A stretch of 64,000 bases of DNA. It comes from Candidatus Spongiisociaceae bacterium. Its GTDB lineage: Bacteria; Actinomycetota; Acidimicrobiia; Spongiisociales; Spongiisociaceae. This document shows, piece after piece, positions 1 to 64,000 of the stretch; positions within the stretch are counted from its first letter, which is position 1, and every line of letters begins with the position of its first letter. Location: NCBI GenBank assembly GCA_965202665.1, contig OZ241841.1, positions 1,248,001 to 1,312,000 on the forward strand, read 5' to 3'. Below the pieces are notes generated by a model. That model ran no database searches. It saw only the letters and a program-made list of their open reading frames with translations, and was not told the DNA's origin. The position numbers and the translations under genes are program-made.

Positions 1-279
1 TTTGCAAGTGGCCCACCAGCCGGTGGTGTAAGGGTTCTCCGGCTTTTTACCGTCCCAAGAGGGGGTTTGGTTGCCCCATGCCTGGCTTACCCGAAGGAAA
101 AGGGTGTTCCACCTCCCCTGGTAGGCGCGCCCGGTGGCGGCGCTGGTGGGGACCAAGCCCAGGCCGGACAGCCCGGAGTTCCAATCCCAACGCTCGCCCC
201 TCTTAGCCTTGGCGACCGCTCCGAGGAGCAGTCCTTCGGCGACCGCCTGCAGGCGGTCGGCGAGACTCGCTCCTTTCAT
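1..279 (-). CDS. ArdC-like antirestriction / ssDNA-binding protein, N-terminal part (runs off window edge)
   Basis: Not in the ORF track; read manually. ATG at 279 gives MKGASLADRLQAVAEGLLLGAVAKAKRGERWDWNSG...PTSAATGRAYQGRWNTLFL...PYTTGWWATCK, open to base 1. Resembles the ArdC N-domain pattern P-x-N/S-x2-TGR-x-Y-x-G-x-N-x-L...Y-x4-W-x-T-x-KQ. Confidence 0.65.
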   Translation of the reverse strand, partial: MKGASLADRLQAVAEGLLLGAVAKAKRGERWDWNSGLSGLGLVPTSAATGRAYQGRWNTLFLRVSQAWGNQTPSWDGKKPENPYTTGWWATCK

Positions 280-341
280 TGTCGCTTCTTCCGTGGGTCG
301 TCCCGGGTTGTCATCGCCGCCGCCCGCCCCCTGGCGGCTCA

Positions 342-722
342 TCAGCTCCCCCGTCTCGCAATGGCTACCGCCTCCCGGAGGGTGTCCGCCACCAGCGGGT
401 CCTCCCCGATGCGCGCAACGATGAACCCGGAACCGAACGGGCGAATTCTGTAGGACCCGACCAACAGGTACGGGTTGCCGCCCTTGTACATACCGAACAC
501 CGAAATCTGGGAGGGCATCAACTCCCGTCCCGACTCGGCTTCGGTCTCCGATTCGGGGGCATCGGCCAACTCAGCCGCCCGCCTCCCTCCGTGGTCCAGG
601 CAGTTCCCGTCCTCGTCCAGCGGGGCTCCGCATACGCACGGTTTCTTCCCCGCCTCCAACGTGGCCTGCTGGCGGCGCATATGCTCCAACGCCGCTTCCG
701 GCGTGCTAAACCAAACCTCCAT
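342..722 (-). CDS. hypothetical protein with a small Cys cluster (CVCG...C)
   Basis: 126-aa ORF with an AAAGG RBS before the ATG; same strand and directly upstream of the ArdC-like gene; no family recognised. Confidence 0.55.
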   Translation of the reverse strand: MEVWFSTPEAALEHMRRQQATLEAGKKPCVCGAPLDEDGNCLDHGGRRAAELADAPESETEAESGRELMPSQISVFGMYKGGNPYLLVGSYRIRPFGSGFIVARIGEDPLVADTLREAVAIARRGS

Positions 723-778
723 TTTTCGCCTTTCCCGCTCGCATGTTCATCCGCGCTTTGCCGTCTTGGTTAAGCAAA

Positions 779-808
779 TGAAGGGGACGCCGGGCGGCGT
801 CCCCTTCA
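779..808. terminator. intrinsic terminator hairpin downstream of the AapJ-like gene
   Basis: Perfect 13-bp stem TGAAGGGGACGCC-GGGC-GGCGTCCCCTTCA with T-rich flanks on both strands. Confidence 0.75.
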
Positions 809-831
809 CCTGTTTTTAATCCCGGTTGGGT

Positions 832-2034
832 TTACCGAGCGGGCGGGGCGTAGACCAGGCCCCCATCGGTCCAACGGGCGTTGGCCGAACCGGCCCGGGT
901 GAAACCGAGCGGACCCAGGTTGCGGGTGTATATCTCGTCGTAGTTGCCCACCTGCCGGATGGCGTTGGCGAAAGCGTCCGCGTCCAAGTCCAAAGCCGTC
1001 TGCCTCTCGTCTTCGGAGGAACCCAGCAGGCGCCCTACCTCCGGGTCCTCCGGGTCGACAGCCATCTGGTCCACGTTGGACGAAGTGACGCCTTTTTCAT
1101 CGGCGATGATGAGGGCGAACACCGTCCAGTTGATCACGTCGCCCCAGGCGCTGTCGTTTTGCCGGTACATCGGGCCCAACGGCTCCTTGGAGATGGGCGT
1201 GGTCGGGAAAATGATCCAGTCGCCTTCGCTGATCTCGCCGTTCTGGATGGCCGAATAACGTTGGCCGAACAGCCCGGAACCGTCAGTGGTCACCAAGTCG
1301 CACGAACCGGCCCGGAACAGTTCCATCGCCTCCGGGAAGGCTTCCACCGTCACCAGTTCGATGGTGGCGCCCACCGTCCTGGCCCCTTCGGTGATGTTCT
1401 TTTCGGTGGTGGTTCCGGCGTTGGTGCACAACCGGGCCCCATCCACGTCGACCAAGGTGGAGGCGTCGGTGAAACCGAACGAGGCCTGGCCCATGATCTG
1501 CTGGCCGTCGTAGAAGGTGGTGGGACCGAAGTCGCCGCCCAACTCCGTGTCGCGACTCTGCGTCCAAGTGGTGTTGCGGAACAGCACGTCCACGTCGCCG
1601 GCGGTGAGGGCGTTGAACCGTTCGGCGGCGGTCAAGCCCACAAATTCCACCGCATTGGCGTCGCCCAACACGGCGGCCGCCACCGCCCGGCAGAAGTCGG
1701 CGTCGAATCCGGAGGAGGAACCATCTTCCTGCGGCTCGGAGAAGCCGATGGCCCCGGTGGAAACCCCGCATCGCAAAGAGCCGCGGGCTCTCACCGCATC
1801 CAAAGTGCTTTCGCCTTGCGTCACGGTCACGTCCACCGCGGTGGTGGTGGTTTCACCCGCTTCGGTGGTGGTGGCCTCGGCAGCCTCGGCGGCGGTGGTG
1901 GTGGCCTCGGACTCGGCCGCGGCCGTGGAAGAAGTAGCCGGAGCGACCGTGGTTTCGGGGGCGCTATCCCCGCCTCCGCAGGCCGCGGCTGCCATAACCA
2001 GGGCGACTGTCATCGCCAAAAGTTTAATTTTCAT
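832..2034 (-). CDS. general L-amino acid ABC transporter substrate-binding lipoprotein (AapJ/BztA family)
   Basis: Motifs RGSLRCGV, GFDADFCRAVAAAV, RNTTWT-SRD, FYDGQ, ISKEPLGP, VGNYDEIY, GGLVYAPPAR. Lipobox AAAC followed by a Thr/Ala linker. Start placed at MKIKLL (2034). Confidence 0.9.
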   Translation of the reverse strand: MKIKLLAMTVALVMAAAACGGGDSAPETTVAPATSSTAAAESEATTTAAEAAEATTTEAGETTTTAVDVTVTQGESTLDAVRARGSLRCGVSTGAIGFSEPQEDGSSSGFDADFCRAVAAAVLGDANAVEFVGLTAAERFNALTAGDVDVLFRNTTWTQSRDTELGGDFGPTTFYDGQQIMGQASFGFTDASTLVDVDGARLCTNAGTTTEKNITEGARTVGATIELVTVEAFPEAMELFRAGSCDLVTTDGSGLFGQRYSAIQNGEISEGDWIIFPTTPISKEPLGPMYRQNDSAWGDVINWTVFALIIADEKGVTSSNVDQMAVDPEDPEVGRLLGSSEDERQTALDLDADAFANAIRQVGNYDEIYTRNLGPLGFTRAGSANARWTDGGLVYAPPAR

Positions 2035-2153
2035 TAGGTTTCGTACCCTCCCTCTTCCAGGTCTTGGTGGTAGGTGTTTGCTTCTAAACATAATAACATC
2101 CGGCTGGCAAAATCAAAAATCGTCGGAAAAAACAGGTCGCTTCCCCGGCCCGG

Positions 2154-3221
2154 TCAGCGGGCGGGCGGAGCGTAAATTAAACCTCCTTCCGTCCAACGGG
2201 CGTTGGCGGTTCCCACCCGGGTGAACCCCAAAGCCCCCAAACTGCGGTTGTAAATCTCATCGTAGTTGCCGACCTGCCGGATGGCGGCCGCGAAAGCGTC
2301 GGGGGCCAAGCCCAAAGCCGACTGCTTCTCGTCGTCGGAAACCCCCAGCAGGCGCCCCGCCTCCGGGTCGGGCGGGTTGGCCGCCATTTGATCCACGTTG
2401 GCGGAGGTGATCCCTTTTTCATCGGCGATGACCAGGGCGAACACCGTCCAGTTTACGACATCGGCCCATTCGCTGTCGTTCTGCCGGTACACCGGGCCCA
2501 GCGGTTCTTTGGAAAAAGGGGTTCTGGGGAAAATAACCCATTCGCCGGGGGCTATTTCCCCTCGGGAGACGGCCGCGAACCGCTCCCCGGCCAGCACCGA
2601 ATTGTCGGTGGTGAACAGGTCGCAGGCGGAGGCCTTGAACGACTCCAATGCTTCGGTAAGGGACTCCGAGGTGATCAGTTCGATGTCCGCCCCGGCCGCC
2701 CTGGCCCCCTCCGCCATGTTCTTTTCGGTGGTGGTGCCGGCGTTGGTGCACACCCGGGCCCCGTCGATGTCGGCCAGGGTGGAATCGTCGGTGAACCCGA
2801 CCGAGGCCCGCCCCATGACCTGCTGTCCGTCGTAAAAAGTCACCGGCCCGAAGTCGGTTCCCAACTCCACATCCCGGGTCTGGCTCCAAGTGGTGTTGCG
2901 GAAGATTACGTCGATTCCGCCCGAGGCGAGCACGATGAACCGGTTGGCTTCCACCCCCACGAACTGCACCGCCCCGGCGTCGCCCAGCACGGCGGCCGCC
3001 ACCGCCCGGCAGAAGTCGGCGTCGAACCCCTCATAGGAACCTTCGGCGGTGGGAACCGCGAAACCGATGGCGGAAGAGGCCACCCCGCACCGCAACGACC
3101 CGCGGGCCTGCACCTCGGCCAAAGTGCCCCCGGCGGCTCCGGAGTCGGTCTGGGCCATCGGGGCGGCGGAGGTTACGTACACCATCGCCAGCGCCAACAG
3201 AGTCGCCCAGATTCTTTTCAT
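2154..3221 (-). CDS. second AapJ/BztA-family amino acid binding protein (paralogue)
   Basis: Same motifs as the 832-2034 gene; Sec-type signal peptide MKRIWATLLALAMVYVTSA without a lipobox Cys. Confidence 0.9.
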   Translation of the reverse strand: MKRIWATLLALAMVYVTSAAPMAQTDSGAAGGTLAEVQARGSLRCGVASSAIGFAVPTAEGSYEGFDADFCRAVAAAVLGDAGAVQFVGVEANRFIVLASGGIDVIFRNTTWSQTRDVELGTDFGPVTFYDGQQVMGRASVGFTDDSTLADIDGARVCTNAGTTTEKNMAEGARAAGADIELITSESLTEALESFKASACDLFTTDNSVLAGERFAAVSRGEIAPGEWVIFPRTPFSKEPLGPVYRQNDSEWADVVNWTVFALVIADEKGITSANVDQMAANPPDPEAGRLLGVSDDEKQSALGLAPDAFAAAIRQVGNYDEIYNRSLGALGFTRVGTANARWTEGGLIYAPPAR

Positions 3222-3323
3222 AGCCCCTTTGCCCCTTTCCCCGCCCCGGACACCGGCAAGTTTACCATATCTCCGCATCTCCGCCCGCGGCTCCCCCGGG
3301 CGAGCCGTTTTCGGGCCTTCGTT

Positions 3324-5285
3324 TCACCCGGCGGCCGGAGGGCGGGCCGACACCGGTTGGATGTGCTTGCGGGCTTCGGCCGCGATACCCTCCGCGTCCA
3401 AAGAAAACATGCTCAAAATCTCCTCCACTTCCCCGTGCGGAATGTGAACGGCGGGCAGGCCCAGGGCAACCACCGGAGTTTCGGTGGAGGCGGAAACCTG
3501 ATCCCGGACGGCGGCCCCGATCCCCCCCTCCCGCAGGCCGTCTTCAACGGTTACCACCAGCCGGTGGCGCACCGCGTCGGCGATCATCACCGGGTCCAAA
3601 GGTTTCACCACCCGCGGGTCCCACACCGAACAGCTCACCCCCTCCGCTTCCAACAGGCGGGCCGCCTCCCGGACGGCGGTCAGCATCTTCCCCACCCCAA
3701 TCAGGCACACCTCCGACCCGGCGGCGACTTGGCGGGCGGCCAGCCCCCGTCCCGTCTCCTCCGGTCCGACGCGGGGGGCGGCGGTTTTGGGCCAGCGCAG
3801 GGCGGAGGGCCCGCCGGTGATGTTCAAGGCCTCTTCCAGCATCACCGCCACCTCCTCGTAGGAGGAAGGGGCGAAAATGGTCATTCCCGGAATTTTGGAC
3901 AGCAACACCAGATCCAGCGCGCCGTGATGGGAGGGGCCGTCGTCCCCGGTGACCCCCGCCCGGTCGATGCCGAACACCACCGGACATCCGTGCAAGGCGG
4001 CGTCCAAGTTGATCTGATCCAAGGCCCGGGTCAGGAAAGTGGAGTAGACGGCCACCACCGGGCGCATTCCGCCCATGGCCATCCCGGCCGCCATGGTCAC
4101 CGCGTGCTGTTCGGCGATTCCCACATCGAAACTTCGCTCCGGGAACTCTTCCATAAAAGGAAGCAACCCGGTGGAGTCGGGCATGGCGGCGGTGATGGCC
4201 GCCACCTCCGGGCGGCGCCGCCCGGCGGCCAGCAGGGCCTGCGAGAAGGCGTCGGTGTAGGAACCTTCCCGGATGGAGGACATGTCGTGCAGGTTTTTGA
4301 TGGGATCGGCCTCGGCCGGCGCGTATCCCCGCCCTTTTTGGGTGATGACATGCACCACGGTCGGCCCCTCCATCTGCTCCACATTGGACAGGGCCTTTTC
4401 CAACTCGGCGATGTCGTGGCCGTTGTAAGGCCCCATGTAACTGACGCCCAGCTGTTCGAAAAAGGCGGGAGGTTCCCACATTTGGCGCACCGCCGCTTTG
4501 GTGGCGTCGATGCCCCGTCGCAACATGTCCCCCACCCAGGGCACTGATTCGGCGATGGACTCCAAAGCCCGTTGCCGCCTGCGGTACACCGGGTTGGAGC
4601 GTATTTTGACCAGGCTTTCGGACAGGCGGGAAACGGTGGGGGCGTAGGAGCGGCCGTTGTCGTTGAGCACGATGGTCACGTTGGATTGGGAATGGCCCAG
4701 GTTGTTCAAACCTTCGAAGGACATCCCGCCGGTGAGCGACCCGTCCCCCACCACCGCCGCCACCCGCCGGGAGTTGCCGGCGGCGGCAAAGGCGGAAGCC
4801 AAGCCGTGGGCGTAGGAGAGGGCGGTGGAGGCGTGGCTGTTTTCGATCCAGTCATGCGGGGATTCCATCCGGCTGGGATAACCGGACATTCCGCCGGGGC
4901 GGCGAAGGGAGGCGAAGGCCCCTCGCCGGCCGGTGAGCAACTTGTGGGGATAGGTCTGATGGCCGGTGTCGAACAGAATCACATCCCGGGGGGAGTCGTA
5001 CACCCGGTGCAGGGCGATGGTCAGTTCCACTATTCCCAGGTTGGACCCCAGATGGCCGCCGTTGGCGCTGACGGTGGCTACGATCACCGACCTGATTTCC
5101 CCGGCCAGGCGTACCATCTCCTCCGGGTTCAGCCGGCGCAGATGGCTGGGTTCGCTTATGCGGTCCAGCAGGGGGGTGGCGGGCGGGGATTGGCGGGACT
5201 GGGAAATTTCGGGTTCCAAATCGTCGGACGGGGGTAGCGGGGACAGGCTAATGGGGGCCGTCTGCTCGGCGGGCGGCCCCTCCAT
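3324..5285 (-). CDS. dxs: 1-deoxy-D-xylulose-5-phosphate synthase
   Basis: GGHLGSNLG, FDTGHQTYPHK, GDGSLTGG..EGLNN, LNDN, GIAEQHA, DGPSHHG motifs. Exact start uncertain. Confidence 0.95.
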   Translation of the reverse strand: MEGPPAEQTAPISLSPLPPSDDLEPEISQSRQSPPATPLLDRISEPSHLRRLNPEEMVRLAGEIRSVIVATVSANGGHLGSNLGIVELTIALHRVYDSPRDVILFDTGHQTYPHKLLTGRRGAFASLRRPGGMSGYPSRMESPHDWIENSHASTALSYAHGLASAFAAAGNSRRVAAVVGDGSLTGGMSFEGLNNLGHSQSNVTIVLNDNGRSYAPTVSRLSESLVKIRSNPVYRRRQRALESIAESVPWVGDMLRRGIDATKAAVRQMWEPPAFFEQLGVSYMGPYNGHDIAELEKALSNVEQMEGPTVVHVITQKGRGYAPAEADPIKNLHDMSSIREGSYTDAFSQALLAAGRRRPEVAAITAAMPDSTGLLPFMEEFPERSFDVGIAEQHAVTMAAGMAMGGMRPVVAVYSTFLTRALDQINLDAALHGCPVVFGIDRAGVTGDDGPSHHGALDLVLLSKIPGMTIFAPSSYEEVAVMLEEALNITGGPSALRWPKTAAPRVGPEETGRGLAARQVAAGSEVCLIGVGKMLTAVREAARLLEAEGVSCSVWDPRVVKPLDPVMIADAVRHRLVVTVEDGLREGGIGAAVRDQVSASTETPVVALGLPAVHIPHGEVEEILSMFSLDAEGIAAEARKHIQPVSARPPAAG

Positions 5286-5286
5286 C

Positions 5287-7332
5287 TTACCCTGTTTTTC
5301 CGCCCGCCGCGGACAGGGGGGAGCGGCGCAGGGCCCGCTCCATCAGCGACTGATGCAAATCCACCTGGCCCGTCCCGCCCCGGCGCAGATAGGAGCCGTC
5401 CGGTTGCAGAAGCCACGACAGGTGGTCGTCGGCCCGGCACAAATCCAGAATCTCCTCCAAGCGCTCCTGCAAAGCCGGGTCTTCGATGGGGGTGAGGGAC
5501 TCCACCCGCCGGTCCAGGTTGCGGGGCATCCAGTCGGCGGACCCGATGTAGTAGGTGAAGCCCCGTTCGGGGCGTCCGAAACGGACGATGCGGGAATGTT
5601 CCAGAAAACGGCCCACGATGGAGCGGACGGTGATGTTGTCGCTCATCCCGGGCACCCCGGGGCGCAAACGGCAGATGCCGCGCACGATCAGTTCGATGCG
5701 GGTCCCGGCCTGCGAGGCCCGGTACAGGGCGTCGATCATCGGCTGGTCCACCAGGGAGTTCATTTTGGCCACCACGTGCCCGTCCTCGTAGGAGGATTCC
5801 CGTTCCACCATTTCCAACAGCTGGTCCCGCAAATGGGCGGGGGCTACCAGCAGTTTGCCGTAGGAGCGCCGGGCCCCGTAGCCGGTCAGGTGGTTGAAAA
5901 GCCCGCTGACGTCGGCCCCGATCTCCGGGTCGCGGGTGAAAAATCCGATGTCTTCGTAGAGGCGGGCGGTGCGTTCATTGTAGTTGCCGGTGGAAGTGTG
6001 CACGTAGCGCACCAGCTCCGAACCTTCCCGGCGCACCACCAAGCACAGTTTGGCGTGGGTTTTCAACCCGACCAGCCCGTAGGCCACATGGGCCCCCGAT
6101 TCTTCCAAAGCCTCCGCCCGCTCGATGTTGCGGGCCTCCTCGAACCGGGCTTTCAGCTCCACCAGGGCCGCCACCTGCTTGCCCCGCTCAGCGGCTTCGA
6201 TCAGGGCGTTGACCACGGAGGAGTCGGGGGAGGCTCGGTACAGGGTCTGTTTGATGGCCAGCACCTGCGGGTCGCGGGCCGCTTGGCGCAGAAACTCACC
6301 GGTGGTGGCCCCGAACGACTCGTAGGGGTGATGCACCAGCAGGTCGCCGCGGCTGATCACTTCGAACAGGTCGTCGCCCGCCGCCACCCGGGGCGGGGTT
6401 ACCGGCTGGTAGGGCGGCCAGCGGTGCCGGGGAAAATCCATTCCCGCCTGGCCGGACAAATCGCCCAACCCGATCAGGCCGGACACTCGGTAGACGTGCC
6501 GTTCCTCGATTTCCAGCTCCCGCACCAGCAGGCGCAGGGCGTCCGGGTCGATGTTGCGTTCCACCTCCAAGCGGGCCACCCGCCCGAAGCGGCTTCTTCC
6601 CAACTCGGAGCGAATGGCCTCCATCAGGTCGTCCACCTGCATGTCCGGCACGTCGATGTCGTTGTAACGGGTCACCCGGAACGGATGGCAACGGGTTATT
6701 TCCAAACCGGGGAACAACTCGTCCAAATGGGCGGTGATCACCTGCTCCAAAGGAACATGGCCGTCCCCGTCCGGCAGTTCCACGAAGCGGGGCAGCACCG
6801 GAGGCACTTTGACGCGGGCGAAACGTTCGGTGCGGGAATCGGGCTCCCGCACCATCACCGCCAAATTGAGGGACAGGTTGGAGATGAAAGGAAAAGGATG
6901 GGCGGGGTCCACCGCCAGCGGAGTCAGAACCGGGAACAATTGTTCGTGAAAAACATCGCACAAAACCTTGCGGTCTTGGTCGTCCAGCGAATCCCACAGG
7001 CGGACGGGGGCCCCTATTTCGGCGAGGCCCGGTTGGATGACGGTGCGGAAAATGGCGCTCTGGCGGGCGTATATTTCTTCCACTCCGGCCCGCACTTCGG
7101 CCAGGCGGCGGCGGGCCCCGCCCGCTTTGACCGGCAAGCCGCGCATGCCCGCCTCCTGCCGTTCCTCCAACTCGGCGATGCGCACCTGGAAAAACTCGTC
7201 CAACAGTTCGCTGACGATGGCCACGTAGTTGACCCGTTCCAACAGCGGCGTGTTCTCGTTTTCCGCCTGGGCCAGAACCCGGCGCACAAACTGCAGCCAG
7301 GACAGGGCGTTGTCAAAATATTTCCGGGCCAT
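5287..7332 (-). CDS. ppk1: polyphosphate kinase 1
   Basis: LDEFFQVR, HPFPFISNLSLN, HHPYESF, IKQTLYR, ELKARFEE, KTHAK, GNYN, SIVGRFLEHSR, SADWMPRNLDRRVE. Confidence 0.95.
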   Translation of the reverse strand: MARKYFDNALSWLQFVRRVLAQAENENTPLLERVNYVAIVSELLDEFFQVRIAELEERQEAGMRGLPVKAGGARRRLAEVRAGVEEIYARQSAIFRTVIQPGLAEIGAPVRLWDSLDDQDRKVLCDVFHEQLFPVLTPLAVDPAHPFPFISNLSLNLAVMVREPDSRTERFARVKVPPVLPRFVELPDGDGHVPLEQVITAHLDELFPGLEITRCHPFRVTRYNDIDVPDMQVDDLMEAIRSELGRSRFGRVARLEVERNIDPDALRLLVRELEIEERHVYRVSGLIGLGDLSGQAGMDFPRHRWPPYQPVTPPRVAAGDDLFEVISRGDLLVHHPYESFGATTGEFLRQAARDPQVLAIKQTLYRASPDSSVVNALIEAAERGKQVAALVELKARFEEARNIERAEALEESGAHVAYGLVGLKTHAKLCLVVRREGSELVRYVHTSTGNYNERTARLYEDIGFFTRDPEIGADVSGLFNHLTGYGARRSYGKLLVAPAHLRDQLLEMVERESSYEDGHVVAKMNSLVDQPMIDALYRASQAGTRIELIVRGICRLRPGVPGMSDNITVRSIVGRFLEHSRIVRFGRPERGFTYYIGSADWMPRNLDRRVESLTPIEDPALQERLEEILDLCRADDHLSWLLQPDGSYLRRGGTGQVDLHQSLMERALRRSPLSAAGGKTG

Positions 7333-7347
7333 ATCCCCGTCTGTTCG

Positions 7348-8013
7348 CTATCCGCCGCGCTCCGCCGCCGGTTCCGCGGAGGACCGGGCGGGGGGCGGGG
7401 CGTCCGGGTCCGCCGCCAAACCGGTCAGCAACAGGTCGGTGACCGCCCGGACGACTAAAGGCAGGTCCCGTTGCGGCTGGTCGGAATCGATGAGGGTGCG
7501 GGCGGCGGACATTATCAGGTTGTACAAAAACATCTCGGCCAACGGCCCGGGCAGCGGCTTGAACTCCCCCTGCTCCGCCCCCGACCGGTAAACGGCAGCC
7601 AACTCTTCGGACAACGTCCCGTGGGCGGCCGCCACCCGCTGATGGACGGGACGGGGCAGTTTAGGGGTTTCCCGGTGCAACAGATGTCCCAAGGCGGGGT
7701 CGTGGACCACGAACTCCAGCATGGTGGAGGCCAGAAACCGCAAGCGGGCGGAGGGCGGATAATCGGGGGCCCGGCCCACCATCTCCCCGATGATCCGGGG
7801 CAGGAACTCTTCCACCAAAGAGGCCAGCATGTCGTGCTTGTCGGTGAAATAGTCGTACAGGGTGGTGCGGCCCAGATCGCATTTCTCCGCCACCAAAGCG
7901 AAAGAGACCTTTTCGTAACCATGGTTGGCGAACAGGTCCAAAGCGGCCTGCAGAATCTGCGACCGGGTGAGGGTTTTGTGTTCGGCGATGGAGCCGGCGC
8001 GTATCCGGGGCAT
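7348..8013 (-). CDS. TetR/AcrR family transcriptional regulator
   Basis: ILQAALDLFANHGY...VAEKCDLGRTTLYDYFTDK HTH signature. Confidence 0.9.
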   Translation of the reverse strand: MPRIRAGSIAEHKTLTRSQILQAALDLFANHGYEKVSFALVAEKCDLGRTTLYDYFTDKHDMLASLVEEFLPRIIGEMVGRAPDYPPSARLRFLASTMLEFVVHDPALGHLLHRETPKLPRPVHQRVAAAHGTLSEELAAVYRSGAEQGEFKPLPGPLAEMFLYNLIMSAARTLIDSDQPQRDLPLVVRAVTDLLLTGLAADPDAPPPARSSAEPAAERGG

Positions 8014-8098
8014 GTCCCCAGACTACCCCCGGCGGGCGGTTGCGCGCGGCGAACGGGCGACGGCTATCCTCAGCGGCAGCAACGGGGAGGTTCCGGTA

Positions 8099-9370
8099 AT
8101 GCCCGCCGCGATCGTGGTAGGAGCGCAATGGGGCGATGAAGGCAAAGGCCGGGTAACCGACCTGCTTTCCCAGCACGCCGATTACGTGGTCCGCTACCAG
8201 GGGGGCAACAACGCCGGCCACACCATCGTCATCGGCTCGGAGCGGTTCGCCCTGTCGCTGGTCCCCTCCGGGGTCATGTACCCGGACACCACGCCGGTCA
8301 TCGCCTCCGGGGCGGTCATCGACCCGTCCGTTTTGCTGTCCGAGCTGGAAATGTTGCGCAACCGGGGGGTGGATCCGTCCCGGTTGCGCATCTCCGGCAA
8401 CGCCCACCTGATAATGCCCTACCACCGGCGGTTGGACGCGGTGATGGAACGTTATCTGGGGCGCAACCGGATCGGCACCACCCGGCGCGGCATCGGCCCC
8501 GCCTACACCGACAAGTACGCCCGCAACGGCATCCGCGTGCAGGACCTGTTCGACCCGAAAATTTTCCGGGACAAACTGGAAACGGTTCTGGTGGAGAAAA
8601 ACCGGATTCTCACCCGCGTCTACAACCAGTTGCCTATGAAAGCGGAGGAAATAGCGGCCGAATATCTGGAATACGCCCCCCGGCTTATTCCGATGGCGGA
8701 GGATGTTTCCCTGCTGATCTGGTCCGCCCTGCAAGAAGGGCGGGAAGTGTTGTTGGAGGGGGCGCAGGGGACGTTGCTGGACGTGGATCACGGCACCTAC
8801 CCTTTCGTGACTTCCTCCAATCCCACCGCCGGGGGCGGGCCGGTGGGGGTGGGAATCGGCCCCAAAGCCATCGACCGGGTGGTGGGGGTGGCGAAGGCCT
8901 ACATTTCCCGGGTGGGGAGCGGGCCTTTTCCCACTGAGTTGCGCGATGAAACCGGGGAGCGGATGGTAACGGCGGGGGGCGAATTCGGCACGGTCACCGG
9001 ACGGCGACGGCGGTGCGGGTGGCTGGACTTGGCAGCCTTGCGCTACGCCTGCCGCATCAACTCCCTCACCGAATTGTTCCTCACCAAACTGGACGTGCTG
9101 TCCGGGATTGATCCGTTGCGGGTGGCCACCGCCTACCAGGCCGGGGGGGAAACCCACCGGGAGTTCCCCCGTCAGCAACGAACCCTCTACGAATGCTCCC
9201 CCCGCTATGAGGAACTGCCCGGTTGGGAAGAGGACATTTCCGGGATAACCGAATTCTCCCGCCTGCCCGGGGCGGCGCAGGACTACGTGCGTTTCATAGA
9301 GGAGGAGGTCGCCACCCCGATACACTGGGTGTCGGTGGGCCAAGAACGGGGACAGGTAATCGCCCGGTAA
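8099..9370 (+). CDS. purA: adenylosuccinate synthetase
   Basis: GAQWGDEGKG, QGGNNAGHT, IGTTRRGIGPAY, EGAQG, GTYPFVTSS, GTVTGRRRRCGW, TKLDVL; GGAGG RBS before ATG 8099. Confidence 0.97.
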   Translation: MPAAIVVGAQWGDEGKGRVTDLLSQHADYVVRYQGGNNAGHTIVIGSERFALSLVPSGVMYPDTTPVIASGAVIDPSVLLSELEMLRNRGVDPSRLRISGNAHLIMPYHRRLDAVMERYLGRNRIGTTRRGIGPAYTDKYARNGIRVQDLFDPKIFRDKLETVLVEKNRILTRVYNQLPMKAEEIAAEYLEYAPRLIPMAEDVSLLIWSALQEGREVLLEGAQGTLLDVDHGTYPFVTSSNPTAGGGPVGVGIGPKAIDRVVGVAKAYISRVGSGPFPTELRDETGERMVTAGGEFGTVTGRRRRCGWLDLAALRYACRINSLTELFLTKLDVLSGIDPLRVATAYQAGGETHREFPRQQRTLYECSPRYEELPGWEEDISGITEFSRLPGAAQDYVRFIEEEVATPIHWVSVGQERGQVIAR

Positions 9371-9396
9371 CGAACGGCGGGAAGGCGACTTATTCC

Positions 9397-10428
9397 ATGC
9401 AACCCGTACGGCACAACTTTTATTCCGACACCCAGACCCGGCCGGGGCCGGGGATGCTGGCCGCGGCGGTGGAGGCGGAGGTGGGCGACGAGCAACTGTT
9501 CGCCGACCCCACCACCCTCCGCTTGGAGGAACGGACCGCGCAACTGCTGGGCAAAGAGGCGGCCGTTTTTCTGCCCACCGGCACCATGTGCAACGAAATC
9601 GCCATCAGGGCCCACACGCAACCGGGGGACGAGGTTATCTGCGAACGCTCCAGCCACATAGTGGTGATGGAAGGGGGCGGCCCGGCCGCCCTGTCGGGGG
9701 TGATGATCAACGGCTTGGACGGGGAGCGGGGGCGTTTCACCGCCGACCAGTTGCGGGCCGCCCTGCGCCCGGCCTCCCGCTACATGCCCCGCTCCCGGAT
9801 GGCGGCGGTGGAGCAGACCGCCAACTTGGCCGGCGGGACGGTGTGGCCGGTGGGGGAACTGGACGAGGTGGCGGCGGCGGCCCGGGAGGCGGGCCTGGTC
9901 ACCCATATGGACGGAGCCCGGTTGCTGAACGCCGTCACGGCGACCGGCGTCGCCGCCGACCGTTACGCCCGGGACATGGACAGCGTGTGGCTGGACCTCA
10001 CCAAAGGCCTGGGGGCTCCGGTGGGGGCGGTGCTGGCCGGGTCGGGGGATTTCATCGAACGGGCCTGGAGGTGGAAGCAGCAGTGGGGCGGTGCCATGCG
10101 CCAGTCGGGGGTGCTGGCCGCCATGGGGATTTACGCTTTGGACAACAACGTGGAGCGCCTGGCCGACGACCACCGGCGGGCGGCCCGCATCGGGGAGGCC
10201 CTGGCCGGAATGCGGCTGGCGGCGGAGACGGCCCCGGTGGAAACCAACATCGTGGTGGCCGCTCTGGCCCCGGAGATGACCGCCCCCCGCCTGGCCGAAA
10301 TTCTGTTGCGGGCGGAGGCGGCGGTTTCGGTCCTGGATGAGCGCCGAATCCGCATCGTAACCCACTTGGATGTGGACGACGCCGATGTGGACGCCCTGCT
10401 GGAGGCCCTGTCCGCCGCCCTCGACTGA
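9397..10428 (+). CDS. ltaE: low-specificity L-threonine aldolase (PLP-dependent)
   Basis: SDTQTRP, PTGTMCN, HMDGARL, LTKGLGAPVG, GGAMRQSG motifs. Confidence 0.88.
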   Translation: MQPVRHNFYSDTQTRPGPGMLAAAVEAEVGDEQLFADPTTLRLEERTAQLLGKEAAVFLPTGTMCNEIAIRAHTQPGDEVICERSSHIVVMEGGGPAALSGVMINGLDGERGRFTADQLRAALRPASRYMPRSRMAAVEQTANLAGGTVWPVGELDEVAAAAREAGLVTHMDGARLLNAVTATGVAADRYARDMDSVWLDLTKGLGAPVGAVLAGSGDFIERAWRWKQQWGGAMRQSGVLAAMGIYALDNNVERLADDHRRAARIGEALAGMRLAAETAPVETNIVVAALAPEMTAPRLAEILLRAEAAVSVLDERRIRIVTHLDVDDADVDALLEALSAALD

Positions 10429-10544
10429 GGCGGGGGCCCCTTCAGCCGCCCCCCGTCGGCACCCCAAATATCTAATTTTGCATAAGGGTATACTGAATTT
10501 ACCATAAAAAATAAAGTGCTATGCTAAAAAAACAAGGAAAATTC

Positions 10545-10558
10545 GCTAATGCATTAGC
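10545..10558. promoter_or_regulatory. perfect 14-bp palindrome in the AT-rich promoter of the AAA+ gene; putative operator
   Basis: GCTAATGCATTAGC inside a ~125-nt AT-rich stretch (10465-10588), 30 nt before the ATG. Confidence 0.5.
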
Positions 10559-10588
10559 AAAAATTCGAGAAAAGGTAAGGAAAGGGCT

Positions 10589-11989
10589 ATGAAGCCGGGC
10601 TTTATACAGCAAGAATTGGTCAGAACCAACCGCTGGTGGCATGAACCCGAAACTTGGGATCGCGATGACGAAGACCTGAATCGAGCCTCCCTGGCTCCTT
10701 TCGACTATTCGGCGAGCGTCTTGGACGATTTGGCGCCCGGGGGCCTGTACACGCTGAGCGGGCCTCGTCGGGTGGGAAAATCGGTGGCGGTGAAGCAAAC
10801 CATCAAAAGGCTGATAGGGGACGGCGTAAACCCAGTCTCCATATCCCATTTTTCGGTCGACGGCTGGCGGGTGGGTGATTTGACGAAGTTGGCGAACGCC
10901 GTCCGCCAGATGAGCCCGTGGAGCGGGAGCCGTTACTGGTTTTTAGACGAGATCACGGGAATGTCGGGCGAATGGCCGCACCATATCAAATGGTTGCGCG
11001 ACAACTACCCCGGCTTTGGCCGCGACACGGTGATTCTCACCGGTTCCTCCTCCTCCGACCTGCGGGAAGCGGCGGGCTTGTGGGGAGGAAGGCACGGTCC
11101 GGCGACTGACCCGTATCGGGTGCTGTTGCCGATGGGGTTTCGTTCTTTCGCCGCCCTGATCGGATCGCCCGGGGGAATGCCGGAGCAGGTCGGCCCGTTG
11201 CGCATCGCCGACCTTAGTCGGCAACGGCTGACGGAAGCGACCTACCAGCTGATGCCCTGGCTGAATGACCTCATTCAGGCTTGGGAAATATATTTGCAGG
11301 TGGGAGGCTTCCCAGAAGCGGTGAGCGACTACCTGCGGGCCGCTAAAAGCCTGTTGCCCGATGAGCTGTTTCGGATTATCAGCGGAGGGGCCTTTCGCAG
11401 GACGCAAATGTCCAACCTGCAGTCCCGCATCTTGTTGCAACTGCTGACCGAAGGATTATGCTCGCCGACCAACATCGCCAACTTGGCCCGCGACCTGGAT
11501 GTAACGAGCGTCACTATGAAACAGCGGCTAACCGACTTGCGGGAGTCGTTTGCGACGTGGCCCGCCCATCGCGAAAAAAACGGACGAGCCCAACTCAGGG
11601 CCCGTCGCAAGACGTACTTCACCGATCCGATATTCACCAGGCTGGCGGACGACGGCTGGTTGGATTTGAGCATCCTGTCCGAACAGCAACTGGGGATGGC
11701 CCTGGTGCGCAACCTGGAACGGCGGTACCCGGGCAGCTATATGGACTTTGGGCGGGTGCTCTACCACCGCACCCCCGCCGGGGCCGAAATCGACTTTACC
11801 GGCCCGGACTTCGGCGGCGCGGCCATCGAATCAAAATATGTGGACGATGGCTGGAGAAGGGGGGCCCTCCGCACGCTGAAGGCCTCCCCCTGGGAAGGGA
11901 TCGTGGCCACCCGCGGCCTGATCGACCTGAGCGACCCGGAAGCGGCCGCCGTCCCCGCCGCCTTCCTAGCCTGGCTACTCGACACCTGA
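10589..11989 (+). CDS. AAA+ ATPase (AAA_14) with wHTH and C-terminal DUF4143/PD-(D/E)xK domain
   Basis: Walker A GPRRVGKS, Walker B WFLDEI, LTGSSS, YLQVGGFPE, HTH-like NIANLARDLDVTSVT, RKTYFTD, EIDF...AIESK. Confidence 0.85.
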   Translation: MKPGFIQQELVRTNRWWHEPETWDRDDEDLNRASLAPFDYSASVLDDLAPGGLYTLSGPRRVGKSVAVKQTIKRLIGDGVNPVSISHFSVDGWRVGDLTKLANAVRQMSPWSGSRYWFLDEITGMSGEWPHHIKWLRDNYPGFGRDTVILTGSSSSDLREAAGLWGGRHGPATDPYRVLLPMGFRSFAALIGSPGGMPEQVGPLRIADLSRQRLTEATYQLMPWLNDLIQAWEIYLQVGGFPEAVSDYLRAAKSLLPDELFRIISGGAFRRTQMSNLQSRILLQLLTEGLCSPTNIANLARDLDVTSVTMKQRLTDLRESFATWPAHREKNGRAQLRARRKTYFTDPIFTRLADDGWLDLSILSEQQLGMALVRNLERRYPGSYMDFGRVLYHRTPAGAEIDFTGPDFGGAAIESKYVDDGWRRGALRTLKASPWEGIVATRGLIDLSDPEAAAVPAAFLAWLLDT

Positions 11990-12018
11990 TTACCGGGTGC
12001 GCAGACCCGATGGGCGAC

Positions 12019-12480
12019 TCATCCCCGGGCCGAACGGCGGTCCGTGAAAAAATCTTCCAGGGCCCGGCGGCACTCCGCTTCCCGCACCCCCGCAACCAGC
12101 TCCATCCGATGGTTGAGACGACGGTCTTGGGGGATGTTGTACAAACTCCAGGCCGCGCCCGCCGCCGGGTCCGACGCCCCGTAGACGATACGCTCCAACC
12201 GGGCGTTGACGGCCGCCCCGGCGCACATCGGGCACGGCTCCAAAGTAACCACCAAGGTGCAGCCCTCCAGCCGCCATCCGCCCAAAACGCGGGAGGCCGC
12301 CGACAGAACCAGAATTTCCGCGTGAGCGGTCGGGTCGCCGAGTTGCTCGCGGCGGTTGCGGTCGGCGCTCACCGGCCGGCCGTCCGGGCCCACCAAGACC
12401 GCCCCCACCGGCACTTCGCCCCGCTCCGCCGCCTCCCGGGCCATCGCCAGCGCCCCGTCCATGTGCTCGACCCAAGACAT
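12019..12480 (-). CDS. tadA: tRNA-specific adenosine deaminase
   Basis: GEVPVGAV, DPTAHAE, TLEPCPMCAGA, LNH motifs. Confidence 0.93.
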   Translation of the reverse strand: MSWVEHMDGALAMAREAAERGEVPVGAVLVGPDGRPVSADRNRREQLGDPTAHAEILVLSAASRVLGGWRLEGCTLVVTLEPCPMCAGAAVNARLERIVYGASDPAAGAAWSLYNIPQDRRLNHRMELVAGVREAECRRALEDFFTDRRSARG

Positions 12481-12513
12481 AACCGCCCGTCCGTTCCTCA
12501 GCCGTACGCCGAA

Positions 12514-12784
12514 ACCGTGCCGCCCGCCGTCGAATGCCGATGCCGCGGCGCTGAAACGGCCGCCGGCTCGGGCCAGGCAACCCCGCGGCGCCCGGCGAAC
12601 AACGCTTAGGGCTGCTTCCTCCCGGACCTGACCCAGTTCACGAAGACGCCGCCGCGCGGGACCCAGCGGTCAACACTGCGCACCGCCCGCTTACCGCCGC
12701 ACCGCACACCCTTCGACGGGCGATCCGCCCCGCCTAAGAGGGTTTCGGGCTACAGGGCACCCCTAGCGCCCCGCGTAGCACGGT
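12514..12784 (-). ncRNA. ffs: signal recognition particle RNA, large (Alu-domain) bacterial type
   Basis: Minus strand contains helix 8 GTCAGGTCCGGGAGGAAGCAGC, a 5' Alu-like ACCGTGCTACGCGGGG...GGTGCCCTGTA, and helix-6 flanks GTGTTGAC...GGGTTGCCTGGCCCGAGC. 5' ACCGTGC pairs with 3' GCACGGT; ~271 nt. Confidence 0.92.
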
Positions 12785-12855
12785 CGGGGCCCACATTACA
12801 CGACTTGCGGAGATAAGTTAACCGCAGGGAAGCGCCCGGAGGCGGGCCAACCCGG

Positions 12856-12945
12856 CGGAGGGAGTGGGATTTGAACCCACGAGGCGCGGATAACGCCAAC
12901 ACGCTTTCCAGGCGTGCGCACTAGGCCAGACTATGCGATCCCTCC
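12856..12945 (-). tRNA. tRNA-Ser (anticodon GGA)
   Basis: Acceptor stem GGAGGGA/TCCCTCC, anticodon arm CACGC-CTGGAAA-GCGTG, long variable arm, GGTTCAAATCC T-arm; CCA not encoded. Confidence 0.95.
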
Positions 12946-12994
12946 CCTGCCTCCTTAATATTAGGCGCTTCCAACGGCCTTAGCGCGCCGGGGG

Positions 12995-13630
12995 TCAAGG
13001 CTTGGTCAAAATCACCCCGTATACGAAGCCGAGCGGCCCCATGCGCCACGACTCCGACACTTGCAGGGGCCCCCCGGCGTACAACTCCTCCGGCGGGGGG
13101 AAGCGATCCAACGACCGGTGCAGATAGCGATATTCCCGCCCCGCCCCGATGGCCGCCCCCGCCAAAGGCAACAGCACGGCGGTGCCCGCCCGGTGCAGGG
13201 CGGCCAGGGCCCGGCGGGCGGGCCGTCCCAAGTCCACAATCCCCGCTTGGCCGCCCGGCCGCAACACCCGTGCCGTCTCCGCCAAAGTTTCCGGCAGCGA
13301 ATCAAGGTTGCGCACCGCAAAAGCCGAAAACACGGCGTCGAACGATCCGTCGGCGAACGGCAGCCGCTCCCCCATTCCCTCCACCCGCCAAGCGGCCGGG
13401 TTGCGTTCCAGCATCTCCGCCACCGGATCCAGCGCCGCCGTCTCCCGGCCGCCGAACAGGGGGAGGGCCGCCCCGGTGCCCGACCCCAGATCCAACAGGC
13501 GGCCCGGGGGCAGGCGGTCAGCCACCGCCCGGCGCCAGGCGCGGTCCCGTCCCAGGGAAAGAATTCTGTTCAGCCGGTCGTAGCGGTCGGCGATCTTGGC
13601 GAAAACCGCGTCCGGGGTGCGGGAGGTCAC
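12995..13630 (-). CDS. UbiE/MenG-family SAM-dependent methyltransferase (probable demethylmenaquinone methyltransferase)
   Basis: FAKIADRYDRLNRILSLGRDRAWRR, LLDLGSGTG, LPFADGSFD, RVLRPGG, YRYLHRSL. Confidence 0.8.
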   Translation of the reverse strand: MTSRTPDAVFAKIADRYDRLNRILSLGRDRAWRRAVADRLPPGRLLDLGSGTGAALPLFGGRETAALDPVAEMLERNPAAWRVEGMGERLPFADGSFDAVFSAFAVRNLDSLPETLAETARVLRPGGQAGIVDLGRPARRALAALHRAGTAVLLPLAGAAIGAGREYRYLHRSLDRFPPPEELYAGGPLQVSESWRMGPLGFVYGVILTKP

Positions 13631-13643
13631 CGCCGCCCGCCGC

Positions 13644-14906
13644 TCACCGCCCCGGCTCCACCCGGTCGAATCCCACGTAGGGCTGCAGGGCGGCCGGGAT
13701 GGCGATGGACCCGTCCCGGCGTTGATGGTTCTCCATCAAGGCGATCAACATCCGGCCCACCGCCACCGCCGTGCCGTTCAAAGTGTGCACCAAGCGGGTC
13801 CCCCCCTCCGACCGGTAACGGATGGCCAGCCGGCGGGCCTGAAAATCGGTGGTGTTGGAACAGGAAGTGATTTCCCGGTAACGGCCCTGGCCGGGAATCC
13901 ACGCCTCCAGATCGTATTTTTTGGCGGCTGAGGAACCCAAGTCGCCCGCCGCCACGTTCACCACCCGGTAGGGGACCTCCAGGCTTTGCACGATCTGCTC
14001 CTCTATGGACAGCAGGAAATCGTGCTCCTCCCAGGAGCGCTCCGGGTGGCAGAAGGAAAACATTTCCACTTTGTCGAACTGGTGCACCCGGAAAATTCCG
14101 GCCGTGTCCTTGCCGTGGGCGCCCGCCTCCCTTCGGAAACAGGTGGAGAAGCCGGCGTAGCGCAACGGCAGATCATCCTCGTCCAAAATCTCATCGGCGC
14201 GGTAGGCGGCCAAAGCCACCTCCGAGGTGCCGGCCAAAAACAGGTCGTCTTTGGGCAGTTCGTAAACCTGCTGGTCGTCGTCGGGGAAAAACCCGGTGCC
14301 GAACAAGGCCTCCTCCCGCACCAGAACCGGCGGGACCACCGGCGTAAAGCCGTGGCCGCCCAGCAGATCCAAGGTCATGCGCACCAAGCCGAACTCCATG
14401 AGAACCGCCGGACCGGTCAAGTAGCCGAACCGGGAGCCCGACACTTTTGCCCCCCGCTCCATGTCGATCATTCCCAGCGCGGACCCCAACTCCCGGTGAT
14501 CCAAAACCGGCCAGTCCCGCTCCTCTATCTCCCCCCACCGTCTCATCTCCCGGTTGTCTTCTTCGGCGAAGCCGTCGGCGGCGGTGGGATGGGCCATGTT
14601 GGGGACCCGCGCCCACATCTCCTCAAAGCGTTCGTCCAGCTGGTCGGCTTCGGCCAGCGTCGCTTTGTAGCGTTCGGCCAGTTGGGAGGCCTCCCGTATG
14701 GCCTCCTCTTTGTCCGCGCCCCGCAGGGCGGGAATCAGTTTGCCGGACTTGCGTTGCCGGGCCCGCGTCTCCTCCGCTTGCGTCCGCACCCGCCGCCGTT
14801 CCCGATCCAAGTCGGCCATCGCCGGCACGTCCATGCTCAGCCCGCGCCGGCGGAGGGCCTCCCGCAGGGCGTCCGGGTCGTCGCGCAGTATCCGAATGTC
14901 GATCAT
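13644..14906 (-). CDS. serS: serine--tRNA ligase
   Basis: MIDIRILR, GTSEV, CFRREAG, GIFRVHQFDKVE, EITSCSN, HTLNGT. Confidence 0.97.
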   Translation of the reverse strand: MIDIRILRDDPDALREALRRRGLSMDVPAMADLDRERRRVRTQAEETRARQRKSGKLIPALRGADKEEAIREASQLAERYKATLAEADQLDERFEEMWARVPNMAHPTAADGFAEEDNREMRRWGEIEERDWPVLDHRELGSALGMIDMERGAKVSGSRFGYLTGPAVLMEFGLVRMTLDLLGGHGFTPVVPPVLVREEALFGTGFFPDDDQQVYELPKDDLFLAGTSEVALAAYRADEILDEDDLPLRYAGFSTCFRREAGAHGKDTAGIFRVHQFDKVEMFSFCHPERSWEEHDFLLSIEEQIVQSLEVPYRVVNVAAGDLGSSAAKKYDLEAWIPGQGRYREITSCSNTTDFQARRLAIRYRSEGGTRLVHTLNGTAVAVGRMLIALMENHQRRDGSIAIPAALQPYVGFDRVEPGR

Positions 14907-15026
14907 CCCGGTTGATGGTACATCCCCCGGAGCCGCCGTAGTTCCAAAACCCTCTCCGCCCTCCCCTCCGCCCCGAACGAACCCGGTAATATGGAGCTGG
15001 CACGGGGAGCATTAAGGAGGGACGGG

Positions 15027-15308
15027 ATGGCGGAACAGGAAGCGCAAAAGTTCAACATTGAAGGGGCGACCCCGGAGATGCTGGCCGGGGTGTACGCCAA
15101 CTTCGCGGCCGTCAACCATTCCCCCTTCGAATTTACGTTGGACTTTTTCCGCCGCGATTTTTCCCGGGGCGGGGCCACCGGCCCGTTGGTGGCGCGCATC
15201 AACATGTCGCCCCTGTTCGTCCGCCAACTGATCGACATGTTGCAAACCAACTGGGAAAAATACGCCGACAAGGCGATGCCCCCCGAAGCGCGCGGCCCCT
15301 CCGCCTGA
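15027..15308 (+). CDS. DUF3467-like small protein
   Basis: GVYANFAAVNHSPFEFTLDF...ARINMSP pattern; strong AAGGAGG RBS. Confidence 0.75.
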   Translation: MAEQEAQKFNIEGATPEMLAGVYANFAAVNHSPFEFTLDFFRRDFSRGGATGPLVARINMSPLFVRQLIDMLQTNWEKYADKAMPPEARGPSA

Positions 15309-15315
15309 CGGCCCC

Positions 15316-16317
15316 CTAACCGGCGGGGTTGAACCGGATCCCCGACTCCCAAATGTTGTCCTCGGCGTTCACCTCTTCGTCCACCACCGTCAGGTTGAAC
15401 GAAAGCGAATAAGCCCGCCCCGGCTCCACCGGGACCGCATCGAACAGGACCGAGCGGTTCTCCCCCGCCGCCAAATCGATGCCGCGGCTGTCCTGGGTGG
15501 AAATCACACCCTCCTCGTTTCGGAAATTGGCCGACAGGAACAGGCTCTTCTGATCCACGTTGCCCCGGTTGCCGATTACCGCGCTGAACCGCAACCGGTC
15601 GGAGGCCGGAAAAATCATTTCCCCGCTGCTCCCTTGGGCGCCGGTAGGAAGCGGGTCGAACACCACCTGCAACACTCCCACATCGCTGCGCATGGCCATG
15701 GCGGTGCTGTTGCGGGCCGCCCGGGCCAGAATGTCGGCGTTTAGCAACACCGGATCGGAGGACACGAAAGCCACCTGCGGCAACTCCCCGATGGTTACGT
15801 CCAAGTCGTCAATCAGGGAAAGGGCGTTGTCGTAGGAAAGTTGGTACAACAGGTCGCCCACCCGCATGTCGGCGATGGCCGAAGCCAGGGTGTCCACCGG
15901 GGCGGAGGCCAACGGGTCGTCCACCAGTTGCAGAACCGCCGCCCGGAACTGATCCAAACCGGACGCCCAAGAACGGAAAGCCAAACTCTGCAGTCCGGCG
16001 GCCGCTTCCGCCGCCGGGGGGCGGTCCAGGCGGGAAAACGCCAGCCGATTCTCCACCACCTGCGAATGAAGCCGTTCCGCCAAGTTGTCGAAATCGTCGC
16101 GGGTGATGGTTCCGAACTGGTTGCGCACCAGGTTGCTGAACGAGTCGGCCGCATCCCCCGTGTCCTGGAGCAGGGGCCGGGCCTGGTCGAAGTAGGCGGC
16201 CAGCCGGCGGTTGTCGGTGCGGATCGCCCCGGTGAGCAGGGCTAAAACCAACGCCCCGATCACGGCCGGTACCACCCACCAGAGCAAACGGCGGCGACGG
16301 CGGTAGGAGTGGAACAT
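15316..16317 (-). CDS. membrane-anchored hypothetical protein (helical domain + C-terminal CARDB/Ig-like domain)
   Basis: Basic N-terminus plus one TM helix; helical middle region; beta-rich end AVIGNRGN...LAAGENRSV...DEEVNAEDN typical of CARDB-like folds. Confidence 0.6.
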   Translation of the reverse strand: MFHSYRRRRRLLWWVVPAVIGALVLALLTGAIRTDNRRLAAYFDQARPLLQDTGDAADSFSNLVRNQFGTITRDDFDNLAERLHSQVVENRLAFSRLDRPPAAEAAAGLQSLAFRSWASGLDQFRAAVLQLVDDPLASAPVDTLASAIADMRVGDLLYQLSYDNALSLIDDLDVTIGELPQVAFVSSDPVLLNADILARAARNSTAMAMRSDVGVLQVVFDPLPTGAQGSSGEMIFPASDRLRFSAVIGNRGNVDQKSLFLSANFRNEEGVISTQDSRGIDLAAGENRSVLFDAVPVEPGRAYSLSFNLTVVDEEVNAEDNIWESGIRFNPAG

Positions 16318-16468
16318 GGCGGGGGCGGCCGTTCAGCCGGACGCGCCTCGCCCGGGCGGCGGGGGGGCATGGTCGGTCATCGGTCAAAGATTAGGCGGCG
16401 GGGAAAACTACCTGCTCCGACCGGTTACAATATGCCTGGCCGGCGGCCGGGCCGGGCCGCGTTCAGCG

Positions 16469-16555
16469 GGGCGAGTGGCGGAATTTGGCAGACGCGCTGG
16501 GTTCAGGACCCAGTGGGCTTTTTTGCCCGTGGAGGTTCGAGTCCTCTCTCGCCCA
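16469..16555 (+). tRNA. tRNA-Leu (anticodon CAG)
   Basis: GGGCGAG/CTCGCCC acceptor stem, CTGGG-TTCAGGA-CCCAG anticodon arm, variable arm, GGTTCGAGTCC. Confidence 0.95.
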
Positions 16556-16558
16556 CCC

Positions 16559-17116
16559 TCATCTTCCCGGCGACGGACGCGGCCCCCGGCACACCAGCGC
16601 CGAACAGCGGACGGCGGCGGTTAAGCCCACTTGGCGGGCGCGCTCCACGTCCACGCAATCCCGCCGGGCGGCCTGATAGGCGGTTCCGTCGATCTCCACC
16701 GTGCAGGAGCCGGAAATGACGAAGATCAGCACATCCTCCTCCGGGGACACATCCAAGCGGTAGGGGTGGTCCGGGTCCAAGTTGACCGCCGTCACCCGCA
16801 ACCGCAGATCCGAGTCGGACAGGAGCGCCTGCGGTTGGTCGGTGCGCACCGTGCCCTGCCGGGCTCGATGGCCGCCCAGGCTGGGCAACAACTGGGCCAA
16901 AGGCAGATCCAGGGCTTTGCCGATGCGCAACAGCACCGGCAGCGACGGATGGGTGCGGCCTTTTTCCACATCGCTCAGATGGGCGGCGGAAATGCCAGCC
17001 GCCTCCGCCACTTGGCGCAAAGTGCGGGACAACTGGGCGCGCCGCTCCCGCAACCTGGCCCCCACCTCCTGGGAAATTTTGGCGGGCAGTTGCCCGACGT
17101 CGAAGCCGGCGGCCAT
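16559..17116 (-). CDS. XRE-family HTH + cupin transcriptional regulator
   Basis: VGARLRERR...LRQVAEAAGISAAHLSDVEKG..PSL; C-terminal cupin (EEDVLIFVISG). Confidence 0.85.
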   Translation of the reverse strand: MAAGFDVGQLPAKISQEVGARLRERRAQLSRTLRQVAEAAGISAAHLSDVEKGRTHPSLPVLLRIGKALDLPLAQLLPSLGGHRARQGTVRTDQPQALLSDSDLRLRVTAVNLDPDHPYRLDVSPEEDVLIFVISGSCTVEIDGTAYQAARRDCVDVERARQVGLTAAVRCSALVCRGPRPSPGR

Positions 17117-17118
17117 GA

Positions 17119-17664
17119 TCAAACCAGCGCCGGACAGGTGATGACCAAAGCCAGCACCGGCTCGCTCCCCTCGCAAATGATTTCGTGCGTCTCGTGGGAG
17201 GCGTAGTGCAGGGAGCCGCCCGGGCCCAAGCGGTAGAGGTCGGAACCGAATCGAAGGTCCACCCGGCCCGACAGCACCAGCAGAAACCGCTCCCCGTAAT
17301 GGCGGTAGACGGCGGGGGCGTCGTTCAGCTCCAGCACAAAAGCCGAATAGGACCCCGCCGCGCCGTGGCTTCCCACAATTTGGAACGACCGGTCGTCGGG
17401 CAGGCGCAACTCTTTCCCCTCCCCGGCCCGGGTTATATGCACCGCCGGCCCGGGGGCGGAGTCCAACAGGGTGGTCATCTCCACCTCCAAGGCCATGGCC
17501 ACCATGGCCAAAGCGGTCAGCGAAGGCACATAGGTTCCCCTCTCGATCTGGGAAATGTGGGAGGCGGTGTAACCGGTAGCCTCCGCCAAATCCACCAACC
17601 TCATCCCCCGGGCGTTGCGCAACCGGCTCACGTTGCGGCCCAGGGCGGCCAGTTCAATATCCAC
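17119..17664 (-). CDS. XRE-family HTH + cupin transcriptional regulator
   Basis: LGRNVSRLR...LAEATGYTASHISQIERG..PSL; cupin HYGERFLLVLSG...HYASHETH. Confidence 0.88.
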   Translation of the reverse strand: MDIELAALGRNVSRLRNARGMRLVDLAEATGYTASHISQIERGTYVPSLTALAMVAMALEVEMTTLLDSAPGPAVHITRAGEGKELRLPDDRSFQIVGSHGAAGSYSAFVLELNDAPAVYRHYGERFLLVLSGRVDLRFGSDLYRLGPGGSLHYASHETHEIICEGSEPVLALVITCPALV

Positions 17665-17687
17665 GCCCGGCTCCCCGCCGCCCCGGG

Positions 17688-18686
17688 TCAGCTTCCCAGG
17701 CGGTCGGTCAAAAACCGTATCAGGTTGCCGCCCATAACCCGGCGGGCTGCGTCTTCGCCCAAACGTTCCGCTAAAGCCTCCCCCGTCGCCGGATAGTCGC
17801 GGGCCGACCGCAGTTCCGGTATCACCGGGATCTTCTCCACCAAAAACCCTTCGCTGATGGGGTCCACGATGGGCATCAGGTCATCGATGAAATCCGCCCC
17901 CAAGCCGACCGCCTCCGGGCCGATGACCTCCGTCGCATGGGCGATGTGATCCACGTAGTCGGGGAGGGACGGTTGGGCGCTCAGGAACCCTCCGAAAGCG
18001 TTGGCGCACACTATTCCGCCGGTGGCGGCCACCTCCCGCAGTTGCCCGTCGGTCAAGTTGCGGGGGTGATCGTACAAGTCCCGGCAGGAAGAATGGGTGG
18101 CCATAATCGGGGCTTGGGCTACTTGCAGCACATCCCGCAACCCGGCGTCGGACAGGTGGCTTACGTCCGCCGTTATCCCGCAACGTTCAAACTCGGAGAC
18201 CGCCCGGCGCCCCAGGGAAGTCAGTCCGCCGCCGGTGGCCCGCTCCCCCACTCCGTCGGCCATCATCGTACGGCGGTTCCAAGTCAGGGAAGCGATGCGC
18301 ACTCCCAGCCGGGCCATGCCGTCCACCAGTCCCAAATCGGCCCCGAAAGGCTCGCCGCCCTCCAAAGCCAGCACCAGGGCCATCCGCCCCGAGCCGACAA
18401 CGGCTTGTATTTCATCTCCGGTTTCGACGATGGCGACATCGGAGGAGTGCAGGTCGGCCATCCAACGGGCCGTTTCCATAATCACCATCGCCCGGCGCAG
18501 GGCGTCGCCCCCGACGAACTCCTCCTCGGTGTAGATGGGAAGCACTTGCAGGACCACCCCGCCGTCCCGCAACTGCGGCAACCAGAAATCGCCGAACGGG
18601 TCGGAGAAACCGCGCCGGCGCTGGTGCTCCACCGCCAACAGCAGATCGTTGTGGGCGTCGGCTACCGGAAAGGCGGGGGCGGCCAT
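17688..18686 (-). CDS. membrane dipeptidase-like metallohydrolase (peptidase M19)
   Basis: DAHND, LALEG, LTWN, DVSH, THS, HPRNLTD, GADF; start MAAPAFP at 18686. Confidence 0.88.
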   Translation of the reverse strand: MAAPAFPVADAHNDLLLAVEHQRRRGFSDPFGDFWLPQLRDGGVVLQVLPIYTEEEFVGGDALRRAMVIMETARWMADLHSSDVAIVETGDEIQAVVGSGRMALVLALEGGEPFGADLGLVDGMARLGVRIASLTWNRRTMMADGVGERATGGGLTSLGRRAVSEFERCGITADVSHLSDAGLRDVLQVAQAPIMATHSSCRDLYDHPRNLTDGQLREVAATGGIVCANAFGGFLSAQPSLPDYVDHIAHATEVIGPEAVGLGADFIDDLMPIVDPISEGFLVEKIPVIPELRSARDYPATGEALAERLGEDAARRVMGGNLIRFLTDRLGS

Positions 18687-18688
18687 GT

Positions 18689-20236
18689 TCAAGAACCCAA
18701 CCGGCCGGCCGCCTTCACCTGCACCCGGCAACCGCCGCCCGGAATGTAGGTCATCGGCACCTCCGTCACCGACGTCACCCGCACATGGTCCGGGTCGGCC
18801 CCCGCCTGCACGGCCGCCGCCTTCGCCTCGGCGCGGGCCTCGGCCAGGCATTCCTCCCGGCTGGACGAATCGTACTGGTAAACCCGATCCACCGTTCCCG
18901 AGGCTTCGGCGATGGCCGCGCCGAAAGCGTTGGCCACCGGATAATGGTCGGGCCGGACCACCTCGGAAGCCCCGGTCACCCGCTCCGGCACCAGATGGGC
19001 CCCGCCCCCCACCGCCAGCAGGGGCATTGGTTCCCGGCTGGCTTTCATCCGCTCGCAACGGGCGGCCAGCTGCTCGTCCACCCAGCGCAGGGCCCCGGTC
19101 ACCGCCGCCGGGTCGGCGTCGGCGACCAAAGCGGGATCGCCGAAACCGGACAAACGTCCGCCCGCCACCGAAACATCGGACAAGGTCAAAGTGGAGCCGC
19201 CGCACACCAGGGCCTCTTCGGTGACCCGGTAACCCACCGAATCGGGCCCCACCGACACCCCGTCCTCCCCGGGGCGGACGATGGTCCCCCCGCCCAAACC
19301 GATGGAAATCAGGTCGGGCATGCGGAAGTTGGTGCGCACCCCGCCCACATAGACGGCGGTGGCCGACTCCCGGGGGAAGCCGTCCACCAGAATGCCGATG
19401 TCGGTGGAAGTCCCGCCCACGTCCACCACCAAGGCGTCGGTCAGGCCGGCCAAAGAGCAGGCCCCCCGCATGGAGTTGGTGGGACCGGAACCCAAAGACA
19501 GCACCGGCATCTCCAACGCGCGGTCGGCGGTCATCAAAGTTCCGTCGTTTTGGGTGATGTAGGCCATGGCGTCGATGCCGTGTCGGCGCAAAGCGCGGCG
19601 GAACCCGTCCACCACCCTCCGGGCCACCCCCAGCAGGGCGGCGTTGAGCATGGTGGCGTTCTCCCGCTCCAACAGGCCCAGGGTGCCCACCCGGTGGCTT
19701 AGGGAAACCGGAAAATCATCCCCCGCTTCTTCAACCAGGAATGCGGCGGCGCGCAGTTCATGTTCGTAGTTGGCGGGGCTGAAAGCGCAGGACACGGCCG
19801 CCGCGTCCGCGGTCCCGGCCGCCAAGTTGGCGAAGCGGCGCACCGCCGACTCGTCCAGTTCGGCGATCACCCGCCCGTCGTATTCGTAGCCGCCTTCGAT
19901 GATTTCCTCGGCGACGATCACCGCCGACCGCAGGTCGTCCGGCCAGTCGGCCCCGGGGGGGACGGCCAGCGACGACGGGGCCGCCAAGCGCAGAATCGCC
20001 ACTTTCCCCAAGCCCCGGCGCTGGATGATGGCGTTGGCGGAATGGGTGGTGCCCAGCATGGCCTTGCCCACCTCGGACAAATCCGCCTCCCGTCCCACCG
20101 CGGCCATGGCGGCGCTGATCCCGTCCAGCGGATCCTCGGTGGTGGGGGCCTTGTGCGTGGCCCGCACCCGGCCCTCCTCGTCCACCAGCACCGCGTCGGT
20201 GTTGGTCCCCCCTACGTCGATTCCCATTCGCAGCAT
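18689..20236 (-). CDS. hydantoinase A / oxoprolinase family ATP-dependent hydrolase
   Basis: GIDVGGTNTD, LGTTH, LERENATMLNA, SGPTNSMRGA, DVGGTSTD, GLGGG, GPDSVGY, VANAFGAA. Confidence 0.9.
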   Translation of the reverse strand: MLRMGIDVGGTNTDAVLVDEEGRVRATHKAPTTEDPLDGISAAMAAVGREADLSEVGKAMLGTTHSANAIIQRRGLGKVAILRLAAPSSLAVPPGADWPDDLRSAVIVAEEIIEGGYEYDGRVIAELDESAVRRFANLAAGTADAAAVSCAFSPANYEHELRAAAFLVEEAGDDFPVSLSHRVGTLGLLERENATMLNAALLGVARRVVDGFRRALRRHGIDAMAYITQNDGTLMTADRALEMPVLSLGSGPTNSMRGACSLAGLTDALVVDVGGTSTDIGILVDGFPRESATAVYVGGVRTNFRMPDLISIGLGGGTIVRPGEDGVSVGPDSVGYRVTEEALVCGGSTLTLSDVSVAGGRLSGFGDPALVADADPAAVTGALRWVDEQLAARCERMKASREPMPLLAVGGGAHLVPERVTGASEVVRPDHYPVANAFGAAIAEASGTVDRVYQYDSSSREECLAEARAEAKAAAVQAGADPDHVRVTSVTEVPMTYIPGGGCRVQVKAAGRLGS

Positions 20237-21303
20237 TACGCACCAAGCCTTTTGTATTCGAGGTCGTATCCGAACGCCCTTGGTCCTACCAGTTCCAACA
20301 TTCCCTCCCGATGCCATTCCGGGGCGCACGGCATGGCCACCACGTTCACCCGTTGCCCGTAAGTGAGGGTTTCGGTGGTGATGGGGGTGGCGGTTTCGGC
20401 GTCCAGAATGCATATCAGGTCGGGGGAGGTGACCACCGGTTCGCCGTCCCGGAAAGCCACCAGAAACTCGTTCTGTATTCCGACTTTCATTACGCTGTCC
20501 GACCCGTCCCGGGCTTCGATGGTCACCGTCCCTTTGGCGAACCCTTCGGTGGTGCGCCGCTCCACATCGACGATGGTGCCGGAGAAGACGATGCGTCCTT
20601 CGGCGAACTCCAAAAACCGGTCGTAGGCCCCCGCCTCCCCCTGTTGCACCGCCGACAGCCTCCTCCCCAACTCGGTGCAGTAGGAGACCGAGCCGATGAT
20701 GGCGTGTTCGGCTACTTCACCGGCGGTCATGGTGTAGGAGGCCATGGCGTTGGCCAACGTGAGGGACATCACCGCCCCCCGCACCAGAATCTCCCCTAGT
20801 TGGTTGGTGTTGGTTTCAAACACGCACAGGTTGCCTTTTTCGTCGGCCACCGCCATCGGGGAGGCGGAAATGCCCGCCAAGGTGAAGATGGTCATCTCGA
20901 TCTGGGGGAAGGCCCGCCGCATCCCGTCGGCGTCCACCACCGGCAACCCCATCTCCACGGCGGTTGCCAAAGGGAGCAACGTGTTCAACCCGCCCACTTC
21001 GATGGGCATCAAAGCGGCCGGTTCCCGGCCCAGATAGGAGGACAAAGCCTTGACGGAGGTCGTAAACTCGGTGCCGGCCGGTATCTTCTCCAACAGGACG
21101 GTGGGGGCCCCCACCACGGCGGTGGTCATCACCAGCCCGTCGGGGGGCAGTTCGCCGGCTTCTATCACCCTCACCGGCCCGTAACGGCTGATGGCCCCGC
21201 GCAACATCAGCCGGGCCACGTAGGGGTCGCCGCCCCCCCCGGTGCCCAGCAACGTGGCCCCCAAGGCCAGGTCGTCCACTTGATCCAACGTCAGTTCCCT
21301 CAT
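20236..21303 (-). CDS. DUF917 family protein
   Basis: LGTGGGGDPY, GAPTV, EVGGLN, VDADGMRRAFP, QNEFL, PDLI, TETL.YGQRV, VGPRAFGY; TAATG coupling to the hydantoinase gene. Confidence 0.88.
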   Translation of the reverse strand: MRELTLDQVDDLALGATLLGTGGGGDPYVARLMLRGAISRYGPVRVIEAGELPPDGLVMTTAVVGAPTVLLEKIPAGTEFTTSVKALSSYLGREPAALMPIEVGGLNTLLPLATAVEMGLPVVDADGMRRAFPQIEMTIFTLAGISASPMAVADEKGNLCVFETNTNQLGEILVRGAVMSLTLANAMASYTMTAGEVAEHAIIGSVSYCTELGRRLSAVQQGEAGAYDRFLEFAEGRIVFSGTIVDVERRTTEGFAKGTVTIEARDGSDSVMKVGIQNEFLVAFRDGEPVVTSPDLICILDAETATPITTETLTYGQRVNVVAMPCAPEWHREGMLELVGPRAFGYDLEYKRLGA

Positions 21304-22278
21304 CTAGGCCCTCCGGCTTCTCGTCCAGTTGTCGGCGGTCACGGCCAACACAATCGCCCCTCCCTGTATCAGACGCCGGATAATCGGATCTATCTGCAAC
21401 AGGTTAAACCCGTTGATGATCAGGGCGATGAAAAAAGCCCCGAACAGGGTGCGCCAAATGGCGCCCTCCCCCCCGGCGATGGAAGTGCCGCCCACGATCA
21501 CCGCGGTCAGCACCGCGAACACGAAAGTGAAGTCGTCGTGGGGCTGGCCCACCAAAGTGCGGGAAGCGGACAGGGCCCCGGCCAAACCGGTGGCCGCCCC
21601 GGTCAGCGCGAAAGTGAGCAAGGTCACCATGTTCACCCGGATTCCGGCCAGGCGGGCCGCCTCCGGGTTGCCCCCGGCGGCGTAAATGTGGCGGCCGAAA
21701 CGGGTGCGGGACAGCATAATCCAAAACACGGCCACCACCACCGCCGCAATCCAGGTGGCTTTGGTGATGCCGAAAATGCGCCCGCGGGCGATGTTGGAAA
21801 ATTCGATGGCCTCCACCCGCACGATGCTGCGGTTGCTTATCAAAAAAGCCACCCCGTAAAACACGAAAGAGGTGGCCAAAGTGGCGATGAAAGAGTTGAT
21901 GCGCCCCCAGGCCACAATTCCGCCGTTGATGACTCCGAACAGGGAACTGACGGCGATGCCGGCCAGCAAAGCCAACTGCCAGGAGCCGGTGGCGTTCATG
22001 GTGAGGGCGGTGGCGATGCCGGCGTTGATGAAAGAGGCGGACAGGGAAATGTCGAAGTTGCCTCCGATGAGGGTGAGTGTCATGGCGGAACCGGCGATCA
22101 GGAAAAAAGCCTGCTGATCGAGGATGTTGCGCAGGTTGGCGGGGGTGAAAAAGGCGTCGGCGGTGAGAGACAGCAAAATGAAGATGAGAAGGGTCACCCA
22201 GATGATCCCGTAGTCGGCCAGGAGGGCCCATCCCCGGCTGCGGGAGGAAGGGGGGCTTTCCAGCATTTTCACCGTCAT
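21304..22278 (-). CDS. sugar/nucleoside ABC transporter permease (RbsC/CUT2 family)
   Basis: FDISL, SFIATL, RTRFGRHIYAAGGNPEAARLAGI, VIVGGTSIAGGEG. Confidence 0.92.
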   Translation of the reverse strand: MTVKMLESPPSSRSRGWALLADYGIIWVTLLIFILLSLTADAFFTPANLRNILDQQAFFLIAGSAMTLTLIGGNFDISLSASFINAGIATALTMNATGSWQLALLAGIAVSSLFGVINGGIVAWGRINSFIATLATSFVFYGVAFLISNRSIVRVEAIEFSNIARGRIFGITKATWIAAVVVAVFWIMLSRTRFGRHIYAAGGNPEAARLAGIRVNMVTLLTFALTGAATGLAGALSASRTLVGQPHDDFTFVFAVLTAVIVGGTSIAGGEGAIWRTLFGAFFIALIINGFNLLQIDPIIRRLIQGGAIVLAVTADNWTRSRRA

Positions 22279-23795
22279 TGGGCGCCTCCGAAAGCCAGGG
22301 CCATCACCGACGACTCCGTGGCCTCCCCGCCCGGTTCCTCCCCCGCCAACCGGCCGTTGCGCATCACCAGCACCCGGTGGGCCAGCCCCAGCACCTCTTC
22401 TATTTCGGAGGAAACCAGGAGCACCGCCATCCCGTCGGCGGCCAAACCGGCCAGCAGGTCGTAGATGCCCCGCTTGGCCCCCACATCAACCCCCCGGGTC
22501 GGTTCATCGGCTACAAAAAGCCGGGGACGGGACACCAGCCAACGTCCGAACAGGGCCTTCTGCTGGTTGCCGCCCGACAACTGGGCCGTCGCCGACTCGA
22601 TGGTGGCCCCGGTGAGGCGCACGGTGCGGGCCGCCTCCTCGGCGGCCGCCGTTTCCGGGCGGGAACGGATCAACCCCCCCGGGGTTGTGAAGCGGGACAG
22701 GTGGGCCAAAGTCATATTGGCCCGCACCGTCATGCGGGACAGCAACCCCTGCGCGGCGCGGGATTCGGGAACCATCGCCACCCCGGCCCGGATGGCCTGC
22801 CGCGGGGAGGCGGGGGCGTAAGGGCGGCCGTCCAAAGTCATGCGCCCGGCGGTGGCCCGGTCGGCCCCGAAAATGACCCGCGCCAGTTCGGAGCGGCCCG
22901 AACCGACCAGGCCCGCCAAGATGACGATTTCCCCTTCCCTGACTTGGAAAGTGGCTTCGGCGAAAGCCCCCTCCCGGCCCAGGTTCTCCACCTCCAGCAC
23001 CGGCGGGGCCTGCGGCGGGGGGGAGCGGCGGGGCGGGAAAACGGCGTCCAGGCTGCGTCCCACGATCCCTTCGATCAGGCTGTCCCGGGTTTCTTCCGCG
23101 GCCGGGGAGGTGCGCACCACCGCCCCGTCCCGCATAATCGTCACCCGGTCGGCGATGGCCAGCACCTCCTCCAAAAAATGGGAGACGTATACCACGGTGA
23201 CCCCCCCGTCGGCCAAGCGCCGCACCGTTTCCCGCAGGCCCCGGGCTTCGGCCGAGGACAGGCGGGCGGTGGGCTCGTCCATTACGATCAGTTTTGCGTT
23301 GCGGGCCAAAGAACGAAGGATCTCCACCTTCTGCTGGTCGGCCACCGACAGGCGGCTCACCGGCAGGTCGGGATGGACTTCTATTCCGTATTCTTCCGCT
23401 AAGCGGGCGAAGCGGTCCCGGTCCCGCCCGGCGGCGATGAAAGGGCCGCGCCCGCTTTCCATCCCCAAAAAAACGTTGTCTAAAACGGTCCGTTGCGGAA
23501 CCAACGACAACTCCTGGGCCACCATGGTGATGCCCATCTCCAAGGCGCGGCGCGGGGAGCGGAGCTCCGCCGGCCGGCCGTTGACCGACACCGTCCCTTC
23601 GTCGGGGGACAGGGAACCGGCCATGATTTTGCCCAAAGTGCTTTTTCCGGCCCCGTTCTCCCCGACCAGGGCGTGCACCGTCCCGGCCTCCACCGCCGCG
23701 TCCACCGCCCGCAGGGCCACGGCGCCTCCGAAACGTTTGGAGACGCCGCGTACCTCTAGGTGCGGGGGGTTCAAAGCGCCGCTCGGATCATCCAT
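22275..23795 (-). CDS. sugar ABC transporter ATP-binding protein (RbsA-like, tandem NBDs)
   Basis: GENGAGKST, MDEPT, VSH, LSGGNQQK, DEPTRGVDVGAK. Confidence 0.93.
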   Translation of the reverse strand: MDDPSGALNPPHLEVRGVSKRFGGAVALRAVDAAVEAGTVHALVGENGAGKSTLGKIMAGSLSPDEGTVSVNGRPAELRSPRRALEMGITMVAQELSLVPQRTVLDNVFLGMESGRGPFIAAGRDRDRFARLAEEYGIEVHPDLPVSRLSVADQQKVEILRSLARNAKLIVMDEPTARLSSAEARGLRETVRRLADGGVTVVYVSHFLEEVLAIADRVTIMRDGAVVRTSPAAEETRDSLIEGIVGRSLDAVFPPRRSPPPQAPPVLEVENLGREGAFAEATFQVREGEIVILAGLVGSGRSELARVIFGADRATAGRMTLDGRPYAPASPRQAIRAGVAMVPESRAAQGLLSRMTVRANMTLAHLSRFTTPGGLIRSRPETAAAEEAARTVRLTGATIESATAQLSGGNQQKALFGRWLVSRPRLFVADEPTRGVDVGAKRGIYDLLAGLAADGMAVLLVSSEIEEVLGLAHRVLVMRNGRLAGEEPGGEATESSVMALAFGGAQ

Positions 23796-24759
23796 CCCAC
23801 TGGGCGTCGAACTCGTCGGCGTTGTCCTGGGTCATCAGGCCGCGGTTGGGGACGCTCTGCGACGGGTCCACCCCGCCCTGATCCGTCCCGTCCAAAGCGG
23901 CCACCATGGCCTGCATGGCCAACTCGCCTTCCGTGTAGGGGGCTCCGTACAGATTGCCCCACCAACGGCCTTCTTTGACGGCGGTCACCCCGGCCCGGCT
24001 GCCGCCGAAGCCCAGAATGCGCACATCGCCCATACCTTCTTCGTTCAAGGCGATCTCCGCCCCCTGCATGGACTGGTCGGCGCCAACCACCAAGTGAATG
24101 TCGGATTGGGAAACCAGGATGTCCTGCATGGCGGCCAAGCCCACGTCGGGGCCCAGATACTGCCCTTCGGCTTCGGCCACCACGTTGACGGAGGAACCGG
24201 CCACGGTGGCGTCCCAGCCGCCCCGCACCGCCACGTCCAGCGGAATGCCTTTGATGCCGAAGAAATAAACCACGTTGCATGGGTTGAACCCTTCGCAGGC
24301 CATCAGGGTGAGTTCGCCCAGGCGGACGCCCCGCTGATAGGGGGGTTCGAAGACCATGGCCGAAATCCCGTCCACCTGCGGTTCCACCGTGGTGAAGTCC
24401 TCTCCGATCACCTGGTTCAGGCCCACCACTTTGATGCCTTCGCCCACAGCGTCCAAGATGTCGGGAATGTGGGCGGCGCCGCCCAAGGCGGTGATGATGA
24501 TCCCGTCGTAGAGGCCGGTGGCGACCGCGTCTTGGAACTGTTGCACCTGCATGTCGAAGTTGAACTGGGCGTCGAACTCGACCATTTCAATGTTGTTGGC
24601 CGTGGCCACTTCCTCCATGGCGGTGCGGGAGGCGGCCAGCCAGGTGTTGGCCGAAGAAGCCGACAGGTAGGCCACCTGTCGCGGGCTGTCGTCGCCGCCG
24701 CAGGCGATGGCCAACAGCATAAGCGACAGCGCCGCTCCCAGAATCTTGGTGCCTTTCAT
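23788..24759 (-). CDS. sugar ABC transporter substrate-binding lipoprotein (periplasmic binding protein type 1)
   Basis: Lipobox LAIAC; RbsB-like FDAQF..QVQQFQD..DGIII, GFGGS; first gene of the ABC operon. Confidence 0.85.
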   Translation of the reverse strand: MKGTKILGAALSLMLLAIACGGDDSPRQVAYLSASSANTWLAASRTAMEEVATANNIEMVEFDAQFNFDMQVQQFQDAVATGLYDGIIITALGGAAHIPDILDAVGEGIKVVGLNQVIGEDFTTVEPQVDGISAMVFEPPYQRGVRLGELTLMACEGFNPCNVVYFFGIKGIPLDVAVRGGWDATVAGSSVNVVAEAEGQYLGPDVGLAAMQDILVSQSDIHLVVGADQSMQGAEIALNEEGMGDVRILGFGGSRAGVTAVKEGRWWGNLYGAPYTEGELAMQAMVAALDGTDQGGVDPSQSVPNRGLMTQDNADEFDAQWDG

Positions 24760-24795
24760 ACTTTCCTCCTTTATTGTGGTTCAAGGGGTTGCCGT

Positions 24796-24819
24796 AAGTT
24801 GCCAACTTGTTAGCCAACA
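24796..24819. promoter_or_regulatory. putative operator (adjacent inverted repeats) upstream of the catabolic operon
   Basis: AAGTTG-C-CAACTT immediately followed by TGTT-AGCC-AACA, plus a GTTGCC half-site at 24788. Confidence 0.4.
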
Positions 24820-24956
24820 CTTTACCCGTTTCATACCCGCCGCGCCGAAAAAATCCCGTTTCCTGCTTTAGCGCTACAACTCCATTATGTAGGACCCCAC
24901 CCCCAACCAGCGCAATCCCCCCAACCCCTACTCCCCCTCAAACGCGAAGAAACCGG

Positions 24957-26414
24957 TTAACTGGTGATGGACCAGACCGCGCCGGCGCGGGGCGGAACCG
25001 ACACTCGAACCGCCTCCCCCTCCCGGACGGCGGTTCCCGTCCCCCACGCCCGCTCCCAGTCCCCGGCTTCCTCCGCCAGTTCCGTCGTGGCCGGGTGGCG
25101 GCCTGCGTTCACCGCCGCCATCAGCCGTCGCCCTTCGTACTCCCGCTGAAAAATGTAGAAGTCGCCGCCGGACGGGGCGTGCCGTACCTGATAGACGCCC
25201 CGGCGCAGGGCTGGATGCTCCCGGCGCAGGCGGGCCAGGCTGGTGAAAGTTTCCAGCAGCTCCCGGTTCCAGTCCTGTTCTCTGTCCCAGGGGAAGGAGG
25301 CCCGGCACCCCGGGTCTTTGCCTCCGGTTAGGCCGATTTCATCCCCGTAGAAGATGCAGGGGGCCCCGGGGGAGGCGAACATCAGCAGGGCCGCCAGCCG
25401 CACCGCCTCCGCATCCCCGCCCGCCACCGACAGGATGCGGGCCGTGTCGTGCGACCCCAGCAAGTTGAGATGGGCGGCCAAAGTGTGGGGCGGATAGAGG
25501 TCGGCCAACCCTTGCACGGCGGCCGCGTAACCGGCGGCGTCCATCGGCTCCACCCGGTACTGCAGGCCCTCCGCCGCCTGAGGGTCAACGTTTCCGCCGG
25601 TGGCGAAGGACGTCCCGTAGCCGCACAGGAGATAGTTCATCGTCCCGTCGAACCGTTCCCCGGTGGCCGTCCACCAACTGGCGTCCCCCCAGATTTCCCC
25701 CACCAGGTAGGCTTCCGGGTTGCGGGCCCGCATCCGGCGGCGGAACTCCTCCCAGAACCCTTCGGTTTTGATCTCTTCGGGAACGTCCAACCGCCATCCG
25801 TCAATCCCCTGCTCCATCCAGTATTCGCCCACTTGCATCAGGTATTCCCGAACCTCCGGGTTGTCGGTGTTGAATTCGGGCAGGGCGGGCATGCCCCACC
25901 AGGCCCCGTAGCGGGGAGGGCCGTGCCTTTGGTCGTAGGCGTTGAGCGGGAAGCCGTGGATATGGAACCAGTCCAAGTAGGGGCTGTGCTCGCCCTGTTC
26001 CAGCACGTGGTTGAACTGGAAGAAGCCGCGGGCGGCGTGGTTGAACACTCCGTCCAACACCACCCGTATCCCCCGGTCGCGACAGGCTTTCAGCAGATTT
26101 TGGAAAGCCTCGTCTCCGCCCAGCAACGGTCCCACCCGGTAATAGTCGTGGGTGTGGTAGCGGTGGTTGGCCGTGGACTGGAAAATCGGGTTCAGGTAGA
26201 TGGCGTTGCACCCCAGATCCTGGATCCAATCCAGCCGTTCCATCACCCCGATCAGGTCGCCCCCTTTGAAACCGAACAGGGTCGGTTCGGAATCCCACGG
26301 CTCCAAGCGGTGCGGTTGCGCCACCTTCCCCGACCGGGCGAAGCGGTCCGGGAACACCTGGTAGAAAATCGCATCCGCCGCCCAAGAAGGCGGGCGGTCA
26401 AACGGGGTGGTCAT
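24957..26414 (-). CDS. GH13 alpha-amylase family (neopullulanase/cyclomaltodextrinase-like)
   Basis: FYQVFPDRF, GGDL, YLNPIF, DGVFNH, GWRLDV, GEIW, LGSHDT, YGDEIG; catalytic triad intact. Confidence 0.92.
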   Translation of the reverse strand: MTTPFDRPPSWAADAIFYQVFPDRFARSGKVAQPHRLEPWDSEPTLFGFKGGDLIGVMERLDWIQDLGCNAIYLNPIFQSTANHRYHTHDYYRVGPLLGGDEAFQNLLKACRDRGIRVVLDGVFNHAARGFFQFNHVLEQGEHSPYLDWFHIHGFPLNAYDQRHGPPRYGAWWGMPALPEFNTDNPEVREYLMQVGEYWMEQGIDGWRLDVPEEIKTEGFWEEFRRRMRARNPEAYLVGEIWGDASWWTATGERFDGTMNYLLCGYGTSFATGGNVDPQAAEGLQYRVEPMDAAGYAAAVQGLADLYPPHTLAAHLNLLGSHDTARILSVAGGDAEAVRLAALLMFASPGAPCIFYGDEIGLTGGKDPGCRASFPWDREQDWNRELLETFTSLARLRREHPALRRGVYQVRHAPSGGDFYIFQREYEGRRLMAAVNAGRHPATTELAEEAGDWERAWGTGTAVREGEAVRVSVPPRAGAVWSITS

Positions 26415-26660
26415 TTACCTCCTATATGATGAAACAGCCCCGCCTGCCAGACGGGGCCGCCGCCCGGAAAAGTTCCGGGCCCGCCCCCACTATAACGCGA
26501 ACCCCGCCCCGTCCGTTCCAAGCAGGCGTCCAACCAAGAGCGGCGATGCGAACCGGCCGCCCCGCGCAGGTCGGATCGGACGTCGGATTACCCCCCTGGT
26601 AACATACCGGGCGCGAAGTTCCGGCGGCGAACAGCCGTTGCTAGATGAAAGGAAACGCGC

Positions 26661-27506
26661 GTGGACATTTGCGCCCTCCGGAACCGGTTCCGTAAACCGC
26701 GTAACGCCCCCGACCCGGAGGCGGCCGTCGTCATCGACGGCGCCGAGTTCCGGTACGGGAAAGTTCCCGCCCTGCGGGGGGTTTCCGTTTCCATCCCCAA
26801 AGGCGCGGTCGCCGTCGTTCTGGGCTCCAACGGTTCCGGAAAAAGCACTTTGCTGCACGGAATAGCCGGGCTGACGCGGCCCCATTCGGGAACGGTGTCC
26901 GTTGTCGTATCCAGGCGGCGGGCGGCCTACGTGCTCCAAAATACGTCGGTCAACAGGTCGTTGCCTTTGACGTTGGAGGAAGTGGTGCGAATGGGAAGGT
27001 ACTCTGGGATGACGGCGGGCGCCTACCGGGCCGCGGACCGGGCGGCGGTTTCGGAAGCCATGCGCCGCACCGGCGTAACCCATCTGGCGCGCCGGCCGTT
27101 CTCGCATCTGTCAGGAGGGGAAAAGCAACGCGCTCTGCTGGCGCAAGGCTTGTCGGCGCAACCGAAACTGCTACTGCTCGACGAACCGACGACCGGCCTT
27201 GACGTCGCCTCGATAGAACGCATCCACCGGGTGATAGCCGAAGAGAAACGGCAGGGGAACACGACGGTGATGTCCTCGCACAACCTGGACGAAGCCAGGG
27301 AGTCCGACTTTGTCATCCTGCTGGCGGGGGGGAGGGTGGTGGCCGCCGACGCCCCCGGCAAAACGCTAACCGCGGCCAACCTGGCCTCCGCCTACGGGCA
27401 AACTTCCGAACATGTGGACGACCCCTGCCACGAACAGAACCCAGCCCATTTCCACGAACGCTCCATCCACCTGGAAACGGACCCCGCCGCCGTCCATGGG
27501 GATTAA
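26661..27506 (+). CDS. Zn/Mn ABC transporter ATP-binding protein (ZnuC/AztA-like)
   Basis: GSNGSGKST, AYVLQ...LPLT, LSGGEKQR, LLDEPTTGLD, SSH; His-rich C-terminal tail. Start uncertain. Confidence 0.8.
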   Translation: MDICALRNRFRKPRNAPDPEAAVVIDGAEFRYGKVPALRGVSVSIPKGAVAVVLGSNGSGKSTLLHGIAGLTRPHSGTVSVVVSRRRAAYVLQNTSVNRSLPLTLEEVVRMGRYSGMTAGAYRAADRAAVSEAMRRTGVTHLARRPFSHLSGGEKQRALLAQGLSAQPKLLLLDEPTTGLDVASIERIHRVIAEEKRQGNTTVMSSHNLDEARESDFVILLAGGRVVAADAPGKTLTAANLASAYGQTSEHVDDPCHEQNPAHFHERSIHLETDPAAVHGD

Positions 27507-27542
27507 CCGCAACAGGCGGGGACGGCCCTGGTCGTCGAAGGG

Positions 27543-28007
27543 TTATCGGGTTTCTTCTCCGACCGCCGGCGGGTAACGATCCGGGTCCAACTGGTGGAGG
27601 AACGTCGCGCACCGTATCCGTTCCTCGTTTTCCCCGATCCGCTCCGCCATCCGCCCCAAACCCTCCAAGCAGAGCAGGAAACCCCGGTTGTGGCGATCTT
27701 CCCATTTCACCAGCTGCGCCCCCCGCCAACCGGCGGCCCGCAACGCGTCCAATCCCCGATGGTATCCGACCCGGAAACATGCGTAGGCCCCGATCACGGC
27801 CATCACCGAAGAGTCCGCCTCCGACTCCCACCGCTCCCCCAACGCGGCCCACGCTTGCAGGCAATCCGGGTTGGAAATGGTGATTTTGGCCAACCAGTCC
27901 CGACGCCCGCCCGCCTCGCGGAGCAACCGGGCGGTCATCGCGTCCGGAGGCGGCAGAATCACCCGCCCCGGCCCGTCAACGTTGAAATTAACCTCTTGAA
28001 CGGTCAT
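27543..28007 (-). CDS. DUF3151 family protein
   Basis: YACFRVGYHRGLDALRAAGWRG...NRGFL...IGENEERIRC actinobacterial signature. Confidence 0.8.
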   Translation of the reverse strand: MTVQEVNFNVDGPGRVILPPPDAMTARLLREAGGRRDWLAKITISNPDCLQAWAALGERWESEADSSVMAVIGAYACFRVGYHRGLDALRAAGWRGAQLVKWEDRHNRGFLLCLEGLGRMAERIGENEERIRCATFLHQLDPDRYPPAVGEETR

Positions 28008-28071
28008 TTTCGCCAGCCTACCAACCCAAAACCGCCCCATCCTTTGGGACGCCCCGGCCAAGTACGCCTAG

Positions 28072-29112
28072 TCAGGCGGGGACAAGGGTTTCGGTTTGGG
28101 TTTGGTCTGTTTCGGGGGCGGGTTCGGGCGGGGGGTTGACCGAAGCCAGGACTTGGGCTTGGAGTTGCATGGCCACCTCCGGGTTCTCCCGCAGGAAAGC
28201 CTTGGCCTTCTCCCGGCCCTGACCCAACTGATCGCCGTCGAAGGTGTACCAGGCGCCGCTTTTCTTCACGATGCCCTCCGCCACCGCCACATCCAGCAAG
28301 CTCCCCTCCCAAGAAATGCCTTTCCCGAACATGATGTCGAACTCAGCCACCCGAAACGGAGGGGCCACCTTGTTTTTCACCACCCGCGCCCGCACCCGGT
28401 TGCCGATCTGAACGCCGCCGTCCTTGATCGCCTCGATGCGCCGCACGTCAATACGCACGCTGGAATAAAACTTCAACGCCCGCCCACCCGGCGTCACCTC
28501 CGGTGATCCGTACACCACCCCAATCTTCTCCCTAATCTGATTGATAAACACCGCCGTGGTGGACGACCGGTTTATTCCCGCCGTCAACTTCCGCAACGCC
28601 TGCGACATCAACCGAGCCTGCAAACCCACATGGGTGTCGCCCATCTCCCCTTCGATTTCCGCCCGCGGCACCAGCGCGGCCACCGAATCAACCACCACCA
28701 CGTCCAAAGCATTGGAACGCACCAAAATATCGGCAATCTCCAAAGCCTGTTCCCCCGTGTCCGGTTGCGACAGCAGCAGCTCGTCGGTGTCCACCCCCAG
28801 TGCTTGGGCGTACACCGGATCCAACGCGTGTTCGGCGTCCACAAACGCCGCCAACCCCCCATTGCGTTGCGCCTCCGCCACCACATGCAAAGCCAACGTA
28901 GTCTTCCCGCTGGATTCAGGGCCGTACACCTCCACCACCCGCCCCCGGGGCACCCCCCCGATGCCCAAGGCGATATCCAGGGCCAAAGCCCCGGTGGAAA
29001 TGTGCTCAATCTTCAAGTGGGTCCCCTCGCCCAACTTCATGATCGCACCCTTGCCGAACTGCCGCTCAATCTGCGACATCGCCCCATCCAAAGCCTGACT
29101 CTTTTCCTTCAT
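28072..29112 (-). CDS. recA: recombinase A
   Basis: [69 protein letters not shown]; no intein. Confidence 0.98.
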
Positions 29113-29208
29113 CGTACCATCTCCTTCAGTCTCCACGACGCAACCTGCGCCCACTCCGCCCGGAACCAAACCCCGGCCCCGGTCGGCGATTCTTCGCCGA
29201 TGGAACAC

Positions 29209-29230
29209 AAGATAGGAACCGCCTGTGACA
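29209..29230 (-). promoter_or_regulatory. RecA-NDp / PafBC-type DNA-damage promoter of recA
   Basis: Minus strand reads TGTCAC-AGGCGGTTCC-TATCTT, matching the spacing of the actinobacterial TGTCRG-N10-TAnnnT motif with one mismatch in the TGTCRG hexamer. Confidence 0.65.
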
Positions 29231-29436
29231 AAAACGGGGGCGGGTTTAGGTTGCGAGGATTTTCGTTCAGAGCGGAGAGGGCGGGCGAGGCTTGGATGCG
29301 TGGTTTTTATGACCTCACGGCAAGCAATCTGGCGGGGGCCAGGAAGATACATATTTCTCGCTTTTGGTGTGAAATGGTGGGGGATAATGCGGTATAGTTG
29401 ACAAAATGTTACATATATATCTCATATAGGAGGGTG

Positions 29437-29655
29437 ATGACTCCCAAGGAAATCGGAACCGAAATACGGCGCCAGCGGCAACGTTTGCGTCTCACCCAGG
29501 AGGATGCGGCCGACTTGGCGGAGGTGAACCGCCGGCTGATATCGGAAGTGGAGCGGGGACTGGCCTCCGTTTCCTTGCGCAACCTGATCGCCGTCTGCGA
29601 TGCGGTGGGGTTGGAACTTGCCTGCCGTCCCCGCCGGCCCGGAAGGCGGCTTTGA
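29437..29655 (+). CDS. hipB: HipB-like XRE antitoxin
   Basis: IGTEIRRQRQRLRLTQEDAADLAEVNRRLISEVERG HTH; AGGAGG RBS; TTGA overlap with hipA. Confidence 0.8.
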   Translation: MTPKEIGTEIRRQRQRLRLTQEDAADLAEVNRRLISEVERGLASVSLRNLIAVCDAVGLELACRPRRPGRRL

Positions 29656-30807
29656 CTTTGGACCCGGCGGAGTTCAAAAGGATGGAGGCGGCGGATGTTT
29701 TCTGCGGCGGCCAACGGGCGGGACAGTTGCGGCGCCGGGAAGAACACATTGAGTTCTCCTACCTCCCCGACTACTTGAGTATGGGGGGGCGGGCGGCGGC
29801 GGTCACCCTCCCCCTGCGGGAAGAACCCTATCGTTCGCCGGGCGGAATGGTTCCCGCCTTCTTCGCCGGGTTGCTGCCGGAAGGGGTGCGCCTGCAGGCG
29901 GTGATAGAAGCCGTCAACACCTCCCCCGACGATGAGTTGTCCCTGTTGCTGGCGGTGGGCGGAGATACGGTGGGGGCGGTGACGGTGGTTCCGGCGGGCG
30001 GGCAACCCCGGGATCCCGCCACGGAACCGGAGGCCGGCCACCCTGCCCGGCGTGCAGGAAAAACTGTCCGACGCCCTCATTTCTTTTCCGGTCAAGGCCG
30101 GAGAGGGACCCGCCATCTTGAAACTGTCCCCGGATCGCTATCCGCAACTGGTGGAAAACGAGGCTTTCTTCCTGAAAATGGCCGAGTCGTGCGGCCTGCG
30201 CGTCCCGCCGCACCGGATAGTGAAAGACCACTCCGGGGCTTCCGGCCTGCTGGTGGAACGGTTCGACCGGCTCCGAACGGCGGGGCGGGTGGTGCGCCTG
30301 CCCCAGGAGGACGCCTGCCAGTTGATCGGGCGGCGGCCGGTTGACAAATACCGTCTTTCCCTGCGGGAGGTGGCCGGAGCGGTGACGGAGGCGGTGGCGG
30401 CCCCGGCGGTCGCCATCCTGGAACTGACATTGTTGACCGCCTTCTCCTATCTGATCGGCAACGGGGATTGCCACGGCAAAAACGTAAGCGTGCGCTGGCT
30501 GCCGGAGGAGCGGATGGCGGAGGTGACCCCGATGTACGACCTGCTGTCCACCGCCCCCTATGGCTTGGACGACCGGCTGGCCCTGCCCATGGACGGACGC
30601 GACAACCGGATATGGGGGAAAGACTTGGTCCGGTTTGCCGAAACCTGGGAGATCCCGGCTCAGCTGGTGCGGCGCAAACTGGAGAACATGTTGCAACGGG
30701 CGGAGCCCTGGCCGGAACGGGTGGGGGAAATCGGGCTTGCCGCCTCCGCTGCGGAGCGGCTGGCCCGGACTATGCGCTCCCGGATGGAGGAACTAAAAAC
30801 CTTTTAG
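29652..30807 (+). pseudogene. hipA: HipA family Ser/Thr kinase toxin, frameshifted near 30030-30045
   Basis: N-domain (FFAGLLPEG, GGDTVGAV) in one frame; kinase core (TLPGVQEK, ILK, NEAFFL, VERFDR, QEDACQ, GNGDCHGKN, PMYDL) in the +1 frame. Confidence 0.75.
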
Positions 30808-31196
30808 CCGAGCAAATCGGTGGGGTCCATAACCTTTTGGCGCACCACGATCTCCCGGCGGGAAAGTTGCGGCTCGCGCGCCGTCTGCTCGGATTCGGCC
30901 AGCTTGCGGCGCAGGCGGCGCACCTCGGCCCGCAGGGCGGTGTTTTCGGCGTCCAACAGCAGAATCCGTTTCACGCCCTCCAGGTTCACCCCGGCCCCGG
31001 TCAACTCCGAAATAAGGGCCAGCCGTTGCAGGTCGGCCTCCGAATAACGGCGGGTGCCGCCCGGGGTGCGGAACGGTTCGATCAGCCCCCGGCGTTCGTA
31101 GATGCGCAAAGTCTGCGGGTGCATGCCCGACAGGGAGGCCGCCACCGAAATGACGTACACCGCCTCCGCTTCCTTGGACATCCTTCTTTTAGCCAT
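30804..31196 (-). CDS. hspR: MerR-family heat shock repressor HspR
   Basis: VYVISVAASLSGMHPQTLRIYERRGL.P.RTPGGTRRYS; last gene of the dnaK operon. Confidence 0.93.
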   Translation of the reverse strand: MAKRRMSKEAEAVYVISVAASLSGMHPQTLRIYERRGLIEPFRTPGGTRRYSEADLQRLALISELTGAGVNLEGVKRILLLDAENTALRAEVRRLRRKLAESEQTAREPQLSRREIVVRQKVMDPTDLLG

Positions 31197-31208
31197 AGCC
31201 GCCTTCCT

Positions 31209-32330
31209 TTAGTCGTCCGATTTCTTCCCGCGCCGATGCGAACCGGCTCCCCCTCTCTCAAAGCGTTCCCGAAACTCTTCCAACATTTTGCGGGCCGCCC
31301 GGGGCAGTTTGGCGGGCACGGTCACCTCCGCCTCCACCAACAGGTCCCCTTGATGCCCCGAGGCGCGCGCCACCCCCTGGTTGCGGATTCGGAAAATCCG
31401 CCCCGCGGGGGTTCCGGCGGGAATCTTCAAAGTCACCGAACCGTTCAGGGTGGGGGCCTGAACTTTTGCCCCTAAGGCGGCGTCGGTGAAAGACAACGGC
31501 AGTTTCATATGCAGGTCGTTCCCGCGGCGGGTGAAAAGGGGATGCGGCTCCACCTGTACGTTTACCAGCAGGTCGCCGGGCGGGCCGCCGCCGGAACCGG
31601 GGGCCCCTTTGCCCGGCAAGCGGATTCTGCCGCCGTCTTTCACCCCGGCCGGGACTTTCACGTTGATGCGGCGGGTGCGCCGTTGCCGGCCCGAACCCCG
31701 GCAGGTAACGCACGGCTTGGTGACCAACTGTCCGGAGCCCCGGCAATGAGGGCAGGGATCGGCGAAGGAGAACACTCCCTGGTTGGAGGAGACCGTACCC
31801 TCCCCGCCGCAGGGCCGGCACTGCTCCACCTGCGAACCCGGTTCCGCCCCCCGCCCCCGGCAACGGACGCAAAGGGCCTCCCCGTAGGCTTCTACGGAAG
31901 TGGTGGTTCCTTTGATGGCGTTTTCAAACGAGAGGCGAAGGTCGGCGGTCTGGTCTTCTCCCGCTCGGCGGCGGCTGTTGCGGCGACCGAAGTTGCTGAA
32001 AAAATCTCCCAGGTCGGGCCCCCCTTCGCCGAAAAGGTCCTCCACCCGCACCCGCCGCCCCCGGTAACCCCCACCGGCCCCGAAGCCGCTGAACGCCCCC
32101 GCGCCCAAGTCCCGCACCTGGTCGTATTCTTGGCGTTTCTCCGCGTCCGACAGCACCGCGTAGGCTTCTGAAACTTCCTTGAACCGCTCGGCTGCGGCAT
32201 CGCCCGGGTTGGTGTCCGGATGAAGTTCTTGGGCCAGCCTGCGATAGGCCTTTTTGATTTCTTCTTCGTCCGCCTCCCGGTCTACGCCCAGCAGCTGGTA
32301 GAAGTCCCGCTCCAGCCAGTCGCGATTCAC
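31209..32330 (-). CDS. dnaJ: chaperone DnaJ
   Basis: J-domain HPD, G/F region, four CxxCxGxG repeats, C-terminal domain. Confidence 0.96.
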   Translation of the reverse strand: MNRDWLERDFYQLLGVDREADEEEIKKAYRRLAQELHPDTNPGDAAAERFKEVSEAYAVLSDAEKRQEYDQVRDLGAGAFSGFGAGGGYRGRRVRVEDLFGEGGPDLGDFFSNFGRRNSRRRAGEDQTADLRLSFENAIKGTTTSVEAYGEALCVRCRGRGAEPGSQVEQCRPCGGEGTVSSNQGVFSFADPCPHCRGSGQLVTKPCVTCRGSGRQRRTRRINVKVPAGVKDGGRIRLPGKGAPGSGGGPPGDLLVNVQVEPHPLFTRRGNDLHMKLPLSFTDAALGAKVQAPTLNGSVTLKIPAGTPAGRIFRIRNQGVARASGHQGDLLVEAEVTVPAKLPRAARKMLEEFRERFERGGAGSHRRGKKSDD

Positions 32331-32346
32331 AGCCCGCCCCCGCCGG

Positions 32347-33255
32347 TCAGTCTTTGCCTACCGGCGTCTCCCCCTCCTCCGGCCCGCCGCCGACCTCCGC
32401 CACCCCCGAAACAGAACCGTCCGGCGGCACAACCGCCCCATCTCCAACATCCACCGCATCCGGCTGAACCGCATCCTCCGCCAGCGACTCCGCAGTGTCC
32501 TCCCCATTCGTCGAGGAGGCGGACCCCACCTCCACCTCGGCGGGTCGTAGTAGCTTACCGCTCTGATACCGGTAGCCGCGCCGTAACTCGGCTTTCACCA
32601 CATCACCGGATCCCTCCGCTATCAGCGCGTCATGCACCGTTGGGTCGAAAGGCATTCCCAGTGTTGCATCCACCAGGGTTAACCCTTCGCGCTTCAAAAC
32701 TTCCAGCAACAGGTGGCGTACGCCCTCCATCCCTTTCCGCATGGATTCCGTGGTACTGATCTCGACTTTCAAGGCTGAATCTAAGGCATCCAAAATAGGA
32801 ACCAATTCCAGCATCAACCGCTCCGAGGCCTCTTCCTTAGACTTGTGCCTGTCCCGGTCCACGCGTTTGCGGTAATTTTTGTAATCGGCGGTCGTTTGCA
32901 CCCAATTACCCTTCATCTCGTCCCGCTCGTTGCGCATCTCGATAAAAGCCTTGGCCAACTCACGGACAGCCTCCGCCGCCGCCTTCGCCTTGCTGATCTC
33001 TTCAGGAACAGGTTCCTCCACCGACTCAACTTCCTTTGAGGCCTGCTCATTTGCCTCAGCCTCCACCGTTAACCCCTCAGATGGCACTGAAGTCTGCTCT
33101 GCTGTCCCTTCTGCCTCGGCCCGGGGTTGCTCAACCGACTCCGCCTCCTCTACCTGCCCCTCGGTCGTTGTCATGTGGTCCTCGGAGGGGACGGGCGGGG
33201 CCTCCCCCTCCGCCGCGGGGGGACCGCCCCGGCGGGATTTCTTTCTGCCCTTCAT
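32347..33255 (-). CDS. grpE: nucleotide exchange factor GrpE (long acidic extensions)
   Basis: [29 protein letters not shown]...LLRPAEVEV; ATGA overlap with the dnaK stop. Confidence 0.88.
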
Positions 33256-35099
33256 CGGTCATCCTCCTCTACTATTTCCGCCTCAACCACGTCCTCGTCG
33301 TCAACGGGGGCCGCACCGCCCTCCGGGTAGGCCTGCGCAGAGTCGGCGTAGATTTTCTCCCCCACCACTTGGGAAGCGGTCAGCACCGCCTCCAATTTCT
33401 CTTGGATGTCGGCGGCGGTTGCCGACTCGGCGGCGGCGGCCGCCTTTAGGGAATCCAGCGACTTGTTGATAGTTTCTTTCTCCGCCTTGTCCAACTTGCC
33501 GCCGTGCTCCTCCAAGAGTTTTTCGGTGCGGTGCACCATCTGCTCCGCCCCGTTGCGGGCTTCCGCCAACTCCCGCCGTTTCTGATCTTCAGCCGCATAT
33601 TGCTCGGCGTCCCGAATCATGCGGTCGATTTCATCTTTGGGGAGTTTGGTGCCGCCGGTGATGGTCACGGCCTGCTCCCGGCCGGTGCCTAGATCCTTAG
33701 CGCTCACCTTTACGATGCCGTTGGCGTCGATATCGAAAGTGACCTCGATTTGGGGTACGCCCATGGGGGCAGGGGGAATTCCGGTCAGATTGAACTTGCC
33801 CAGGCTCTTGTTGCCCGCCACCATCGGCCTCTCCCCCTGCAGAACGTTAATCTCCACTTCCGGCTGGTTGTCGGAGGCGGTGGTGAACACCTCCGACCGC
33901 TTGGTGGGAATGGTGGTGTTGCGCTCGATCATCTTGGTCGTCACCCCGCCTTTGGTTTCGATGCCCAAAGTGAGGGAGGTCACATCCAGCAACAGTATGT
34001 CCTTTACGTCCCCGCTCAGCACCCCCGCCTGCAGGGCCGCGCCGATTGCCACCACCTCATCGGGGTTCACCGTCCGGTTGGGCTCTTTGCCAGCCAACTC
34101 CTCCACTATCTCCTGGATGGCGGGCATACGAGTAGAGCCGCCCACCAACAAGAACTCGTCGATATCCGCCCTTTTGATCCCGGCGTCCTCGATGGCCTTG
34201 TTGAAGGGGCCCCGGGTGCGTTCCACCAGGTCGGCGGTTAGGCGCTGGAACTCGGCCCGGGTGATCTTCTGTTCCAGGTGCAGGGGTCCGGCCGCGTTGG
34301 CGGTGATGAATGGCAGGTTAACCGTCGTCTCCGGGACGGAGGACAGCTCGATTTTGGCTTTTTCGGCCGCCTCTTTCAGCCGTTGCAAGGCTTGCAGGCC
34401 CTGGGAGGAGGACCTGTCGGCCGATAAATCCACCCCCTGCTCCTTTTTGAAAGAGTCCACTAGAAACTGGATCAAGGCCTCGTCCCAGTCATCACCGCCC
34501 AGTTGCGTGTCCCCGCTGGTGGATTTGACTTCGAACACCCCATCGGCGATTTCCAACACCGACACGTCGAAGGTGCCTCCGCCCAAGTCATACACCAGGA
34601 TAGTCTGCTCGATGTTCTTGTCGCCCTTGCCCAACTCGAAGGCGAGGGCGGCGGCGGTGGGCTCGTTGACGATGCGCAACACTTCCAAGCCGGCGATTTG
34701 GCCCGCCTCTTTGGTGGCCTGACGTTGGGCGTCGTTGAAATAGGCGGGAACGGTAATCACCGCCTCTTTGATGTTCGTTCCCAGATGAGCTTCGGCGTCC
34801 CGCTTCAGTTTCATCAGGATGAGGGCCGACACCTCCTGGGCGGTGTAGGTTTTGCCGCGCGCTTTGATGGTCCAGTCGGTTCCCATATCCCGCTTTACGG
34901 AGCGCACGGTGAATTCGGGGTTGACCACCGCCTGTCTTTTGGCCACATCCCCCACCAAGAGCTCGCCGTCCTTGTTCCACGCCACCACCGACGGGGTGAG
35001 GCGGTCGCCTTCGGCGTTGGGGATGATGGTGGGCTCGCCGGCTTCCATCACCGCGATCACGCTGTTGGTGGTTCCCAGGTCGATTCCTACGGGCTTCAT
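33252..35099 (-). CDS. dnaK: chaperone DnaK (Hsp70)
   Basis: [40 protein letters not shown]. Confidence 0.98.
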
Positions 35100-35366
35100 C
35101 GTTTGGCTTTCCTTTCTGATGGTTTCATCTGTTTCCGGTTTATTATGCCTTGCCGGTGCGACAAACTACCAAACGCGCGGGTTGGACGCCTTGCTATTTT
35201 AGCATATCTGATAGTTATAACCTTAGTCAATCCGTATCATATTCCCCACTCGTTCGCTGTTTACAATCTGAGCAGTTGGATGGTGAACACAACTCCGGCT
35301 ACTCCGATGGCCGCTAGCAGGGCCAACACCATAATTACGGTGCCCGGACGCACAGCCGCAACCGAT

Positions 35367-36341
35367 TTAGGCCTCGGCGGGGGTTTCGCCTTCGGCGGCG
35401 TCCCCCTCCGGGTCGGCCAAACCGCAATCGACCACCGCCTCCGCCGGGTCCTGGCCGCCGAACACCACCCGCTCATAGAAGACCACCGCCGTCAGTTCCT
35501 CCTCGGTCAGGTTGTCGAAGGAGGGCATCTGCCCGCCCGCTCCCACCGGTTTGCCGGTGTCGCCGTAGGTGGTGCGGTTGGCCGCCTCGAAACCGGTGGT
35601 GCCCAGCCGCACCCATTCCAAATGGTCGACGCACATGGAGAAGGTGGACAGCACCGCTCCGGCCAAAGCGGGGCCGGTGCCGCCTCCGCCGCCCGCCCCA
35701 TGGCAGGATTCGCAACTGGAAGCGGCGGCGTATACGGCCTGCCCTTGGCCGACAACCGCTCGGACGTCCACTCCCCCCGCCCCGCCGGCGGCCGCGAATT
35801 CGGAGCCGTCGCAATTCTCCACCTCCCCAGTGAGCCGATCCACCGCCAACTGGCCGCCCTCCCCGCAAGTGGGCCCGCCCGCGAAACTGATCAGGTAGGT
35901 GAGGCCCACCAGCGGCACCACCGCGAACAACAAACCCAGCCAGCGGGGAACGGTCGCCGACACCCTTTCCAGAATTCCGGCGACGGGGGCGGTCACCACC
36001 GCCTCGTAGTCGCCCGCTTCGGCCAAACCCACCCGCTCCGGAGCCGGGGGCCCGGCCGCAACGGCCGCCGCAGCCGGGGCGGGGGCGGCGGGAACGGGGG
36101 CGGCGGACGGGGCCGGGGCGGACTCCGTTGCGGCGGCGGTCTCCTCGGGAGCGGGAGCGGATGGGGCTGGCGCCGACTCCGCCGGAGCGGGGCCGGCGGG
36201 GGCCGGGGCTCCGCCCGCCCACGCCGTCAAAATCTCCTCCACGGTCACCCCGGCGGCGGCCGCCCGGGCGGCGGCGGAACGTTCCACCAGGGATTCGGGG
36301 GCTTCCATAGCGGCCGCGGCGGCGGCCAGCAGTTCGCTCAT
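35367..36341 (-). CDS. membrane-anchored monoheme cytochrome c with conserved N-terminal module and Ala/Pro linker
   Basis: One TM helix, CESCH heme motif, GPAL, distal QMPSF Met; four additional Cys; ATGA overlap with the ccoO-like stop. Confidence 0.85.
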   Translation of the reverse strand: MSELLAAAAAAMEAPESLVERSAAARAAAAGVTVEEILTAWAGGAPAPAGPAPAESAPAPSAPAPEETAAATESAPAPSAAPVPAAPAPAAAAVAAGPPAPERVGLAEAGDYEAVVTAPVAGILERVSATVPRWLGLLFAVVPLVGLTYLISFAGGPTCGEGGQLAVDRLTGEVENCDGSEFAAAGGAGGVDVRAVVGQGQAVYAAASSCESCHGAGGGGGTGPALAGAVLSTFSMCVDHLEWVRLGTTGFEAANRTTYGDTGKPVGAGGQMPSFDNLTEEELTAVVFYERVVFGGQDPAEAVVDCGLADPEGDAAEGETPAEA

Positions 36342-37144
36342 TTCAGCTCCGTCAGATAGGCGGCCAGCGTCTCCAAGTCGCGGGCCGACAGGTAAGCGTA
36401 GGAGGGATGGAGGGCGCCGGGGGCGGCCTCGCCGGGATTAACCAGGAAATTAATTACGCCGGAGGCGGCGAGCGTCCCTTCCTCGGCCCCGTAACCGGGA
36501 CGGGCCCCCACTTTGGACAGGTCGGGCCCCAAGCGGCGAATCCCGAAACTGGCGTTTTTCAGGGAATCGGAGTAGGTCTCAGTCGCCGGACCCAGCCCTA
36601 CGTCGGCCAGCACCGGACGCACCAGCTGGGTGTGGCAGTACCAACATCCTTCCCGCAGATAGACGTCCCGTCCCGCCTCCGCCGCGCCGCTCAACACCGG
36701 ATCCCCCACCAAGTGGGTGAAGTCGCCTCCGGTGCGGGCCGGGATGGCCATGGCGACGATCACCGCCGTGGCAAACAAACCCAAAACCGCCAGCCAGACG
36801 GCCAACGGGCGGAAAGGCCGTCCCTCCAAGATGGGGGTGGCCCGGCGGCGGGCGGCCGGAGCGGGAGCGGCCGCCGGAGCGGACACGGCGACGGGCGCAG
36901 GAGGGGCGGGGGCGGCCGGGGCGGGAGCGGGGGAGGTGGCGGGTTCGGCGGACGGGGGCGGGGCGGAAACTTCTTTGGCGGGGGGGGCCGGGGCGGCGGC
37001 GGGCATGGGAGCGTCACCCGCCCAGGCCGCCAACACCTCCTCCGTGGTGGAACCGGCGGCGGCCGCCCGGGCCGCGGCCGAGCGTTCCACCAGATGCTCG
37101 GGAGCTTCCAGCGCGGCGGCCGCGGCCGCCAAACGATCACTCAT
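36338..37144 (-). CDS. cbb3-type oxidase subunit II (CcoO/FixO)-like cytochrome c, axial Met replaced by His
   Basis: GRDVYLREGCWYCHTQLVRP, RRLGPDLSKVGAR, NP...PGALHPSY. Start at MSDRLAAA (37144), not the 37480 ORF start. Confidence 0.85.
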   Translation of the reverse strand: MSDRLAAAAAALEAPEHLVERSAAARAAAAGSTTEEVLAAWAGDAPMPAAAPAPPAKEVSAPPPSAEPATSPAPAPAAPAPPAPVAVSAPAAAPAPAARRRATPILEGRPFRPLAVWLAVLGLFATAVIVAMAIPARTGGDFTHLVGDPVLSGAAEAGRDVYLREGCWYCHTQLVRPVLADVGLGPATETYSDSLKNASFGIRRLGPDLSKVGARPGYGAEEGTLAASGVINFLVNPGEAAPGALHPSYAYLSARDLETLAAYLTELK

Positions 37145-37484
37145 CCCCGCCTCCCCCGGCCCCGCCGCGTAGCCGGGACTCTGAGATAAACGGACGCCGC
37201 CGACCCGCCCTCGCAAAAGTTCTGCGCCGCCCGCCCCGGAAACCGCAACCGCCGAAACGTCGCTCACCCCCCGCCGCCCCGCTGTCACACCCAACACGGC
37301 CAACGCCCCCGCCGGATGCGGCACGGCACCGATGCCGCGCAACGCACGCACCGACAACCCGGCCCCCGGCGACCGGTCCCCGGCGACCGCCTCGCGCCGT
37401 CCGGAGCCCGGGAGCGCCCGCCCCGGAAACCGCAGGCGCCGAACGTTGCGCCGGGCTCGCCGCGGCCGCCGACGGATCACTCAT
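37121..37484. repeat. 340-nt duplicated/inserted segment between the ccoN-like and ccoO-like genes (possible coupled 115-aa ORF 37137-37484)
   Basis: CGCGGCCGCC-N4-GATCACTCAT at 37121-37144 and 37461-37484; identical 20-mer CGCCCGCCCCGGAAACCGCA at 37228-37247 and 37415-37434. Confidence 0.55.
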
Positions 37485-38922
37485 TCTCGTTTTCCCCAGC
37501 CGGCGCGTCCGGGGCGCCCACCGCCGCCAGCACTTCCACCGGGGCCGCCTCCCCCGACATATAGGTTCGCGCCACCGACCACGCCAGCAAGCCCACCCCC
37601 GCCGCCGCGGCGACGGCCGCTCCCGCCGCCAGCGTGTACAAAGGAGAGACCCCGTCCAGAATGCTCCCGAACCCGGCCCCCGCGTTGCGCAACGCCCCGG
37701 CCGCGTTGGCCCAGTTCCAAGACAGGCCGGTCACCAACCCGGCCACTAGCAACAGGCCGCAGGCAACCGCCCCGCCCCACAAAGTCAGGCGCACCCCCGC
37801 CCCCACCGTGCGGGTTGAAAACACTTCCCGGCCGGTCAGCCGGGGAAAAGCGTACAGGACAAACCCCAGGCCCAGCAACGGAACCGCCGCCAGAACCAAG
37901 CCCAGATCCAGCCCCTCCTGCCAAGCGGTCAGGCCCACCGCGGCCGACACCGACCGGAACCCGGACAGCCCGGTCAGCCCGGTGACCGCGGCGTACATCA
38001 TCACCCCCGCCATAGTGGCCAAAAGGGCGGGCCGGGCGCGGGACTCCTCCCAGCCTCCTTGCAAAGTCATCGTCAAATTGACCGCCACCGCCAGGGCGGA
38101 CAATCCCAAACCCATGGCGGCCACCGCCGCCACCGACTCCATCCAAGCGGGGGCGGGACCGCTCATGTAACGGGCCGGGGCGGCCAGCAACCCGGCCCCC
38201 GCCAAAGTCCAAAACCCGGCCCGGGCCAACCCGCCGGAAAACAGGGGGCGTCCGCTGTCGCGGGCCACCGTGAAATAGGCGGCCCCCAAAGCGGCGGCCG
38301 GGAAAGCCACCGTCAGCGCCCCGCCCGAAACCAAGCCGGCCTGCAAGAAAGTTCCGATTCCGGTCAGGCCGGGAAGGGAGCCGGTTACGTACAGGGCCGG
38401 ATACCACCACAGCGCGGCCAGCACGTAGTAGAGGGAAATGTAGGACCCGCTTTCAGTGCGACGGCGCCAGATATCGGCCGCCGACAGGGCCGCGAACAGC
38501 ATGCAGGCGGCCAGCCCCCAGTCGATCACCGGCGGGAATTCGGCGAGCTCCGTCCCGGACGGCCCCCGGAACATGACCAGAACCGACCCCGCCGCAACCA
38601 ACCCGGCGTAGACAAGGCCGTTGAGCAGGGCGGCCCGTTCCCAACGCAAAGGGGCCCCGGTCAGCCGGGGAATCAGATAGTAGGCGGCGGCCTGGGTGAG
38701 GACGCCGCCCGCCCCGTACACCAGCAGGTTGTAAGCGGCGGGGCGCAGGCGGCCGTAGGAAAGAGGAGCGGCGGCGTCGAAGAGGACGGGAACCGCCAGT
38801 TTGATCATCAGCAGGGCGGCCAAAGCGGCCCCCGCCGCTAGGAAAAGGCAGGCGATCAACATCAAACCGGCGGCCGCCCCCGCCGCGCCGATCGGATTGT
38901 CTCTGGCAGTGGCCTGCGTCAA
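37477..38922 (-). CDS. cbb3-type oxidase subunit I (CcoN)-like membrane protein lacking all metal-ligand histidines
   Basis: Colinear with CcoN: SYGRLRP, YYLIPRL, TELAEF, RPLFS..L...FW, NLTMTLQGGW, YAFPRLTGRE; ~12 hydrophobic segments; zero His in 481 aa. Confidence 0.85.
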   Translation of the reverse strand: MTQATARDNPIGAAGAAAGLMLIACLFLAAGAALAALLMIKLAVPVLFDAAAPLSYGRLRPAAYNLLVYGAGGVLTQAAAYYLIPRLTGAPLRWERAALLNGLVYAGLVAAGSVLVMFRGPSGTELAEFPPVIDWGLAACMLFAALSAADIWRRRTESGSYISLYYVLAALWWYPALYVTGSLPGLTGIGTFLQAGLVSGGALTVAFPAAALGAAYFTVARDSGRPLFSGGLARAGFWTLAGAGLLAAPARYMSGPAPAWMESVAAVAAMGLGLSALAVAVNLTMTLQGGWEESRARPALLATMAGVMMYAAVTGLTGLSGFRSVSAAVGLTAWQEGLDLGLVLAAVPLLGLGFVLYAFPRLTGREVFSTRTVGAGVRLTLWGGAVACGLLLVAGLVTGLSWNWANAAGALRNAGAGFGSILDGVSPLYTLAAGAAVAAAAGVGLLAWSVARTYMSGEAAPVEVLAAVGAPDAPAGENENE

Positions 38923-39137
38923 GCCCTACTCCTTACTCCGTTCTTCGTTCCGCCCCGGGCCGCCATTTGGAGCATACCGGGCGCCGCCCCGACCGCTTCC
39001 CCTTTCCGGTGCGCCGGGCGGTTAACATATCAGGGACGGACCCGGCGTCCTCTATTCTAATGACGCCGCCCCCGGACAAACAGCCTCCGGCGGCGGACGG
39101 GAGAAACGGGATGGCCGGTTTAGCCGCGGCGGGCTTT

Positions 39138-39155
39138 TATGCTATCAATAGCATA
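39138..39155. promoter_or_regulatory. inverted repeat in the divergent ccoN-like / Rieske-cyt b intergenic region
   Basis: TATGCTAT-CA-ATAGCATA, an AT-rich island in GC-rich DNA; provides a TATGCT -10-like hexamer on each strand. Confidence 0.6.
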
Positions 39156-39219
39156 GAACCGGCGGGGCGGTCCAACGCCGGCGAAGGCTGACCTAGCGGA
39201 GACGGAGACAAGCCACCAG

Positions 39220-39996
39220 ATGCTGCAACGCAAGCTTCGGCAAATAAGCGACCGGGAACGTTCCCGCCTCGGCTGGGCCGTTTTTACGCTGGGCTTGGCC
39301 GCCCTGATCGTCGGCATCTGGTTCAACCATTACTCCAATTTTCCTTCGGTGGAAACGGTGACCATCCCCACCGCCGAAGCGGCCAGCGTGCAGGCGGGCG
39401 ATGTCATCATCTACGATCGGCTACCGCATGTGGTGGACCGCACCCCGGTCATCGACCCCTCCCTGCCGCAGACCACGGTGGATCTGCGAATCGAGGTGGA
39501 CTATTTCGGATGGGTGCCCCGGGACTGCCTGATTGCGGGCGGGGACTGGTGCCTGCCCTGGTCCACCTTGGGACATTTGGTCGCCTTGGGGGGCAGCCAG
39601 CTGATGTTGCTGGGGCTGGTCCTGGCCCTGATCCTCGGACGGCGGATGACTTGGGCTTTGGCCTCCTTCGCCGCGTTTTTGGCAATGCTGGAGCTGGTGA
39701 TCTTGCTGGGCAACGTGGCCTCGGAATGGCTCAACTTGGCCCAAGGCCCGCTCAACTGGACCGAGCAGAACGACGCCTTCGTCATCTGGCCCCCCCTGGT
39801 GCTGGGCAACAACGTGGGGATCAGCTGGGGGGCCATCAAGGACTTTGTTTCCATTAACTACAATATGGGGGTTCTCACCTTTATTATTCTGTTCGCCCGG
39901 TTCGTCCAGAAACTGGGCGGCCCCGCCCCGGCGGAGGAGCCGGCCGAAGAGGCCGTTTCCCCCTACGGGCGGCCGTTGGTCAAAGGAGTCAAGTAG
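39220..39996 (+). CDS. polytopic membrane protein, first gene of the Rieske/cytochrome b operon
   Basis: About 4 TM segments, C-terminal SPYGRPLVKG; its stop abuts the ferredoxin ATG. Confidence 0.75.
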   Translation: MLQRKLRQISDRERSRLGWAVFTLGLAALIVGIWFNHYSNFPSVETVTIPTAEAASVQAGDVIIYDRLPHVVDRTPVIDPSLPQTTVDLRIEVDYFGWVPRDCLIAGGDWCLPWSTLGHLVALGGSQLMLLGLVLALILGRRMTWALASFAAFLAMLELVILLGNVASEWLNLAQGPLNWTEQNDAFVIWPPLVLGNNVGISWGAIKDFVSINYNMGVLTFIILFARFVQKLGGPAPAEEPAEEAVSPYGRPLVKGVK

Positions 39997-40452
39997 ATGG
40001 CCAAAACCCAGGTCTGGTTCGAGACGCCCCCCTTCCGGGACGACTACCAGCTGGCCATGGTGGACGCCGAATATGTGGACAGCCAGGTGCGGCCCAAGCA
40101 GTTCCTGCACATCAACCAGGCGGAATGCATTATCTGCGAGGGGTGCGTGGACATCTGCCCCTGGAAATGCATCCATTACCTTTCGTTGGACGCCATCGAC
40201 GAGGCGCACGGGGTGGAGCACCCGACGGACGGGGCGGACAACATGGGGTTTTTCGTGGTGGACGAATATGAGTGCACCCGTTGCCAACTGTGCATCGACC
40301 GTTGCCCCACCAACGTGATTTCCATCGGCAAATTCGAAGGGTCGGTCACCGACGCCGCCCTCAACGCCGGGTTGATCGACTCGGCGCCGTGGGACATCGA
40401 CACCGGGGCCCGCGATTTCAAAAACGGATACACCTACGGGATGAGATGGTGA
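39997..40452 (+). CDS. 2[4Fe-4S] ferredoxin
   Basis: [12 protein letters not shown] and [12 protein letters not shown]; no signal peptide. Confidence 0.92.
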
Positions 40453-40462
40453 GGAGGTTGAG

Positions 40463-41236
40463 ATGGCGAACGGCGACCGGGTGAGCCTGCGGGAGCGGAT
40501 CGCGTCCGCCGGCGAATCGTTCCGGGCCAGTCCGTTTTGGGAGTCCATGTTCCGGCCCGGTTCCCCTTTCAAGAAAGGTTACAGCGACAGCCCCCGCAAC
40601 CGCTCCTACGTGATAATGAACAACGTGCTCTACCACCTGCATCCGGTGAAGGTGAAGCGGCACGGGGTGCGCCTCTCCTACACGTTGTGCCTGGGAGGGT
40701 TGAGTTTTTTCCTGTTCATTCTGCTCACCATCACCGGCATTTTCCTGATGTTCTATTACCGCCCCACCTCCCCCGCCGCCTACATCGACGTGGAGGCCCT
40801 GTCAACTTCGGTGGCCTTTGGGTCGCTGGTGCGCAATTTGCACCGCTGGGGGGCGCATTTGATGGTGCTGACCGTGTTTCTGCATATGTCGCGCGTGTTC
40901 TACCATGGGGCTTACAAGCCGCCCCGGGAGTTCAACTGGGTGGTGGGGGTGGTGCTGTTGCTGCTCACCTTGTTGCTTTCTTTTACCGGCTATCTGTTGC
41001 CGTGGGATCAGTTGGCGCTGTGGGCGGTGACGGTGGGCACCAACATGGCCGGGTTTACGCCCCTGTTCGGCAACCAGGTCAAATTCGCCTTGCTGGGGGG
41101 GGTGGAGGTGACCGGCAACACCTTGCTCCGCTTCTACGTGTTACATGTGTTGTTCCTGCCGTTCATCATCGTCATTTTCATGGCCGTCCACTTCTGGCGG
41201 GTGCGCAAAGACGGCGGAATTTCGGGGCCGTTATGA
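40463..41236 (+). CDS. cytochrome b N-terminal subunit (cytochrome b6/QcrB-like)
   Basis: LCLGG (heme ci Cys), RNLHRWGAH...[25 protein letters not shown]...VHF, GISGPL end. Confidence 0.93.
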
Positions 41237-41344
41237 ACGGGCTGACCGCTCGTTGCGGCCGACCGGTGAGATTTGGCCGGGGGCCGGGTTTGTTACTCCT
41301 TTCTTCTCCCGGTCCCCGGCCATCCCCAAAACTGGGCGGAGGCG

Positions 41345-42256
41345 ATGGCGGAACTGCCTGAACATCTTCTTATCCGCTCAGCGGAGGCCCGGGCCAAGGC
41401 CCTGGGCCTGCCGGTGGATCAGGTGCTGGCTGAAATGAAAGGCGAAGCCCCGCCCTCAGACCCCCCGCCGGCGGAGGAAGCCCCGCCCTCGGAGGCCCCG
41501 GCGGCCGCTCCGCAGGCGGCGATGGAGAGCGCCCCGGAGGCTGAATCCGTCGCCGGGGAAACCCCGGCCGCGGAAACCCCCGCTCCCTCGGCGGCCGCCG
41601 TCGAGCCGGAGCCGGTCGCGGCGACCGCGGTAGCGGACCCTCCGCCTTCCCCTTCGGCGGAGGCGGGCAACGGGGCGTCGGCGGCTTCGGTGTCGCCCCG
41701 CCCGGTGGTTCCGCCCGCCGAGGTGCCGGAGGGGGTGCGTCCGCAACGTCTCTTGACCGTGGTGAAAGCCCGCGCCATCCAGCAGGTCAAAGCCACCCCC
41801 ACCGACAAGGTGAACACCTGGCCTCATCTGATGATCGCCGAGTTTTCGGCCCTGATGGTGATCACCGCCGGGCTGATAGTGTTGTCGGTGATACTGCAGG
41901 CCCCGTTGCTGGAGTTGGCCAACTTCAACGCCACTCCCAACCCGTCCAAAGCCCCCTGGTATTTCCTCGGTTTGCAGGAACTGCTTTCCTACTACGACCC
42001 GCAGATCGCCGGGGTGATCATTCCCGCCGTCACCGGCCTGGTCGGGTTCATGGCCATCCCCTATGTGGACCGCAACCCGTCCACCAATCCCGCCGACCGC
42101 AAATTCGCCATCATGCTGTTCACCTTGTTTCTGACCGGTTCCGCCACCCTCACCATTATCGGCACCCTGTTCCGCGGACCCGGGTTCAACTTCACCTACC
42201 CGTGGGCGGACGGCATCTGGTTCGATGACTTGAAAGACTGGGTGCATTTCGAATGA
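41345..42256 (+). CDS. cytochrome b C-terminal subunit (subunit IV/PetD-like) with N-terminal module and Ala/Pro linker
   Basis: TWPHL, APLLELAN..TPNPSKAPWYF (Qo PEWY-equivalent), IPYVDRNP; three TM helices; start MAELPEHL behind GGAGG. Confidence 0.9.
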   Translation: MAELPEHLLIRSAEARAKALGLPVDQVLAEMKGEAPPSDPPPAEEAPPSEAPAAAPQAAMESAPEAESVAGETPAAETPAPSAAAVEPEPVAATAVADPPPSPSAEAGNGASAASVSPRPVVPPAEVPEGVRPQRLLTVVKARAIQQVKATPTDKVNTWPHLMIAEFSALMVITAGLIVLSVILQAPLLELANFNATPNPSKAPWYFLGLQELLSYYDPQIAGVIIPAVTGLVGFMAIPYVDRNPSTNPADRKFAIMLFTLFLTGSATLTIIGTLFRGPGFNFTYPWADGIWFDDLKDWVHFE

Positions 42257-43176
42257 CCTCCGTCCAGCTTCTGGTTTTGGCGGTGGCCGCGGTGGCGGTG
42301 GCGGGGGTGCTGGGGGCTTTCGTAATCGCCTACCGGCGCACCACCGGCGCCTCCCCCTCTGAACGCGCCCGCCGCAAAGTGCGGGTGTCGCGGGAAACGC
42401 GCCGGGCGGACCGTTCCCGCTTGGAAGAACCGGTGGCCGTATCGGTCCCGGCCGAGGAGGAACCGGAGGCCGCCCCGGCTGAGGCTGAGTCTGAGGAGGA
42501 CGAGGAGGAGGCTGAAGCCGAGGCCGGGGAGCTGGAACCGGTTGCGGCCGTGGCGGCGGTGGAAGTGGCGGCGGTGGAAGAGTTGTCCCCGGAGGAGGCG
42601 GGCGTGAACCGGCGCCAGTTTTTCACCCGGGCGCTGGGCATCACCTTCGGGGCTTTCCTGGGTTTGAACGGCATCTCCTATCTGGCTTTTCTGTGGCCGC
42701 GCCTGTCGGGGGGGTTCGGTTCCGACATCGACGTGGGCGACATCACCGAACTGCGGGCCGAGGTTTTCCTGTCGGACGGCTCCATCCTGCCCAAGTTCGT
42801 CCCCGAAGCCCGGGCCTACATAGTGCCCTTCGCCGAAACCGATGTTTCCCGCTCCCAGTTCGAAGGTCTGCCGGTGGTAGTGGGGGGCTTGACCGCCCTT
42901 TTTCAGCGGTGCGTGCACCTGGGTTGCCGGGTGCCGTGGTGCGAAACCTCCCAGGGCTTTGAGTGCCCCTGCCACGGTTCCAAATACAACTTCGCGGGCG
43001 AATACGAAGCGGGTCCCGCCCCCCGCAACCTGGACCGGTTCGCTTTGGAAAATCAGGAGGGGCGGCTGATCGTCAAAACGGGGACCATTCTGCAGACTTC
43101 GCGGGCCATCGCCAAGACCGTCCGCTATCCGCAGGGGCCGTCCTGCATCGCCTTGGACGCGGGCACGGAGGCGTGA
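42253..43176 (+). CDS. Rieske [2Fe-2S] subunit of the bc/b6f-type complex
   Basis: CVHLGC and CPCHGSKY boxes, GPAPRNL; internal twin-Arg NRRQF before a TM helix. Confidence 0.93.
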   Translation: MTSVQLLVLAVAAVAVAGVLGAFVIAYRRTTGASPSERARRKVRVSRETRRADRSRLEEPVAVSVPAEEEPEAAPAEAESEEDEEEAEAEAGELEPVAAVAAVEVAAVEELSPEEAGVNRRQFFTRALGITFGAFLGLNGISYLAFLWPRLSGGFGSDIDVGDITELRAEVFLSDGSILPKFVPEARAYIVPFAETDVSRSQFEGLPVVVGGLTALFQRCVHLGCRVPWCETSQGFECPCHGSKYNFAGEYEAGPAPRNLDRFALENQEGRLIVKTGTILQTSRAIAKTVRYPQGPSCIALDAGTEA

Positions 43177-43179
43177 CCG

Positions 43180-44619
43180 GTGGCCACGTTGGTCGTCACC
43201 ATCGTCGCTTTAGGGGCCATCGGTTGGTTCGCCTACCTGGTCGGGTCGGGGTCGCGGCGGGACCGGCGGGATCCGGTTCCGTCCAACCTGTCGGCGGCCG
43301 CCACCGACGACGAACTGGAAACCACCCGCTTGGACCGCACCCTGATGGGGGCGGTGGTGGCGGCCGGGTTCCTCACGTTGGCCATGCCCATCTACTACCT
43401 GAGCGAGTTCGACCGCCAGGAGGGTTTCGTGGAAGAGTTCGCCGAAGCCTCTTTGGATCGGGGGCATGAGGTGTGGGAGGAGTTCGGGTGCGGGGACTGC
43501 CATGGGGCAACCGGGGGGGGCGGGGTGGCCGCCTACCTGGAGGAGCGCTCCAAAGTGAACGTGCCCGGCTGGGCGGCCCCCGCTTTGGACGACATTTTCT
43601 TCCGTTACGACCGGGACGAAGTACGGTTCTGGATCACTTACGGCCGGGCCAACTCTCCCATGCCCGCCTGGGGTTTGGAAGGGGGCGGGGCCCTCAACTC
43701 CCAGCAGATCGACGACCTGCTCAACTACATCGGGGCTTTCCAGATTCCGCAACAAGACGCCCTGCTCAGAATCGAGGGGACGGTGAACGGGGCCCGCAAT
43801 CGGCTGACCGGGGCCTCTGAGGCGGTGGGGCAGCAGATCGCCGACCAGCAGGCCTTGGTGGAGGAAATCACCAACTCCGGGGAAACTTCGGTGGCGGTGA
43901 CCGACATCGCCGACCGGGCCCGGGACGTCTTGGACGGGGCCGGGGACGGGATCGACACCGACGGGGACGGCCTGTCGGACAGGGCCGAATCCGATCTGAC
44001 CGCCATCGGGCGGGAAGCTCTGGAAACCGGTTTCCTGGCGGTGGATACCTCCTTCGATCCCCGCAACGTTGAAACCCTGATCGGGTCTTCGGATTCCCGT
44101 TCCGCCGCCCGCATGGTGAGCGACTTGGAGTCGCGGGCCACCTCTTTGACCATTACCTCCCAGAACCGGGAAGTCCTGCTGGAACAGGCCCGGTTTGGGC
44201 TGTCTTTCTTGGAGGAAGCGGCCGGGGCGGCCCGCTGGGAAGTGGATTTCCAAGAGGTGGCGGACGGATCCTTCGGCGGGGATCGGGAAAGGGCGGAGCG
44301 GGCCGCGGCCCTGTTCAACGGATACTGCGCCCGATGCCACACCGCCGGTTATTCGGCCGGGCCGGCTTTCCAACAGGTGCAGGCGTCCGGGGCGCTGGGG
44401 CCGTCGTTGCGGGCGGGGCGCTCCCGAACGCAGTTCCTGGCAGCGGAGGACATGGCCGAGTTTTTGCAGAAAGGTTCCGTTTCGGGTGAAGGTTACGGGG
44501 TGAACGGGGTGGGTTCGGGGCGGATGCCCGGCTTCGGACAGGTGCTGTCGGGGGAGGACATCGACCTGATCGTGGGATATCTGCGAGGGCCGACTTTGGA
44601 CGGGCGGGAGGATAACTGA
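43180..44619 (+). CDS. membrane-anchored diheme cytochrome c
   Basis: CGDCH...MPAWG and CARCH...MPGFG; two N-terminal TM helices; DTDGDGLSD motif in the inter-heme spacer. Confidence 0.9.
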   Translation: MATLVVTIVALGAIGWFAYLVGSGSRRDRRDPVPSNLSAAATDDELETTRLDRTLMGAVVAAGFLTLAMPIYYLSEFDRQEGFVEEFAEASLDRGHEVWEEFGCGDCHGATGGGGVAAYLEERSKVNVPGWAAPALDDIFFRYDRDEVRFWITYGRANSPMPAWGLEGGGALNSQQIDDLLNYIGAFQIPQQDALLRIEGTVNGARNRLTGASEAVGQQIADQQALVEEITNSGETSVAVTDIADRARDVLDGAGDGIDTDGDGLSDRAESDLTAIGREALETGFLAVDTSFDPRNVETLIGSSDSRSAARMVSDLESRATSLTITSQNREVLLEQARFGLSFLEEAAGAARWEVDFQEVADGSFGGDRERAERAAALFNGYCARCHTAGYSAGPAFQQVQASGALGPSLRAGRSRTQFLAAEDMAEFLQKGSVSGEGYGVNGVGSGRMPGFGQVLSGEDIDLIVGYLRGPTLDGREDN

Positions 44620-44969
44620 TGCGGGAGTTGTTCCGGACGATTCTTTCCCAGAACCTGCTGTTCACCGGGATCGTGTTGACGGCGGCGGCGGTGCTGGTGT
44701 TTTTCGGAACCATATACCTGTTGAACCACACCAACCTGGGCCGCCGGTTGGCGGTGCTGATGCTGGGAGCGGGAATTTTCGGATGGACCACCATCAACTC
44801 CATCCTGTTCGTGCTCTACGCGCCGCGGGGCCCGCGACCGGTGGATTTCGAGGGGTTGAACGCCTTTGAGATCCGGATCATCCCCGGGGCGTTCGCGGCC
44901 GGCTCCGCCATTTTGTTCGCCATGTTCCTAGTGGCCCTGCACCGCTACGAACGGGACCAAGAACGTTAA
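44619..44969 (+). CDS. small membrane protein, last gene of the bc operon
   Basis: Three hydrophobic segments; TGATG overlap with the cytochrome c stop. Confidence 0.75.
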   Translation: MRELFRTILSQNLLFTGIVLTAAAVLVFFGTIYLLNHTNLGRRLAVLMLGAGIFGWTTINSILFVLYAPRGPRPVDFEGLNAFEIRIIPGAFAAGSAILFAMFLVALHRYERDQER

Positions 44970-45006
44970 TCCCAGGCCCGGAAATAGCGGATGGGGGAGC
45001 TCAAAT

Positions 45007-45324
45007 ATGAACGAAGGAACTGACTGGCTGGACGAGGTCAGGGGGCAACGATACCAGTGGACCAGGCTGGGGGAGGCTTGGCTGGAAACGGAGTTGCGGC
45101 CGGGGTTGCCGTGCCGGATAATCTTGGGAGAGGCGGAAGGGGCTCCGGTTCTGTATGCGGCCATCGGCGTCAACGGGACCGCCCGTTACTGGCAGTGGGC
45201 GACGCTGGACGAAGCCGGGCGGCCCCTGCCCCGAAGGCGGGCCCTGGAACGGCTGTGGAAAGTCATAGAGTTGGCCCAGATTTCTTCAAAAAGCGAAGTT
45301 GAACACAAACTACGCGATGGATGA
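45007..45324 (+). CDS. hypothetical protein (Trp-rich)
   Basis: 105-aa ORF with GGGAG RBS; ATGA-coupled to the next gene. Confidence 0.55.
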   Translation: MNEGTDWLDEVRGQRYQWTRLGEAWLETELRPGLPCRIILGEAEGAPVLYAAIGVNGTARYWQWATLDEAGRPLPRRRALERLWKVIELAQISSKSEVEHKLRDG

Positions 45325-45818
45325 GGCGGACCGATTACTTCCTCATCGCCTCCCCCCGGGAGGACGCCCGGCGGGCGGCGGAACAGGTTCCAGCCCCTTA
45401 TAACGACCTCCAATCTCTGCAAGAGGCTTTGTACGAACTGTGCCTGAACGTGCAACAGTGGGCGGAGGCCCCGGGGTTCATCGCCGTGGAGGAAGATGAC
45501 CTGCATCGCATTATCACCGTCCGCGACGAGGGGGCGGGGATTCCGACCACTATCAGAAAGGCCTTCCCCGCCAACCAGGCGGCGGTGGCCAAAGCCCTAA
45601 GCCCGGGCGAAACCTCGTCCGGCGGGCAACGGCGGAGAAAGGGGCTGGCCGGCGCCATCGGCTTGTCCGCCCGCGGGTTTATCGTCTACCTGGAGACGGA
45701 GGATGTAGCGGCCTGGGCGGAGGGGGGAAACACCATTTTCGCTTACAAAGGCGGTCGGGCGGTGACCGGAACCCGCATACAGATCATCTATCCGACGGAC
45801 CGCCCTCCGTCCGCTTGA
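45321..45818 (+). CDS. stand-alone GHKL/HATPase_c-like ATP-binding domain protein
   Basis: N-box ELCLNV, G1 VRDEGAGI, GETSS...RKGL, terminal GTRIQI. Confidence 0.65.
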   Translation: MRRTDYFLIASPREDARRAAEQVPAPYNDLQSLQEALYELCLNVQQWAEAPGFIAVEEDDLHRIITVRDEGAGIPTTIRKAFPANQAAVAKALSPGETSSGGQRRRKGLAGAIGLSARGFIVYLETEDVAAWAEGGNTIFAYKGGRAVTGTRIQIIYPTDRPPSA

Positions 45819-45859
45819 GCCCGGCGGAGGGGGTTGGAAACGGGCGTAAACTGGGGCGG

Positions 45860-46495
45860 GTGGAGAATTGCCGAGCGTCCAACAACCACCTGCCCGCGGC
45901 GACGGTGGAGCGGTTGCCCCGCTACCTGCGCTTGCTGGAACAGAAACCGGAGGCGCAGGCCACCATTTCCTCCACCGAGCTGGCCGCCGGGGTGGGGATG
46001 AACGCGGCGGGGGTGCGCAAAGACCTGTCCCGCCTCGGCTCCTACGGAAAACCGGGCACCGGCTACTACAAGGAGGAACTGACCGCCGTCATCCGCCGCC
46101 GGCTGGGGCTGACCGAAGACCGGCCGGTGGCGGTGATGGGAGCGGGCAACCTGGGGTCGGCCCTGGCCGGCTACGGCGGGTTCGCCCGGCGCGGTTTTCG
46201 CATCGTCGGCCTGTACGACGCCGCTCCCGGCAAGATCGGAACCGTAATCGGGGGGATAACGGTGCGTCCGGTGGAAGACCTGGCGGTCGACGCGGCCCGC
46301 GTCCCCATCGCGGTGGGGATTATCGCCACTCCGGCCGCAGTAGCCCAGGAAGTGGCCGATTTGCTGGCGGCGGCCGGCGTGTCGTCCATTCTCAACTTCG
46401 CCCCGGCCGCCCTGCAAGTTCCGAGCGGGATACATCTGCGCCAAGTGGATCTGGCCACCGAGTTGCAGATTCTCAGCTACCACCTAGCCGGGTAG
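45860..46495 (+). CDS. rex: redox-sensing transcriptional repressor Rex
   Basis: ATVERLPRYLR, ISSTELA, VRKDLS..GSYG..G.GY, GAGNLGSAL, ILNFAP, VDLA.EL. Start GTG approximate. Confidence 0.93.
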   Translation: MENCRASNNHLPAATVERLPRYLRLLEQKPEAQATISSTELAAGVGMNAAGVRKDLSRLGSYGKPGTGYYKEELTAVIRRRLGLTEDRPVAVMGAGNLGSALAGYGGFARRGFRIVGLYDAAPGKIGTVIGGITVRPVEDLAVDAARVPIAVGIIATPAAVAQEVADLLAAAGVSSILNFAPAALQVPSGIHLRQVDLATELQILSYHLAG

Positions 46496-46597
46496 GGCGA
46501 CTTGCGAGCCCCGGTTGCGGTTTGCCGATTCGGCTGCTGAGGGTTTGGCGGAAACGCCCGACGGCTCTAATCTGGGACGGCTCCCAAGAGGAAGGCC

Positions 46598-47032
46598 GTG
46601 ACCCTTTCCGACTACCTCCCCATAGCTGTGATGCTCGTCCTAGCGGCGGCCTTTGCGGGCGTGTCGCTGGTCGTCTCCTATCTTCTTTCCTACCGTCGTC
46701 CCACCCCCGAAAAACTGGAGCCTTACGAATGCGGGATCGTCACCGAGGCCGAACCGGTGCACCGCTTCCCGGTCAAGTTTTACCTGGTGGCCATCCTGTT
46801 CGTTATCTTCGATGTGGAAATCATTTTCCTGTTCGTATGGGCCTCCCAGTTTGAAACTTTGGGCTGGTTCGGAGCGGCGGCGGTGGGCCTGTTCACCCTG
46901 ATGATCGTGGAAACCCTGGGCTACGTGTGGAAACGGGGGGCCTTGGACTGGAACGAATCCCGCCGCGCCCGCTACCGCCCCGCCGACCCCGCCCCGGCGC
47001 CCGCCGCCGAACCGGCCGGGAAAGCCGCCTGA
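46598..47032 (+). CDS. nuoA: NADH-quinone oxidoreductase subunit A
   Basis: [27 protein letters not shown]. Confidence 0.95.
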
Positions 47033-47502
47033 TGGCCCGCCTGTCCTCCCCGCCCAACCTGCTCACCACCACTTTGGGCAAGGCCATGCGCTGGGCCCAA
47101 ACCCAATCAATGTGGCCCGCCACCTTCGGTTTGGCCTGTTGCGCCATCGAGATGATGGCCACCGGCACCGCCCACAACGACCTGGCCCGGTTCGGGATGG
47201 AAGTGTTCCGGGCCTCCCCCCGTCAAGCCGACCTGATGATCGTGGCCGGGCGGGTGTCGCAGAAGATGGCCCCGGTGTTGCGCCAGGTGTACGACCAGAT
47301 GGCCGACCCCAAATGGGTGATTTCCATGGGGGCGTGCGCCTCCACCGGCGGAATGTTCAACAACTACGCCCTGGTGCAGGGAGTGGACCAGGTGGTGCCG
47401 GTGGATATGTACGTGCCCGGGTGCCCCCCCGGACCGCAGTCGCTGATGCACGGCATCCTCACCTTGCAGGACCGGGTGATGAGCGGAGAGGCCGCCCGTT
47501 GA
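47032..47502 (+). CDS. nuoB: NADH-quinone oxidoreductase subunit B
   Basis: [30 protein letters not shown]. Confidence 0.96.
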
Positions 47503-48020
47503 CCACCGGCGCCCCCGACATCCCCGCCCCGGAAGCGCCCCCCGCCGGGGACGAACTCTTGGACGGCCTGCTGCAACGGGCGGAGGGGGCGGAGGCGGCC
47601 GTCTCGCTGGGGGATCAGACCATCCGGGTGGAACCCGGCCGCCTGCTCGCCCTGGCGGAGGCCGCCCATGAAGCCGGGTTTGAAATGTGCGTGGACATTA
47701 CCGCCGCGGACTATCTAGGGAGTCGCCCGGAACGGTTCGAGCTGGTGGTCAACCTGCTGTCGATTTCCCATAACCGGAGGTTGCGCATCCTGGCCGCCCT
47801 CCCGGAAAAAGACCCGACCGCCCCTTCGCTGACCTCCGTCTATCCGGGGGCCAACTTTTTGGAGCGGGAAGCGTACGACATGTTCGGCATCCGGTTCGAC
47901 GGCCATCCCGATTTGACCCGCATCCTCATGCCCGACGACTGGGAGGGCCATCCGTTGCGCAAAGACTTCGCGACGGGTGAAGTGCCGGTGCAGTTCAAAG
48001 AAACCCCGCAGGTGACATGA
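47499..48020 (+). CDS. nuoC: NADH-quinone oxidoreductase subunit C
   Basis: [36 protein letters not shown]; TTG start overlapping the nuoB stop. Confidence 0.94.
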
Positions 48021-49369
48021 CCGAGACCCGCACCTCCCAAACCGACGACCTGTGGCTGACCGGGACCGAAGTTCCGGAATGGATGGTGGCCGGCACCGAC
48101 GAAGGGGCCCAGGAGATGGAGCGGTCCGAAAGCGGGGGCCGGGCGGCGGAGCAGATGGGCTCGCGGGTGGCGGACGACTGGGTGATAGCCGACGAAACGG
48201 CCGACGACGAAAGAATGATCGTCAACATGGGCCCGCAGCACCCGTCCACTCACGGGGTGCTCCGCCTCAACTTGGAACTGGAAGGGGAAATCGTCCGGCG
48301 CGTCAAGCCGGTGATCGGCTACCTGCACACCGGGATGGAAAAAACGGCCGAAACCCTCACCTTCCTGCAAGGCGGGACCAACGTGACCCGCATGGACTAC
48401 CTGGCCCCGTTGCACAACGAACTCTGCTATTCGCTGGCGGTGGAAAAACTGCTGGGGGTGGAAATTCCGCCCCGGGCGCAGGCCATCCGCATTCTTATGA
48501 CCGAGTTGAACCGCATCTCCTCCCATCTGGTGGCCACCGCCACCAACGGAATGGACATCGGGGCCCTGTCCATGATGATGTACGGGTTCCGGGAGCGGGA
48601 GTTGATCCTGGCATTCTTCGAAAAAACCACCGGGCTGCGGATGAACCACAACTACATACGGCCCGGCGGGGTGGCGGCCGACCTGCCCGACGGCTGGCGG
48701 GAGGACGTGGGGGAAATCTTGGAGCGGATCCCGGCCGCCATGGCCGACTACGAGGATCTGCTGAAAGAGAACTCCATTTGGAAGGGACGCACGCAGGGGG
48801 TGGGGATCATCACCGCCCAAGAATGCCTGGCCTACGGGGTGACCGGCCCCATCCTCAAAGCCAGCGGGGTGGACTGGGACTTGCGCAAAACCCAGCCCTA
48901 TTGCGGAATAGAAGAGTACCAGTTCGACACGGTAACCGGACAGGCGGGGGACGTCTACGACCGCTACCGGGTGCGCATTGGGGAAATGCGCCAGTCGTTG
49001 CGCATCGTCGCCCAAGCCGCGGAGCGGATGCCCGCCGGGGATTACAAGACGGAAGACCGGAAAGTGTCGCCGCCGCCCCGCAAGCGGTTGGACGAATCCA
49101 TGGAGGCCCTCATCCACCATTTCAAAATCTACACCGAAGGGTTCAAAGTTCCGGAGGGGGAAACCTATGCGGCGGTGGAGTCGCCCCGGGGGGAGTTGGG
49201 ATGCTATCTGGTTTCGGACGGGGGCGGGCGGCCGTTGCGCATGCACACCCGGGGCCCCTCTTTCTCCAACCTGCAGGCCCTGCCGGTGATGATGGCCGGC
49301 TCCCCGGTGGCCGATGTAATCGCCGGCATCGCCTCTTTGGATCCGGTGATGGGGGACGTGGACCGGTGA
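48017..49369 (+). CDS. nuoD: NADH-quinone oxidoreductase subunit D
   Basis: NMGPQHPSTHGVLRL, GYLHTGMEK, RMDYL, MEALIHHFK, ESPRGELG, GDVDR. Confidence 0.96.
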   Translation: MTETRTSQTDDLWLTGTEVPEWMVAGTDEGAQEMERSESGGRAAEQMGSRVADDWVIADETADDERMIVNMGPQHPSTHGVLRLNLELEGEIVRRVKPVIGYLHTGMEKTAETLTFLQGGTNVTRMDYLAPLHNELCYSLAVEKLLGVEIPPRAQAIRILMTELNRISSHLVATATNGMDIGALSMMMYGFRERELILAFFEKTTGLRMNHNYIRPGGVAADLPDGWREDVGEILERIPAAMADYEDLLKENSIWKGRTQGVGIITAQECLAYGVTGPILKASGVDWDLRKTQPYCGIEEYQFDTVTGQAGDVYDRYRVRIGEMRQSLRIVAQAAERMPAGDYKTEDRKVSPPPRKRLDESMEALIHHFKIYTEGFKVPEGETYAAVESPRGELGCYLVSDGGGRPLRMHTRGPSFSNLQALPVMMAGSPVADVIAGIASLDPVMGDVDR

Positions 49370-50010
49370 CCGCCGCCCCTCCCTACGCCTGGTCCGAGCG
49401 GGCCGAAAGCTTGGCGGAGGCGGTGATGGCCCGCTATCCGCAACCCCGTTCGGCGGTCATGCCCCTGCTGTACATAGCCATGCGGGAAGACGGCCACCTG
49501 ACCGAGCCGGGAATGCGCAAAGTGGCGGAAATGACCGGGATCACCCCCGCCCAGGTGGCGGCGGCGGCCGGTTTCTACACGATGTACAAGCGGACCCCGG
49601 TGGGGAAATACCTGGTGTCGGTGTGCACCTCCATTTCTTGCTGGTTGCTGGGAGCGGACGACGTGTTGCGGGCGGTGGAGGCGACGGCCGGGGTTCCGTC
49701 CGGGGAAACCGATGAGGAGGGCCTGGTCTCCCCCGAGCACGTGGAATGCATCGGGGCTTGCGGAGGGGCCCCGGCGGTGCAGGTCAACTACGAGTTCGTG
49801 GAAGGGGTGACCCCGCAGGCGGCCCGGTCGCTGGTGGAATGGCTGCAAGCGGAACGGCCCGATTCGGTCAACGGGGACGACATGCAGGTGCGGTTCGGCG
49901 GTCCGGCCGGGTTTGACTGGGCCATCCCGGACCCGGCCCGGGCGGGGGGCCCGGCGCCCGCTTTCGGGCCGTTGGGAACCCTGGCCGGCGCCCCGGAGGA
50001 GGGACAATGA
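49366..50010 (+). CDS. nuoE: NADH-quinone oxidoreductase subunit E
   Basis: RYPQPRSAVMPLL, FYTMY, CTSISC...ECIGAC [2Fe-2S] ligands. Confidence 0.94.
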   Translation: MTAAPPYAWSERAESLAEAVMARYPQPRSAVMPLLYIAMREDGHLTEPGMRKVAEMTGITPAQVAAAAGFYTMYKRTPVGKYLVSVCTSISCWLLGADDVLRAVEATAGVPSGETDEEGLVSPEHVECIGACGGAPAVQVNYEFVEGVTPQAARSLVEWLQAERPDSVNGDDMQVRFGGPAGFDWAIPDPARAGGPAPAFGPLGTLAGAPEEGQ

Positions 50011-51341
50011 GCGAACCGCTGATCCTCACCTCCCGCATGAACGAACATCCCCGCACCAGCCACACCCGGGCCGTCTACGAGGAGACGGGCGGCTACCGGG
50101 CGTTGCGGACGGTGCTGGGCGGAAACGGGGACGGGCCGGGGATGACGCCAGAGGCGGTGACCGAAGAAGTAAAAACCTCCATGTTGCGGGGGCGGGGCGG
50201 GGCCGGGTTTCCGGCCGGGATGAAATGGAGTTTTCTGGCCCCCGCCCGGCCCTCCTATCTGGTGGTGAACGCCGACGAGTCGGAGCCGGGCACCTTCAAG
50301 GACCGCCAGTTGATGGAGCGGGACCCCCACCAGCTGGTGGAAGGGGTGATCATCGCCTCCTACGCCAACGAGGCGCATCACGCCTTCATCTACATCCGGG
50401 GCGAATACCCCAAGTCGGCCCGCCGGGTGCAGGCGGCGACGGACGAAGCCTACGCCGCCGGGTATCTGGGAGGGAACATCCTGGGGAGCGGATTCGACTT
50501 GGAGGTAACCGTTCATTTGGGGGCGGGGGCTTACATCTGCGGGGAGGAAACCGCCCTGCTCAACAGCTTGGAGGGGAAACGGGGCGAGCCCCGCCTGAAA
50601 CCCCCCTATTTTCCAGCCGCCAAAGGCCTTTACATGCAACCCACCATCGTCAACAACGTGGAAACCCTGTCCAACCTGCCCTGGATCATCAACAACGGAG
50701 GGGAGGCCTACGCGGCCATCGGCCCCCCCGACTCCCCCGGGCGGCGGATGTGCTCCGTTTCCGGGCATGTCAACCGGCCGGGCAACTACGAAATGACGGA
50801 AGGGATGACTTGGCGCCATCTCATTTATGAAACGGCGGGCGGCATCCGGAACGGGAACCGCCTGAAGGCGTGGGTGCCGGGCGGGGCCTCCGCCCCCTGG
50901 TTCGTGCCCGACCGTCATCTGGACACCGAAGTGACCAAGGCGGTGATCGACGCCCAAGGTTCCATGGTCGGGTCGGGGGCGGTGATCGTGATGGACCACA
51001 CCACCGACATGGTGGCGGCCGCGGAACGGCTGGTGCGGTTTTTCGCCCACGAGTCGTGCGGGCAGTGCACCCCCTGCCGGGAAGGGACCGTCTGGCTGGA
51101 CATGATCCTGCGTCGCATAATGGACGGGCAGGGGCGGCCGGCGGACGCCGACCTGCTGTACGACGTGTCGGACAACATCTCCCCCGGGGTGGCCTGGCCG
51201 CCCAAGATGACCACCATCTGCCCGTTGGGGCCGTCGGCGGTGTCGCCGGTGGATTCCCTCCTCAAATATTTCCGGGACGAAGTGGACGAATACCTGCGGG
51301 CGGCCAACCTGGTCCCGGTGGAAATCGGAGCGGCGGTATGA
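50007..51341 (+). CDS. nuoF: NADH-quinone oxidoreductase subunit F
   Basis: LRGRGGAGF, NADESEPG, GAGAYICGEETAL, ESCGQCTPCREG...TICPLG. Confidence 0.96.
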   Translation: MSEPLILTSRMNEHPRTSHTRAVYEETGGYRALRTVLGGNGDGPGMTPEAVTEEVKTSMLRGRGGAGFPAGMKWSFLAPARPSYLVVNADESEPGTFKDRQLMERDPHQLVEGVIIASYANEAHHAFIYIRGEYPKSARRVQAATDEAYAAGYLGGNILGSGFDLEVTVHLGAGAYICGEETALLNSLEGKRGEPRLKPPYFPAAKGLYMQPTIVNNVETLSNLPWIINNGGEAYAAIGPPDSPGRRMCSVSGHVNRPGNYEMTEGMTWRHLIYETAGGIRNGNRLKAWVPGGASAPWFVPDRHLDTEVTKAVIDAQGSMVGSGAVIVMDHTTDMVAAAERLVRFFAHESCGQCTPCREGTVWLDMILRRIMDGQGRPADADLLYDVSDNISPGVAWPPKMTTICPLGPSAVSPVDSLLKYFRDEVDEYLRAANLVPVEIGAAV

Positions 51342-53746
51342 GCGGAGACGGGCGGGAAATGGCTACGGTGGTCATCGACGGGCGGGAAGTGCGGGCCGCG
51401 GCCGGGGAGTTGCTGATCAAAGTGGCCGAAGAGAACGGGACCCACATTCCCCGCTTCTGCTGGCATCCCCGCATGAACCCGGTGGGGATGTGCCGCATGT
51501 GCCTGGTGGAAATCGACACCCCCCGCGGGCGGGCCCTCATCCCCTCCTGCATGCAACCGGTGTCGGACGGGATGGTGGCCCACACCCAGTCGGAAACGGC
51601 CCTGAAAGCCCAGGAGGGGGTGCTGGAGTTCCTGCTCATCAACCATCCGTTGGACTGCCCGGTGTGCGACAAAGGGGGGGAATGCCCGCTCCAGGATCAG
51701 ACCATGTCCTACGGGCCGGGGGAAAGCCGGTTCGTGGAGGAAAAACGGCACTTTGAGAAACCGATCCCCATCAGCGACCTGGTGCTGTTGGACCGGGAGC
51801 GGTGCATCCTGTGCGCCCGGTGCACCCGTTTTTCCGATGAGATTTCCGGCGACCCGCTCATCGAATTCCAAGGGCGGGGCTCGTACACCCAGGTGCTGAC
51901 CTTCCCCGACGAGCCGTTCAACTCCTACTTTTCGGGCAACACCGTGCAGATCTGCCCGGTGGGGGCCCTCACCGCCGTCCCCTACCGTTTCCGGGCCCGT
52001 CCCTGGGATTTGCGCATCGTGGAAAGCACCGGCGGCTTCCACGCCGAAGGCTCCCGGATAGCGGTGCACGCCTCCCAGAACCGGGTGTTGCGTTTTCTGG
52101 GGGTGGACAACGGGGCGGTGAACCAGGGTTGGCTGTCGGACAAGGAACGGTTCGGCTTCGAATACATCAACTCCCCCGACCGGTTGCGCACCCCCCTCAT
52201 CCGCAACCCCGACGGGGAACTGCGGGAGGCCGGCTGGGGGGAGGCCTTGGACTTGGCGGCGGAGCGCCTCGGCGAAGCCGGAGGACGGTCGGCGGCTTTG
52301 GGCGGGGCCCGGGGAACCAACGAGGACGCCTACGCCCTGTCCAAATTTATGCGGGAGGCGGTCGGCTCCCACAACCTGGACTGCCAGCTGGGAGACGGCT
52401 TGGAGCCGGGGTTTCTGGCCGGGACGGCCGGGAGGGGGCGGATCGACGATTTGGAGCGGGCGGGGGCGGTGTTGGCGTGGGGGCCGGACTTGAAAGAAAC
52501 CCATCCCATCCTCTACCTGCGGGCGCGGCGGGCCGCAACGGAGTTGGGCGCGCAGTTGGTGATCCTCCACCCCCGTCGCACCGGGTTGGATGATCGGGCG
52601 GCCCACAAGTTCGCCTACCGCCCCGGGCAGGGGGCGGAGATGCTGCAAGCCCTGCGGGCCGGGGAGGGGCCTTTGGCCGCCGCCCGCAACGCTCTGGAAG
52701 AGGGGCCTTTGCTGGCCCTGGTGGGGCGGTGCGGACTGGGGGAAGATCCCCGGTTGGCGGAAGGGGCGGCCGCTTTCGCCTTGGAGTTGGGGGGGACGGT
52801 TCTGCCTTTGGCGCACCGGGGCAACACTTTCGGAGCGCTGGACATGGGGGTGTCGCCCGGGCTCCTGCCGGGGCGGAGGGAGCTGGACGACCCTTCCGCG
52901 GCCGGGTGGGATGCGGCCGGGATGGCTCGGGCGGCGGCGGACGGGGAGTTGGAGGTCCTGTTGCTGATGGGGGCGGACCCGGTGCGGGATTTGGCGGGGG
53001 CGGACGGGGGGGCGCTGGTGGACGGAGCGGGCTTCGTCATCGCCCTGGATTTGTTCCTCACCGACTCCTCCCGCCGGGCGGACGTGGTTCTGCCGGCGGC
53101 CGCCTTCGCTGAAAAAGAGGGCTCCGTCACCAACCTGGAAGGACGGGTGCAGAAAGTCAACCGGCTGATTTCCGCCCCCGGCCAAGCCCAAGCCGACTGG
53201 TCCGTCTTAGACGACTTGGCCTCCCGCCTGGGACGGCCCCTGAGTTTGGAATCCCCGCAGGCCATTTCCGAAGAAATCACCGAAAAAGCCCCCGCCTACC
53301 GGGGGATAACCTGGTCCTACCTGGAAAAAGAAGCCAAGGAGGGGGCGGTGGTGCCGCTGGCGGAGGCCGACCAGCCCCTGCGCTACCAGCCCCGGCCCGC
53401 CCCTCCCCCCTCCCCCGCTCCCAACGGGGACCTCCCCGCCCTGCATCTGGCCCGCACCCTCTACGACGACGGAACGGCCATGCGCCACAGCCCCTCCCTG
53501 CATCCCCTGGCCCCCGGGACCGCCTGCCATATCCGTCCCGAACACGCCGCCGCCCTGGGGGCGGAGGAAGGAAGCCGGGTGGCGGTGCGGGCCGGTGAAA
53601 CGACGCTGGAAGCGCCCATCCGGCTGGACGACAGCTTGGCGGCGGGAACCGTCTACCTCCCGTTCAACCAGCCGGATGCGCCGCCGCTGGGAGCGGCGGC
53701 CGGGGCGGCGGCGGAGCTGACCCCGCTACCCGCCGGAGGGAAATAA
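51338..53746 (+). CDS. nuoG: NADH-quinone oxidoreductase subunit G
   Basis: PRFCWH, GMCRMCLVE, HPLDCPVCDKGGECPLQD, RCILCARC, CPVGAL; molybdopterin-fold C-terminus. Confidence 0.95.
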   Translation: MSGDGREMATVVIDGREVRAAAGELLIKVAEENGTHIPRFCWHPRMNPVGMCRMCLVEIDTPRGRALIPSCMQPVSDGMVAHTQSETALKAQEGVLEFLLINHPLDCPVCDKGGECPLQDQTMSYGPGESRFVEEKRHFEKPIPISDLVLLDRERCILCARCTRFSDEISGDPLIEFQGRGSYTQVLTFPDEPFNSYFSGNTVQICPVGALTAVPYRFRARPWDLRIVESTGGFHAEGSRIAVHASQNRVLRFLGVDNGAVNQGWLSDKERFGFEYINSPDRLRTPLIRNPDGELREAGWGEALDLAAERLGEAGGRSAALGGARGTNEDAYALSKFMREAVGSHNLDCQLGDGLEPGFLAGTAGRGRIDDLERAGAVLAWGPDLKETHPILYLRARRAATELGAQLVILHPRRTGLDDRAAHKFAYRPGQGAEMLQALRAGEGPLAAARNALEEGPLLALVGRCGLGEDPRLAEGAAAFALELGGTVLPLAHRGNTFGALDMGVSPGLLPGRRELDDPSAAGWDAAGMARAAADGELEVLLLMGADPVRDLAGADGGALVDGAGFVIALDLFLTDSSRRADVVLPAAAFAEKEGSVTNLEGRVQKVNRLISAPGQAQADWSVLDDLASRLGRPLSLESPQAISEEITEKAPAYRGITWSYLEKEAKEGAVVPLAEADQPLRYQPRPAPPPSPAPNGDLPALHLARTLYDDGTAMRHSPSLHPLAPGTACHIRPEHAAALGAEEGSRVAVRAGETTLEAPIRLDDSLAAGTVYLPFNQPDAPPLGAAAGAAAELTPLPAGGK

Positions 53747-54831
53747 TGGACGGATGGGACTTGTTGCTCATCGCCCTCCGGGTGCTGGCGGTGTTCGCCC
53801 TTTTGATGGCGGTCCCCGTCCTGCTCATCTGGTTCGAGCGCAAAATCGTGGCCGACATGCAGAACCGGGTCGGGCCCGACCGGGCCGGACCGTGGGGAAT
53901 TTTGCAGACGGTGGCCGACGGCCTGAAACTGTTTTTCAAAGAACAGATCACCCCCCGCAAAGCGGAGTTGGGCCTCTACCTGGCCGCCCCCATGCTGGCC
54001 GCCGTTCCCGCCTTTCTGATGTTCATGGTGGTCCCCTTCGGACGCCCTTTCACCGTCACCCTGGGCGGAGTGGAACGCACCGTTCCCCTGCAAGGGGCGG
54101 ACCTGAACGTGGGTTTGCTGTTCGTGCTGGCCATGTCCTCCATCGCGGTGTACGCGGTGGTGCTGGCCGGCTGGGCCTCCGGCTCCAAATACCCGTTGCT
54201 GGGCGGGGTGCGGGCCACCGCCCAGGCCATCTCCTACGAGGCGGCCATGGGATTGTCGCTGGTGCCGGTGGTGTTGTACAGCGGGTCGTTGCGCATTTCC
54301 GAAATCGTGGAAAGCCAGCGGCAAACCCTCACTTTCCTGGACTGGGGAATCGGCCTCCCGGCGTGGAACGGGATCATCCTCGCTCCCTCCTTCGTCATCT
54401 TTTTCATCGCGGCCGTGGCCGAAACCAACCGGGCCCCCTTCGATTTGGTGGAAGCGGAGCAGGAAATCGTCGGCGGATTCCACACCGAATATTCCGGGTT
54501 GCGCTTCGCCCTGTTTTTCCTGGCCGAATACATAAACATTTTCACGATGTCCGCCTTGGCGGTCACCCTGTTTCTGGGCGGCTGGTCGGGTCCGACTTGG
54601 GACGGCGCCCTGCCCGCTTTCGTCAGCGGCGTCCTCCCCACCGTCTGGTTCCTTCTCAAAACACTCGTTTTCCTGTTCCTGTACGTGTGGTTGCGGGCCA
54701 CTTTGCCCCGCCTGCGCTACGACCAACTGATGACCTTGGGGTGGAAGCGCCTCATACCCGCCTCCCTGGTCTGGATCGTGTGCGTGGGCGGCGCGCTGTC
54801 GGTGCGCGAGTTCGGTCTTCCTTGGAGTTGA
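53746..54831 (+). CDS. nuoH: NADH-quinone oxidoreductase subunit H
   Basis: [49 protein letters not shown]. Confidence 0.96.
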
Positions 54832-54832
54832 A

Positions 54833-55474
54833 ATGGATCCGATAAGAGCGTTCCTGAAAGGCATGGCCGTCACTTGGCGGCAGTTTGTCTCCACTATGGT
54901 CGGCAAAGGGCTGGTCACTACCAAATACCCGCAGGAGATGCGGGAAAAACCGCAACGTTTCCACGGCCGCCACGTCCTGAACCGTTACGAAGACGGCATG
55001 GAAAAATGCATCGGGTGCGAGCTGTGCGCCGGGGCTTGTCCGGCCCGATGCATCTACGTGCGGGGGGCCGACAATCCCGAAGAGGAGCCCGTCAGCCCCG
55101 GGGAACGTTACGGGTTCATCTACGAAATCAACATGTTGCGCTGCATTTTCTGCGGCTTGTGCGTAGAGGCCTGCCCCACCGAGGCCATCACCCACACCCA
55201 GCTGTTCGAAATGTCCTCCTCCAACCGGGCGGACGCCATCTACACCAAAACGGAGCTGCTGGTGGAGCAAGACGGCTCCCCCGCCCATATGTTCGACTCC
55301 GACCCTTACGCCGACCTGGGGGAACTGAACAAGGCCGACGGGTGGCTGCGGGCCACCTCCCCGCAGGGGCGGGCCGCCTACGAAGGGGTGGTCGGCTGGA
55401 CCGGCTCGGCCGGGACCGGAGTGCGCCCCCCGGAACGGGGGCAGTCGGAGGAGGAGACGGGGCCCGATGGTTGA
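54833..55474 (+). CDS. nuoI: NADH-quinone oxidoreductase subunit I
   Basis: [30 protein letters not shown]. Confidence 0.96.
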
Positions 55475-56063
55475 ACTGGTCATTTTCATCCTGATGGGGG
55501 CGGCGGCCTTGGCGGGAGCGCTGGCGGTGGTTTTGGGACGCAACCCGGTATACGGGGCCATCGGGCTGATGGCCACCCTGTTCGCCTTGGCCGTGTTCTA
55601 CGTGGTGCATCTGGCCCATTTCGTAGCCGCGGTGCAGGTCATCGTATACGCCGGGGCGGTGATCACCCTTTTCCTGTTCGTGATCATGTTCATCGGGGTG
55701 GACCGGATGGATCGAATGAAAGAGAAACTGGCCTTCCAGCGGCCGCTGGCTCTGATAGTGGTGGTCGGGGCGGTGGTAGCGGCCGGGATACTGGTGGTGA
55801 CCGGCCGCTTCGACTGGGTGATAACCGACGGGGCCCCCGCCCCGGCCGTGACCGGATCCATCGAGGAAATCGGGTCCAACCTGATCAGCGTCCCCGCCCC
55901 GGACGGCGGGCGTACCGCCTCCCCCTGGCTTCTGGCCTTCGAAGCCACCTCCGCCCTGCTGGTGGTGGCGGCGGTGGGGGCCATCGCCCTGGCCTTCCAC
56001 CGGGCCCGGCCCGGGGACAAACCCGGAGAAGAATCCCCCCCGTCGCCGGAGGAGGGCCGATGA
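55467..56063 (+). CDS. nuoJ: NADH-quinone oxidoreductase subunit J
   Basis: [31 protein letters not shown]. Confidence 0.94.
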
Positions 56064-56365
56064 TCGTCACCGCCGGCTGGTACATGACCCTGGCCGCGGC
56101 CCTGTTTCTCATCGGGACTTTGGGACTTCTGCTCCGCAACAACGCCCTGGTGATGTTCATGTCCATAGAACTGATGCTGAATGCGGTCAACCTGACTTTC
56201 GTGGCCGCCGCCCGGGCGCACGGGCTGATCGACGGGCAGATGGCGGTGCTGTTCGTGTTGGTGGTGGCGGCGGCGGAAGTGGCGGTGGGGCTGGCCATCA
56301 TCGTTTCCGTTTTCCGCACCCGGCGCACCGCCTCGGTGGATGACTTGGCGGAGCTGGCCGGATGA
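56060..56365 (+). CDS. nuoK: NADH-quinone oxidoreductase subunit K
   Basis: [22 protein letters not shown]. Confidence 0.95.
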
Positions 56366-58265
56366 CCGCCAACCTGTGGGCGGTGATCGCCCTGCCTTTA
56401 GCCGGGGCGGCGGTCAACCATTTCTTCGGACGGCGGATGGGAGGACGGCGGGCCTGCGGCCTGGCCATCCTGGCGGTGGGGGCCTCCTTCGCCTACGCGG
56501 CGGCGGCCGCCCTGCCTTTCCTGGCCGGCGGGGAGAAAGCCGAAGAAGCGGCGGCGGTCGTCCCCCTGTTCGACTGGATACCGAGCTTGGGGGCGGCGGC
56601 GGAACTGCTGTGGGATCCGCTGGCGGCGGTAATGACCCTGGTGGTTACCGGGGTGGGGTCGCTCATCCACATCTACGCGGCGGGCTACATGCGCGACGAC
56701 CCGCGCCTGGCCCGCTTCTTCACCTACCTGAACCTGTTCATCGCCTCCATGTTGATCTTGGTTTTAGCCAACAACTTTGCGGTCCTGTTCGTGGGATGGG
56801 AGTTGGTCGGACTGTGCTCCTATCTGCTCATTTCCTTCTGGTACGTCCGACCGGCGGCGGCGGCCGCCGCCCGCAAAGCCTTCGTGGTCAACCGGATAGG
56901 GGACTTCGGTTTCATGATCGCCCTCATGCTGATCTTCGCCTCCTTCGGAACCCTCTCCTATTCGACGGTCCTGAACGGCCCCGGGGAGGTGATCGGCTCC
57001 TCCACCGCCGCCGCCATCGGGCTGCTGCTGTTAGTGGGGGCGGCGGGCAAGTCGGCCCAAGTCCCTCTTTACGTGTGGTTGCCGGACGCCATGGAAGGCC
57101 CCACCCCGGTTTCGGCCCTCATCCACGCCGCCACCATGGTCACCGCCGGGGTGTACATGGTGGCCCGCACCGGGGCCCTCTACGGCCTGAGCGACCTGGC
57201 CGGGGGGATGGTGGCCGCGGCGGGGGCGGCCACCGCCTTGTTGGCGGCCACCATCGCCCTCGCCCAGCGGGACATCAAACGGGTGCTGGCTTATTCCACC
57301 ATAAGCCAATTGGGGTACATGTTCATGGCGGTGGGGGCGGCCGGTTACACGGCCGGCCTGTTCCACCTGGTCACGCACGCCGTGTTCAAAGCCCTGCTCT
57401 TTTTAGGGGCCGGCTCGGTCATCCACGCCATGGGCGGCGAGCAGGACATGAACCGGATGGGCGGCCTGGCCAAAAAGACGCCGGTCACCCATTTCACGAT
57501 GGTCGTCGCCACCCTGGCCATCGCCGGAGTTCCGCCCCTGGCCGGGTTCTGGTCCAAAGATGAAATCCTGGCGGTGCTGTTCGAATCGGGCGGATATTTT
57601 ATGGCTTTGTGGGCGGTGGGGGTGGCCACCGCCCTGCTCACCGCCTTCTACATGGGCCGCCAGTACTTCCTGGTGTTCTGGGGGAAGCCCCGCTGGCCGG
57701 ACGGGGTTCATCCCCACGAATCCCCCCGGGTGATGACCGTCCCGTTGCTGATCTTGGCGGCGGCCACCATCGGCATCGGTTTCATCAACACCCCCTTCCG
57801 CCTGGCCTTCGAGCATTTTTTGGAGCCGGCCTTTCACGGGGTAAAACAGGCCCACGCCCCGGAAAGCGGAATGTTGCTGGCCGCCCTGGCCCTGATTTCC
57901 ATCGCGGCCGGGCTGGCCGGGATCGCCATCGCCTTCCTGCTCTACGGGCGGGCCTCCGAGGAAAACCGAGAGCGGTTGCTGGCCCGCCTGCGCCGCCCGC
58001 TGACCGCCATGGAACACGGCTACTGGGTGGACGACATGTACGGGCGGTTGGCGGTGATACCCGGGCGGCGCCTGGCCGAATGGACCGCCCGGGTGGCGGA
58101 ACAGCGAATAATCGACGGAGCGGTAAACGGGACGGGGGCCCTGGTTAGGCGCCTGGGCAAGCGGTTGCGCCCGGTGCAGTCCGGCTACGTGCGGGCCTAC
58201 GGGGTTGTGCTGGCCGCCGGAACGGTGGCGGTGATGATCTGGATCGTGTTTCGGGGGCTGTGGTA

Positions 58266-58266
<1 letters not shown>
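56362..58266 (+). CDS. nuoL: NADH-quinone oxidoreductase subunit L
   Basis: [58 protein letters not shown]. Confidence 0.96.
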
Positions 58267-59797
<1,531 letters not shown>

Positions 59798-59798
<1 letters not shown>

Positions 59799-61252
59799 TG
59801 GACGTTTCCTACCTGGCCGTCGCCCCGGAAATTTTGCTGTTGGCGGGGGCCGTTTTGGCGTTGATGATGGACGTCTTCTTCCGCCCGGGGGCCCGCGGGC
59901 ACGCCTGTCTGATCGCCTTCTGCTACCTGGCGGCGGCCGGGGCGGTGGCCGGGCAGTGGCGGCGGGTAGCCGCGGACGGCGGCTCCCTGTCCTTCGGGGA
60001 AACGGTTTTGCTGTCCCAACACACGGTCGCCCTGCGGGGAATACTGCTGGCGGCCGCCGTCCTGGGGACCCTGGCCGCGTGGCCGATGCTGGCCGGATTG
60101 GGACGGCGCACCGCCGAAGGGGCGTCCCTGGCTTTGACGGCGACCGCCGGGTTTATGCTGATGTCCTCCTCCGTCAACCTGGTTCTCCTGTTCGTGGCCT
60201 TGGAAATCGGCTCCATCGCCCTGTACGTGCTGACCGGCATCGTGCGCAACTCCATCGCCGGCGACGAGGCGGCGGTCAAATATTTTCTGCTGGGGGCGTT
60301 CGCCTCCGCCATTTTCATCTACGGGGCGGCCCTGGTGTTCGCCGGAACCGGGGAGATGGGCTTGCCCGGCATCTCCGCTTTTCTAGGTTCCACGGTGGTG
60401 TTGCGTCCGGCGGTGATCCTGATCGGAACGGGGCTGCTGGTGGTGGGAATGTGCTTCAAAGTGACCGCCGCCCCCTTCCACTCTTGGGCCCCCGATGTCT
60501 ATCAGGGGGCCCCGGCCGGGGCGGTGGGGTTTATGGCCTCCGTCGCCAAAGTGGCCGGGTTCGCCGCCCTGCTCAACATTCTGTTCCTCGGCTTCTCCCC
60601 CCAACCGGGGCATTGGCTGCCGGAGGCGTGGGCGGACGGGCTGGCGGTCCTGGCCGCGGCCTCGGTGGCGGTCGGAACCCTGCTGGCCATCGTGCAAAGC
60701 GACGTGCGGCGCATGCTGGCCTATTCGGGGGTGGCCCACGCCGGTTTCATCCTCACCGGGATGGCCGCCGGGACGGCGGGGACGACCGGGGTGATCTTCT
60801 ACCTGGCCGCCTATTCGGTGATGGTGGTGGGGGCGTTTGCGGCGGTGTCGGTGGTGAGCGGCGACCCGGCGCAGGGACCGTCCGCCGACACTTTCGACTT
60901 CTACCGGGGACTGGGGCGCCGCTCCCCCTGGGTGGCGGCCAGCCTGTCCCTGCTGTTGATAGGGATGTCGGGGATGCCCCTCACCTCCGGCTTCATCGGC
61001 AAATTTGAGGTGTTCCGCCTCGCCTGGAACGGCGGGTTCCGGTGGCTGGTGATCGTCGGGTTGCTGGCTTCGGCGGCCGCTTTCTTCTACTACCTGCGAC
61101 TCATCGTCCTCATGTATTTCCAGTCCGAAGAGGACGGCCCCGCCGAGTCGCCCGCCGCCCCGGCTTCAGTGCGGTGGGCCCTGGGGGCGTGCAGCGCGGT
61201 CACGATCGGGTTGGGGGTTTTCCCCGGCCCGTTGCTTGAGTTGCTAAGTTGA
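59798..61252 (+). CDS. nuoN: NADH-quinone oxidoreductase subunit N
   Basis: EAAVKYF, FKV.AAPFHSWAPDVYQGAP, RMLAYS..AHAG, GMPLTSGF.GK, YYLR. Confidence 0.96.
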
Positions 61253-62475
61253 ACGAACCGGGCCGGGGTGCGGGAACCGGGGGCCGGGGGCGGGGGCTGA
61301 CGGCGGGGGCGGCCCTTCTTCTAGCGGTAGTCGGGTGGGCGGGGGCGGCGGACGGAGCGGCGGGGGCGGAACGGCTGGCCTCCCGGGCGGCCGCCGACGT
61401 GGTGCTGGTGGCGGAGGGCGACGTAGTAGCCGACGACCTCTACGCGGCCGGGCAGGTGATCACCATCAACGGGCTGGTGGAAGGCGACCTGTTTTTCTGG
61501 GCGGCCGATCGGCTGGAAATCAACGGCGAAGTCACCGGAAACGTGACCGGGGCGGCGGGGACGATGCGCATCAACGGACGGGTGGGCGGATCGGTGCGGG
61601 TGGTGGGCTGGGACCTGGCGGCGGGCGGGTCGGTGGGACGGGACCTGTTCGGCATCGGATGGCGGGTGGCGGTCGACGGGGCGATCGGACGGGATGTTCT
61701 GGCCTGGACCCGCAACTTGGCGGCGGGCGGGTCGGTGGGACGCGACATCGCCGGCCAGGCGCGGGGGACGGCCCTGTTGTCCGGGAGGGTGGGGCGGGAT
61801 GTGGACATGACCGTGAACCGGTTGCGGGTGGCGGACGGGGCCGACATCGCCGAAGACCTGGTGTACCGCAGCCCCCGCTCAGCGACAGTTTCCGAACAGG
61901 CGACGGTGGGGGGCAACCTGATCCGGCGCCCTCCGTTGGTCCCCAACCTGAGCGTGGGAGCGGCCAGCACCGCCCTGACCATCGCCATATGGCTGTTCTA
62001 TATGATTGTCGGACTGCTGGTCATCAGAATCCCCGGCTACGGGCAGGCGGCCCAACGAGTGCGCGCCCGCCCCTGGTTCTCGCTGGGCTGGGGGGCGGTG
62101 ATGTTGCTGGGGCTGCCTTTGCTGTTCGCCCTGGCCCTGTGGGTGGTAATCGTTTTCGCCGGCTGGAATTTGTGGATTGCGCTGGGGGCGGCCCTGGTGG
62201 GGGCCATCTTGGTTGCGGTACTGGGAATAGCGGCCGGGCTGTGCTCCATTCCGGCCCTGATCGCAACCGGGCGTTGGTTGTCCCGGGGGCGGCTGAGCCC
62301 CTACGGGGCCTTTGCGCTGGTCGCCGGCGCGGTCGGGCTGTCGCTACTTCTTGCCCCCTTCTACATCGGCCAGGCCCTGTTGGGGGCGGCCGCCCTCTTC
62401 GGGGCGGGGGCGGCGTTCGGGGAGCCGCGGAAAAACTCCCGCCTTACTCGCTCTCCACCAGGTAATACATGTTGA
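61249..62475 (+). CDS. membrane protein with extracellular beta-helix (polymer-forming/bactofilin-like repeats) and C-terminal TM bundle
   Basis: Signal-like N-terminus; ~15-aa repeats (ITINGLVEGDL, LEINGEVTGNV, MRINGRVGGSV, GGSVGRDL); about 5-6 TM helices. Confidence 0.7.
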   Translation: MNEPGRGAGTGGRGRGLTAGAALLLAVVGWAGAADGAAGAERLASRAAADVVLVAEGDVVADDLYAAGQVITINGLVEGDLFFWAADRLEINGEVTGNVTGAAGTMRINGRVGGSVRVVGWDLAAGGSVGRDLFGIGWRVAVDGAIGRDVLAWTRNLAAGGSVGRDIAGQARGTALLSGRVGRDVDMTVNRLRVADGADIAEDLVYRSPRSATVSEQATVGGNLIRRPPLVPNLSVGAASTALTIAIWLFYMIVGLLVIRIPGYGQAAQRVRARPWFSLGWGAVMLLGLPLLFALALWVVIVFAGWNLWIALGAALVGAILVAVLGIAAGLCSIPALIATGRWLSRGRLSPYGAFALVAGAVGLSLLLAPFYIGQALLGAAALFGAGAAFGEPRKNSRLTRSPPGNTC

Positions 62476-64000
62476 CCGGCCCGTCGTCGATGTGGGCCGT
62501 AACCTCTTGCGCGTCCTCTTCTTTTATTTCCCTCCGGAACTGATCGAAGGCGATGGGGGCGCCGGCGGAGTCGAAGTAGTGGTCGTTGTCGTCTAAAGAA
62601 AACAACAATATTTCCGGCTCGTCGCCGCCGGTGGTCACCACCAGGTTGTTGTTATCGGCGTCTTTGTGCAGGATTTCAACCTGTTCATATTCGTCCTCGT
62701 CCGGTTCCTCCGCCCAATAATGACGGGCGGCCTTGCTGATGGTTTCGTCGGCGGTGCGGGCCACGATTTTTTCGACGGCGCCGGCCGATGAGTCGCGGTC
62801 GTAGGAAACCGCGAAGTTCCCCCGGCTGCTGGTGTTGCGGCTGATGGCCGGGTCGGCTTCGGAGCCGCCTATCCCGTTTTCCTGGTCGGACCAGAGGTTG
62901 ATGCGCGCCCCCCGTATGGGTCGCCCGTACTGGTCGGTCAAGGCAACGGTCAACCGGTTGGTCCCCCCCGACCCGGAAGAAGTGGCCCGGGTGTAGGGCG
63001 GGTCCTGTTGGATAAGCAGGCTGGTGGGGGCGGGGGGGGCGTCGTCCCAGTCCACCGTCCGACGGCTACGCACCACTCCCACCGTTGACTCATCGTCGAT
63101 GCGGAGGGTGGCGGAAATGTTGCTCACCTCCAACCTGACGTTGGTGAAGTCATTGGAAGCCGACGGGTCCGAATAGCGCAAGGTGCGGGTGGCCCGGCCG
63201 TCGGAATTGGTGGTCAGGGTTTGCGAGCGGCCGCCGGAGGCGACCCCGGACTGGTTGGCGTATACGCGGAGGTTGAAGGTTATCCCCCGCCGAGAAACGG
63301 CGGTTCCGTCCTCGTCCACCGCTTGAAAGGTGAAAGTCACCGCATCGCCGTAGCGGACTCGCAACGCCCCATCCGGCATGTCGTCGGTTATCCGCAGGGC
63401 GGCCGCCCCCTTGTCGGCGGTGAATCTCAGGGTGCCGTAGTCAACCGTATCGGCGTCGAATTCATCATCCTCGTCGCCCGCCCAGGCCCACATGGTCAGC
63501 GTATTGGGAACGGACAGCGTGAAAAGGAGATTTCCCTGCTCGTCGGTGAAGTCGTCGTTATCGTCGATCTGGCAGACCGCGGAATTGCCGGAATAGCCGG
63601 TGATTACGCTCAGGAAACACCGGCCGTCCCGTCTGATGGCCTGGCTGGCCGAGCGGGCAGTGAAAATGTCCACGGGGCGGTCCTGGAAGGGGGCGAAGTC
63701 GGCGGTGCGCACCGAGGCCGCCACCCGCACCCGGTTGCCGGCGGAAACAGACAGGTTTTCGGTTTGAACGGTAACCCCGGCCGGCCGGGCCTGGGTGTGG
63801 GCCAAAGCCCGGGTGATGAAAGCCGCCATCTGCCCGCGGGTGACCGGCCGCTCCGGGGAAAAAGAGTTATAACCGGTTCCGGTGGTAACCCCCATCTCAT
63901 ACAACCGGCGAATGGCGTCGTGGGCGCCGCGGTTCAGATGGCCGATGTCGGTGAAAATTTCGTCATCGGGCTGAACATCGTCGATGTCCGAACCGCCCGG
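62444..64000 (-). CDS. S-layer homology (SLH) domain surface protein with Ig-like repeats (5' part outside window)
   Basis: Frame is open to the window end: FTDIGHL...AIRRLYEMGVTTG...FSPERPVTRGQMAAFITRAL SLH motif, followed by beta-rich Big-like domains (TDQYGRPI, TNSDGRAT). Confidence 0.8.
   Translation of the reverse strand, partial: PGGSDIDDVQPDDEIFTDIGHLNRGAHDAIRRLYEMGVTTGTGYNSFSPERPVTRGQMAAFITRALAHTQARPAGVTVQTENLSVSAGNRVRVAASVRTADFAPFQDRPVDIFTARSASQAIRRDGRCFLSVITGYSGNSAVCQIDDNDDFTDEQGNLLFTLSVPNTLTMWAWAGDEDDEFDADTVDYGTLRFTADKGAAALRITDDMPDGALRVRYGDAVTFTFQAVDEDGTAVSRRGITFNLRVYANQSGVASGGRSQTLTTNSDGRATRTLRYSDPSASNDFTNVRLEVSNISATLRIDDESTVGVVRSRRTVDWDDAPPAPTSLLIQQDPPYTRATSSGSGGTNRLTVALTDQYGRPIRGARINLWSDQENGIGGSEADPAISRNTSSRGNFAVSYDRDSSAGAVEKIVARTADETISKAARHYWAEEPDEDEYEQVEILHKDADNNNLVVTTGGDEPEILLFSLDDNDHYFDSAGAPIAFDQFRREIKEEDAQEVTAHIDDGPVNMYYLVESE

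Follow-up and report, generated by a model that had tools for sequence, protein, structure and literature searches.

The window, that is, the whole 64,000-nucleotide stretch of DNA that was analysed, contained two divergent operons, and gene order and coordinates bore out the earlier note's account of a CcoN/CcoO/cytochrome c operon head-to-head with a bc operon. The left operon encoded a CcoN homologue (CcoN*), CcoO and a monoheme cytochrome c and was divergent from an APWY-type split Rieske/cytochrome b operon. The features were:

35367..36341, minus strand: membrane-anchored monoheme cytochrome c, distinct from CcoP, carrying CESCH, MPSF, the module and a linker
36207..36341, minus strand: first module copy (about 45 aa), carried by the cytochrome c
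36338..37144, minus strand: CcoO-like monoheme cytochrome c, with module, Pro/Ala linker, one transmembrane helix, CWYCH and His at the distal-ligand position
37010..37144, minus strand: module copy 2, on CcoO
37477..38922, minus strand: CcoN*, a CcoN homologue of 481 aa that lacks cofactors and His, with a 12-helix membrane fold (Pfam COX1 91 bits, TIGR00780 97 bits)
39138..39155, no strand: 8-2-8 palindrome, 18 bp
39220..39996, plus strand: opening gene of the bc operon, a conserved membrane protein that belongs to no known family
39997..40452, plus strand: 2x[4Fe-4S] ferredoxin without transmembrane helix
40463..41236, plus strand: short cytochrome b of b6 type with CLGG motif (ExtP model, 306 bits, cut-off 290)
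41345..42256, plus strand: subunit IV, carrying a module copy, a linker and the Qo motif APWY
41345..41452, plus strand: module copy 3, on subunit IV
42253..43176, plus strand: Rieske protein
43180..44619, plus strand: diheme cytochrome c, two membrane helices and a long insert between the hemes
44619..44969, plus strand: small membrane protein, conserved but without a known family

The monoheme cytochrome c scored 19 bits with the CcoP model TIGR00782 (cut-off 180). The start of CcoO was placed at 37144, with a FixO match of 48.6 bits (cut-off 29.6), and no conserved protein was found in the 330 bp that separate ccoN* from ccoO. The cytochrome b (257 aa) contained YTLCLGGL at residue 73, corresponding to the CxGG motif for haem ci; the cysteine described earlier was present in this motif, from which ci attachment is predicted. 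The motifs of the Rieske protein, the 2x[4Fe-4S] ferredoxin and the diheme cytochrome c were found. Three traits of the APWY clade, a split cytochrome b, its CxGG motif and a subunit IV with APWY, were present, and an actinobacterial bcc complex was ruled out (NF050120, 108 bits, cut-off 500). The cytochrome b was the only one of its family in the genome. Rex was confirmed, as the earlier note had it, and nuo-like ORFs extended to about 61250; two further ORFs (45007–45818) separated rex from the bc operon.

The palindrome between the operons had been read as a shared site. The 18-bp palindrome was real and, at up to 3 mismatches, unique in the genome, but it was not conserved: a similar site occurred in only one of 22 related intergenic regions, with its right arm broken, which ruled out a shared operator. 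The left half alone was kept in relatives and is likely part of the rightward promoter. The intergenic region of the window did not match a Rex-box pattern, and a sigma-70 scan found no promoter site.

None of the 481 residues of CcoN* was a histidine. In an alignment with solved CcoN chains, the six histidines that bind haem b, haem b3 and CuB corresponded to A, G, A, R, L and L, and the cross-linked tyrosine of helix VII to Gly. No new catalytic site emerged in the clade of such sequences (the dead clade): of its 137 rows, 2, 1, 1, 0, 1 and 8 still had His at the respective ligand sites, and none had the tyrosine. The TIGR00780 score compared with a cut-off of 583. With all six His and the Tyr gone, the claim that this cbb3-derived protein no longer reduces O2 was supported: judged from its sequence, it cannot be an O2 reductase. 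Nor could the His-less protein provide the His-ligated haems and non-haem metal site of a nitric oxide reductase. The structure model (pLDDT 93.6) nevertheless kept the cbb3 fold, with Z 48.6 and rmsd 2.2 Å over 451–454 residues relative to 3MK7 and 8SMR.

In an IQ-TREE phylogeny (53 rows), dead CcoN formed one clade (SH-aLRT 100), and CcoN* grouped with the C family, apart from two NOR-like outgroup rows. In a FastTree phylogeny the f13 rows, which are low in GC, were basal; this was taken as a long-branch effect because IQ-TREE nested f13 inside the dead clade. Of the 78 CcoN relatives scored at the ends of ACIII operons, 65 were without the histidines and 7 were intact. Their separate origin on the tree indicates that Verrucomicrobiota-type ACIII operons lost the CcoN ligands independently.

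Of 401 genomes surveyed from the class (Acidimicrobiia), 139 carried CcoN*, including 34 of the 36 with a size near 1 Mb; it also occurred elsewhere in the phylum, in other families. The arrangement was not unique to this genome: in the synteny survey, cytochrome b lay head-to-head in 43/43 loci examined. Among the same-order genomes without CcoN* (n = 17), the orthologous cytochrome b was also absent in 14, and in the other three it was on a 3.3-kb contig or a fragment. In other orders, 19 of 21 genomes had the bc operon without CcoN*, and 12 of 13 loci had the cytochrome c while ccoNO was absent. In genome G003, neither CcoN* nor the cytochrome c was matched, and G403 carried a lone CcoN relative without ccoO. 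In families f14, f17, f68 and f70, res or ccm maturation genes separated ccoN* from the bc operon.

In this genome, CcoO contained CWYCH and had HPSY at the place of the MPS of intact relatives, that is, no Met distal ligand. The His/His CcoO described earlier was thus present here, but it was lineage-specific (f1, f2, f6 and f13) rather than a family trait: scored by eye among 70 sequences, the distal ligand was His, Met or Gln, which ruled out His/His ligation as a defining feature. All 70 tabulated CcoO sequences had CxxCH, the table having been selected for it; the CcoO of G490 had no CxxCH. CcoN* and CcoO were fused in families f3, f4, f8 and f14. In the 15 f68/f70 genomes with ccoN*, the cytochrome c had no match (15/15), and therefore CcoO is the likely carrier there. 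Across lineages, the two carriers were partly complementary.

The earlier note had recognised the same N-terminal module on CcoO, the cytochrome c and subunit IV, and this was confirmed (E 1e-16 to 1e-17; best unrelated match E 0.16). The window copy had no match in Pfam, where the best module member reached E 0.0085, and the best E in PDB was 0.4. A fourth carrier was a membrane protein outside the window, near the caa3 operon; the distance of its gene to coxA was 2.2–7.1 kb in 17 of 18 genomes and 177 kb in the exception, G345. In the ESM Atlas, this protein gave one Actinomycetota cluster at 0.86, as a lead only. No off-locus module copy was found in ten f3, f4 and f8 genomes carrying the module. 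The C-terminal 3-helix domain of the fourth protein resembled that of the last caa3-operon gene in other families (hhalign 95%, E 2.6e-8; ≤1% for six control membrane proteins), and the pairwise match with the G012 fusion alone was weak (12%, E 0.0025). In G012, CcoN* was fused to this 3-helix domain inside an operon with caa3 genes (one strand: res, ccoN*, coxB, coxA, coxC, coxD, ctaG, ccoO, cytochrome c), and fusions of this type also occurred in P0083 and P0109. Replacement of CcoO by a cupredoxin in G012 was ruled out, as ccoO was found after ctaG. The shared module plausibly tethers the bc and cbb3-derived parts.

No functional terminal oxidase had been visible in the window, and this was correct for the window, but an intact caa3 operon with all motifs lay about 60 kb beyond it; the absence was a window-edge effect. 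The genome had one COX2 domain; searches of it for bd oxidase, NosZ and multicopper reductase found none, and PF07732 had no match. The caa3 oxidase was the only cytochrome c-linked terminal enzyme found, and there was one cytochrome b complex, therefore forward electron flow is needed. The proposed routing of electrons to an acceptor other than O2 thus fails for this genome. A strong COX1 match (E ≤ 1e-45) was present in 138 of 141 CcoN*-positive genomes, compared with 8 of 17 same-order negatives, related genomes not being independent. The three exceptions were G141, G288 and G372. G141 (4 contigs, 95% complete) kept the module and had NosZ and a NirK-like gene, and searches of this assembly for a haem-copper or bd oxidase found none. 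In G372, a NirK-like gene was located between ccoN* and cytochrome b. The idea of another acceptor survives for a few relatives such as G141.

We propose, with a probability of roughly 0.57, that CcoN* is a cofactor-free membrane scaffold for CcoO and a second cytochrome c, which would relay electrons from the Rieske/cytochrome b complex to caa3. The proposal builds on ligand loss, fold, selection, synteny, co-occurrence, the shared module and gene fusions, all of which were observed. Electrons would pass from menaquinol to the Rieske protein and on to the diheme cytochrome c; CcoO, the monoheme cytochrome c or both would take them to caa3, where they would enter at its cytochrome c domain and CuA and finally reach O2. 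The module, presumably on the cytoplasmic side and on flexible linkers, would tether its carriers (subunit IV, CcoO, the cytochrome c and the caa3-locus membrane protein) into one assembly. The system may have originated from a cbb3 oxidase docked on complex III, whose catalytic site was lost once an A-type oxidase did the chemistry and which was retained for its contacts. A wider picture is possible though doubtful: a three-part supercomplex, of an architecture not described before, in which a new 45-residue tether on a subunit of each part would join caa3, a cbb3 relic without cofactors and an APWY Rieske/cytochrome b complex. It would be ancestral in part of Actinomycetota and kept even in 1-Mb marine genomes, and the entrenchment of dead cbb3 would have been repeated on ACIII.

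Some observations fit an adaptor less well, namely the bc operons without CcoN* in other orders, G003, the three carriers without strong COX1, the distant fourth protein in G345, G403 without ccoO, and the f3, f4 and f8 genomes without an off-locus module copy. For the relay itself, a haem in transit should be more constrained than the varying distal ligand and the CcoO of G490 suggest. His/His ligation would lower the haem potential, a poor fit for a carrier placed between a Rieske centre and caa3.

That CcoN* is simply a former cbb3 oxidase in decay is refuted for practical purposes. It did belong to the faster-evolving genes of the locus, with a dN of 0.116 compared with 0.018 for cytochrome b, as decay would have it, but its frame was open and its dN/dS of 0.21 relative to L004 (dnaJ 0.24, subunit IV 0.19) indicated purifying selection; the single clade and the wide distribution likewise oppose decay. 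The data support a protein that is not decaying and is co-inherited with the bc operon. A more serious, if still unlikely, alternative is that CcoN*-CcoO is purely a structural or assembly subunit, which would stabilise the bc complex or caa3 or mature c-type subunits, with little flux through the haem. The varied distal ligand, including Gln, the CcoO without CxxCH and the intervening maturation genes agree with this, as does the structural nature of CcoN* conservation: conserved positions in the dead clade (137 rows) were mostly Gly, Pro, Trp and Arg, common to intact CcoN. It is opposed by the CxxCH of the tabulated (and so selected) CcoO sequences, by the other orders that make the same cytochrome b and cytochromes c without CcoN*, and by f68/f70, where CcoO is the likely carrier.

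Rather improbable is the earlier suggestion of another acceptor, or of an outside donor driving the APWY complex in reverse. Such complexes are proposed to run in reverse in PMC4122944, at which time none had been characterised, a proposal that also speaks against the adaptor; the His/His CcoO of four families, the ferredoxin of the operon the NosZ and NirK-like genes of G141, and the NirK-like gene of G372 could be read the same way. The sole cytochrome b complex, caa3 as the only such terminal enzyme found here, the frequency of strong COX1 among carriers, and the module and gene fusion pointing to the caa3 locus weigh against it. We give very little credence to a new job for the emptied haem cavities, such as transport, ligand binding or sensing. 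A cavity may remain, with small residues at the H60 site (Ala in 88/137) and the H207 site (Ala, Ser or Gly in 94/137), and a 12-helix anchor would be superfluous for a single-helix cytochrome; yet no invariant polar residue peculiar to the dead clade was found among its 137 rows, and residues invariant in intact CcoN had drifted (E122, 26%; R59, 40%; N293, 58%).

Among known systems, cbb3 CcoNOP (3MK7; 8SMR) shares the 12-helix subunit I fold and an adjoining or fused CcoO. CcoN* differs in having no ligand for haem b, b3 or CuB and no Tyr, and the locus in a CcoO with His for Met, a monoheme cytochrome c instead of CcoP, and a module without Pfam or PDB match for the window copy. According to PMC10556555, cytochrome c1 contacts CcoN, CcoO and CcoP in the Pseudomonas aeruginosa bc1-cbb3 supercomplex (8SMR), a precedent for cbb3 on complex III. 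APWY-clade complexes (ExtP/ExtQ models) share the short cytochrome b with CxGG and the subunit IV with APWY, and a split cytochrome b of the acidimicrobiian Ilumatobacter is listed in PMC4122944. The sections of that paper covered here mention neither the ferredoxin and the two small membrane proteins nor the module and the CcoN* operon, and here the complex is the genome's only cytochrome b complex. The obligate actinobacterial bcc-aa3 supercomplex (PMC8361435) resembles the present system as a Gram-positive solution without soluble cytochrome c, with a diheme cytochrome c beside Rieske and cytochrome b. Its cytochrome b is long with PDWY (PMC4122944) rather than split (257 aa) with APWY, and the oxidase here is caa3, with extra c-type carriers. 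The gNOR, eNOR, sNOR, nNOR and NOD families (PMC11214002) are likewise descendants of O2 reductases without the Tyr, but they keep metal ligands, whereas CcoN* lost all six; gNOR was called the first family with one active-site His replaced (PMC11214002). The ACIII-linked cbb3 genes of Verrucomicrobiota (PMC6688271) also place ccoN, ccoO and a cytochrome c after complex III genes, but their complex III is another one, ACIII, and their origin on the tree is separate; they were treated as a working oxidase (PMC6688271). Our search of the main texts of openly accessible articles found no description of a His-less CcoN family.

With CcoN*, the haem-copper superfamily gains a fully metal-free member that several Actinomycetota families retain. 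It suggests a way in which a catalytic subunit can become entrenched as a structural part of a respiratory chain, apparently twice independently. Databases name CcoN*-type proteins cbb3 oxidase subunit I, and therefore genomes may be mis-scored as high-affinity O2 respirers. APWY complexes, listed as uncharacterised in 2014 (PMC4122944), gain a testable context. Complex III was reported missing in Ca. Actinomarinales (PMC7771536); the operon supplies complex III to 1-Mb genomes that, judged by size and GC, are probably similar to that group.

The source genome (2.77 Mb, single contig, 94% complete) belongs to an order that we take to be UBA5794; of the three named genomes nearest to it, two are assigned to Ca. 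Spongiisociaceae (Acidimicrobiia). Annotation of the window confirmed the gene content that the earlier note had described for two divergent operons. One of their features, an N-terminal module of about 45 residues, extended to a further locus:

37477-38922, minus strand: CcoN-like protein without His (dead CcoN), left operon
true start 37144, minus strand: CcoO-like protein, left operon
minus strand: monoheme cytochrome c, left operon
right (bc) operon, in order: membrane protein, 2x[4Fe-4S] ferredoxin, short cytochrome b, subunit IV, Rieske protein, diheme cytochrome c, small membrane protein
C1:1367150-1368313 of the source genome (fetched locus L143:3151-4314): fourth module carrier, a membrane protein of no known family adjoining the caa3 operon

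Since cytochrome b carried the motif CLGG and subunit IV the Qo motif APWY, the bc operon was assigned to the split APWY-type complexes (PMC4122944); an actinobacterial bcc identity was rejected. This cytochrome b was the sole match to its family in the genome. In the diheme cytochrome c (43180-44619), a long insert contained an acidic DGDG motif and a weak TSP3_bac match; this insert was missing in the shorter forms of loci L069 and L070. The gap between ccoN and ccoO (37145-37476) started with a degenerate copy of the ccoO 5' end, of which locus L004 has three. A small one-helix ORF followed the cytochrome c gene (35261-35476; matches in L004, L038 and L049), and two ORFs, one with a weak HATPase_c match, lay between the bc operon and rex (45007-45818). 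Farther away was what is presumably a small helix-turn-helix gene followed, in two overlapping frames, by a HipA-like kinase (29398-30807). Elsewhere in the genome, the gene of a molybdopterin enzyme (C1:2009189-2010451, L165) contained a single in-frame TGA that may encode selenocysteine. The palindrome said to be shared by the operons (39138-39155) was present and had no second copy in the genome, but a similar site was found in only one of 22 related intergenic regions (L004, right arm broken); L037 and L038 kept only a TG-n-(TT/CA)CAAT core. We read the palindrome as a putative promoter part; a sigma-70 scan found no promoter in this region.

The claim of a His-less CcoN held: none of the 481 residues was His. 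In alignments with solved CcoN chains, it had A, G, A, R, L and L at the positions of the six functional His and G at that of the Tyr. The protein was modelled confidently (pLDDT 93.6, pTM 0.93) and matched 3MK7 and 8SMR (Z 48.6, rmsd 2.2 Å). Between the window and L004, dN/dS was 0.21 for ccoN, 0.21 for ccoO, 0.19 for subunit IV and 0.05 for cytochrome b, with 0.24 for dnaJ. In a larger tree, the dead clade comprised 137 rows, with no His in 126, one in nine, two in two, and Tyr in none. Its conserved positions were mostly Gly, Pro, Trp and Arg common to intact CcoN, and no new invariant polar residue was found, a scaffold pattern rather than that of a new catalyst.

Across the class, dead CcoN had matches in 139 of the 401 genomes. 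Besides the source genome, these were 102 of 119 from the same order, 34 of the 36 genomes of family f13 (0.9-1.1 Mb) and a single genome from each of f14 and f17. Several f13 genomes (L065-L068, L076; ~1 Mb, low GC) kept the whole locus. They appear to resemble Ca. Actinomarinales, for which PMC7771536 reports complex III missing. The head-to-head arrangement with cytochrome b was not unique to the source genome, being found in 43 of 43 loci examined (three with extra genes between, one without a ferredoxin match). When 401 phylum genomes were searched with a profile, 31 matched; 17 (f63, f68, f70, f114) scored like the dead form, with 0-2 of the ligand His in the 13 checked, and five others had intact C-family proteins with six His. 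Among the best 150 representatives from 1.8 billion proteins, less 11 short ones, 82 had no His, 12 one, 10 two, one four, four five and 30 six. The dead forms from Actinomycetota, with those of f13 among them, made up a single clade in an IQ-TREE tree of 53 rows (SH-aLRT 100; no bootstrap). Dead CcoN is thus a real, ancient, selected and cofactor-free derivative of cbb3 subunit I.

The module had been noted on three subunits across both operons; a profile search of the genome recovered these (subunit IV, CcoO, cytochrome c) and added the 387-aa membrane protein at C1:1367150, outside the window. Each copy was followed by a Pro/Ala linker and then by the first membrane helix, and its location is probably cytoplasmic. 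The module had no convincing match in Pfam or PDB. Of 43 genomes tested, 33 had it, and tandem copies were frequent in f3, f4, f6 and f8; other orders had a short form. Where an off-locus fourth carrier existed, it lay 2.2-7.1 kb from coxA in 17 of 18 genomes; in two f13 loci read, it directly followed ctaG on the same strand. By hhalign, the three C-terminal helices of this carrier were related to the membrane portion of a 3-helix-cupredoxin protein (95%, E 2.6e-8, against ≤1% for controls), which is encoded by the last gene of the caa3 operon in four genomes (G408, G503, G554, G679). In genome G012 (C13; L070, L146), dead CcoN was fused to this 3-helix-cupredoxin domain. The caa3 genes there separated ccoN from ccoO, all on the same strand, and the bc operon lay head-to-head with this set. 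Carrier position, domain homology and fusion together tie dead CcoN to caa3 at the level of gene context. In two genomes with neither a dead CcoN nor a COX1 match (G077:C99, L162; G125:C24), the module was carried by the gene that follows a more distant cytochrome b.

The absence of a functional oxidase was correct for the window but not for the genome: a coxB, coxA, coxC, coxD, ctaG operon lay ~60 kb beyond the window end (C1:1371840-1376946), with HPEVY, HH and HFH motifs in CoxA and CuA and CxxCH motifs in CoxB. COX1 matches (E≤1e-45) were found in 138 of 141 genomes with dead CcoN, 20 of the 34 f13 positives included, as judged by match, five being split or partial. Same-order genomes without dead CcoN (n=17) had such a match in eight and were missing the orthologous cytochrome b in 14. 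We hypothesize, at a probability of roughly 0.57, that dead CcoN and its partners form a scaffold and c-haem relay between the APWY complex III and caa3.

The carriers showed partial complementarity. In other orders, 19 of 21 genomes had essentially the same cytochrome b (72-79% identity) without dead CcoN, and 12 of 13 such loci had the divergently transcribed cytochrome c in place of dead CcoN. This cytochrome c had no match in nine f68 and six f70 genomes with dead CcoN, families in which cytochrome c maturation genes lay between the ccoN and bc operons; G003 had no match to either protein. Read by eye, the distal CcoO ligand was His in f1, f2, f6 and f13, and Met in f3, f4, f8, f70 and f114; f68 had a mixture, and f5 either Met or Gln. 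This variation weakens any account based on His/His ligation and leaves room for a purely structural or assembly role, a less probable alternative. A solitary CcoN relative lacking ccoO occurred in G403 (L113), and a CcoO relative lacking CxxCH in G490 (L125).

Service to another acceptor is suggested by one exception to the COX1 pattern, G141 (L072, L163), which kept the module and had NosZ and a NirK-like gene, with no haem-copper or bd oxidase found. Another, G372, likewise kept the module and had no strong haem-copper oxidase match; it had bd, and its locus itself contained a NirK-like gene (L167:6139-7779). The third, G288, is in 170 contigs. In some relatives the module can therefore probably serve periplasmic acceptors of another kind, though not in the source genome, which has the caa3 operon and in which no bd oxidase, second COX2/NosZ domain or PF07732 multicopper domain was found. 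A filtered motif scan, which missed CcoO itself, gave no further clear c-type cytochrome. The non-O2 routing proposed earlier was accordingly not upheld for this organism, and this alternative, taken together with reverse electron input, is unlikely overall. A new function of the vacated cavity seems more doubtful still, and decay is scarcely credible given the dN/dS of ccoN, its spread through the class and its single clade.

In a literature search mostly lacking subscription journals, no account of a CcoN family without His came up. In PMC11214002, gNOR is called the first family with one active-site His replaced; the main text of PMC12008989 mentions neither cbb3 nor cco. A separate degenerate CcoN clade, some members named Verrucomicrobiota, nested within intact C-family rows of the 53-row tree. 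One member was used to fetch 80 metagenome loci (L170-L249), of which 78 were scored; these CcoN relatives, linked to ACIII, a different complex III type, had no His in 65 cases, one in six and all six in seven. In the longer loci, both intact and dead forms followed the ACIII operon and preceded ccoO and a cytochrome c. His loss in this clade arose independently, as a second origin, and the shared position of both forms supports the view that cbb3, once docked on complex III, stays in place when its chemistry is lost.

Follow-up and report, generated by a model that had tools for sequence, protein, structure and literature searches.

A stretch of 64,000 nucleotides from a Candidatus Spongiisociaceae bacterium (GenBank assembly GCA_965202665.1, contig OZ241841.1, positions 1,248,001 to 1,312,000; hereafter the window) encodes a homologue of the C-family heme-copper oxidase subunit CcoN in which, as alignment and modelled fold confirm, the six histidine ligands and the cross-link tyrosine have all been substituted. 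This ligand-less protein, encoded at 37477..38922 on the minus strand, and its orthologues are here called CcoN*. Judging from its sequence, CcoN* descends from CcoN yet lacks the defining features of an oxidase, and it is probably not the oxygen-reducing enzyme of its database name ('cbb3-type cytochrome c oxidase subunit I', as given to P0019, P0023, P0026 and P0032). Taken together, the fold, the loss of ligands throughout the order, the purifying selection and the place beside the complex III genes make it likely that the part played by CcoN* in the respiratory chain is that of a structural support to which c-type cytochromes are anchored.

The ligand-less subunit I

The open reading frame runs uninterrupted from 38922 to 37477 and starts with a TTG codon; the protein contains no histidine, and alanine and glycine account for 35% of its residues. 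Six runs from two studies are listed for the locus, and none of them is of RNA. The gene and the positions discussed below are as follows (window coordinates).

37477..38922, minus strand: CcoN*, 481 aa, modelled 12-helix fold of C-family heme-copper oxidase subunit I, without the ligands of heme b, heme b3 and CuB
38734..38736, minus strand: A63, column of the low-spin heme b ligand H60 (alignment)
38323..38325, minus strand: G200, column of the CuB ligand H207 (alignment)
38170..38193, minus strand: G244 (cross-link Tyr column) to A250/R251 (CuB His-His columns) (alignment)
37903..37911, minus strand: L338 and L340, columns of the heme b3/heme b ligands H345/H347 (alignment)

Pfam COX1 (PF00115) matches CcoN* with an E-value of 8e-26, and the score against TIGR00780 (ccoN) is 97 bits, below the cut-off of 583. 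A PDB sequence search returned five matches, all of them cbb3 subunit I. The AlphaFold model, obtained from a 36-sequence input, has a pLDDT of 88 and 12 long helices; when it was searched with Foldseek, the top seven matches were cbb3 CcoN (TM 0.83-0.86), with NorB and ba3/aa3 ranking below them, and the best one was 9g83, an entry whose title describes a CI-CIII2-CIV2-cbb3 supercomplex. The ESM Atlas clusters that match CcoN* all carry COX1 names and come from Actinomycetota and Verrucomicrobiota. Profile and structure searches thus uphold the heme-copper oxidase fold, and they agree with the initial annotation, which had described a full-length, colinear CcoN homologue in an intact frame.

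Ligand positions were located by alignment to the canonical CcoN from Rhizobium etli, and residues follow P. stutzeri numbering, with the numbers of H207, H257, H258 and W203 taken from PMC3578206. None of the six ligand columns holds a histidine in CcoN* (H60→A63, H207→G200, H257→A250, H258→R251, H345→L338, H347→L340), and the cross-link tyrosine of helix VII is replaced too (Y251→G244, with Ala, Gly, Ser or Trp in orthologues). Further substitutions are W203→G196, E323→L316, H337→G330, T215→P208 and S240→A233. The earlier claim that every cofactor ligand is substituted is therefore borne out; the alignment behind it was right overall and off by one at QWWYGH, the histidine of which lies opposite G200, not S199.

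The histidines of the six columns are missing altogether in 102 of 103 distinct orthologues, the set obtained after removing one truncated and one out-group row, and a single one is present in the remaining orthologue. Since no column holds His, Cys or Met at >=70% among these 103 sequences, there is no conserved alternative set of ligands. In and around the six columns, no conserved Met, Cys, His or acidic residue was found in the same sequences, the residues being variable and mostly aliphatic or small. The initial annotation had considered that other ligands might have taken over; at the sequence level, no such replacement is conserved among the 103 orthologues. A NOR-type site, consisting of two hemes and a non-heme metal with His and acid ligands, does not fit CcoN* either, as no ligand is conserved.

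The total absence of histidine, also pointed out earlier, is true of this protein and incidental: orthologues average 3.7 His, the CcoN* of this genome alone among the 103 has none, and 3 of 32 hydrophobic ORFs of similar size in this genome also lack it. It is the loss at the ligand columns that matters. The best-conserved residues across the order are Gly, Pro, Trp, Tyr and loop Arg. The YGRLRP and TELAE motifs are present in this CcoN* (R60, E125, E128), so that the statement that the Arg motif and the ExxE pair are kept, and the argument for a preserved interface drawn from them, are valid within this family; they fail across the order, where, of 43 diverse, less redundant orthologue rows, only 17 retain R57, 11 retain E122 and 27 retain E125.

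Distribution and selection

Of 41 genomes searched, 40 contain the CcoN* gene; apart from the present genome, these are 39 of 40 relatives, the closest belonging to its genus and the most distant to its order (the unpublished G039 among them enters the counts only). Within the order, identity goes down to ~30%. The matches of the 39 relatives contain no in-frame stops apart from TGAs at their edges. By a simple counting method, the dN/dS of CcoN* is 0.21 when compared with the congener and 0.30-0.35 when compared with three members of the family; among 210 pairs, the 150 whose pS lies at 0.02-0.6 give a median of 0.25 and a maximum of 0.48. The corresponding values are 0.21-0.38 for CcoO, 0.17-0.27 for the Rieske protein and ~0.05 for cytochrome b, which CcoN* exceeds by a factor of five to nine. 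CcoN* is relaxed relative to a catalytic core, yet clearly under selection. It shows none of the marks of a pseudogene (stops, frameshifts or dN/dS near 1), and it is retained in 1-Mb streamlined genomes of the class (L123-L125). The initial annotation had taken it for a selected pseudo-enzyme and not for a product of decay, a reading which is now strengthened by the fold, by a ligand loss that is clade-wide, by a dN/dS of about 0.25 that remains below 1 in all 150 pairs and by the absence of stops.

At the level of the class Acidimicrobiia, 301 genomes were sampled with the ccoN profile (the unpublished G265 was counted only). None of the 301 passes the ccoN cut-off, below which divergent six-His enzymes score too, and the 30 best matches are all without the ligand set.

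Gene context and partner proteins

Two cytochrome genes follow ccoN* on the same strand, and a complex III operon is transcribed divergently from it.

35367..36341, minus strand: second membrane-anchored mono-heme cytochrome c (CcoP-like domain), 324 aa, CESCH, Met ligand kept
36338..37144, minus strand: CcoO/FixO-like mono-heme c subunit, 268 aa, with N-terminal module, Pro/Ala linker, one TM helix and CWYCH
37145..37476, no strand: intergenic spacer separating ccoN* from ccoO, composed of decayed repeats of the ccoO start
39220..39996, plus strand: opening gene of the divergent complex III operon, conserved membrane protein without a family match above the cut-off
39997..40452, plus strand: 2x[4Fe-4S] ferredoxin (profile search)
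40463..41236, plus strand: split (b6-type) cytochrome b (profile search)
41273..42256, plus strand: cytochrome b subunit IV (profile search; likely start 41345)
42253..43176, plus strand: Rieske iron-sulfur protein (profile search)
43180..44619, plus strand: membrane-anchored diheme cytochrome c (profile search)
44619..44969, plus strand: small conserved membrane protein, last gene of the operon (conservation across loci)

Cytochrome b is divergent from ccoN* in 18 of 18 loci of the order, and ccoO and the second cytochrome lie downstream of ccoN* in 17 of them, the 18th reaching a contig edge. L037-L041 and L122 carry a CcoN*-CcoO fusion, and neither ccoQ nor ccoGHIS was seen in the CcoN* loci read. 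The fixed linkage to CcoO, the second cytochrome c and the complex III operon is the strongest clue offered by the locus, and it had not been used in the initial annotation.

The spacer between ccoN* and ccoO is missing in four family members, in which the two genes abut. A 115-aa ORF at 37137-37484 was rejected as a gene: it belongs to no family, is missing where the genes abut and is built of decayed repeats.

CcoO scores 49.7 bits against FixO, above the cut-off of 29.6, and CxxCH is retained in 57 of 57 CcoO domains. Its distal ligand varies: the Met has been replaced by His in the protein of this genome, His being the rule in this family, while Gln or Met is found in other families and Gly, Ala, Glu or Val in some other Actinomycetota. 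The second cytochrome retains both CxxCH and Met in 21 of 21 cases. With its His/Met ligands kept, the second cytochrome would be the likelier working carrier, and the heme of CcoO, given the drift of its distal ligand, may have a partly structural role.

A helical module of ~45 residues, followed by a Pro/Ala linker, is common to the N-termini of three of these proteins: CcoO, the second cytochrome and subunit IV.

37007..37144, minus strand: ~45-aa helical N-terminal module, CcoO copy (profile)
36204..36341, minus strand: ~45-aa N-terminal module, second cytochrome c copy (profile)
41345..41470, plus strand: ~45-aa N-terminal module, complex III subunit IV copy (profile)

A profile of the module gives exactly four matches at E<=5e-14 among the 33,708 ORFs of the genome, the next being at 0.029. 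The fourth copy belongs to a 387-aa membrane protein whose gene is found close to those of caa3, on the strand opposite to the cox genes; in the 13 loci of this carrier, it lies beside cox genes in 10, near coxC without a match to the core in one and without cox genes in two. The module was found in 41 of 41 genomes, in 2 to 7 copies and mostly in four; some genomes show extra matches, and G030, without an oxidase, has two weak ones. It has no Pfam or NCBIfam match, and the ESM Atlas gave no usable match. It is a private module, carried in this genome by the two mono-heme cytochromes, subunit IV and the caa3-linked membrane protein.

Outside the order, His-less CcoN* of other Actinomycetota is found near complex III and cytochrome c maturation genes; in several cases, ccoN* comes right after ccsA/resB or lies beside ccm, ctaA/ctaB or ctaG genes. 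A few other Actinomycetota have a six-His CcoN with a multiheme CcoO and a copper ATPase.

Co-occurrence with intact oxidases

This genome, which is 94% complete and consists of one contig, has two COX1 matches, CcoN* and an intact A-type subunit with caa3 subunits; it has one FixO copy, and no bd oxidase was found in it. Its only intact oxidase is the caa3. In G050, the caa3 genes are located between ccoN* and ccoO in a single gene run (L126), and the CcoN* of this genome carries a fused cupredoxin-like domain.

Co-occurrence was followed in 20 genomes of the order that had been selected because their ccoN scores were low or absent, and among which kin are not independent. CcoN* is present in eight of them, seven of which also have an oxidase with an A-type score. 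In five others, all fragmented (110-420 contigs), there is an A-type oxidase without a CcoN* match, and the remaining seven have neither a COX1 match nor CcoN*. These seven oxidase-less genomes also lack a close cytochrome b orthologue, with best matches of 55-58% in four and none in three, as compared with 78-80% in G165 and G186. G165 (95% complete, four contigs) has CcoN* and the cytochrome b orthologue and no A-type match, only a 681-aa CuA protein that resembles NosZ in its motifs. Because of these counts and the pattern in G165, CcoN* can be said to track complex III more closely than caa3. Fixed linkage, gene fusion and co-loss, the genetic signs of a structural subunit of complexes III-IV, are all found, although respiratory genes cluster anyway, so that neither linkage nor co-loss proves contact independently.

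Proposed function and alternatives

On the basis of sequence, model and gene order, it seems reasonably probable that CcoN* is a cofactor-free scaffold holding cytochromes in a complex III–caa3 assembly. Since the ligands are missing, the binding of heme b, heme b3 and CuB is not to be expected. An ancestral complex III-cbb3 assembly would have existed, in which cbb3 catalysis became redundant beside an A-type oxidase and was then lost. The body of the subunit would have stayed as a building block, with CcoN* anchoring the CcoO-type and the second c-type cytochrome on the Rieske/cytochrome b complex, and the two anchored cytochromes would carry electrons from complex III to the intact caa3. 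The heme of CcoO could be the weak point of this route: it normally feeds heme b and, without heme b, might have become a dead end in which the distal ligand drifts. A contact of this kind has a precedent in the supercomplex of P. aeruginosa, where, according to PMC10556555, CcoN, CcoO and CcoP contact cytochrome c1. We infer that CcoN* holds no heme or copper and binds to complexes III and IV, which way the electrons flow and how the assembly evolved.

Other explanations have to be weighed against this one. It is unlikely that quinone or some other small molecule is bound in the vacated heme pockets, with CcoN*-CcoO working as a heme-b-free quinone/cytochrome c exchange site or as a redox sensor. 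The mostly small residues at the ligand columns, in a protein so rich in Ala and Gly, could leave cavities; the CcoO heme motif is kept in every domain, and the distal His of this family would lower the potential of CcoO; and R251, at the H258 column, is frequent within the CcoN* of this family. No polar residue of the core, however, is conserved order-wide, and the H258 column itself holds Q in 14, R in 12 and other residues in 17 of the 43 diverse rows. It is also quite unlikely that CcoN*, without being a stable part of the chain, assists as a chaperone or assembly factor in the making of c-type cytochromes or in the insertion of heme or copper into caa3. The ccsA/resB, ccm, ctaA/ctaB and ctaG neighbours in several other Actinomycetota, together with the cupredoxin-like fusion in G050, speak for such a factor, but structural complex III genes adjoin in all 18 loci of the order, CcoO fusions occur in several families, and there is no conserved heme or metal ligand with which a cofactor could be passed on.

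The initial annotation had suggested a scaffold, channel or transporter, of which the scaffold is the best supported. A repurposed ion or gas channel or transporter is improbable: the 12-helix fold is kept, and in the proton-channel region Y223 is retained in 38 of 43 rows and N/D289 in 41 of 43, but among the C-family proton-channel residues (T215, Y223, S240, Y317) T215 and S240 are lost, the column of the latter being Ala in 34 of 43 rows, Y317 is present in only 8 of 43, no polar core is conserved, and the loci read always pair the gene with cytochromes and never with transport partners. That CcoN* still works as an oxidase or NO reductase with non-His ligands is very improbable. CcoO and the CcoP-like cytochrome are kept, and single ligands have been exchanged elsewhere, such as Asp for His in gNOR or Met/Lys on the low-spin heme (PMC11214002); the six columns of CcoN*, however, are variable and aliphatic or small, with no conserved Met, Cys, His or acid, and the cross-link Tyr and W203 are gone. 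A decaying relic devoid of present function, to which the faster evolution relative to cytochrome b and the low identity across the order could be attributed, is extremely improbable in the face of a dN/dS well below 1 in every pair, of an intact gene in 39 of 40 relatives and of its presence in streamlined genomes.

Repeated loss of ligands in subunit I

A search of 1.84 billion representatives yielded many more ligand-poor CcoN; of 156 rows aligned from it, 112 have 0/6 His and 18 have 6/6. A scan with one CcoN subgroup gave 80 loci, nearly all from Verrucomicrobiota, most of them with six-His forms and 11 with 0-2 His. In the mapped loci of this type, both His-less and six-His forms close an ACIII operon as ccoN-ccoO-cytochrome c. 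In a 28-row IQ-TREE phylogeny, the His-less ACIII forms nest among six-His relatives, away from the Actinomycetota clade. A single origin of all His-less CcoN was rejected as one clade with p-AU 8e-41, in a test whose group was named after quick trees had been viewed and with a query of unusual letter make-up.

Ten of the 11 genomes with His-less ACIII forms contain a full-length match at 432-455 bits (an A-type score), and the two that were read are both intact A-type; the eleventh has fragments and a match resembling a canonical fused cbb3. Among 14 genomes with a six-His ACIII ccoN, four have no match with an A-type score. The idea that a His-less CcoN is always paired with an adjacent intact CcoN was discarded: no second CcoN lies within 7 kb in the 80 Verrucomicrobiota-type loci, and there is none in this genome. 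In eight loci from other Acidimicrobiia families, a His-poor (0-2/6) subunit I derived from the A-family is found beside an intact coxA.

Judging from these alignments and trees, ligand loss arose at least twice in CcoN and, separately, in the A-family subunit I. Tentatively, it may be proposed that many bacteria build a respiratory supercomplex around a dead, cofactor-free subunit I linking complex III to a working oxidase, with at least three origins. Two of these would lie in CcoN, one in Actinomycetota, where the partner is Rieske/cytochrome b, and one in Verrucomicrobiota, where it is ACIII; the third would lie in the A-family CoxA of other Acidimicrobiia. The assembly of this order would be tied further by the shared, cytoplasmic module.

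Significance and comparison with known systems

The genes of cbb3 serve as markers of high-affinity, low-oxygen respiration, an inference that is probably wrong for these organisms, because none of the 301 class genomes sampled passes the ccoN cut-off and the 30 best matches lack the ligand set. Moreover, the heme-copper scaffold, whose His are described as almost invariant, can persist with none, and repeatedly so, which suggests a supercomplex architecture that has yet to be described. The openly available papers searched gave no account of a CcoN devoid of ligands; the supplements of PMC11214002 may list such sequences. To what is known, the locus adds the link with Rieske/cytochrome b, the module common to several subunits, the pattern of co-loss and the A-family parallel.

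As in the bc1-cbb3 supercomplex of P. aeruginosa (PMC10556555) and in 9g83, cbb3 subunits would be tied to complex III, and 9g83, by its title, holds cbb3 alongside a second oxidase, as proposed here. In those assemblies, by contrast, cbb3 is active, whereas CcoN* is predicted to be redox-dead and its contact with complex III is a predicted one; moreover, complex III here comprises a split cytochrome b, a ferredoxin and a diheme c. The obligate actinobacterial III2IV2 bcc-aa3 (PMC8361435) belongs to the same phylum and shares an anchored diheme c, accessory subunits and an electron link without soluble cytochrome c. It differs in that the available text of that source describes no CcoN-like accessory subunit, and a caa3 oxidase and two further mono-heme cytochromes are present here. 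The ligand-variant enzymes (cNOR, qNOR, eNOR, sNOR, gNOR, nNOR, bNOR and NOD) also combine the heme-copper oxidase scaffold with an altered active site but, according to PMC11214002, keep both hemes and the metal site, whereas the CcoN* family has replaced all six His; in the same 2024 survey, gNOR is called the first member with one active-site His replaced.

With CcoN/FixN of cbb3 (PDB 3mk7, 8smr, 6xkw, 9g83, 9g6b), CcoN* shares the fold (TM 0.83-0.86), a colinear sequence, the operon order ccoN-ccoO-cytochrome c and the occurrence of CcoN-CcoO fusions. It departs from them in lacking the six His, the cross-link Tyr, W203, E323 and H337, in its TIGR00780 score (97 vs 583), in the His that replaces the distal Met of CcoO and in the loci read, where ccoQ and ccoGHIS are unseen. 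ActF of alternative complex III is a cofactor-free paralogue of ActC. It has an unrelated fold and adjoins its active paralogue, unlike CcoN*, whose genome is without an active CcoN; what both would have in common is that a redox-dead copy of a membrane subunit has been retained as structure in a respiratory complex.

A helical module shared by four membrane proteins

Four membrane proteins per genome bear a 45-residue helical module, for which no match was found in Pfam or Atlas, and in some relatives it forms tandem arrays of up to five copies. In the source genome, three copies lie in the window and the fourth in a 387-aa membrane protein encoded elsewhere:

36204-36341, module copy in the second cytochrome c
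37007-37144, module copy in CcoO
41345-41470, module copy in complex III subunit IV
L257:2151-3314 (G000:C1:1367150-1368313), 387-aa membrane protein with the fourth copy

No family could be assigned to the 387-aa protein, whose gene is usually found opposite those of the caa3 oxidase, and it is considered a candidate accessory subunit.

Gene arrangement around ccoN* and complex III

Features in or next to the region of the gene for the His-less CcoN homologue (ccoN*) and the complex III operon include:

37145-37476 (also L042:7895-8281), ccoN*-ccoO spacer
39997-40452, 2x[4Fe-4S] ferredoxin
45815-46495, Rex-type redox regulator
from 46598, nuo operon

The spacer is built from tandemly duplicated, now degenerate copies of the beginning of ccoO and is limited to the window's genus. 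At another locus (L126:8093-10093), a cupredoxin-like domain is fused to a His-less CcoN, and the fusion gene is separated from ccoO by coxBAC, subunit IV and ctaG.

The ferredoxin is a fixed member of the Rieske/cytochrome b operon and is strongly conserved (dN/dS 0.06-0.12); in the window, the complex III genes are followed by the Rex-type regulator and the nuo operon. Elsewhere in the window, an HTH gene and split HipA-like genes (29398-30807; translations judged by eye) are flanked by recA and hspR-dnaJ-grpE-dnaK.

Other unusual forms of subunit I

A CcoN-like protein in G332 (L121:8782-10239) retains two of the six His ligands, its gene being surrounded by housekeeping genes, with no cytochrome neighbour. 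Two Verrucomicrobiota genomes (L249, L255) encode an unusual six-His subunit I type, with GHMSQQ at the CuB helix.

In other Acidimicrobiia families, a second, A-family-derived subunit I carries 0-2 of the six His (L241-L247 and L127), with QPQVY in place of HPEVY and an intact coxA about 4.5 kb away. Examples are:

L241:6945-8615, His-poor A-family subunit I
L127:2832-4517, His-poor A-family subunit I

In L127 the next gene is weakly COX3-like. The arrangement would constitute an independent pseudo-oxidase pair.
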